A stretch of 34,236 bases of DNA from a virus (Duplodnaviria > Caudoviricetes). Within the stretch, counting starts at the first letter, position 1; each line of letters opens with the position of its first letter. Under the pieces are notes generated by a model. That model searched no databases. It saw only the letters and a list, made by a program, of their open reading frames with translations, and was not told where the DNA came from. Below, piece after piece: positions 1 to 34,236 of this stretch. The stretch lies in IMG/VR virus record IMGVR_UViG_3300037419_001349, positions 1 to 34,236 of that record; one strand, written 5' to 3'. The translations under genes and the position numbers were made by a program.

Positions 1-1733
1 TGAGTGATCTGCGCTCGTCCATGTCTAAAATTGGGACAGTAATCGCTTCCGAGTTGATGGGGCCAGCCGAGGAATTTGCTACATGGCTGGACGACATAGC
101 TTCCGGCAAGCGAGGCGACCTGATGAAGGGGCTTCGTCAAGGTCTTCAGGACGTAAAAAAGGAACTCGGCGGGATTAATTGGAAGCAGGCGGGTGATGAC
201 GCCACTGCTTTTCTGCGAGAGAGCACTGCCTTGGCCGGAACGATGGCCAAAGCGTTTCATGAAATTGCTGAAACTATCCACTATCTGCGTGATGGGGAAT
301 ATGTGCAGGCCCTACGCAGCGCGGATGGCGCTCAAGGCCCTCTCGCGCGCAAGCTTGCCCCTCGTGTTGGCGACGACCAAATCGATGCTGAGGAGAACGT
401 TGAGCGCCTTCGCAAACTGAGAGATATGTCGAAGGAAGCCTCTGGTTTTCTGATCGGCCGCACGCAGCAGCGCATGGGGCTGATGGATACCCCGGAGGCC
501 GCGCAGCAGAAACTGGACGCGGCCGAGGCCGAGTTGAACCGCCTGAAGGCCCGCACACCCGAGCAGCGCCAGAAGGATTTCGAGGCCAGCGAAAAGCTGC
601 GTCGGTCCATTGAGGGCCTGACGGATGAGATGAAGAACCGGCGGGACGGTGCGACGAAGCAGAACTCATCTGCTGAGGGCGACGGTCCCTTCGCTGGCGC
701 TCGCGTTCAGACGGCCGGATACGGAGGCGCGCGGCTTTATGGCGGCGGCTCTGGCCCCGGCTATCGTGGGGAGCAAGGCGAGCGCGATGCCGCTCGGGAG
801 CAGTTCCGCGAGCACCTGAAGCGAACCGTGCCGGGCTATACGGGCGGAGATACGGTGCCATTGGCGCCGGGCTCTAAGGTGCCGGAGATGGGCGGCGCCG
901 GGCGCTTGTCCGGAATTGGGCGAGGGTTTGGAGGGCGTACCAATGCCAGGGCGCCTGAAGGATCCGGCATATATCGCCCTGAATACAAGCTCAGCGATGC
1001 TGATCTTGACCAGCGTGTCGTGAACAAAATCGCTGGCGAAGTCAGCACTCGAAATCCTGAAGGTGTCGACGCGGTCATCAACAACATGATGAACCGGATC
1101 GGCACGAAAAGCTGGGGGCCAAGTTCTAATCTTCGCGACGTTGCGCTCGCCCGCGGTCAGTATGCCGGAAATCGGCCCGCGTCGGCCAGCGAGACTGAGT
1201 TCATCCGCTCTCGCATCCGGGCCATCGCGTCGGGCGGGGTTCCGGACAACACTGGCGGATCCAACTCATACCGCGCTGAGAGCTATTACCGCGGCGAAGG
1301 CCGAAATCGGACCTGGGCTCGCACTTCTCAAATTGGCCCGAACGTTGGAGGCAATCGCTACGGCTTCGTAGCCGGAGCGCCTAACGGTCCATATGCTCCT
1401 TATAGCGATGATGTTGTCGCTAGTCGGCGGGTTTCGTCTATGGCGCGCGCTGATGCCGGTATCTCGGCCGCGGACGGCGAGGGCTGGGCGGCGCGGGAGA
1501 AGGCTCGGAAAGCCTTTGACGCGCAGATGCAACAGAATGAGGGGCGACTAGACGCATCTGCCGCTCGCGCAGGTGTCGTCGGCGGCCAAAAGGTCGAGGC
1601 AAATGGCAGCGTCTACGTGCAGGTTCACAAGCCTGGACCGGACACGAGCGTCCGCACCTCTGCCTCTGGCAATTTGTTCAAGGACGTGGTTTTGAGCCGC
1701 GGCCGGACGATGGCCCCTGCGGAGCGGACCTGA
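1..1733 (+). CDS. Tape measure protein, C-terminal part (5' truncated by window), with an embedded cell-wall hydrolase (Hydrolase_2/SleB-like) domain
   Basis: Frame is open to the window edge. Helical Ala/Gly-rich sequence. Segment IAGEVSTRNPEGVDAVINNMMNR...VALARGQY resembles the SleB-like hydrolase motif. Lies directly upstream of the Mu-like baseplate genes. Confidence 0.75.
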   Translation, partial: SDLRSSMSKIGTVIASELMGPAEEFATWLDDIASGKRGDLMKGLRQGLQDVKKELGGINWKQAGDDATAFLRESTALAGTMAKAFHEIAETIHYLRDGEYVQALRSADGAQGPLARKLAPRVGDDQIDAEENVERLRKLRDMSKEASGFLIGRTQQRMGLMDTPEAAQQKLDAAEAELNRLKARTPEQRQKDFEASEKLRRSIEGLTDEMKNRRDGATKQNSSAEGDGPFAGARVQTAGYGGARLYGGGSGPGYRGEQGERDAAREQFREHLKRTVPGYTGGDTVPLAPGSKVPEMGGAGRLSGIGRGFGGRTNARAPEGSGIYRPEYKLSDADLDQRVVNKIAGEVSTRNPEGVDAVINNMMNRIGTKSWGPSSNLRDVALARGQYAGNRPASASETEFIRSRIRAIASGGVPDNTGGSNSYRAESYYRGEGRNRTWARTSQIGPNVGGNRYGFVAGAPNGPYAPYSDDVVASRRVSSMARADAGISAADGEGWAAREKARKAFDAQMQQNEGRLDASAARAGVVGGQKVEANGSVYVQVHKPGPDTSVRTSASGNLFKDVVLSRGRTMAPAERT

Positions 1734-1744
1734 GGCGCGCGCGC

Positions 1745-1996
1745 TCAGCCGCCATCAAAGTACGCGCTGGCACGGACGCATCCGTCTTTGTAGCAGACGT
1801 AAGGCCCGCTGCTGGTTCGCATCCAGCACGGCTCTTTCGGCATGCTCTTGAGGGCGGCATCGCTATCTGCTCGCCACCGCGTCAAGAAAGCCGCCGAGCA
1901 ATTCTTAGTCGGAAGGTCTTCCGCGCACGCCACAGTGGCAAGGCAGCCAATGGCTAGTCCAGCGGCGATTGCCCCTAACCCTGTCACCGAGATCAT
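1745..1996 (-). CDS. Small exported Cys-containing protein (moron, antisense to tail operon)
   Basis: 83 aa, hydrophobic N-terminus ending ACA-E, four further Cys. Overlaps the upstream - strand gene by 4 nt (ATGA). Confidence 0.6.
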   Translation of the reverse strand: MISVTGLGAIAAGLAIGCLATVACAEDLPTKNCSAAFLTRWRADSDAALKSMPKEPCWMRTSSGPYVCYKDGCVRASAYFDGG

Positions 1997-2334
1997 CGGA
2001 TCACTCCACGCCAGATGGTGTTGCCGGCATTCACGTTCGTTCGCAGCGCCTCACACGATGCGCCCGGCTGTGTGCGAAGGATGCTGATCAAGCTGCCGTA
2101 GTGGTATTGCAAACGGGCGTAGTAAAATCCGCCACGGTTGATGTCGCCGCTGTATATGCCGTTGAAGTTCAAGGCGTTTTCCAGCCTGGAATGGTCAACT
2201 GGCAGCTTGCAGTATGTCTCGGCGACCATGACGATAGCCAGGGTGTTGATCGTCATCTCAGCCGGGACGCCAGACTGTGCGCTGGCACCCTGAAAGCCGA
2301 TGATGAACGCCAATGCTGCAAGTGTCGTGCGCAT
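1993..2334 (-). CDS. Small exported protein (moron, antisense to tail operon)
   Basis: ATG at 2334 gives MRTTLAALAFIIGFQGASA-Q, a Sec-type signal peptide. 113 aa with two Cys. Lower GC than flanks. Confidence 0.65.
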   Translation of the reverse strand: MRTTLAALAFIIGFQGASAQSGVPAEMTINTLAIVMVAETYCKLPVDHSRLENALNFNGIYSGDINRGGFYYARLQYHYGSLISILRTQPGASCEALRTNVNAGNTIWRGVIR

Positions 2335-2387
2335 ACTCTCAAGATGGAGAGCGCAAGCGTAGGCGTCGAGGGGAACGGTTATAGAAC

Positions 2388-2906
2388 ATGGCCGATAGTC
2401 CTTGGCGCGCTCGCCTGCGCCCTGCATCGTTCCGCGGCGTGCCCTTCCACGTCGAGGTGGGTGGCCGCTCAGCAGGCAGGCGTCTCGCCTTCCATGAATT
2501 TCCGAAACGGGATGTACCCTACACGGAAGACCTCGGCCGCCGCGGTCGAGCGTTCCCGATCACTGGCTACTGCATCGGTCCTTTTTACCTCGACGAGCGC
2601 GACGATCTGCTTGAAGCGCTGGACGAAGAAGGGGCGGGCACGCTCGTCCACCCGACGCTCGGAGAGTTCGAGGTCAAGGTCGGCCAGTGCGCGGCGCAGG
2701 AGCGCCGGGAGCGCGGCGGCTACGTCGAAATCGAGATGCAGTTCTTTGAGGCCGGCGAAGACGATGCCTTCGACGTGCAGGACGACACGCAGGATCAGGT
2801 CCGGACCCAGGCGAGTTCGGCAGGTTCTACGGCCGCAACAGCTGGCGACGCTCAGCTTGCCAAAGAGAACGAAGCCCTGAACCGGGCCATAGCTGCGGGT
2901 GCCTGA
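2388..2906 (+). CDS. Mu gp43/N-like DNA circularisation protein, N-terminal domain
   Basis: WRARLRPASFRGVPF...GRRLAFHEFP..D.PYTEDLGR...GTLVHPTLG is the DNA_circ_N signature. Confidence 0.9.
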   Translation: MADSPWRARLRPASFRGVPFHVEVGGRSAGRRLAFHEFPKRDVPYTEDLGRRGRAFPITGYCIGPFYLDERDDLLEALDEEGAGTLVHPTLGEFEVKVGQCAAQERRERGGYVEIEMQFFEAGEDDAFDVQDDTQDQVRTQASSAGSTAATAGDAQLAKENEALNRAIAAGA

Positions 2907-3581
2907 ATGAGCCTGCGCCGTGATCAGCCAGCCCTCGACATGCTGGGGGCCATCCTTGATGCGATCTTGTCGTATTCAGGGGCCGACGACCTCGGGACTG
3001 TTGGGGCGGATCTAGACGCAGCAGTCGGCGACCTGCGCGCCAATGCGCAGGGCCTTTTGCGGCGAGCGGCGATCAACACGCCCCTGTTCAACTGCTTCGA
3101 CCTTGCTCGCGGGACGGGCATGACTTTCGACGCGATGGAGCGGCTGCGCACCGCGCTCGCCGCGCTCACGACGACAGATGCGCGCGCTACCATCCTCCAA
3201 GCCCGCGGCATGGTCTTCTGCTGCATTCAGGAAGCTGCGATCCTGGCCGACACGACCTTCCCCAGCCGGAACGAGGTCGAGCGGGTTCAGGGGCTTGCGA
3301 CTGCGGCCTTCACCGTCTCGCAGGACGCGATGGCGGACTTGGGAGATGCGGACACCTACCGAGCGCTGGTCGGCCTACGTGCCGCGATGGTTCGGGATTT
3401 GACCGACCGGGCACGGCCGCTGCCGCAGCTGGTATCCTACAGCCTCGCCAACAACCCGTCCTCGCTTGTGCTAGCGCAGCGCCTCTACGGCGATGCAAGT
3501 CGGGCAGACGAGTTGGTTCAAGAAAATGAAGTGGTTAACCCGCTTTTCATGCCGTCTAACGGACGCTCATTGTCAGCCTGA
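2907..3581 (+). CDS. Mu gp43/N-like protein, C-terminal part (LysM-like end)
   Basis: C-terminal SLVLAQRLYGDASRADELVQENEVVNPLFMP is typical of the C-terminus of Mu N-like proteins. Confidence 0.8.
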   Translation: MSLRRDQPALDMLGAILDAILSYSGADDLGTVGADLDAAVGDLRANAQGLLRRAAINTPLFNCFDLARGTGMTFDAMERLRTALAALTTTDARATILQARGMVFCCIQEAAILADTTFPSRNEVERVQGLATAAFTVSQDAMADLGDADTYRALVGLRAAMVRDLTDRARPLPQLVSYSLANNPSSLVLAQRLYGDASRADELVQENEVVNPLFMPSNGRSLSA

Positions 3582-3584
3582 CCG

Positions 3585-4706
3585 ATGCCCAACCCAAAGG
3601 AAGTCGCCAGCATCCAGGTGAACGGCAAGCGCTACCTCAACTGGAAGACGGTATCGGTCAACCGGACCTTCGGCGCGGTCGCGAGCATGGCGACCTTCAC
3701 CGCGGCATCGCCCGCCGAGTCCGGCGTGCCGACTTGGGATAGCTTGAAGCTGCGGGTTGCGGATCGCGCCATCATCAACCTCGCCGGTCGCAAGGTCATC
3801 GACGGCACGATCTCGGCCCGGCAGCCTGCCTACAACGACAAGGAACACGGCCTCCAGATCACCGTCACGTCGAAGATGGCGGATATCATCAACTCGACGG
3901 TCGATCACGAGAAGGGCGAGTTTAAAAATTACAGCCTAAGCCAGATCGCGAACTCCGTTCTTCAGCCCTACGGGATCAAATTCCAGCTTCAGGGCAGCAC
4001 GGACGGCGCCGACAAGGTCTTCCCGAAGGTCAACGTTCAGGCTGGTGAGACCGTGTTCGCCTTCATCGAACGCCTCTGCCGCTTCCGCAACGTGTTCCTG
4101 CGCGACGACCAAGACGGCAACATGATCGCCTATCGCGCGGGCGATCAGAACGGCACGGGCGCTGAGTTGGAACTGGGCCGAAACATCAAGGCCGGTTCGC
4201 TGCTGATGTGCGATGAGAACGCGCTCAGCAAGATCGATGCAGTCGGTCAGCAGCCCGGCAACGATCAGACGTTCGGGGACGCCTCCAGAGACGTGAAAGC
4301 GACGGCCACGAACCCCGCGGTCACGCGAAACCGTCCCTTCAGTTTCATGGCTGAGATGCCCGGCGACAAGCGCGATATGCAGATGCGCGCAGACCATGAG
4401 CTGGCGACGAATTACGTCACGATGCTTTCCGGCAGCTATACGGTCCAAGGCTGGTTCAAGGACAGCAGCACGCTCTGGCTGGAGATGATCGGCAAGACAA
4501 TCACCGTCTACGACCCCTTCATGTTCCCCGACAATCACATGGCGCTGGCGATCCAGGGCGTGACGTCCACGCAAGGGCCGGAAGGCACCCTCTCAGTCCT
4601 GGAGATGTGCCTGCCGGGGCGCCTTGGCGGTGGAAATCGGATCGAGGCGAACGGACCCGGCGGCGTGCCGGGCCTGTATGGCTCGGGAACGGCGTCGGCG
4701 ATCTGA
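3585..4706 (+). CDS. Baseplate hub protein (Mu gp44/P-like)
   Basis: 373 aa; IQVNGKRYLNWKTVSV, GETVFAFIERLCR, LELGRNIK motifs; synteny. Confidence 0.85.
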   Translation: MPNPKEVASIQVNGKRYLNWKTVSVNRTFGAVASMATFTAASPAESGVPTWDSLKLRVADRAIINLAGRKVIDGTISARQPAYNDKEHGLQITVTSKMADIINSTVDHEKGEFKNYSLSQIANSVLQPYGIKFQLQGSTDGADKVFPKVNVQAGETVFAFIERLCRFRNVFLRDDQDGNMIAYRAGDQNGTGAELELGRNIKAGSLLMCDENALSKIDAVGQQPGNDQTFGDASRDVKATATNPAVTRNRPFSFMAEMPGDKRDMQMRADHELATNYVTMLSGSYTVQGWFKDSSTLWLEMIGKTITVYDPFMFPDNHMALAIQGVTSTQGPEGTLSVLEMCLPGRLGGGNRIEANGPGGVPGLYGSGTASAI

Positions 4707-4707
4707 C

Positions 4708-5490
4708 ATGCACCGCACCCCACCTCGCCCCGCCGTTGATCGGATCGCGAACAGCCTTTCGCGCTCGGTCATCAGTTCGATCAACGACAGTCCCTTCATG
4801 CAGACGCTGGGCGTCAAGATCCGGGGCGCTGAGACCAACTCTGACGTCGAGCACTGGCATCCGTTCGGATCGACCGCCTTCCCGATGGGGGCTACGACCG
4901 ACGAGCAGGCCAAGGCCGGCATGATGAAGGGCGCGGCCGAGGTCATCCTCGGCACGCTCACCGGCAACAACTCGCACCCAATCGCGATGCCGGCGGCGGA
5001 CCGCCGCTTCCGCCCCAACGGCATGAAGGCCGGCGAGCACGTCCTGCACGACGCCTTCAAACAGTTCCTGCACTTCGGCGAGAACGCCGCGGTGCTGGAG
5101 AGCCCGAAGAGCTTCGTTCACCGGGTCGCGTCCGACAAGCAACAGAGCGGCAGCGGCGGTGGAAGCGGCTCAGGCTCGTCCTCTGGCGACCAGAAGAAGA
5201 ACAACGGCGCGAACGTCGCGGCCGAGAAGGATGTGCAGGTCAACGTCGAGGCCAAGCAGGATGGTACCTATGCCGTCACGGCCAAAGACGCTGGAACCCT
5301 CACCTTCAAGACACTCACCATCAAAGCTGGCGGCTGCACGATCACCATGGCTGACGGCAAAATCATCCTCGACGGCGAAGTGCATCTGGGCGGCTCCGGC
5401 GGCCAGCGCATCGGCATGGTCGGCACGCAGGACACCCGCGGCGACGCGCTTACGACAGGTGGCGCGGCAACCAAGGTCTACGCCACCTGA
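4708..5490 (+). CDS. Baseplate spike protein (Mu gp45-like)
   Basis: ATG one base after the hub stop. VEHWHPFG...DRRFRPNGMKAGEHVLHD motif and beta-rich C-terminus. Confidence 0.85.
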   Translation: MHRTPPRPAVDRIANSLSRSVISSINDSPFMQTLGVKIRGAETNSDVEHWHPFGSTAFPMGATTDEQAKAGMMKGAAEVILGTLTGNNSHPIAMPAADRRFRPNGMKAGEHVLHDAFKQFLHFGENAAVLESPKSFVHRVASDKQQSGSGGGSGSGSSSGDQKKNNGANVAAEKDVQVNVEAKQDGTYAVTAKDAGTLTFKTLTIKAGGCTITMADGKIILDGEVHLGGSGGQRIGMVGTQDTRGDALTTGGAATKVYAT

Positions 5491-5978
5491 TGCCCGACAC
5501 CATCGTCGTCCAATCCCGCTGCGCGGTGACGCGCGAGTGGCTTCTGACCCCCGTGGATCAGCGCGACCCTGCGGAAGATCTCGCCGATTGCGTGGTGATC
5601 GCGCTCGGGACGGATCGGCTGGCGCAGCCGGACGATGAATTGCCTGAGAAGGGTGATATCAACCGGCGTGGCTGGTGGGGCGACCTTGATGCCGATGCCG
5701 TCCGCGATGGTTGGCCAATCGGCACACGCTTGTGGCTCCTATCCCGATCCAGCATCACCGGCTCTGCAGCCCGCCGTGGCAGCACGGTTGCGCGCGTTGA
5801 GACATACATCCGTGAAGCGCTCCAACCCTTCAAGGAGAAGGGTGTCGCCTCTCGCATCAGCGTGTCGGCAGAGCGCGTCGGCGTCGAACGGATCGATGCA
5901 ACGGCTACGCTCTACCGCGGGCCGCTGGCGTCGATTGTCCTTCGGTTCTCGGATCTCTGGCAGAGCATCAGGGCCTGA
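5490..5978 (+). CDS. Baseplate wedge protein (Mu gp46-like)
   Basis: VIALGTDRLA...RRGWWGD...IGTRLWLL.R is the GP46 signature. Confidence 0.9.
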   Translation: MPDTIVVQSRCAVTREWLLTPVDQRDPAEDLADCVVIALGTDRLAQPDDELPEKGDINRRGWWGDLDADAVRDGWPIGTRLWLLSRSSITGSAARRGSTVARVETYIREALQPFKEKGVASRISVSAERVGVERIDATATLYRGPLASIVLRFSDLWQSIRA

Positions 5979-5981
5979 CGC

Positions 5982-6152
5982 ATGACTAGAGACTGGCGCA
6001 AGCCCATTAAGATGCCGCGCGATCTGCCGCCGGTCGATGCCGGCGGCATCAGTCAACGTCCGGCTGATTTTTCTGCGCTTTCAGCAGCAACCTTGGTCAT
6101 CCTTCTCTGTCTGGCCGGGGCCTGCGTCGTCGTTATTGCCAAGGCCATCTGA
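5982..6152 (+). CDS. 56-aa single-TM membrane protein (below ORF-track cutoff)
   Basis: MTRDWRKPIKMPRDLPPVDAGGISQRPADFSALSAATLVILLCLAGACVVVIAKAI; fills the gap between gp46 and gp47 with 3-nt spacers on each side. Confidence 0.55.
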   Translation: MTRDWRKPIKMPRDLPPVDAGGISQRPADFSALSAATLVILLCLAGACVVVIAKAI

Positions 6153-6155
6153 AGT

Positions 6156-7250
6156 ATGCCTTTGCAGATCCCCACGCTCGCGGAAACCCGTGGGCTCAGC
6201 CGCGATGCCGTCATCGAGGCGCTGCGCGTCGGCGCGCTGCCCGGCAACTGCCCGGCCGGCATCCTCGCGGACGACAACGGCGCGCTTGCCTTTCTCGTCC
6301 TGCAGTACATCGCTCGACAGGCGAAGGAGTACCTGCCGGATCAAGCCGGCGAGCAGATGCTCCAGCGTTGGGCCGACATCTTCCTGCCCGGCGGGAGGAA
6401 GGCGGCGACTTACAGCATGCTCACCGCGACCCTGTCTGGCCCGGCCGGCACGGTAGTTCCGCAGGGCACGCAGTTCTCCTATAAAGGCATTCTGTTCCAG
6501 TCCCTTGCGGACGCGACGCTTGGCGGGGTCGACGTCACCACCACGCTCAGCGTGCGAGCACTCACTGCCGGCATCGTCGGCAACCTCGACACGGGCACCG
6601 GACTCTCGCTGATCGCCGCGATCTCAGGCGTGACGGCCTCCGCCACCGTGACTGGGATCACGAGCTACGGCGTCGATATCGAGAGCGTCGACAGCCTTCG
6701 CGACCGAGTGTTGTTCCGGATCCGCAAGCCGCCGATGGGCGGAGATGCCGACGACTATGTCGCCTGGGCTCGCGAAGTGCCGGGTGTGACCCGCGCTTGG
6801 TGCGCGCCGAACGAAATGGGTCCCGGCACCGTCACTGTCCGGTTCATGATGGACGACCTGCGCGCGTCGAGCGGCGGCTTCCCGACCGCCGCCGACTGCG
6901 CGACGGTGAGAGCTTACCTCGACACGGTGCGACCGGTCGCGGTCCGAGACTTGTTCGTCTCGTCCCCGATTGCTCAGCCAATCAGCGTTGCCATTGGCAA
7001 CCTGTCGGCATCCAGCGCCTCCACCAAAGCCGCGGTCATTGCCAGCCTCTCCGCGATGCTGAGAGAGCGGGCGGCGCCCGCGCAGGCCGTCAACGGGGCA
7101 CTGGTGCCGGCGCAGACCATTTATGCCGCCTGGGTCTCGGAGGCGATCTCGGCCGCCGAAGGTGTAGACTACTTTGACCTTGGCTTCTCCGATGCCGTCA
7201 TGCCGAACAACGGCAGCATGGCGACATTGGGCACGGTGGCCTTCACCTGA
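6156..7250 (+). CDS. Baseplate J-like protein (Mu gp47-like)
   Basis: ESVDSLRDRVL..IRKPPMGGDADDYVAWAREVPGVTRAWC...GPGTVTVRF motif. Confidence 0.92.
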   Translation: MPLQIPTLAETRGLSRDAVIEALRVGALPGNCPAGILADDNGALAFLVLQYIARQAKEYLPDQAGEQMLQRWADIFLPGGRKAATYSMLTATLSGPAGTVVPQGTQFSYKGILFQSLADATLGGVDVTTTLSVRALTAGIVGNLDTGTGLSLIAAISGVTASATVTGITSYGVDIESVDSLRDRVLFRIRKPPMGGDADDYVAWAREVPGVTRAWCAPNEMGPGTVTVRFMMDDLRASSGGFPTAADCATVRAYLDTVRPVAVRDLFVSSPIAQPISVAIGNLSASSASTKAAVIASLSAMLRERAAPAQAVNGALVPAQTIYAAWVSEAISAAEGVDYFDLGFSDAVMPNNGSMATLGTVAFT

Positions 7251-7915
7251 TGGCCGATCTGTTCGTCCGACGCTCGGCTGTCGACTACGCTGAGGCTTTT
7301 GATAATCTGCACCCGGTCGGCCCGGCTTGGCCACGCGCCGAGTCTCCCGCGCCTGATGATGCAACTCCGCGGGGGGATGACGAGGCGCTCTCTGACCTGA
7401 CGCGCGGGCTTGCGCAAGTCTGGGGTGACAAGGTCGATGCCAGGGCGGCCGACCTGCTCTTTATCGAGACAGACCCGCGTTACACGAGCGATCTGCTTTC
7501 GGACTGGGAGAACGCTTTCGGGCTGCCCGATCCGTGTGTGCAGCGGCCTCAGACGCTTGAAGAGCGCCGCCTCGCCCTCGTAACCAAGCTTACGACCGAG
7601 GGCGGCCAGTCCCGAGCATTCTTCATCGCGCTAGCGGTGGCCCTCGGTTACGCGATCACGATCACCGAATACTCGCCGTTCATGGCGGGCCTCAGCCGCG
7701 CGGGCGACCCGAATTGGTCGGTCGGGAGCCCCGGCATCCGCTTCTATTGGACGATCACGGTGACTGGGCCGCGGCTGTCATGGTTCCGGGGCGGTCAAGG
7801 GCATGCCGGCATCGACCCGCTGTGCCGTATCAGCCGCGCCGACGACCTTGAGTGCCGGCTACGCCGCTTCAAGCCCGCGCACACTGAATTGATCTTCAAC
7901 TACACTGGCGTTTGA
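7250..7915 (+). CDS. Baseplate protein (Mu gp48/YmfQ DUF2313-like)
   Basis: LHPVGPAWPR, LLSDWENAFGLPDPC, GGQSRAFFIALA, LECRLRRFKPAHT motifs. Confidence 0.9.
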   Translation: MADLFVRRSAVDYAEAFDNLHPVGPAWPRAESPAPDDATPRGDDEALSDLTRGLAQVWGDKVDARAADLLFIETDPRYTSDLLSDWENAFGLPDPCVQRPQTLEERRLALVTKLTTEGGQSRAFFIALAVALGYAITITEYSPFMAGLSRAGDPNWSVGSPGIRFYWTITVTGPRLSWFRGGQGHAGIDPLCRISRADDLECRLRRFKPAHTELIFNYTGV

Positions 7916-7933
7916 CGCCTCTCGGAGCATCGA

Positions 7934-8779
7934 ATGGATCGCGTCGGCCCCTTCGACACATCAACTCTAACAGTTCCTTATGGCTCGTTGGCTGCTTGGC
8001 AGAACGCAGCCCCCGGAAGCGGCATCGAGGGCTCGGTCCCGTCTGTAGAGGCGTGGATCCACGCCATCGAGGAGATCGTCTACTGCATCGAGCAGAGCGG
8101 GCAGACCCCCGACCACACGAACCTGCATCAGCTCAAGCAGGCCATCGTCAATCTCTCCAGCAGCACGGGCCAGACCGTGATTGCCCAGACCCCAGTCGGC
8201 AAAGGGCTGTTCTCGAAGCAGGTCGCCGGCTCCTACACCTGGACGGTCCCGGCTGGCGTCTATTGGGTCTATGCGACCTGCGTCGGTGCCGGTGCGGGCG
8301 GTTCGGGCACCTCGACCGCGGGCACTCAGGCCGGCGCGGGCGGTGGCGGCGGTGGGGCCGCCGCGGGCTGGATCGCCGTCACGCCGGGGCAGGTGATCCC
8401 CTATGTGGTCGGCGGCGCGTCGCTGGGCGTCGGCTACGCGGGCAACTCCGGCAACGGCGGCACCTCTTCGATCAGCTCGATCATGCAGGCGACCGGCGGG
8501 CGCGGCGTCAGCAACAACGGCAACGCGGGCGGTGCAGGCGGCGTCGGTACGGGTGGCCAACTCAACATCGCGGGCGGCTGCGGCAACGACGCTCCCGTTG
8601 GGACGGCCAACTATCCCGGCGGCTTCGGCGGCAGTTCATTGCTCGGCGGCGGCGGCCGAACCGGCGTGATCGGCGTGGACGGCGTCGCGCCCGGCACGGG
8701 CGGCGGCGGCGGGTACACGACCCAATTTACCCAGAACGGCGGCAAGGGTGCCGACGGCTACGTCAGCTTCCAATACTGA
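7934..8779 (+). CDS. Short tail fibre with glycine-rich domain
   Basis: N-terminal baseplate-attachment motif (EEIVYCIEQSGQTPD..NLHQLKQAI) followed by WTVPAGV..V...VGAGAGG Gly-rich domain. Confidence 0.8.
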   Translation: MDRVGPFDTSTLTVPYGSLAAWQNAAPGSGIEGSVPSVEAWIHAIEEIVYCIEQSGQTPDHTNLHQLKQAIVNLSSSTGQTVIAQTPVGKGLFSKQVAGSYTWTVPAGVYWVYATCVGAGAGGSGTSTAGTQAGAGGGGGGAAAGWIAVTPGQVIPYVVGGASLGVGYAGNSGNGGTSSISSIMQATGGRGVSNNGNAGGAGGVGTGGQLNIAGGCGNDAPVGTANYPGGFGGSSLLGGGGRTGVIGVDGVAPGTGGGGGYTTQFTQNGGKGADGYVSFQY

Positions 8780-8787
8780 GGCCAGCG

Positions 8788-9267
8788 ATGACAGACGAGA
8801 CCCCGACCAAAGTCTGGGCTTGGCATCCGGACGGCGTGATCGTCGAGGTTGTCGAACTGCCGGCCGAATGGGTGCCGGGGCGCGACATCTACACGCCCGA
8901 ACACGCCGCTGACATGAGCGACGTCTCCGCGCTCACGCCGCGGCCCGACCAGGGCTGGACGACCGCTGACGGAGGCGAGACGTTCGCCGCCCCCGCCGTG
9001 CCCGCGCCGCCCGTCCCCGCATCCGTGTCGAGCGCGCAGGCGAAGATCCAGTGCCTGCGCACGCCCGGCGCGGAGAGCGGCAAGACGCTCCTCGATGACA
9101 TCGCCGACGCCGCTCGGGACGCAGGCGGGGAGGCTGCAATCTGGTTCTCCGACGCCCGGACTTGGGAACGCGCCAACCCCTACGTCGCCAGTCTTAGCAG
9201 CCGGCTAAAGCTGACGCCGGAGCAAGTGGATCAGTTATTCATTGAAGCAGCGCAGATTGCGGCTTGA
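8788..9267 (+). CDS. Tail fibre assembly/chaperone-like protein
   Basis: ATG 8788; PDQGWT..GGETFAAP, VPASVSSAQAK, WERANP...LKLTPEQVDQLFIEAAQI are typical of proteins following tail fibres. Confidence 0.65.
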   Translation: MTDETPTKVWAWHPDGVIVEVVELPAEWVPGRDIYTPEHAADMSDVSALTPRPDQGWTTADGGETFAAPAVPAPPVPASVSSAQAKIQCLRTPGAESGKTLLDDIADAARDAGGEAAIWFSDARTWERANPYVASLSSRLKLTPEQVDQLFIEAAQIAA

Positions 9268-9668
9268 CGCTCGTGACACAGATCCTGAACCTGCCGCTCC
9301 TCACGTTTCCGGTTACTATCGCGAACAATGAGGACTGGACAGACTCCTGGGCCTACATCGACGCGTCATCCAACCCGATCTCGCTTGCGGGTCTGACGTT
9401 GGTCATGATGGTTCGCAAGCAGGCCGCTGATCCGGTGCTGTACTTGGCCGCGTCCAGCGTGTCCGGCACCATCGGTGGCCCCCTGCCAGCCGGTAGCATC
9501 GTGACCGGCGGCGATGGGCTCAACGTTGTCGCCCTTTCGATCTCAAAAACCTTGGTCTCAACCCTCGCGGCAGGAACCTACGTGTTTGAGATGCAAGCGA
9601 CCGGAGAGGGCGTCACTCGCACCATTGCGACCGGCCCCCTGCTCGTCAATCAGGGTATTGTGCGATGA
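9264..9668 (+). CDS. Tail adaptor-like beta-sandwich protein
   Basis: 134 aa; PISLAG...TLAAGTYVFEMQ...IATGPLLV.QGIVR pattern seen in adaptors preceding tailspikes. Confidence 0.5.
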   Translation: MTLVTQILNLPLLTFPVTIANNEDWTDSWAYIDASSNPISLAGLTLVMMVRKQAADPVLYLAASSVSGTIGGPLPAGSIVTGGDGLNVVALSISKTLVSTLAAGTYVFEMQATGEGVTRTIATGPLLVNQGIVR

Positions 9669-11197
9669 TCTCCGGGGGCATCATCGTCTTACGTCCAGCG
9701 GCTCAGAATGTCGCCCCAGGCGTAGCGTTGCCGGCAGGCCCGCCCGGCCCCCCAGGCGCTCCGGGGGCTAAAGGCGACAAAGGCGACCCCGGATCCAGCG
9801 GCGCCTCTACCGTTTCCGCGCTCATCGACGCCACCGCTGCGTTTCGGGCGCTCAACGTCGCCGACGCTCCGGATCAGCGAAGGGCCATGGGGGCGGCCTC
9901 TGCCTCCGATCTCCTCGGCGTCGCTCAGGATACCCTGACGGCGCTCGGGGGGAAGCTGGATACGAACGGGGATGCGTCGAATGCCACCCTTCAGCAGCCG
10001 GGCTCGACGCGGGCGCTGACAGCAATCCAGATCCTGACGCCGTTCCGCAACCTTGCAGAGTTCCGGTTCAGCGCGGACACTGACGATACGGCCTCGTTCA
10101 ACCGCGCGATCAGTGACCTCCAGGCCGGAGCCCGCGTTGTCTACGACGGCGTGAAGACGATCAGCGGCCCGATCAACGTGAGCCGCGACAATTTCACGAT
10201 TGAGGCCGTCAATCCGCGTGCCGGCCTGATCCAATCCACCGCGCTCAGCCAGCCGATTTTCAACGTTACCGGACAGCGGTGCCGCCTACGCGAGATCGCG
10301 ACGATCTACACTGGCGGCACGCCAGCCAGCGGGGCGACAGCCTTCCTGATGTCGGGCGCGTACTCCGACATCTCGCACTGCACTGCGTTCAATGGCTACA
10401 GGTTGTTCGCTTGGCGCTCTGGAGGGCACATCGCCAGTAACCTATTTGGCAACGATTGGGTTTGGTCGGCCTGCGACTTTCTTGGCGCCAACGACGTCTA
10501 CGTCAGCAATTTCCTCTTCTCGACCAGCACGCAGACGAACGGCGCGGGTGGCGCACTCCGTCTTTATAATCAGTGTGAGAGCGTGAGACTTGCCGGCGGT
10601 GAGTTCATCGGCGGGCAATTCGGTCTTCTGACGGGAGCGGACACCTACGCGCGGGGATCGTGTCCGGCCTATGGCGAGATCACGGACGTTAAATTCGACA
10701 ACCAAGCCCAGGGGTCAATTCTCGATAAGACCATCGACATGGTGTTCGAGGCACCATGGTTCTCTGGTGGGCGTTCCGGGGGCGGATATTCCGGCCTGAT
10801 CGTGCGGAACTCACGCGCGCCGCGGTTTCATGCGCCCCGGTTCTTCGCGTGCGGCTACAGCGGCCTGAGTGTCGAGGCGACGACCCTTGACCTTGAGCTG
10901 CTTGGACCGCTCGCGCACGCCAACAGCGTCACGACGGGCGCAGGAAACGGGCGTGGTATCGAGATCATGGCGAACACGACCGACTGGAAGATCTTCGGCG
11001 GGGCAGGAGGAAACGACCTCTTCCAGAGCGTGCCAGGGTACGGGAGCGGTCAGCAGGGGTTCAACCTCGTCATCAATTCGGGCTGTGATCGGTTCAGTGT
11101 GATCGGCTTCGGCGGCCCGGCCGGGACGGCGGGGCACATCTACGACGGCTCCGCAGCCGGCGCGAACAAGACGCTAACCGCAAACTACAATCGCTGA
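9665..11197 (+). CDS. Tailspike / receptor-binding protein 1 (collagen-like N-terminus, pectate-lyase-like beta-helix)
   Basis: GPPGPPGAPGAKGDKGDPG; TDDTASFNRAI motif marking the start of beta-helix depolymerases. Confidence 0.8.
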   Translation: MISGGIIVLRPAAQNVAPGVALPAGPPGPPGAPGAKGDKGDPGSSGASTVSALIDATAAFRALNVADAPDQRRAMGAASASDLLGVAQDTLTALGGKLDTNGDASNATLQQPGSTRALTAIQILTPFRNLAEFRFSADTDDTASFNRAISDLQAGARVVYDGVKTISGPINVSRDNFTIEAVNPRAGLIQSTALSQPIFNVTGQRCRLREIATIYTGGTPASGATAFLMSGAYSDISHCTAFNGYRLFAWRSGGHIASNLFGNDWVWSACDFLGANDVYVSNFLFSTSTQTNGAGGALRLYNQCESVRLAGGEFIGGQFGLLTGADTYARGSCPAYGEITDVKFDNQAQGSILDKTIDMVFEAPWFSGGRSGGGYSGLIVRNSRAPRFHAPRFFACGYSGLSVEATTLDLELLGPLAHANSVTTGAGNGRGIEIMANTTDWKIFGGAGGNDLFQSVPGYGSGQQGFNLVINSGCDRFSVIGFGGPAGTAGHIYDGSAAGANKTLTANYNR

Positions 11198-11221
11198 CGT
11201 TCTCCAACAGCAGGCACCTAT

Positions 11222-12534
11222 GTCCTCAGAAATACCTGAGGCCCTGGCATACAGGCCGTGGAGATATGGTTGGTAAGAGCACTGCCACGTGTTATGAGCA
11301 GACTGTGACCATCGTCCGCGGCTTTCGTTATAAGCTAGAACCGCTGCCCGAGCAGGAGCCCTTGTTCCGACAGTTCGCGGGCGCGTGTCGTCTCGTCTAC
11401 AATCTCGGACTGGAGCAGAAGGCGACTTGGGGACGGAAGCACCGTCTCAGCTACGTCGCTCAGGCCGCCGATCTGACTAGGCTCCGCGCCGAGTTCGACT
11501 GGATACGCGCTGTCTGCTCCTCATGCCAACAGCAGGCTTTGCGCGACCTCGACCGGGCGTTCCAGAACTTCTTCGCAGGCCGCACACGCTTCCCTCAGCC
11601 CCGCAAGCGCGGCGTCAATGATAGCTTCCGCTTCCCCGGACGTGAGGTCGCGATTAAGCCCCTGAACGGCAAGTGGGGTGCCGTGCGCTTGCCGAAGATC
11701 GGCTGGGTTAAGTTCCGCGCCACGCGGCCGATGCGAGGTGACCTGAAGAACGTGACCGTCAGCCGCGACGCGCTCGGTTGGCACGTCGCATTCACCTGCG
11801 AGATCGAACACGAAGCGCCAGCGCCCAGCCCCGAAGTCGTCGGGATTGACCGGGGTGTGGCCACAACCTTGGCCCTGTCCACGGGCGAGATGCGGACGAT
11901 GCCGGGGAACCTGGAGCGGATCGAGGCTCGCAAGCGCAAGGCACAGCGCGTCGTCGCCCGGCGCAAGCGCGGATCGAACCGACGCCGCAGGGCGCAGGCC
12001 CGCGTCGCGCGCCTCCAAGCCCGGCAAGCCCGCATCCGACGCGACTTCCACCACCGCGCGGCGCTCGACATCGCGCGCCGGTACGGCGTGGCCGTCCTTG
12101 AAGACCTGAACACGCGTGGCATGACAGCCAGCGCGCGGGGTACGGTGGCCGAGCCCGGCCGCAACGTCCGGCAGAAGGCCGGGCTGAACCGGGGCATCCT
12201 CAACGCGGGCTGGCACCAGTTCGCGACGATTTTGACTTACAAGATGAAGGAGCGGGGCGGACAGGTGGTGACTGTGCCTGCCCGGTTTACGAGCCAAACC
12301 TGTTCGGCATGTGGTGTGGTTGATGCGCGGTCTCGCGAAAGCCAAGCGAGGTTCCTGTGCGTGGTTTGTGGCCACAGCGATCATGCCGACATCAATGCTG
12401 CGATAAACATACGGCGTCGGAACACGGCGTTGCTGGACGTGGAGGGCTTGCATCAGCAGCCCTATGAAGCGTCAACTGGACGAGATCTCGCGATCTCCGA
12501 AAATCTCCGTCTTTCACGCCGGGGAAGATGTTAA
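11222..12534 (+). mobile_element. IS200/IS605-family (IS1341-type) element carrying tnpB only
   Basis: Related subterminal hairpins at 11242-11262 and 12505-12525 (14/21 identical). Right end AAAT-hairpin-AAGATG-TTAA. Removing 11222-12534 restores ATG TCC TCC ACT GAC GCC of a tail-gene paralogue. No tnpA present. Confidence 0.8.
11266..12534 (+). CDS. tnpB: RNA-guided endonuclease TnpB
   Basis: N-terminal GFRYKLEP...FAGACRLVYNLGL; RuvC I GIDRG, RuvC II LEDL, Zn finger CSAC...CVVC, RuvC III ADINAAINI all intact. True start may be GTG 11305. Confidence 0.95.
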   Translation: MVGKSTATCYEQTVTIVRGFRYKLEPLPEQEPLFRQFAGACRLVYNLGLEQKATWGRKHRLSYVAQAADLTRLRAEFDWIRAVCSSCQQQALRDLDRAFQNFFAGRTRFPQPRKRGVNDSFRFPGREVAIKPLNGKWGAVRLPKIGWVKFRATRPMRGDLKNVTVSRDALGWHVAFTCEIEHEAPAPSPEVVGIDRGVATTLALSTGEMRTMPGNLERIEARKRKAQRVVARRKRGSNRRRRAQARVARLQARQARIRRDFHHRAALDIARRYGVAVLEDLNTRGMTASARGTVAEPGRNVRQKAGLNRGILNAGWHQFATILTYKMKERGGQVVTVPARFTSQTCSACGVVDARSRESQARFLCVVCGHSDHADINAAINIRRRNTALLDVEGLHQQPYEASTGRDLAISENLRLSRRGRC

Positions 12535-12554
12535 GTCCTCCACTGACGCCCATC
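12390..12554 (+). ncRNA. Predicted TnpB omega/reRNA (scaffold overlapping tnpB 3' end, plus ~16-20 nt guide GTCCTCCACTGACGCCCATC)
   Basis: Established TnpB biology: scaffold is the right end, guide is the 3' flank. Hairpins visible (AGGGCTTGCATCAGCAGCCCT; right-end hairpin). 5' boundary is approximate. Confidence 0.6.
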
Positions 12555-12700
12555 CAAGCGCGCGTGGTCGCGCTTGCGTCGGCCTATAGCCGAACCTGCC
12601 GGCCCAGCGGTTCAATTCCGCTGAGACTGCGGCGGCGCTTCTGATCTTCGGTATCCTGCTGGCTGCACGTGCAGCTGCGAGGAGCTGCCACCCGCGATAA
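12535..12700 (+). pseudogene. Disrupted paralogue of the 84-aa tail-associated gene
   Basis: With AT from 11220-11221 and correction of one +1 and one -1 indel it reads MSSTDA(I/L)QARVVALASAYQPNLPAQRF..., versus MSAADALQARVAALAAGTQPTPPA at 12716. Confidence 0.7.
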
Positions 12701-12715
12701 TCCAAAGGACACTTT

Positions 12716-12970
12716 ATGTCAGCCGCTGACGCCCTCCAGGCGCGCGTGGCCGCGCTTGCTGCCGGCACGCAGCCAACCCCGCCGGCCTCCGATCCGATTG
12801 TCGTCACCAGCGAACTCCTGGCCCTGTCGAGCGCGACGCTCGATGCGGTCGGGGGGAAGCTAGATGCAACCCCGGCGGCCCTCGGCGCCGTCATCGCATC
12901 GCTCCCGACCATGCTCCCGAGCCAGCCGGGCGTGCTCTGGAACAACGGCGGTGTCATTCAGATCTCGTGA
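12716..12970 (+). CDS. Small tail-associated protein (shares motifs with both tailspikes)
   Basis: AAGGA RBS. C-terminal LPT..PSQPGVLWNNGGVIQIS motif is common in alphaproteobacterial phage tail proteins. Confidence 0.75.
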   Translation: MSAADALQARVAALAAGTQPTPPASDPIVVTSELLALSSATLDAVGGKLDATPAALGAVIASLPTMLPSQPGVLWNNGGVIQIS

Positions 12971-14196
12971 GAGCCCATATGCTTCCCCGCACCCTCGTCG
13001 CCCTCGCGCTGATCGTGGCGCCCGCTCTCGCGCACGCGCAGAGCCAGGGGGCGCCTTCGTTCTCGAAGCTGAAGCTCACCGGGTCTGGCTCTGCTATCGA
13101 CCCGATGAACCTGCTCCCCGCCCGCTCAGACCTCCAGGGCACACGCGGCCCCTTGATGATCTGGAACAATCCGAACGGGTCAACGGCTGCTGGCTACAAT
13201 GCTGGCTTTCAGGTCTGGATCGGTGACAATCCGACCGCCACGCCCGGCGCAGGCGATACTGTCGCCGGCACTATTGGTTCGTTTAACGGCAATGGGCGTT
13301 CGCAACTCTGGGGGCTCGACATCGTAACTGGCGTCTGCCCGTCTGCGATTTGTGGGACGGGCTACAATGATGCTCAGACGCGCGGGATCGAGGTTGAGGC
13401 TGGCAACGGCTACACCGCGACCGAACTGAACCCGTGGGGCGGCGGCTTCCGCAAAAACGGGATCGAGTTCACCGGCCGGTCCGGTGGCGCTGGGCTCCTC
13501 ACCGCAGCCTCGGTCGTCTGGGCCAACGATAGCACTGGCGCTCTTTGGTGGGACACCGGCCACGCGCTGAGCCGCGTCCGCTCGCAGGGGTTCTGGTGTC
13601 AGGCGAACCCGAACGGCACGTCGGCTGGCACCGGACCATTCAACGTCGATGGCGTCAACGCATTTCAGGTTGGCTGCCTCTACGACAGCAGCAATTCCGC
13701 AGCGGTGCTGAAGGTTGGCCCTGGCACACACAACAGTGTGCTGGATCTGAGCACGGCAACATCGCCGGGCTACCTCATAAAGGGTAGCAGTTCGGCAAGC
13801 ACACTGCTAACCATCGGCAATGCAGCAAACTACAATTTGGCTCTTGCCCTTGATAGCGGAAGCAGCAGCTCATTTGGGTCTGATATTTATTTTAATGATC
13901 GCGGATCAGTAAAATGGCTGGCCGGCAAGGACGCGGCGCAAAACTGGCGTGTCTTCAATCCGGCAACGAGTAGGGTGCCTCTCCAGATCTCCCCCAACGA
14001 CCAAGTTTCCGTCGCTGGCCCGATCAAGTTGTCGACATCTACGGTCGCCGCACTGCCGACTTGTAATGCAGCCATGCAAGATAGCATCACGGTCGTGACT
14101 GATGCGACCTCTCCGACTTATCGCGGCACCCTGACCGGCGGTGGCACGGTGCGGACGCCCGTGTACTGCGACGGTAGCTCGTGGACATCGCGCTAA
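12967..14196 (+). CDS. Tail-fibre-like protein with N-terminal signal peptide
   Basis: Beta/Gly-rich 409 aa; C-terminal TVAALPTC...VTDATSPT...GGGTVRTPVYCDGSSW fibre-tip-like motif; N-terminus LVALALIVAPALAHA-Q. Confidence 0.6.
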   Translation: MRAHMLPRTLVALALIVAPALAHAQSQGAPSFSKLKLTGSGSAIDPMNLLPARSDLQGTRGPLMIWNNPNGSTAAGYNAGFQVWIGDNPTATPGAGDTVAGTIGSFNGNGRSQLWGLDIVTGVCPSAICGTGYNDAQTRGIEVEAGNGYTATELNPWGGGFRKNGIEFTGRSGGAGLLTAASVVWANDSTGALWWDTGHALSRVRSQGFWCQANPNGTSAGTGPFNVDGVNAFQVGCLYDSSNSAAVLKVGPGTHNSVLDLSTATSPGYLIKGSSSASTLLTIGNAANYNLALALDSGSSSSFGSDIYFNDRGSVKWLAGKDAAQNWRVFNPATSRVPLQISPNDQVSVAGPIKLSTSTVAALPTCNAAMQDSITVVTDATSPTYRGTLTGGGTVRTPVYCDGSSWTSR

Positions 14197-14250
14197 CCCC
14201 CTGAGACCCGGCACCGCCGTCTCAGCCTCAAGCCCTTCTGGAAGCATCTC

Positions 14251-14383
14251 ATGTCCCCGCCCGCCCCGCGTCTCGCGCACTGAGGGTCTGGCGAACGCGC
14301 CCGCAAGCGTGGTCGAGATCAATAACGCCTGGGTTGGAACCTCGACCTATTCGGGCGGCGCGACGCAATCGCATCTGCCCTAA
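14251..14383 (+). pseudogene. Remnant of a deleted tailspike-like gene
   Basis: ATGTCC start context like neighbouring genes, then an out-of-frame tail ...GLANAPASVVEINNAWVGTSTYSGGATQSHLP* resembling a beta-helix C-terminus. Confidence 0.4.
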
Positions 14384-14456
14384 CCCTCACCCTCTCCACC
14401 CCGCAGATCCCCGCTGCGGAGCCTCCAAGACGTCGTCTCATCGTTCAGGGATCCGC

Positions 14457-15791
14457 ATGTCCACTGCTGCGCTCGAAGCGCTCAACGCTGCGCTCGCCGC
14501 GAAGGTGCAGCCCTACATCCCGCCGACCGATCCGGTCGTGACGGCCGGCGCGCTTCCGACCATCCAGTTCGCGACCGGAGCCAGCCAAGCCAAGCGCAGC
14601 CTGCTCGACCGCTGGACCGACGCGGTCAACGTGCTCGACACCTACCAGCCGACCGATCCGGATCTGTCCGCGGCGTTCACGCGCGCCATCGCGACCGGCA
14701 AGCTCGTGCGCGTGCCCAAGCTCGCGACGGGGTACGACATCAACAGCCAAGTCACGGTTCCGTCCGGCTGCCATATCTTTTTCGAGGGGACGAGCACGGT
14801 GCGCTCGACCTCGGCGACCTCGATTTTCCGTCTGACCGGGTTCGATATCGCATCGTCCATTGAGGGCCATGCGATTTTCGATATGACCGCCGCGCCGGCC
14901 GGCTCCTCGGCGATCCGGTTCGGCACAGGGTCGGGCGTCGTCTATCGGGTCGCGCTTCGCGACTTGCGCTTTCAGAACTGTTTCAGCGCCGTCGACTGCG
15001 AGCCGCACGCCACGAACTATGTCGTCGACATCGAGACCCGCAATCTCTACGCGGAGCTGACCCGCTCGCGGCAGTTCTACATCATGCGCTCGCGCGGGTT
15101 CCTCACCGTCGACATGCGCGTCGACCATACGCGCAACACCAGTGATGTGACGTTTGAGGGGATCCGGCTAGAGGATGCTGCGGGTCTGGATATCCAACGC
15201 ATAGACGTAGTCGGCCCGTCGACCGCGACCGTCCCGACTGAGATTTACCGGAACACGGCCTTTGGGCTGGTGATCTCGAACCCGGCCGGAACCGTCGCCA
15301 GCATCTATAACAACGGGCGGATCCTCGTCGACACCACCCGCGGCCCCGGCGTCCTGTTCAACAACATCACCAATTTCATCGGCGGCCAAATTCAGGTCTA
15401 TGGGATCCTAGGGCAGGGGGTCATCGGCCTGGGGTGTGCCGATTTCAACACGTCGATTAGCGTCTTCGGCCTTAAGGGCGATCCGGCCGCCTTGCTGGCG
15501 CCGGCCGTGGAGTTCGACAACTCACAGCGCATCCGCGGCTCTGTCGTGGTTCAGAACAGCCCGGCATCCGGGCTTTATCTGAACAACTGCACTGATTGCA
15601 CGCTCGACGTGTTGAGCATCGATAATGCCGACAAGGGCGTCGTCGAGACGGGCGCCCGCAACCGCCTGTCCGGGACGATGCGCGGAACGGGCGGCACGTT
15701 CAGCATCGCGGGCACGGGCTCGGTGGCAACGAACTACTACGCCAACGACAACGCCTTCCACCTCGGTCCCACCTCCGGGGCTTTGGCGTAA
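14457..15791 (+). CDS. Tailspike / receptor-binding protein 2 (beta-helix)
   Basis: ATG 14457. FATGASQAKRSLLDRWTDAVNVLD...DLSAAFTRAI head motif followed by beta-helix repeats. Confidence 0.8.
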   Translation: MSTAALEALNAALAAKVQPYIPPTDPVVTAGALPTIQFATGASQAKRSLLDRWTDAVNVLDTYQPTDPDLSAAFTRAIATGKLVRVPKLATGYDINSQVTVPSGCHIFFEGTSTVRSTSATSIFRLTGFDIASSIEGHAIFDMTAAPAGSSAIRFGTGSGVVYRVALRDLRFQNCFSAVDCEPHATNYVVDIETRNLYAELTRSRQFYIMRSRGFLTVDMRVDHTRNTSDVTFEGIRLEDAAGLDIQRIDVVGPSTATVPTEIYRNTAFGLVISNPAGTVASIYNNGRILVDTTRGPGVLFNNITNFIGGQIQVYGILGQGVIGLGCADFNTSISVFGLKGDPAALLAPAVEFDNSQRIRGSVVVQNSPASGLYLNNCTDCTLDVLSIDNADKGVVETGARNRLSGTMRGTGGTFSIAGTGSVATNYYANDNAFHLGPTSGALA

Positions 15792-15833
15792 GGGCGCTCT
15801 GTCGCGTCTCTCAGCCCTTCCTCCCCCCCTGTT

Positions 15834-16106
15834 TCAACCTGCTCGCCGGGAGCCCTCGTGCGCCACAGCAGGCTCTGAGAGGATGTGGTCGATCATGGCG
15901 GTGATTTCCCGTTCGAAATCGCCTCTGACCATGCGGCCATCGTCCCCAACCTTTTCAGCGTCGTCAGCCGCTCGAAGCATGCCGTAGGACGGCTCTCTCA
16001 GAGCCAGCAGGACCGCACGGACAACCTCGCGAGCGAGCGATCCCGCCGACAGGTCTCCCCCATGGTCGGCGTCGATCCTTTCCCGAACCTGTCGGCCGAG
16101 ATGCAC
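15834..16106 (-). CDS. Hypothetical phage protein, antisense within late region (start uncertain)
   Basis: VRAVLLALREPSYGML...AMIDHILSE resembles a recurrent small phage protein motif (A..AMREPT..M...AMIDA.L). Confidence 0.5.
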   Translation of the reverse strand: MHLGRQVRERIDADHGGDLSAGSLAREVVRAVLLALREPSYGMLRAADDAEKVGDDGRMVRGDFEREITAMIDHILSEPAVAHEGSRRAG

Positions 16107-16170
16107 GCCAAGGCGGCACTGCCGGCGCCTGCGCGCAAGCGTACCGGCGTGGCGGAGTGAGGACCGATCC

Positions 16171-16503
16171 ATGATCAGCCCCATCTCCTGGTTCCTCGCG
16201 CGCCCGCTCGTGACACACACGCTGCTGGCGGCGCTCTACACGCTGGCGCTCGGCTCTGCCTTTACGGCGCTCGGCCTGCCCTACTCTTGGCTCGTCGCGG
16301 CGCTCGTCGTCTCGACATTCTTTTTCGGCCGCGAGGCTGGGCAGCGCGAGCATGACTTGAAGCGCGCCGGCACCGGCCCGGTCATCGCATGGCTCGGGGC
16401 AGAGTTCGCGTTCAAGTGGGACCGCGACAACCTCGCGCAATGGCTCGTTGCCGCCGGCTCTAGCGCCGCCGTCGCCGCCGTCCTGACCGTCGCCGGCCTG
16501 TAA
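16171..16503 (+). CDS. Membrane protein (lysis region)
   Basis: GAGGA RBS; 3-4 hydrophobic segments; FFGREAGQRE motif. Confidence 0.7.
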   Translation: MISPISWFLARPLVTHTLLAALYTLALGSAFTALGLPYSWLVAALVVSTFFFGREAGQREHDLKRAGTGPVIAWLGAEFAFKWDRDNLAQWLVAAGSSAAVAAVLTVAGL

Positions 16504-16535
16504 GCCGCGTTCATCCTGCCAATTCGGAGATCATC

Positions 16536-17327
16536 ATGCCGACACCCGCAGCCACTGCGGCGGCTTTCGCGCGCGTGCGTGCTGCCAACTTCAAGGGGCG
16601 AGCCGTGAAGCTCGCGGACATCGATCTGCCCCGCGTCGGCTACACCATCGGTGTCGGCGAGGATGAGATCCACGCCGTGATTGATGTCGAGACGGCCGGC
16701 GGCGGCTTCGACAAACTGGGGCGGCCGAAGATGCTGTTCGAGCCGCACGTCTTCTATCGGAACCTCGTGGGTTCTGATCGGGCTCACGCCGTGCAACTTG
16801 GCATCGCTTGCGAGAAGTGGAAGCCCGGCAATTACCCGGTCGATAGCTACCCGCGGCTCACGGCGGCCCTGGCTATCAACGAGACGGCTGCGTTGAAGGC
16901 AGCATCTTGGGGCCTCGGCCAGATCCTCGGCGAGAACTACGTCGCCGCCGGCTACGACAGCCCGCAGCACATGATCGTGGCCTTCGTCGAGAACGGCGAG
17001 GGCGAGCACCTCGACGCGATGATCCGGTTCATTGTCGAGACCCATCTGGACGATGAGATCCGAGCCCACAATTGGGCAGCGTTCGCCCGCGGCTACAACG
17101 GCCCGAAATACGCGCAGAACAGCTACGACACCAAGCTGGCGACGGCCTTCGCGAAGTGGGCGAAGATCAAGGACACGCCCTGGTCGCTGGCAAAAGATGC
17201 GGTGGGCAAGCCCGTGCCGATCCCGCCGGTCAACACCGCGCCCATCCCCGTCATCCCGGCTGCGCCCTCTGCCGAGAGGCCGTCCCTCTTCAAGCGGATT
17301 GCCGCGCTGTTCTCTAAGGCAGCCTGA
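16536..17327 (+). CDS. Endolysin, N-acetylmuramidase (DUF3380 family)
   Basis: AVIDVETAGGGF...PKMLFEPHVF, ASWGLGQILGENY, WAAFARGYNGPKYAQNSYDTKL. Confidence 0.93.
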   Translation: MPTPAATAAAFARVRAANFKGRAVKLADIDLPRVGYTIGVGEDEIHAVIDVETAGGGFDKLGRPKMLFEPHVFYRNLVGSDRAHAVQLGIACEKWKPGNYPVDSYPRLTAALAINETAALKAASWGLGQILGENYVAAGYDSPQHMIVAFVENGEGEHLDAMIRFIVETHLDDEIRAHNWAAFARGYNGPKYAQNSYDTKLATAFAKWAKIKDTPWSLAKDAVGKPVPIPPVNTAPIPVIPAAPSAERPSLFKRIAALFSKAA

Positions 17328-17330
17328 CCG

Positions 17331-17645
17331 ATGGCGACCAAGCTCCCTCCTGTCACCGTCGAGACGCCAGCCTCGCACACCGTCATAACGCCTATCGTCC
17401 GCAAGAGCCGGTGGGGGCGCATCTTCGATGGCGTGGCTATCGCTGGCGCGTTCATCGCCGCCCTCCTTCAAAGCGTGGGCGAGATCAACTTCGTGTCGCT
17501 CGGCTTCACCCCGACGCAGGCTGCTTGGGGGGCGATGGCGTTGTTCGTCATCCGCTTCGCTCTCAACTACCGGCCCGTGCGGCTGGTCCAAGTCAAGGCT
17601 GATCCCGGCAGCACGGCTGTCCCGGCCGGAGAGGAGAAGCCCTGA
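17331..17645 (+). CDS. Putative holin (2 TM)
   Basis: Two hydrophobic helices, immediately downstream of the endolysin. Confidence 0.55.
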   Translation: MATKLPPVTVETPASHTVITPIVRKSRWGRIFDGVAIAGAFIAALLQSVGEINFVSLGFTPTQAAWGAMALFVIRFALNYRPVRLVQVKADPGSTAVPAGEEKP

Positions 17646-18085
17646 TGCTCGCGCTCATCGGGAGCTTTCTCGTCAAGCTGCTCGGTAACGGGATCCTGAC
17701 GCCGATCCTGTCTTATCTCCAGCAGAAAGACACCACCCAGCGCGACATCGCCGTTGCGCAGATCGGGGCTGACCAGCAGCGCGCTCAGTCGCTGGTGCAG
17801 GCCCAGATTGACGCGAACCGCTACCGGGGCGCGCAGCAAACCACGTTCTGGCCGTTGGTCTACATCATAGCCCTGCCGCCAGCGATCCACGCCGGGGCGG
17901 TCTATTTCGACAGCATGCCGATCTGGCTGCCGTTCTTCGGCCAGCATGTCGTCGGCTCCTGGGGCGTCGCCCTTCCTCCGGGTGACTACGCCAAGATGCA
18001 GACGGACGTGCTCACGAGCTTCTTCTACGTCGCGCCCGCTATCGCCGCAGCCAAGGTTGTCGGCAGCATCATCACGCGGCGCTGA
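17645..18085 (+). CDS. Putative holin-like 3-TM protein
   Basis: Amphipathic N-terminus, coiled segment, then hydrophobic segments; position in lysis cassette. Confidence 0.55.
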   Translation: MLALIGSFLVKLLGNGILTPILSYLQQKDTTQRDIAVAQIGADQQRAQSLVQAQIDANRYRGAQQTTFWPLVYIIALPPAIHAGAVYFDSMPIWLPFFGQHVVGSWGVALPPGDYAKMQTDVLTSFFYVAPAIAAAKVVGSIITRR

Positions 18086-18250
18086 TCTAAGCCGCCGTCG
18101 CCCGGCGAAAGGCGATGCAGCGTGGCGCCAGCCGTCAGCCGGGAAGCAAGCCGGCCAGCGCCACTGACCATCCACCAACGCGAAAGGTCCGCGCTAGCGA
18201 TGGCTGAGCCCAACCTGTGCCGAAACACCCAAGCTGCGCAAGCCTGACGG

Positions 18251-18619
18251 ATGGAAGAGATCGTCACGAAAACCGCGGGCGACCTCGCCCTTCAAGGCTC
18301 GGGCTGGGCCTGCGCGGTGATCCTCGGCTTCTACTGCTATCTGCTCTCGAAACGCATCAACGAGCTACACGCCCAGTTCGTCGGGCTGATCACGACGACG
18401 ACGACGACTGCGGAGAGGGGCACGTCCGCCATCCTCGCGCAGACCGCGGCCCTGGAGCGGATGCAGGCCGCTCAGACGACAGCAGCTCAAGCCCTTCAGG
18501 AACAGTCACACGAGACCGCGACCGAGATCCGAGAGGTTCGTCACGCGGTCGGAAACCACCACGCCTCCGTCAATGCCATCGTCAACCTGCTCGTTCGTCG
18601 TGATCAGGGGGCCGCATGA
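18251..18619 (+). CDS. Single-TM coiled-coil protein (lysis cassette)
   Basis: TM WACAVILGFYCYLL then helical Ala/Thr/Gln region; ATGA overlap with the next gene. Confidence 0.65.
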   Translation: MEEIVTKTAGDLALQGSGWACAVILGFYCYLLSKRINELHAQFVGLITTTTTTAERGTSAILAQTAALERMQAAQTTAAQALQEQSHETATEIREVRHAVGNHHASVNAIVNLLVRRDQGAA

Positions 18620-18906
18620 TCTGGAGGCGCCTGATGTCGTGGCTGATACCTAATCGCGCCCATGCCGAGCGTGAGCGCTTGACGGCTGTGCTGGCTGAGA
18701 GCGGCAAGGCGCGCGAGCAAGCCCAGAAGGTCGCTCATCAAGTGGCGAGGTCGGCCAATGAGGATCTGAAGACCATCGAAGCGACCCGCCGCGAGACGCG
18801 CCGCCGCAGCGATCAACGGCTTGAACGAGAGCGGCGCCGTTCCGGTCAGGAGCCGGGTCTCGCCGCCGCAGTGAATGCCCTAAAGCTCCTGGAGCGCCGA
18901 CATTGA
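18616..18906 (+). CDS. Basic coiled-coil hypothetical protein
   Basis: 96 aa, translationally coupled on both sides. Confidence 0.6.
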   Translation: MIWRRLMSWLIPNRAHAERERLTAVLAESGKAREQAQKVAHQVARSANEDLKTIEATRRETRRRSDQRLERERRRSGQEPGLAAAVNALKLLERRH

Positions 18907-19469
18907 CCCTCGCCGCACGCTTCCGCCGCAGCATTACGCTCTGGATCGGGCTCGCTCTATCGCTTTGTTATTGGGCCGTCGCCCCGTTCCTAGCCACCAA
19001 CGCTCAAACGGAGTGGCTGCGGGTCGGGATGATCATTTTCAGCGGCGCCGCGATCCTGGCATGGCTCCCGGCATTCCGGGAAATCATCCTGCGGCCTTCC
19101 CCGGTGGAGGCTCAGCAGAGCATTGTGGGGCAGGTGCTGTTCTTGAGCGGGGTGTTCGGGAGTGCGATTTGGCTCCTGCTCTGGCGCGCGGCCGGGTTCC
19201 CGGCTTGGATGATCCAGTCCGACATCAACGGCTTCTGGCTCTGGCTGGAAACCCTGGGCTGCATCTTCTCTTTGATTGCGCCGAAGGACATGGCCAAGGT
19301 GCCGCCGCGGACGCGATGGGAGCGCGTGTGGATCGCCCTGATCCTCACTGTGGTTTCGGGCTATCTGCTGATCGTGGCCCATCCCGATCTCGCCCCCCTC
19401 GTCGACTGGCTGAAGGTCTACCTCTACGACGATCACGCAGGGCTGCTATGGAGATCGCCGCACGCCTGA
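18903..19469 (+). CDS. Multi-pass membrane protein (about 5 TM)
   Basis: Five hydrophobic stretches; last gene of the late operon before the terminator. Confidence 0.7.
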   Translation: MTLAARFRRSITLWIGLALSLCYWAVAPFLATNAQTEWLRVGMIIFSGAAILAWLPAFREIILRPSPVEAQQSIVGQVLFLSGVFGSAIWLLLWRAAGFPAWMIQSDINGFWLWLETLGCIFSLIAPKDMAKVPPRTRWERVWIALILTVVSGYLLIVAHPDLAPLVDWLKVYLYDDHAGLLWRSPHA

Positions 19470-19525
19470 CCCGGAGCCGCGCCTCCCGACGCGCCTAGAC
19501 CAAGATCCCAGACGAGACCCGAGAA

Positions 19526-19556
19526 CCCGCCCGGCCTAGCCGCGGCGGGCTTTTTT
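19526..19556 (+). terminator. Rho-independent terminator of late operon
   Basis: CCCGCC...GGCGGG stem followed by CTTTTTT. Confidence 0.8.
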
Positions 19557-19606
19557 GTCCCTGCAATCCGGATCAGCACGGATGCCGCTCCGGATTTGGA
19601 TCGGCG

Positions 19607-20362
19607 CTACGCCGCGACGATGCGCGGTCGCGCGTATTCTTGGTTGGCTTCGACGAAATCCTGGAACGGATGCCCCGGCTTGAACGCCATGAAGATGCTG
19701 CGGTCCCGCCCGGCGCTAGGTGTCTCGTATTCCAGTACCGTCTCGAACCCGTAGTGCTTGAGCAGGGCATGCATCAGGAGCGAGTTCGGTCCCCATCCGT
19801 GTTGCGGTCGCGTCGGCGGGTTGTTCTCGCCCCGGTAAAAGACCATGACCGGCCGCGGGTTGTCCTGATTGTCGATCACGGTCTCGACGGTAAGGACGTG
19901 TTTGGCGATCTTGGACATGCGCTCGATGGCGTTGATCGGGTCGACGATGTGATAGACGATACCGTTAAATAGAACGATGTCGAAGGTTCCGACCGTTTCC
20001 GGCGACATCTCCGGAATGTCGATGAGCTTGTCTTCGATCTTCGATCCGAGCGCGCCCTTGGCGAACTCGAATTGAGCGCGACCGTTGCCATTGACCCAGC
20101 AGAACTTGTCCACGGCCAGGACTCGAGAGGCTCCGCGCTTTTCGGCCTCAAAGCTGTAAAACCCGTTCCATGCGCCGACATCGAGAATGGACCGCCCCTC
20201 GATACCCATCCGAAACAGTATGTTGGCAACCGTCATATGGTGTTCGTGAACACCGTGGTCCGGCGCGATCACGCCGTTACCGTAGTCGATGCTGTGATAC
20301 CAGCTGCCGAGATCCTTGACCCGCTGGTGTATTTGTTCCGGAGTCATGTCGTGCGTGGGCAA
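19607..20362 (-). CDS. Class I SAM-dependent methyltransferase (DUF1698/CmoB-like)
   Basis: WYHSIDYGNG; motif I ILDVGAWNGFYSFEA..RGA.RVLAVD; FDIVLFNGIVYH. Confidence 0.85.
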   Translation of the reverse strand: MPTHDMTPEQIHQRVKDLGSWYHSIDYGNGVIAPDHGVHEHHMTVANILFRMGIEGRSILDVGAWNGFYSFEAEKRGASRVLAVDKFCWVNGNGRAQFEFAKGALGSKIEDKLIDIPEMSPETVGTFDIVLFNGIVYHIVDPINAIERMSKIAKHVLTVETVIDNQDNPRPVMVFYRGENNPPTRPQHGWGPNSLLMHALLKHYGFETVLEYETPSAGRDRSIFMAFKPGHPFQDFVEANQEYARPRIVAA

Positions 20363-20438
20363 TGTCCTAGCTCCTCAAGCAACCGCGGCCAGACCTAGCG
20401 CGGATCTGCCACCTAGGCCAGACCCTGACGAGACCCGA

Positions 20439-20470
20439 GCCCGCCGGCCGCCGCCTCGCGGGCTATTTTC
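20439..20470. terminator. Terminator-like hairpin, second copy of the 19494-19556 repeat
   Basis: GCCCGC...GCGGGC stem followed by TATTTTC. Confidence 0.5.
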
Positions 20471-20480
20471 CTTTCTGGCC

Positions 20481-20708
20481 TCAGTCGTCCGGTTCTCCCG
20501 TCCCAATGACCTTAACCAAATCCCTGCCGGCTTTCGTCAGCAGCCAAACCGGCCGCCTCGGCCGCATCTTTGATACGCCTTCACGAACCAATCCCATCTC
20601 CACCAACCCGGCCATCACGCTCGGATAGGCTTCACGGCGCAATCCTCCAGGGCTGGCGGCAAAGGCTCGGAGGGCGGCTAGCTGGCGAGGGGTGAGCTGG
20701 GGCGGCAT
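20481..20708 (-). CDS. Small winged-helix-like protein
   Basis: LTPRQLAALR...LVEMGLV...WLLTKAGR pattern; ATG 20708. Confidence 0.6.
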   Translation of the reverse strand: MPPQLTPRQLAALRAFAASPGGLRREAYPSVMAGLVEMGLVREGVSKMRPRRPVWLLTKAGRDLVKVIGTGEPDD

Positions 20709-20769
20709 GGTGCCGAACGTAACGGGGCGGATAGCTCGGGGAAGGGCGGTGGCCCCGTCCGCCATACCC

Positions 20770-20979
20770 TCAACGCCGCGGGCGCCGCCGCTCGCGTTGC
20801 TTCCAATCCTTCCGGCGCGGTTCACGGTAGAGCCGCGGATCGAAGTCCGGCGGCGTCTCCTCGCGCTTGATCTCGACCGCGGCCACAGGCTCGACCCCTT
20901 GGTCGGCAAGAGCCTTTGCGATGGCCCCGCCGAGGCTGTTCGCTCCTCCGGCGATGATCGCCAGCCGTCGTTCCCGCAT
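20770..20979 (-). CDS. Hypothetical protein
   Basis: 69 aa with purine-rich RBS region, co-oriented with early genes. Confidence 0.55.
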   Translation of the reverse strand: MRERRLAIIAGGANSLGGAIAKALADQGVEPVAAVEIKREETPPDFDPRLYREPRRKDWKQRERRRPRR

Positions 20980-21015
20980 CCCTTGCTCTCCCTGTTGGCG
21001 GAGATCGCTTCCGTC

Positions 21016-21288
21016 TCACTCGGCCGGCAAGCTAGCGAGCACAGCCTCGGCGCGGATCAGTGCCTCACGCATCCGTGCGATGTCGTCGGCCAGATCGGCT
21101 CGGACAGAAGCAACCGGGTGGATGCTGATGCCCTCAACCTCGGCGCGGTATTCTCGCGCGGTCTTCCCGCTGAACATGCCGGCCTCGGCAATGCGGAGCG
21201 TGTATCCCTCGGCGTTGGGTCGGAACCACCCGCCGTTGCGTCGAATGAAATGCGCGTCATCGGGTAGCATGCCTGTCTCCTCTCGCAT
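21016..21288 (-). CDS. Hypothetical phage protein
   Basis: GWFRPNAEGYT..IAEAGMF motif typical of small phage early proteins; start may be ATG 21270. Confidence 0.65.
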   Translation of the reverse strand: MREETGMLPDDAHFIRRNGGWFRPNAEGYTLRIAEAGMFSGKTAREYRAEVEGISIHPVASVRADLADDIARMREALIRAEAVLASLPAE

Positions 21289-21334
21289 GGCGGAAATCCC
21301 AGAAATCGGAAATGCTCGCTAAGTGCCTGAAGTA

Positions 21335-21703
21335 TCAGGCCGGCTCCTTTGCTTGCGCCTCGTCGGTCCTAACATCGGCCCCAACACACGCGCGCACTTC
21401 GGCAAGGGCTGTCGCAACGCGTTCATGATAATCGTCCCATGCCCAATCGGATGCGAACCGCTGCGCACCCGGCTCCTCCTCACCTGTCTCCGTGTCCCAA
21501 CAGTCATGCCTAGGCCCGGCGTCGCGGACCGCGAGGTATGTGGCAACGGCCTCCCGCAGCCGCTCATTCTCGGCCCCAACTCTGGCCCCGTCAGAGGCGC
21601 GCAGGTACGCCGCGGCATCAGTCATCGACTTGCGCAGCGGTTCACTGTCAACAAATAACGCACACTGCTCTAAGCTTAGAGCGTGCTTCTCCGCGTCGGT
21701 CAT
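21335..21703 (-). CDS. Hypothetical phage protein
   Basis: 122 aa, AENERLREAV coiled segment. Confidence 0.55.
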   Translation of the reverse strand: MTDAEKHALSLEQCALFVDSEPLRKSMTDAAAYLRASDGARVGAENERLREAVATYLAVRDAGPRHDCWDTETGEEEPGAQRFASDWAWDDYHERVATALAEVRACVGADVRTDEAQAKEPA

Positions 21704-21759
21704 TTCTTGGCGCTCCCGGTAAATACTTGCTAAAATGTCCGTAATCCCAGGTATCGAAC

Positions 21760-21957
21760 TCAGCGCGGCCGACGAAGGTCTAGCAGTCTCCGTTGCGCCC
21801 GCTTAAGATCGCCCGTGTAGAGCCACCAGCCATAGGATCCGGGCGACAACCACGCCCGCGTGGCTCTCAGGTGCCGACAGGCCCAAAGCGCACGGGCGCG
21901 GGGCGTATCGGGCATGGGCTCGCCAACAAGCCCGCGCATCAAAAGTGCAGTGCTCAT
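21760..21957 (-). CDS. Hypothetical protein
   Basis: GAGGAGAG RBS; 65 aa. Confidence 0.5.
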   Translation of the reverse strand: MSTALLMRGLVGEPMPDTPRARALWACRHLRATRAWLSPGSYGWWLYTGDLKRAQRRLLDLRRPR

Positions 21958-21994
21958 CGCCCTCTCCTCAGTATGGGTTCTACCGTCTCCGCCA

Positions 21995-22243
21995 TCAGGC
22001 GGGGCGGGCGAGGGCGGCTATCGGCACGCAGCGCCAGCCGTCGCGGGCCAGATCATCGAGCCTCCAAGGATCCGCCGGCCCGAAGCAGGCTCGCAGGCTC
22101 TCGGACGCTGAGCCATGGGCGGACGGCCAGAACGGCTCACCATCGGGTCTGACGCATACGAAGCCGGTGACGGGGATGTCGCTCGTCAGCGGCGCCGTGG
22201 CCGGCGTGAGTAGTGGCACGGTCAGGTATGGATTGCTTCGCAT
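21995..22243 (-). CDS. Hypothetical phage protein
   Basis: GGAGA RBS before ATG 22243; ends W..L.RDGWRCVPI. Confidence 0.55.
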   Translation of the reverse strand: MRSNPYLTVPLLTPATAPLTSDIPVTGFVCVRPDGEPFWPSAHGSASESLRACFGPADPWRLDDLARDGWRCVPIAALARPA

Positions 22244-22331
22244 CACCGTTTCTCCGTCATTTGATAACCCGACAGCGTTTCCCGACAAGATCGGGGCTGT
22301 TTTGATGGGCTTGGGATGGGTCTGGCCGCGG

Positions 22332-22359
22332 TGTCGGGAAAACGGCCGCTAAGCCGACA
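22332..22359. repeat. 28-bp palindromic-ended repeat, copy A
   Basis: TGTCGGGAAAA CGGCCG CTAAGCCGACA; contains the stop codon of the DUF551 gene. Confidence 0.85.
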
Positions 22360-22591
22360 CAGACGGCTCGTTCTTCTTACCGGACGGCGGCGCTGGAGCC
22401 GGCATCCAATGCGTGGGCGGGAAGTGGTGCGGCCAGCGGATCCAGTCTCGGGCACCTTCACCCCACCACGCCTGATAGATGTCTGACCATCCGCTAGCGC
22501 CTGGATAGCGGGCGATCAGCAGGACGTATTGCAACTCGCCCTGCTCGTTGCGGCTGGTCTTTGGCGCCGTCGAAATCGGTTGCCAGTCCAT
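22349..22591 (-). CDS. DUF551-like phage protein
   Basis: MDWQPISTAPK...PTHWMPAPAPP. Confidence 0.85.
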   Translation of the reverse strand: MDWQPISTAPKTSRNEQGELQYVLLIARYPGASGWSDIYQAWWGEGARDWIRWPHHFPPTHWMPAPAPPSGKKNEPSVSA

Positions 22592-22605
22592 CGCCTCTCT
22601 CCTGA

Positions 22606-22633
22606 TGTCGTGAATACGGCCGCTATTCCGACA
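22606..22633. repeat. 28-bp palindromic-ended repeat, copy B
   Basis: TGTCGTGAATA CGGCCG CTATTCCGACA; 24/28 identical to both A and C. Confidence 0.85.
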
Positions 22634-22639
22634 GGTCGT

Positions 22640-23203
22640 TTAGGTTGCCCGCAGCGCCTCGTAGCGGGACAGGAACCACGCTTTGGCCTCAGCAGGCGCC
22701 ATGGTCGGAATGGTGATCGCGGCCGGCTCCCGCCCTCGCGTGTAGTTCCAATCGTCCCGGTTTCGCATAAGCTGCCGTTGCTCGGTCGCCAGCATCACAA
22801 CGTCTATTTCCTTCACTGCGGCCGGCATGGGCTGTGGAACGCCGAACCGTTCGAAGACAGCGGCCTCGATACGCTTCTCTAGCGCACGATAGTCCGGCAA
22901 CAGGTCTTTGAGCGGCTTCGCCACGTCTCCGACGAGAGCTTCTGCGGCATCGTGCATTAGGCCAGCGAAGGCATGTTCCGGCGGCACAAGCTCGGAGACG
23001 TGAACGCTGTGCTGCGCCACAGAGTAGAAGCGCTCGCAGTGCCCGGCGAACCGGCAGATGTGCGAGAGCCCATGCGCGATGTCCTCGATTGTGAACTCGC
23101 TCTGATCAGGCGCCAGGAAGTCAAAATAATTCCCGCTGGCGAGCAGGATGGTCGGGCCAACGATACGGCGGACGGTCGGGCTATAAACCTGGGCAGCTTC
23201 CAC
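22640..23203 (-). CDS. HD-domain phosphohydrolase (YfbR/5'-deoxynucleotidase-like)
   Basis: IEDIAHGLSHICRFAGH...YSVAQHSV...LMHDAAEA.VGD..KPLK. Confidence 0.9.
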   Translation of the reverse strand: MEAAQVYSPTVRRIVGPTILLASGNYFDFLAPDQSEFTIEDIAHGLSHICRFAGHCERFYSVAQHSVHVSELVPPEHAFAGLMHDAAEALVGDVAKPLKDLLPDYRALEKRIEAAVFERFGVPQPMPAAVKEIDVVMLATEQRQLMRNRDDWNYTRGREPAAITIPTMAPAEAKAWFLSRYEALRAT

Positions 23204-23243
23204 GGGTGTTCTCCTGGTCCTATTTGCGCGCTACTGCGCCGAC

Positions 23244-23271
23244 TGTCGGGAATACGACCGTTAGTCCGACA
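23244..23271. repeat. 28-bp palindromic-ended repeat, copy C
   Basis: TGTCGGGAATA CGACCG TTAGTCCGACA. Confidence 0.85.
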
Positions 23272-23305
23272 GCGCGGGGCTATGCGCTGCCGGAATGGCG
23301 CGCCA

Positions 23306-23638
23306 TCAGGGGCGGTCGCTGAAGTTAGACAGCGCCGATACCGGCACGCGGGCGCTGTATCCGAAATCGGCGTTGAGCTTTTCCGTGATCCCGACATCGC
23401 CGAAGCGTGACGCCATTACGACGCGCACTCGCTTGCCCTGATGATCTGCAAAGAGCTTCGGCGGTGGCCCGCGCCAAATGTGCGGGCGCAGCTCGGGGCT
23501 GACCCATTTTTCATCTCTCGCCGGGTAATTGCAGACGGCCGGCAGGCGCGCCCATCCGAGGTAGCGGCGCAGGCACTCGGGCTGTGCCGGATCGTCTATC
23601 AGATCGTCGCAGTGCTCGGCGGCTTGGGTGTCCATCAC
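23306..23638 (-). CDS. Conserved-looking hypothetical phage protein
   Basis: GKRVRVVMASRFGDVGIT..L..D.GY..RV motif; GAGAGGA RBS. Confidence 0.7.
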   Translation of the reverse strand: MMDTQAAEHCDDLIDDPAQPECLRRYLGWARLPAVCNYPARDEKWVSPELRPHIWRGPPPKLFADHQGKRVRVVMASRFGDVGITEKLNADFGYSARVPVSALSNFSDRP

Positions 23639-23677
23639 GTCCTCTCAAGATGTTGTGGTTCGGTTTGGGTATGCCTT

Positions 23678-23980
23678 TTAGGAACCGGCGGGCGTGAGGG
23701 CGGCGCGGACAATCTCCTCAATCCGATCTGCTCGGGCATCCCGGTCGCCGTAGATGTGATTGACCATCGGGATCTCTCGCAGGGCCTCGCGAAGCCGGGT
23801 TTTCTCCCCGTCGAGTTCGCCGAGTGCCTTGTCTGCTCGGGCCGCTGCGGCTCGAATGCGGCACAGGTCTTCCAGCAAGCGGCGGTTCTCGGCTTGAAGC
23901 TCCCGAACCTTGTCGCGCAGGGTAAAAAGCATCTGCTGCGCTACGTCCTCGGCTATGATCGTGATACCTTCGCTCATCAC
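23678..23980 (-). CDS. Hypothetical coiled-coil phage protein
   Basis: 100 aa, RLREALREI...IVRAAL. Confidence 0.6.
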   Translation of the reverse strand: MMSEGITIIAEDVAQQMLFTLRDKVRELQAENRRLLEDLCRIRAAAARADKALGELDGEKTRLREALREIPMVNHIYGDRDARADRIEEIVRAALTPAGS

Positions 23981-24078
23981 TCATTTCCTTGCATAGGAAA
24001 AATCGGGCTGTGCGGTTTGGTATGCCCTTTGTGAACCAGCGTCGGACTGGTTCAGGAAGTGGCGCTTTGCCGTTCAAA

Positions 24079-24095
24079 ACCGACCGGCGGTCGGT
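24079..24095 (-). terminator. Candidate terminator hairpin in early region
   Basis: ACCGACC-GGC-GGTCGGT perfect stem followed by TTT on the - strand. A second perfect 8-bp hairpin lies at 24032-24054. Confidence 0.45.
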
Positions 24096-24134
24096 GAACC
24101 ATCCAAGGCAGACCGGTGGGTCGGCGAACGCAAG

Positions 24135-24329
24135 CTAAGCCGCATTATCTTGCGTTGGGGGCGAGGCCCGGCGCTCCATCATGTACGCCACGGCCTCGCG
24201 CAGGATGGCGCGCACAATGGCCTCTTCGATGCCGTCCAACGAGCCGAAGGTCGTGGCTGCGCGGGCCTCGCGCATGGCCTTCATGCACCGCTCCACCATC
24301 TCGGGCTCGGGCCTGTATTCGGTCGCCAT
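24135..24329 (-). CDS. Hypothetical protein
   Basis: GAGAGGA RBS; 64 aa. Confidence 0.55.
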   Translation of the reverse strand: MATEYRPEPEMVERCMKAMREARAATTFGSLDGIEEAIVRAILREAVAYMMERRASPPTQDNAA

Positions 24330-24338
24330 CTCGTCCTC

Positions 24339-24917
24339 TCAGTCCTGCGGGGTGGTGGGGGCGAGGGCGGTTCGCTTCAGCCCGAAGTCCCGGAGCTTGA
24401 TCTTCGCCATGCGTCCGTCCGGATGGTGGAAGACCAGCCCCTCAATGTCCTTGCCGGACAGCCACTCGCGCAGGCCATCGAATGAGCGCGGCACATCGGC
24501 GTGCAGGCTCATCGTCTTATGAGCGACGAGCTCGTGCTCCGGGTGATGCTCGGCATTGCCCTGCACCTTCGGCCCAACAAGCTCATAGGTGCCATCCTCT
24601 AGCTTGTCCCACTTCTCCAATGCCGCACGGTGCCAGCGGTCTTCCGGGCCTTCTCCGACCGGCAGCCAGCCGACTGTCTTGCCGGTCTCCTCGTCGTGGT
24701 CGGCGATCTCAAAACCGGCCGGCGGCGCCTTTCCCGGCTTCACCTCGTGCCGCTTGTAGAGCCGGCCGTCGCGCACAAGACAGCACGTCCCGTCGAGCTT
24801 CTGTGTCGGCCATCCCTCGCCGGCAAAGACCCAGGCGCAGTCGCGATGCGGCACGTCCACGACGCGGCTCCTGTCGCCGTTCCAGTCGCGGTCGAAAATG
24901 GTCGGGATCTTCTTCAC
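24339..24917 (-). CDS. RNA ligase-like nucleotidyltransferase (DUF5565/RLIG1-like)
   Basis: Motif I TQKLDGTCC, GTYELVGPKVQGN, IEGLVFH, MAKIK. Confidence 0.8.
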   Translation of the reverse strand: MKKIPTIFDRDWNGDRSRVVDVPHRDCAWVFAGEGWPTQKLDGTCCLVRDGRLYKRHEVKPGKAPPAGFEIADHDEETGKTVGWLPVGEGPEDRWHRAALEKWDKLEDGTYELVGPKVQGNAEHHPEHELVAHKTMSLHADVPRSFDGLREWLSGKDIEGLVFHHPDGRMAKIKLRDFGLKRTALAPTTPQD

Positions 24918-25011
24918 GGGTTGCTCTCCTATCGTTCACGCTGAGAGTTGTGCGGTGCTCACGAGCCGCCAAGCTTTCGAGAATTGGCGATCTCGAAAGC
25001 TTCGGGTGAGG

Positions 25012-25371
25012 TCAGCCGACCTCGTAGAGGCCGCCGACCCTGACGTTGACGACGTTCGTGACGTGCGGGCGCACAATGAGACCGTCGCCGTCGAGGCTGC
25101 TTATGTTCAGCCACGTTTCGCCCTTGCTGTAGCTTCGCTCAGCCGTGATCTGGATCTTGCCGGTTGAGCCACGGAAGATCAGCCGCCGGGTCTGAAGGGG
25201 CGCGGGAAAGGCCGTCTCGTTTCCGAAATAGCCTTCAAACCAGAAACCCTGGCAGTACTCCGGATCGCCCTTGCCGAGCAGGGCGTCGCGATCCTCGCGA
25301 AGGCGTTCGACCTCGCGCCGGAGCGCTTGCATCTGATCGCGCGCCCATTTCGGCAGCTTGGTCTCGTCCAC
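25012..25371 (-). CDS. Hypothetical phage protein
   Basis: KLPKWAR N-terminus, LIVRPHVTNVVNV C-terminus; GGAGAGA RBS. Confidence 0.65.
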   Translation of the reverse strand: MDETKLPKWARDQMQALRREVERLREDRDALLGKGDPEYCQGFWFEGYFGNETAFPAPLQTRRLIFRGSTGKIQITAERSYSKGETWLNISSLDGDGLIVRPHVTNVVNVRVGGLYEVG

Positions 25372-25402
25372 GGGCTTCTCTCCGTAGTGTATGGGGGAGG
25401 GG

Positions 25403-25972
25403 TCAGGCGGAAGCCATGTCGCCGGGATTGGTCAGGATCTCGCCGCCGCGAACCATCATGCTTGGCGTCCGGCCGAGCTTGCAGAAGGCATCTGCTCGTG
25501 CCTGACCCCAGCCAGCCTTCGGCAGGTTGTCGGGATCCAAGCGGCCGGCGCCTGCGAATTCCTCAACAGCGCGGCTCTGGTCCCAGAAATCACCATGCTC
25601 GGCGAGGTAGGCGGCGAGTTCGTCCAGCGTCGCGAACGGCGGTGAAACTGGGCTGCCTTCGCTAACCGTCTGGAAAAGCTGAAACCACGTCGCCTCATCG
25701 TCGCTGTAGGGGCGATGGGTCAGAGGCGTCGGACTCGGCCCTTCATCCTCTTCAAACGTGTAGGTCGGGTCGTCTTCCGCGCAGGACGGCCGCTCGCCGG
25801 CATCCCACTTCGCCTTGGCCGCCTCCCACTTTGCGAGCGCAGCCGGGAAGTGCTCGTCCTCCATCGGGACATACTCAAGCTCCAACCGATAGCCGACCCG
25901 TGGCCCCCAACGGAGGACCATGTGCGTCGGATGCGACCAGTTCGGCGGTACGCGGCGGATCTCACGGCCCAT
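25403..25972 (-). CDS. Conserved-looking hypothetical phage protein
   Basis: GGAGG RBS, MGREIRRVPPNWSHP...WFQLFQTVSEGSPVSPPFAT..ELA.YL. Confidence 0.75.
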   Translation of the reverse strand: MGREIRRVPPNWSHPTHMVLRWGPRVGYRLELEYVPMEDEHFPAALAKWEAAKAKWDAGERPSCAEDDPTYTFEEDEGPSPTPLTHRPYSDDEATWFQLFQTVSEGSPVSPPFATLDELAAYLAEHGDFWDQSRAVEEFAGAGRLDPDNLPKAGWGQARADAFCKLGRTPSMMVRGGEILTNPGDMASA

Positions 25973-25983
25973 CAATGCCTCCA

Positions 25984-26046
25984 AAGCGATATCCGATTGC
26001 AGCCTAATCCGATACCGGATAGAGTGCAACAAGCGATATCGGATTA
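25984..26046. promoter_or_regulatory. Divergent promoter region with three operator-like boxes (consensus AATCCGATATCGG)
   Basis: AAGCGATATCCGATT 25984-25998, AATCCGATACCGGAT 26006-26020, AAGCGATATCGGATT 26031-26045. Confidence 0.65.
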
Positions 26047-26055
26047 GAGCTTCAA

Positions 26056-26277
26056 ATGGCGAACGCTGAAGGCGCAAACACGCTCGGAGATGCCTTGCCT
26101 CGCGAGATGGCGAGAGTGCGAGACGAGGTTCTGCCCGAGTATGATGCGATCCCGGCCGGCATCTTCGCGGCGACCATGATGCGCCAGTCATTGGATGCAG
26201 CGGCCCGCGCCATGGTCGAGGGCGACACCGTCGCGATGATCCAGTGCTATGAGGATTTGAAGGGCTATCACCTGTGA
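26056..26277 (+). CDS. Hypothetical phage protein
   Basis: TLGDALPREMARVRDEVLPEY..IPAG.FAA...GD.VAMI..YEDLKGY; protein-like, divergent from the early operon. Confidence 0.75.
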   Translation: MANAEGANTLGDALPREMARVRDEVLPEYDAIPAGIFAATMMRQSLDAAARAMVEGDTVAMIQCYEDLKGYHL

Positions 26278-26327
26278 GCGTGACGACTCAGGTGCAAGCC
26301 AATCCGATATCGGCTACGGCTCGGCGC

Positions 26328-26510
26328 ATGCCGAAGGAGAAGCTGCCCGAAGTGATGCCCGTCCGCTTTCGCGAGGGCACCTTCGCCAAGATCGATGAGG
26401 TGGCCGGCGAGAACCGCCGTGCCGGCTTCATCCGCGAAGCCGTGGAAGCGAAGCTCAAGGCATCATCTCGTACTTCTCGGCAGCTTTCTCCCAAGCCCAA
26501 GCCGGACTGA
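26328..26510 (+). CDS. Ribbon-helix-helix (CopG/Arc-like) regulator
   Basis: VMPVRFREGTFAKIDEVAG.NRRAGFIREAVEAKL is a beta-alpha-alpha pattern. Alternative start GTG 26274. Operator box at 26301-26315. Confidence 0.75.
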   Translation: MPKEKLPEVMPVRFREGTFAKIDEVAGENRRAGFIREAVEAKLKASSRTSRQLSPKPKPD

Positions 26511-26555
26511 TCTCTGGTAGGCTCTGCCCCCTCGCAAACCGAAAGACGGCTCCCG

Positions 26556-26765
26556 ATGGACGATGACGAGTACGACCGGGTCGTTGACCCCGATGGGCCT
26601 CCCCCGTGGATCCACCTCCTGCCGGAGCAAGGCCGCGCGTGGCGAGCCAATGAGATCCTGAGAGGTCGGAACCCAGATCCGTTCCTTGAGGGGCAGCTTC
26701 GGGAGTCTGGTGAGTGGCCGCCGGGTGCGAAGAAGCCGCGCAAGGCCACCCCCAAGCCCGACTAA
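26556..26765 (+). CDS. Hypothetical protein
   Basis: 69 aa, ends PKPD like the preceding gene. Confidence 0.45.
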   Translation: MDDDEYDRVVDPDGPPPWIHLLPEQGRAWRANEILRGRNPDPFLEGQLRESGEWPPGAKKPRKATPKPD

Positions 26766-26841
26766 TCGCCTGAGAGGCGGGGAGGGGCCTTGATGCATGG
26801 CTCGGCGGCAGGTACTCAAAAGGCGGTTTCTGTCGCCCGGC

Positions 26842-27294
26842 CTAAGCCTTGCGGGCCGCGCCGCGCGTTAGGAACCGTGTTCGACCCGCCGCTAGGCCAA
26901 GCGCGTCCTGGCGATTGAGGTCGGGTCGCCCAGCGTACAGCTTCGTCAGGTGATCTGAGCCAAGCCGCTCCTGCCAGAATGCGTTGACGGCCTCACGCGC
27001 CTCGTAGGCGTAGAGGGGGCTGTCGGTGAGCAATTCGGCTACCTCGGCTGCCAGCCCCTCAAACCGGAACCATTCATTGCGGTGATGCAGCCCGGCGCGG
27101 CGCAGCTCGAAATGGACAGCCTTCTCTGATGTTTCATCGCCGATCATCACGCCGATGAGCGTGACGGGCCATGGCGAGGCGGTGTTAAGGATCGCGACCC
27201 GTGCCGGCGGCGTCTGAGTGAACCCGACCTTCACGAAGCCCTCGCAGCGCGCGAAGTAGACGAGATCGGCGCGCAGGTAGGTTGGCCTCGGCAT
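26842..27294 (-). CDS. T5orf172/MUG113-like GIY-YIG domain protein
   Basis: VYFARCEGFVKVGFT...RV..LNTASP...E..VH...NEWF. Confidence 0.8.
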   Translation of the reverse strand: MPRPTYLRADLVYFARCEGFVKVGFTQTPPARVAILNTASPWPVTLIGVMIGDETSEKAVHFELRRAGLHHRNEWFRFEGLAAEVAELLTDSPLYAYEAREAVNAFWQERLGSDHLTKLYAGRPDLNRQDALGLAAGRTRFLTRGAARKA

Positions 27295-27423
27295 CTCAGT
27301 TTGCCCCTTCAAAACTGGCCCAACCAACGGTTCACCAATGATTGGCCGGAACCGAACGTGAACCGGACGCAGCGAAACCCCTCTGTCGTGACGAATTTCG
27401 ATGCGATTTGCGGACGAGCGTTG

Positions 27424-27470
27424 CGCTCATAACGGTCTGGTTGCAGGTTCGAGTCCTGCCGGGCCCACCA
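27424..27470 (+). other. attP core: 3' half of tRNA-Ile2/Met (anticodon CAT) ending CCA
   Basis: CGCTCATAACGGTCTGGTTGCAGGTTCGAGTCCTGCCGGGCCCACCA contains the anticodon loop CTCATAA, T-arm GCAGG-TTCGAGT-CCTGC and CCA. No 5' half upstream. 30 bp from the integrase stop. Confidence 0.9.
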
Positions 27471-27500
27471 TTCCCATCAATGGGTTAAGGTGGGAAGCTA

Positions 27501-28706
27501 TCACAGGGCCGGTCGCCTCTCCAACGATTTGACCAAAGAAACGGGTTTTTGACCCCGATTTTTAAAGGCGTTGGCGGCCTCGTTCTGGTGATCTGGGTGG
27601 TGGTGGCCGTACACCTCGATCAGGATCTTCGGGGTCATCCCGAGGAAGCCAGACGCCTCCCAAATGCCGACACCGCGCTGCATGAGCCACGTTGCCGCCG
27701 TGTGCCGTAGGACGTGAGGCGAAGCCGCCTCCTCCAGGCCCGCACGCGCGACGGCGGAAGCAAACGCTGTCTTGACTGACGCGACAGGCTTGCCCTGCCA
27801 CTCAACCACGTATTCAGGGAGTGTCCCGTCCCGCCGAGGCATGTGCGCCCACCGCCGCAGGTGCGCGACGAGATGCGGCGGGAGTTTGACGGTCGGCTGA
27901 CGCTTGTTCGTCTTCCGCTTGCCCGCAGCGAGTCGGTAGAAGACGCCGTGCTCTAGATCGATGTACGAGCGCCCTTTGCCTCGCTGCCAGGAGGCCGATG
28001 CTATAGCTCCGGCACGGGTGCCGGTGTAGAGCCCAATCAGGATGAAGCGCGCTAGGTGCTGAAGGGGTCGCTTCTGTGTCTGAACCAGCGCTCCCTTCTG
28101 CGGGCCGCGATGCACCGTCTGCGTCTCCCGATAGCGCCAGCATGTCCATAAAAGCCTTGCCGCTTCCGTGCGGGTAAGCCACCGAGCCCGACTTTCGCCT
28201 TTCTGCGGTAACTTCACCTTGATCGTCCCGCGATGCAGCCCCTCCGTCTGGTGGTGGCCGATAGCCGCGCGCAGATCCTCTAGATCACGTCGCGCCCCTC
28301 CGGTCCTGCCCCGGCTGACGACGTAAGCTCGACACCTGTCGCCATTGATATCTGCCAGCGTCATGCCGCCGAAGAACTCGTTCAGTCGACCGATCCGACC
28401 GCGAAGCCGCCGCAGGCCGACAGGATCATCCTCCTCCAAACGAGGCGTCTTATCGGTCAGGTAGATGTCCAGCACGTCGGCCACGCTGATCTGCTCTATG
28501 TCGCGGACCTTGCGGGGCGGCCGGTGCTTCTCGATGTTGTGTTCGGCGAGCCTTTGCTCGGCAAGCGCAATTTCGCCCTCAGAACATCCTGTGGGGAAAT
28601 GCTTCCCTCCGTCGAGAATGAGCCACGTCGCGCGTGAGACGAGTTTGCCCCCCCTTCGCCGCTCAGGCCTGAGCCAGAGGCGTGCAGGTTTGCGTGGACG
28701 CGGCAT
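27501..28706 (-). CDS. int: Tyrosine integrase
   Basis: [29 protein letters not shown]...VYGHH; adjacent to attP. Confidence 0.95.
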
Positions 28707-28915
28707 TGCCCCCTCATCTTCGCTATAGCGGCTAACGTGGTGTAATCTCTGCCGGCGATGCGCTCTATGACAAGGCGCCCGCGAGAGGCTTCCTTTCGGA
28801 GCCCGCTGACAGTCATGCCTCCTCCTGGGAAGGCTAGGGCCGCGGCGACATCAAGCCGAAGCGGCGTGTCCTCAGTGACCTGATCCCGCTCTGGGAGACG
28901 GATGGACCTAGGCAT
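28496..28915 (-). CDS. xis: Excisionase-like HTH protein
   Basis: [44 protein letters not shown]; immediately upstream of and overlapping int. Confidence 0.7.
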
Positions 28916-28917
28916 CG

Positions 28918-29145
28918 CTACTCCTCCCCGCGCAGTTGCAGGACTTGCCTGCCGCGCACGCGGTGGATTGAGACGTAGAGGCTGACCCAGTGCTCATCCG
29001 CGCCCTGGATAGCGATGTGCAGCCCTGTGTCGGACATCATCTCGGCATGGACGGAGCAGGCGCCCTCGATGACAGCCTCGTCCAGCACCGGCAGCGTGTT
29101 CGGTCGGTTGTCGGCCATGGGGTCGGGACGCAACTCAACGCGCAT
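28918..29145 (-). CDS. Hypothetical protein
   Basis: GGAGAG RBS, 75 aa, packs between neighbours. Confidence 0.55.
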   Translation of the reverse strand: MRVELRPDPMADNRPNTLPVLDEAVIEGACSVHAEMMSDTGLHIAIQGADEHWVSLYVSIHRVRGRQVLQLRGEE

Positions 29146-29569
29146 CGCTCTCTCCACGGCTAGGCGGGTTGGATCGGGCGGGGGCGGGCGGGAACGGCAT
29201 CCACGCCAGAACATCCTCCCATTCGAGATGATGCGTGCGGGTGTCCCACCACGGGTAGTTCAGATCGTGCCGCCAGCGAGCCTCGACGACGCGCGGATAG
29301 AAGCGCTCGGGCAGGAGCACGATCACTGCCGTTCCGTCCTTTGGAGCCGATGCGAGCGGTCTCCAATCGCCCTGCTGGGCTTCGTGGAGTTGGGCGGCGA
29401 AGTCCAGAAGCGATCCCATCTCCGCATGCGCCCATGTCTCGCCCCAAGTCTCGGCGGCGAACTTGCGGGCGGCCTTCGGGGCGGCGGAAACGCGCGCTTC
29501 GTAGGCTGCCGCGATGTCGTCTATCCCCTTCTCCCGGAGCCGGCGCTGGGCGAGGATATCGTCAGGCAT
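29135..29569 (-). CDS. DUF551-like domain protein
   Basis: WRPLASAPKDGT...VLAWMPFPPAP; GGAGG RBS before ATG 29569. Confidence 0.7.
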   Translation of the reverse strand: MPDDILAQRRLREKGIDDIAAAYEARVSAAPKAARKFAAETWGETWAHAEMGSLLDFAAQLHEAQQGDWRPLASAPKDGTAVIVLLPERFYPRVVEARWRHDLNYPWWDTRTHHLEWEDVLAWMPFPPAPARSNPPSRGESDAR

Positions 29570-29792
29570 GGGACGCCTCCTGCTTGTTCCGCTCATCCCA
29601 CCCTCTGCCGAGATTGCGCGCGCCTTCGAAGGTCGTCGCGCGGCCGAGGAACACGTCGCTTTTAAGCGGGAATGGCAGGTACTTGCCCCACCGGGTCGTG
29701 CGGCCGAAGGCATGCCAGACGGTGCGCCGGTAGATAATCTTGGGCGGCCAAATCGACACTTCAAGATAAGGCTCAGGTCTCAGGGTGTACAT
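29562..29792 (-). CDS. Hypothetical protein
   Basis: GAGGAG RBS, 76 aa, overlaps the next start. Confidence 0.5.
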   Translation of the reverse strand: MYTLRPEPYLEVSIWPPKIIYRRTVWHAFGRTTRWGKYLPFPLKSDVFLGRATTFEGARNLGRGWDERNKQEASHA

Positions 29793-29825
29793 CGGCCGCT
29801 CCTCTCCCGAACACGATCTTGGCCA

Positions 29826-30692
29826 TCACGCGGCTTCTCCACGCTGATCCGACTTGGACCGCCGTTGAGACAGTGTGGACGCAACGATGTTGGCTTTCGT
29901 CTCCAGAATGGCCGCGATCTCGCCGTTGCTCTTGCCGAGTTCGTGCAGGGCCAGGATGCGGCGCCACTGATCCCGTTCATCGATCAGCCCGAGCGAGCCG
30001 TACCGGGCCAGGAGGTCGATCAGCCAAGGGCCTTCAGCCCGGCGCAGATCGATCCGATGCGGGTGCCGGATGATCCATCTCGCGACTTCCGGCTGAGCAA
30101 TGACGATCCGCCCTTCCTCGCCTTCCGACCGCTCCACCAGCAGTTCGCCGCGAGCGATGCTGCCCCGTATCGAGAACTCTGACATGCCCAGGCAGGCGGC
30201 CAACATCGGGATAGACAGGTAGTCGCCGATCCCCCCGAGCCCGCGCGCATGCAGAAAGCGCTGGATGGCCTCCTTTGAGCGACGCCAGCCGCGCTTCGCC
30301 ATCAGCTTTGAGATCTGGTTCCGGCTGAGATGAAGGTGGCGCTCAACGAACTCCGCTTCGTCATCAGTGAAGGGAACGGGTCGAGCCCCGAGGCCCAGCG
30401 CCGCAGCGCGACGGCTCAAGCAATTGCGCGGGATGCCCGTGCTTTGAGCCAGGGCAGCGGGAGCACCGAAGCCCTCCTGATAGGCCCGGCGGATCTGTGC
30501 ATCGAGCAGAGGCGTCCACTCGTGATGCACGTCAGCGATGGGCCGAGCGGCACCGATGACGGCGGCCCGTTTCTTGACGGCCGACTGTGTGCGTCCAGGC
30601 AGGCGGTCACAGCACCAGCGAGAGCCCCGGTGATAGTTCGCCTTGAGCAGGGCGTCTTCCGCATCGGTCCAGGCGTTGTTCGGCGTTCTCAT
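29826..30692 (-). CDS. Multi-HTH (Myb/SANT-like repeats) DNA-binding protein
   Basis: Three WT..ED/WT.LLD/FTDDE repeats (RT..AV..RA..LG) plus a C-terminal HTH (GKSNGEIAAIL). Confidence 0.65.
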   Translation of the reverse strand: MRTPNNAWTDAEDALLKANYHRGSRWCCDRLPGRTQSAVKKRAAVIGAARPIADVHHEWTPLLDAQIRRAYQEGFGAPAALAQSTGIPRNCLSRRAAALGLGARPVPFTDDEAEFVERHLHLSRNQISKLMAKRGWRRSKEAIQRFLHARGLGGIGDYLSIPMLAACLGMSEFSIRGSIARGELLVERSEGEEGRIVIAQPEVARWIIRHPHRIDLRRAEGPWLIDLLARYGSLGLIDERDQWRRILALHELGKSNGEIAAILETKANIVASTLSQRRSKSDQRGEAA

Positions 30693-30811
30693 TTCGCCCT
30701 CCGAAGAGCGCCAGCCGCCCGAACAATCGGGCCAAACAGAACCGTAATGGTCGTGAGCACGCCGAAGCCGAGCATCGCGGCGCCGGTCAGGGCGATGTCA
30801 TGAATGCTCAT
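30689..30811 (-). CDS. 40-aa single-TM protein (below ORF-track cutoff)
   Basis: MSIHDIALTGAAMLGFGVLTTITVLFGPIVRAAGALRRAK with ATGA overlaps at both ends. Confidence 0.65.
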   Translation of the reverse strand: MSIHDIALTGAAMLGFGVLTTITVLFGPIVRAAGALRRAK

Positions 30812-31341
30812 GCCGCAACCCTCCGCGCACTGGCAGCATCAGCCTGGATCAGCGTGGGGTCGGCTCCGACGAGTTCGCAGATCCACTCCAGCACGGCGTT
30901 CTTGCTCTCGCTGAACGTCTTCCGATCCATGCTCTTGAGGTTCTGGCTGACGGCCGTCAGGTGGACGACAACGGAGCCGGAAACGGACACCTCGGCGTAG
31001 CTGTCCACTGGCCTGATGAAGGCAGCGACGCGCAGTGCCTCAGCGTGGCTGGCGCAGACGACAGAGCGCTGATCCCGGTAGCCGCAGCGGATCAGAGCCC
31101 GCTTCCGCAGGTGCTCCGGCGATGGGAACTCTGCCGACAGATGCTCCGGCAGGCTGTGCCAAAGCTCGTTGATGCTGGCGAAGTAGTGGCGATGCGATAC
31201 GCTACTGCGCTCCATTCGCTCCTCCAGCACGTACTGCTGACCGACCACGAACTGCCGGTCGCATTGCTGACGGAAGCGCGGCGACGGCCGCATGGCCTCA
31301 CCATCCCAGGTAAAGCCGACAGGGGCGCTGGCTTCAGTCAT
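30808..31341 (-). CDS. NinB/DUF1367-like recombination-associated protein
   Basis: ERSSVSHRHYFA...EHLRKRALI..GY...S....MD...F...K..VL; next to the SSAP. Confidence 0.55.
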   Translation of the reverse strand: MTEASAPVGFTWDGEAMRPSPRFRQQCDRQFVVGQQYVLEERMERSSVSHRHYFASINELWHSLPEHLSAEFPSPEHLRKRALIRCGYRDQRSVVCASHAEALRVAAFIRPVDSYAEVSVSGSVVVHLTAVSQNLKSMDRKTFSESKNAVLEWICELVGADPTLIQADAASARRVAA

Positions 31342-32000
31342 GCCGCTGCCCTCACGTTGGAGGCCAATTCCTCGGCCCGGCGCTTCACACGCGCAGAGAG
31401 CGCGCCGCCTTCATCGGGCGTGAGCTGGTAGCGAGCGAAGTCGTCCTTGCGCTGCTTGCCGTTCCACCACTCCACGAGAGCGGTGCGGCTCTGCTCAGCA
31501 TCGATGGCGCGCTCGCAGTCGAGGATGAAGCGGGCGCGGCTCTCATCCTCGGGCGATGGTCCATCAACGACGTTCGCCTGATCCTTGTCGTACAGGGCCA
31601 GACCGAACGGGTTGCCGAAGGTCATGAGCCCACGCTTCATCGCGTCAGTCTCCGCCTCCTTGACGGCGCTCTCGTAAGCTTGCCCGAGATCCTTATCGAT
31701 GCCGGAGCCGTAGCCAGTTCCGTCGCGAACGATGGATCGGCCGCCAGCCTGGACCGTCACCCGCACTCGGCAGATGAAGGCCACGCGCCACTTGTCGCCG
31801 GTCTGCCGGGGCTCTCCGCACTCGCGCAGCTCGATGGTCTCACGATCCCAAGCGTCGAAGCCGAAGATCCGATTAGCCTCGGCGATGGCGTGCCAACCCT
31901 CTATGTACGAGAGCGAGCGGCCGGCTTGTTGCCGAGAGCGCACGTTCTGGCGGTGGAGCGGCGCCTTCAGCGCTTCCAGTTGGGTGTCGGTGAAGCTCAT
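31338..32000 (-). CDS. Rad52/Rad22-family single-strand annealing protein (Sak-like)
   Basis: LSYIEGWHAIAEANRIFGFDAW...RDGTGYG...AVKEAETDAMKRGLMTFGNPFGLALYDK. Confidence 0.92.
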   Translation of the reverse strand: MSFTDTQLEALKAPLHRQNVRSRQQAGRSLSYIEGWHAIAEANRIFGFDAWDRETIELRECGEPRQTGDKWRVAFICRVRVTVQAGGRSIVRDGTGYGSGIDKDLGQAYESAVKEAETDAMKRGLMTFGNPFGLALYDKDQANVVDGPSPEDESRARFILDCERAIDAEQSRTALVEWWNGKQRKDDFARYQLTPDEGGALSARVKRRAEELASNVRAAA

Positions 32001-32746
32001 CGGGCGACGCGCTCCTCGTGATAGGTCACGCCCGGCACATTCCGGACGCTGGCGGCGCAAAGGCTCTCGACGGCTGTCTGGAGCATGCCGGCGAGGTGAT
32101 CCGGCCGGTTCGCAGCGAACCAGTTCAGGACGGCCCGGCGATCTGTGATCTCGGCCCGGTAGACCGTCCGCAGGGTGACGGCGCGGGCGCCGCCGCGAGC
32201 TGCGGCCTTGTCCTTGTCGGCATCCTTGGCGAGGGCTTCGGCCTGCTTTGCCTCGCCGGCCAGACGCTCGGCTTCGATGCGTCCGGCGAGATCGGTGACA
32301 GGCGCAGCCTGGAATGCTGCCCTGGCGCGCTCGGCGGCCTCGTCAGCGGCTTTGCGGGCTGCGATGGCCTCGGCTTGCTTGCGGCCTTCCTCAGCCTGCA
32401 GCCAAGGCGCCAGAGCCTTCTTGCAGCACTCCATCGCCAGGATGGCCTTGCCCTTCACCGACTTGGTGTTTCCGATCAGGGCGCCGTAGCGGGCCTGGAT
32501 CTCGGCCTTGGCCTTGTCGTGGGGCTCGGCCTCGTCCTTGCGGCGCTCATCGGCGCGCTCCTTGGCCTGCCGGAGCATGTCGAGGAGCTTGCTGACGGCA
32601 GTGGCGTCGGCTTCGGACTTCACACCGGAGCCGTCCAGCCAGTTCGACGCCTCAACGAAGAGGTCGCCGATCTCAGTCTCAGATAGCTCAAACGGCGTCG
32701 GCTCAGGGGCGCCGTTGTGGCCGATGGTGGCGAGGGCGGCAGTCAT
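31997..32746 (-). CDS. Helical Gam/Gp157-like protein accompanying the SSAP
   Basis: IGHNGAP N-terminus, long coiled coil, C-terminal VPGVTYHEERVA; ATGA-coupled to the SSAP gene. Confidence 0.5.
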   Translation of the reverse strand: MTAALATIGHNGAPEPTPFELSETEIGDLFVEASNWLDGSGVKSEADATAVSKLLDMLRQAKERADERRKDEAEPHDKAKAEIQARYGALIGNTKSVKGKAILAMECCKKALAPWLQAEEGRKQAEAIAARKAADEAAERARAAFQAAPVTDLAGRIEAERLAGEAKQAEALAKDADKDKAAARGGARAVTLRTVYRAEITDRRAVLNWFAANRPDHLAGMLQTAVESLCAASVRNVPGVTYHEERVAR

Positions 32747-32994
32747 GCGGCAGCCCTTTCCTCTTCGATGCCGAGCATCTGGCGAATGGACGCCAGAGAC
32801 GGATGCCAGTCCCATTCGGGCTTAAGAGGCGACGGCAGCCCTTCGAAGGTCAGCGTGGTGTAGGTGCGGGGCCACGGGTAGATCGCGACCCGGCCGTCAT
32901 CCTCGGTCGGGTAGATCACCGCCGCCCTTACCCCGCGATGGAGAATTTCCAAGCAGTTGCTGCCAAGAACTGGCCTTATCGAAAAATCATTCAT
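32743..32994 (-). CDS. Hypothetical protein with recoded N-terminus
   Basis: 83 aa from ATG 32994, ATGA-coupled to the HNH stop and to the downstream gene. Confidence 0.65.
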   Translation of the reverse strand: MNDFSIRPVLGSNCLEILHRGVRAAVIYPTEDDGRVAIYPWPRTYTTLTFEGLPSPLKPEWDWHPSLASIRQMLGIEEERAAA

Positions 32995-33689
32995 GATTGC
33001 ACCGGGTACTTCAGTTCGCTTCGGCAATTGGGGCGCGGCGGGATGAACCCTTTCTTCCCTTTGTAGCCGTTACATCGTCGCACTATTATGCCGTAGGAGA
33101 GCCCAAGCTTATCTGCTGCCATCCGCGCCGACTTGAAACACTCGCCACCCACGAACCAGAGCCTGCTTCGTCTGGTGTTCCTGGCCTGCTCTAGGGTGGT
33201 GGCCCAAACACAGTTGCCCGGTTCGTAATTGCCGTTCGCGTTAAGGCGCTCAACTGAATGTAAGGGCGATGGGCGTTTCCCTAGATCCGAAAAGAATGCC
33301 TCAAAATTGGTCCGCCATTCAGGGCAGATAGTAATGCCCCGGCCGCCATATTCGGCATATCGTTTATCGTTTGGGTTGGTGCAGCGGCCGATCATTTTAC
33401 GCCAAGCGTGATGCTCTGGCGTATCGGACATATTGTGCTTGACCAGCTTCTTCCACGAGACGCGCTGCCGGCACCCGCATGATTTCGCTCTACCAGAGCG
33501 AAGACTTTCTCCAAGGGTGGTGTGCCGGACCCCGCAGTCACACTCGCAGGCCCACAAAGCTTTACCTCTGTGGTCACGACCAACGCATTTGCTGACCGTG
33601 AGCATGCCGAAGCGCTGGCCGGTTATGTCTTTGAACCGATGCCCTCGCGGGTCCGAGCCCATGACAGGGCGGATTTCGAAGGCGGTCAT
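32991..33689 (-). CDS. HNH homing endonuclease (free-standing)
   Basis: DITGQRFGMLTV...WACECDCG...KSCGC; YGGRGITICPEW..FEAF..DLG.RP...SVERLNANGNYEPGNCVWAT..EQARN; lower GC. Confidence 0.9.
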   Translation of the reverse strand: MTAFEIRPVMGSDPRGHRFKDITGQRFGMLTVSKCVGRDHRGKALWACECDCGVRHTTLGESLRSGRAKSCGCRQRVSWKKLVKHNMSDTPEHHAWRKMIGRCTNPNDKRYAEYGGRGITICPEWRTNFEAFFSDLGKRPSPLHSVERLNANGNYEPGNCVWATTLEQARNTRRSRLWFVGGECFKSARMAADKLGLSYGIIVRRCNGYKGKKGFIPPRPNCRSELKYPVQS

Positions 33690-33991
33690 TGCTGCCCCCT
33701 GTGCTTCGCGAAGTCGGCAAGGCATTCGGAAGGCGTCTTCCATTTCGGCTCGATCAGACGCTCAAGCGTCAGCAGAGCTTCGCCTACGTCGCCGCGCTTC
33801 AAGTCGCTGATGGCTTCGTTGACGAGGTCAAGGTCGCAGGCTTCCAACTTGCTGCCGGCGATATGCAGGCCGCGCGCCTCCAAGACCTTGACCAGATCCT
33901 TCGTGTCGATGTCGGTAATGATCTCGTCGAGATCGATCTCCACATCCGTGTAGATGTGGGCGTAGCCGAGATGGCGATCTTTGCGTGCCAT
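33686..33991 (-). CDS. Hypothetical phage protein
   Basis: DVEIDLDEI..DIDTKDL...LEARG motif; ATGA overlap. Confidence 0.65.
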   Translation of the reverse strand: MARKDRHLGYAHIYTDVEIDLDEIITDIDTKDLVKVLEARGLHIAGSKLEACDLDLVNEAISDLKRGDVGEALLTLERLIEPKWKTPSECLADFAKHRGQQ

Positions 33992-33994
33992 TGC

Positions 33995-34236
33995 TCAAGC
34001 CTCCGCGCTCGCGACAGCCGGCAGACGGCTATCGGGGACAGGACGGCGAGCCGGAGGCAGGACGGAGAACACCAGAACCCGCTCACGCTCGGCGAGATGA
34101 GCCCGGCACTCGGCCTCAACGGCATCGAGCGTGCTCAGATACGCCTCTGCCATGTTCTTGGCGTTGGCGATGGTCATCCGGAGGACCGCGCCGTTGAATT
34201 CGCGGTTGCCCTTGCGAATACCGTCTAGCATCCGAA
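33995..34236 (-). CDS. Hypothetical protein (may extend beyond window)
   Basis: Co-oriented ORF ending 3 nt before the next start. Confidence 0.45.
   Translation of the reverse strand, partial: RMLDGIRKGNREFNGAVLRMTIANAKNMAEAYLSTLDAVEAECRAHLAERERVLVFSVLPPARRPVPDSRLPAVASAEA

Follow-up and report, generated by a model that had tools for sequence, protein, structure and literature searches.

Gene cassettes of a temperate phage are bounded by apparent copies of a plasmid serine-resolvase site

How phages acquire mosaic genomes whose junctions fall between genes is a long-standing question, and the usual answer is illegitimate or relaxed homologous recombination. The known res systems have two full res sites and are used to split dimers, serine recombinases require matching central dinucleotides, and attC sites are active as folded single-stranded DNA. 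Serine resolvases cleave site I at its central 2 bp, and two bare copies of site I are not recombined by the WT Tn3 resolvase (excerpts of PMC12217951). Sites with mismatched centers give trace recombinants only (excerpt of PMC11607074). The CinH-RS2 resolvase shuffles plasmid DNA between replicons through foreign res sites (Kholodii 2001, as cited in excerpts of PMC9501444 and PMC12217951), and pdif sites flank their modules in inverted orientation (excerpt of PMC9501444). In the phages RB49 and phi1, the short PeSL repeats lie at accessory-gene boundaries, a chimeric single repeat replaces the flanked gene, and mini-circles occur (excerpt of PMC2839356); the words 'resolvase' and 'site-specific' are absent from that paper. 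Our literature search, with most subscription journals outside its range, did not turn up any account of phage cassettes bounded by orphan res sites.

We analyzed a window of 34,236 nucleotides (IMG/VR record IMGVR_UViG_3300037419_001349), a 34-kb part that represents ~61% of a temperate phage. Mu-like baseplate genes and lysis genes are followed by small accessory genes that run leftward (19607-27327), past which lie an attP core formed by a tRNA 3′ end (~27425-27472), an integrase gene, and a Rad52-like gene. Records of Methylobacterium and Bradyrhizobium contain matches to the attP core, and the best named matches of the integrase are Methylobacterium/Methylorubrum proteins; from these two lines, Methylobacterium is the likely host. 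Among cultured phages, matches to the window were limited to the HD gene and the tRNA end. Near the attP core (~26825-26840), we noticed CGACAGAAAC repeats, also found in the close relative G408, that may be integrase arm sites. A TnpB/IS605-type gene (11266-12534) lies amid the tail-fiber genes. The divergent small genes at 25990-26050 and 26056-26765 carry repeated ATCCGATAT-like boxes and are possibly a ribbon-helix-helix regulator with its operators. A methyltransferase gene (19607-20362) ends the array before a shared terminator, and G408 has another gene at this place.

The sequence-only reading of this DNA had proposed that three 28-bp direct repeats of 11-6-11 type delimit single-gene cassettes in the early region. 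The repeats are present as claimed. They start at 22332 (site A), 22606 (site B), and 23244 (site C), agree with each other at 24, 23, and 24 of 28 positions, and each begin with TGTCG and end with CGACA. Scanning the window with a matrix made from the three sites, we found no fourth copy (next score 5.8 versus 45-47). The top 28-mer direct repeat at ≤1 kb distance in 19401-27400 matched at 24/28 positions, against 20-22/28 in all 30 Markov controls; the three repeats thus exceed the chance level. The interval lengths of 274 and 638 bp were also borne out.

All parts of the array lie on the minus strand. Its first member is site C (23244-23271; center GT on the gene strand), which is followed after 40 bp by cassette gene 1 (22640-23203), coding for an HD-domain 5′-deoxynucleotidase-like protein of 187 aa (phrog_318, E 2.6e-76). 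The stop codon of this gene is 6 bp from site B (22606-22633; center GC), as described before. Directly after site B come the RBS and cassette gene 2 (22349-22591), which encodes a DUF551 protein of 80 aa (PF04448) and whose TAG stop codon indeed falls in site A (22332-22359; center GC). An AGGAG motif precedes both genes, in line with the proposed RBS. The base pair outside the ends had been said to co-vary. It is paired in sites A (G..C) and C (C..G), but site B has an unpaired A..G. Being paired in two of the three sites, the outer base pair carries no weight as evidence.

Comparison of sequences makes it close to certain that each of the three repeats is a copy of site I from the res element that belongs to a serine resolvase family of Methylobacterium plasmids. 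A search with the element of the window itself produced no useful plasmid match. A metagenome contig, L070, has a lone site with the same downstream tail, and the L070 copy matched nine plasmid records, eight of them from Methylobacterium. In the eight plasmid records that we opened, an intact resolvase gene stood directly behind the element in six, a truncated one in one (L179), and the remaining record had a bare site. The gene codes for 193-201 aa with PF00239 (Resolvase) and HTH_7 domains. Its family occurs in 36 plasmid records (E ≤ 1e-60), including 26 from Methylobacterium or Methylorubrum. The closest solved relatives of the protein are Gin, gamma-delta, Tn3 resolvase, and Sin, and the nearest resolvase-family matches in cultured phages are DNA invertases, ~50% identical. 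A TnpI-like tyrosine resolution site, with a core and direct repeats (PMC2847244), had also been considered and was dropped because the serine resolvase gene was found.

The 10 plasmid/metagenome elements and 6 phage elements have one layout, in the order 28-bp site I, 44-bp spacer (43 bp in one), direct-repeat boxes, and an inverted pair reaching the start codon. The res of the window spans 134 bp (22226-22359), and site A is the site I of this full-length element. The spacer (22288-22331), of 44 bp in 15 of the 16 aligned elements, leads to two accessory boxes of 12 bp, arranged as a direct repeat (22263-22287), that align with plasmid res. These boxes are the 'extra half-sites' of the sequence-only reading, which we found at 22268 and 22281. 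Sin site II likewise has its accessory boxes in direct repeat, as this one pair does (excerpt of PMC9943657). The last accessory pair is inverted and covers 34 bp (22226-22259). The distal box of this pair has decayed, and it overlaps with the 5′ end of a small ORF (21995-22243), which occupies the place of the resolvase gene on plasmids. The homologue of this ORF in G408 sits outside the array, and in another phage, G003, a phage gene starts exactly where the resolvase start codon would be.

Compared with the 10 plasmid/metagenome res elements, the window element agrees at 18-22/28 positions of site I and at 22-29/40 of the accessory part, and the spacer is alike in its 44 bp. The spacer sequence drifts (16-25/44 identical), while its length stays. 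Site C shows a mean identity of 20.3/28 to 18 plasmid/metagenome sites. Accessory subsites are absent at sites B and C, so these two are bare site I copies rather than full res. Seven whole plasmids (248 kb) contained 11 sites, six at a resolvase gene and five bare, compared with 0-1 in 10 Markov controls; hence, bare copies occur on plasmids too. In one plasmid (L186, NZ_CP099615, 6813-17924), we observed one full res plus three bare copies of site I separating cargo modules. The earlier statement that the repeats are neither attC nor the attP core is supported. An integron IntI was not found beside the array: the sole PF00589 gene of the window, 4 kb off, encodes the prophage integrase at attP, and PF00589 genes are absent from the complete records G001-G003 of related arrays, each of which has 3-4 sites.

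The 11-6-11 division was not confirmed. Aligning 42 copies from phages, plasmids, and metagenomes, we find that they fit 13-2-13. The center reads CG-nn-CG, in which positions 12, 13, 16, and 17 are 93-100% conserved and positions 14 and 15 are conserved at 55 and 50%. The phage centers are GT (11), GC (11), and AC (2), and those of plasmids and metagenomes are AC (8), AT (8), TT (1), and GT (1).

Pattern scans of IMG/VR revealed such sites in six further phage records, at an equivalent location and with differing genes between the sites. The counts are four in G001, G002, and G004, three in G003, six in G408, and three in the 8 kb seen of L196; a few degenerate sites scored under the matrix threshold and were placed by hand. 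No such sites were present in G409. Every record has one cluster, with the sites in direct repeat and at the ends of genes. G408 is a close relative of the window, and hardly any structural genes of the window recur in G001-G003 or G004. The scans differed in yield. The exact three-site consensus gave no match in viral contigs, and a relaxed pattern gave 20 loci with an array in one. The accessory-box pattern hit 12 viral loci (5 known, 1 new, which is L196, and 6 chance), and the direct-repeat pattern hit 47 (4 known and, among those examined, 2 new arrays, with the others unrelated). The 24 loci in GTDB genomes and 32 in metagenomes were single, chance-like matches, except for L070. Just upstream of the array, G001 (35000-37400; L100 15093-17366), G002, and G003 carry ParA and a plasmid-like replication region, and these integrase-less records may be phage-plasmids.

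The intervals between sites (n = 18) measure 218-1443 bp. A single gene per cassette, as first proposed, is the common case, but several intervals in the relatives contain two or more genes. Three kinds of payload recurred between sites, each in three phages: DUF551, an HTH unit, and a phrog_1273-like gene. The DUF551 homologues of G003 and G408 are flanked by two such sites, and the phrog_1273-like gene occupies slots 1, 2, and 4 in different phages. Recurring gene families occur in the same or in different slots. None of 12 relatives of the HD gene has such sites, so this gene family is not tied to them. The accessory regions also share about ten non-coding linkers of 30-110 bp in a largely kept order, and the genes between these common linkers are mostly unrelated across phages. 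At the linkers 24328-24370, 25341-25369, 26749-26778, and 20638-20667, metagenome contigs break, consistent with identical linkers in several phages of one sample. Some junctions lie outside the sites, with unrelated genes having common flanks of 15-25 bp, and a gene common to G003 and L196 changes at its 3′ end 20-30 bp before the site.

If the sites delimit cassettes, a genome lacking the cassette genes should have one hybrid site. Such a natural variant exists in X3, a rhizosphere run that is not flagged as the source of the window. One X3 contig (512 nt, depth 3.7) matches 22233-22341 and 23254-23656 with 0 differences. It joins 22341 to 23254 and leaves out 912 bases, a length equal to the A-to-C distance, so that both cassette genes, HD and DUF551, are gone and one hybrid site is left. 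Sites A and C differ at positions 10, 14, 18, 21, and 22. The contig has the letter of A at position 10 and that of C at position 14, placing the joint between these positions, beside the center, and outside the 9-bp and 6-bp perfect blocks that the two sites share. The likelihood ratio from the joint position is modest (~0.5 versus 4 of 29 possible positions). As A and C share at most nine consecutive bases, repeat-driven misassembly is unlikely; the variant is a single contig, for which a library chimera is possible. Further X3 contigs match the window without differences, a contig of X4 runs across site B with both genes present, and at loose contig ends in X2 and X5 relatives cease to resemble the window within sites B and C. 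The metagenome evidence consists of assembled contigs, with no circle seen, and gaps in runs X2-X6 were left out of it. With this variant, the claim that the sites delimit gene cassettes is supported. The plus-minus pair of window and X3 fits gain and loss of cassettes alike and does not tell between them.

We favor, with the odds moderately on its side, a mechanism in which the repeats are copies of a plasmid res site I, and a plasmid resolvase acting in trans cuts their central 2 bp and thereby deletes, inserts, or swaps genes. Catalysis in trans by the resolvase of a host plasmid is, on its own, somewhat probable. It is inferred from the failure to find this resolvase family in the phages, which also counts against the mechanism: no member was found in the window, G001-G004, G408, or G409, where the best matches were resolvases of G001 and G002 at 34-36% identity, and PF00239 is absent from the window (~61% complete), G004, and G408. 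The resolvases that G001-G003 do encode were rejected as cognate enzymes, being 34-39% identical to the family and, in G001, having no site before the gene. According to the mechanism, a phage lineage would have captured a res site, whose resolvase gene was replaced by a phage gene. At low frequency, the host plasmid resolvase would synapse the full phage res with a bare site I and release a promoter-less circle made of right arm, RBS, gene, and left arm; alternatively, a circle would be taken up just upstream of the full res. Rare events could be enough over evolutionary time.

The need for matching centers implies that neighbors with equal centers are lost more easily and that a GT site next to a GC site is trapped. 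Mismatched insertion followed by replication would leave such unequal neighbors, which would resist re-excision and could stabilize the array. Across six records, 1 of 12 non-terminal neighbor pairs had equal centers (within-phage permutation p = 0.009), as did 4 of 6 terminal pairs (p = 0.15); the pairs are not independent, the first site being GT in six records, and one site with a 1-nt deletion was counted as GC. L196 (GC, GC, GT) opposes this pattern and brings the totals to 2/13 non-terminal and 4/7 terminal pairs. Arm-flank linkage in the phage sites (left r 0.10, p = 0.04; right r 0.06, p = 0.19) localized crossovers poorly. Given this weak linkage and the off-site junctions, capture of genes into cassettes probably uses microhomology as well. 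The published Tn3 site I and center-mismatch data run against the proposed mechanism, and the X3 joint unites a GT site with a GC site.

The serious and main rival, to which we assign a clearly lower probability of perhaps one chance in a few, is that the sites are relics of res and serve as passive homology anchors ('boundary sequences') for annealing proteins or slippage, with no catalysis by a resolvase. The window encodes the Rad52-like protein and a NinB/Orf-like mediator, G001 and G004 encode RecE-like exonucleases, Rad52-like enzymes accept diverged substrates (excerpt of PMC3945230), and the PeSL repeats act in this way in T4-like phages (excerpt of PMC2839356). The roughly ten other linkers, of the same order and with differing genes, and the junctions outside sites also suit it. 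However, PF04098 was found in none of the four related records searched, and passive anchoring leaves unexplained why palindromic boxes, the CG-nn-CG center, and the 44-bp spacing persist despite drift in the spacer sequence, why the X3 joint is away from the longest identical blocks, and why bare copies occur on plasmids.

A retention of the sites as operators of a plasmid resolvase or phage regulator, or as RNA-processing hairpins, with incidental recombination, appears improbable. A res does overlap the promoter and start of its resolvase gene (excerpt of PMC12217951), and the transcribed strand at the sites folds, though weakly (-7.0 to -8.9 kcal/mol, z -1.4 to -2.4). Yet we detected neither a sigma-70 promoter match nor a coding-strand terminator match at the sites, the two terminator-like matches nearby being on the non-coding strand; no protein is found in all site-bearing phages as a common regulator (a D5-like regulator is in five of six); and a precise hybrid site occurs naturally. 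More improbable still is the original idea of dif/pdif-like 11-6-11 sites worked by host XerCD or a phage tyrosine integrase. The 28-bp length and the A/T-rich inner arm positions speak for it, and a 6-bp tyrosine spacer would also suit the X3 joint, but the plasmid context, with the element preceding a serine resolvase, largely refutes it. The sites match the dif of Agrobacterium and Bradyrhizobium, the two references used, at 7-9/28 positions, and the arms match two Rhizobiales dif (sequences from an excerpt of PMC2731167) at 6-8/22 in either orientation. Four of the six central positions are strongly conserved, unlike the variable 6-bp center of dif type. As the three complete site-bearing phages G001-G003 have no tyrosine recombinase, the phage integrase is excluded as the common enzyme, and neither it nor XerCD is supported.

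The accessory region holds further sites. A putative res of a second, unrelated plasmid resolvase family lies on the plus strand at 24009-24119, with its site I at ~24009-24037 and its accessory boxes upstream in the gene direction; this stretch aligns with DNA before a different resolvase on an M. radiotolerans plasmid. A bare site I of the second family (23657-23686, no strand assigned) brackets ORF 23678-23980 together with 24009-24037, and run X2 contains a weak joint 23676-24043 (side 21 nt). A 30-bp near-perfect palindrome at a gene boundary (24124-24153) is conserved in G001, G002, G004, and G408. Another palindrome of ~37 bp (24976-25012) separates the DUF7239 gene from the RNA-ligase-like gene; G408 has its DUF7239 gene within the res-site array instead.

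Downstream lies a third family of sites, in which short inverted arms enclose 7-bp spacers whose sequence depends on the slot. We observed such sites at 21290-21760, 20990-21020, 20750-20770, and 21975-22000. The units of this family measure 400-600 bp. Judged by eye, 8 of 13 have the same 7-mer at both ends, three have a near match, and two differ; unoccupied single sites exist. These sites may resemble integrase cores at tRNA-Ser ends, arm repeats, and IHF sites, and a search for a cognate integrase of the 7-bp-core family found none. In the unit 21760-21290, one 7-mer stands at both ends, direct repeats of GTTGGGGCC type lie in pairs at domain junctions of ORF 21335-21703, and six related phages have units like it with other payload domains. 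Tentatively, and at somewhat less than even chance, the whole accessory region of 5-8 kb may be a multi-recombinase cassette rack, in which host enzymes move genes and domains at ordered borrowed sites and mismatched centers act as a lock. Such a rack would combine the res of at least two plasmid resolvase families with the integrase-core-like series and its slot-specific 7-bp spacers, and would exchange single genes, even single domains, between unrelated phages and plasmids.

For the question of phage mosaicism, the junctions described here can be recognized as sites of an enzyme that has a name, can be cloned, and comes from a different class of mobile element. The host genus is tractable, a plus/minus pair occurs naturally, and one plasmid gene with a 1-kb substrate would make the question directly testable; the sites also suggest a phage-plasmid route of gene exchange. 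If the mechanism is true, a WT resolvase acts on bare site I copies, unlike textbook resolvases.

The element resembles the res of Tn3/gamma-delta TnpR, Staphylococcus Sin resH, and Acinetobacter CinH-RS2 in its 28-bp site I with two inverted boxes of ~12 bp and a 2-bp center. Like the res of small resolvases, it has accessory boxes at fixed spacing and, on plasmids, stands before a gene of ~195 aa with PF00239 and HTH_7. It differs from the known res systems in that the phage res has no resolvase gene and is preceded by 2-5 bare site I copies in direct repeat, each of which closes a gene cassette. CinH-RS2 shuffling concerns plasmids and transposons, whereas here a phage array is made of mostly one-gene units and the enzyme apparently acts in trans. 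With the PeSL cassettes, the array shares repeats at gene boundaries and the alternation of a gene with two repeats and one chimeric repeat; unlike the promoter and stem-loop units of PeSL (excerpt of PMC2839356), the repeats are recombinase sites without a promoter match. The Acinetobacter pdif modules and integron arrays have the same site-gene-site order and promoter-less genes, and pdif modules likewise borrow an enzyme encoded elsewhere. Those two systems use the tyrosine recombinases XerCD and IntI, whereas the phage sites are direct repeats of a serine-resolvase site, and the cargo modules of the plasmid L186 are a serine-resolvase parallel to the pdif modules.
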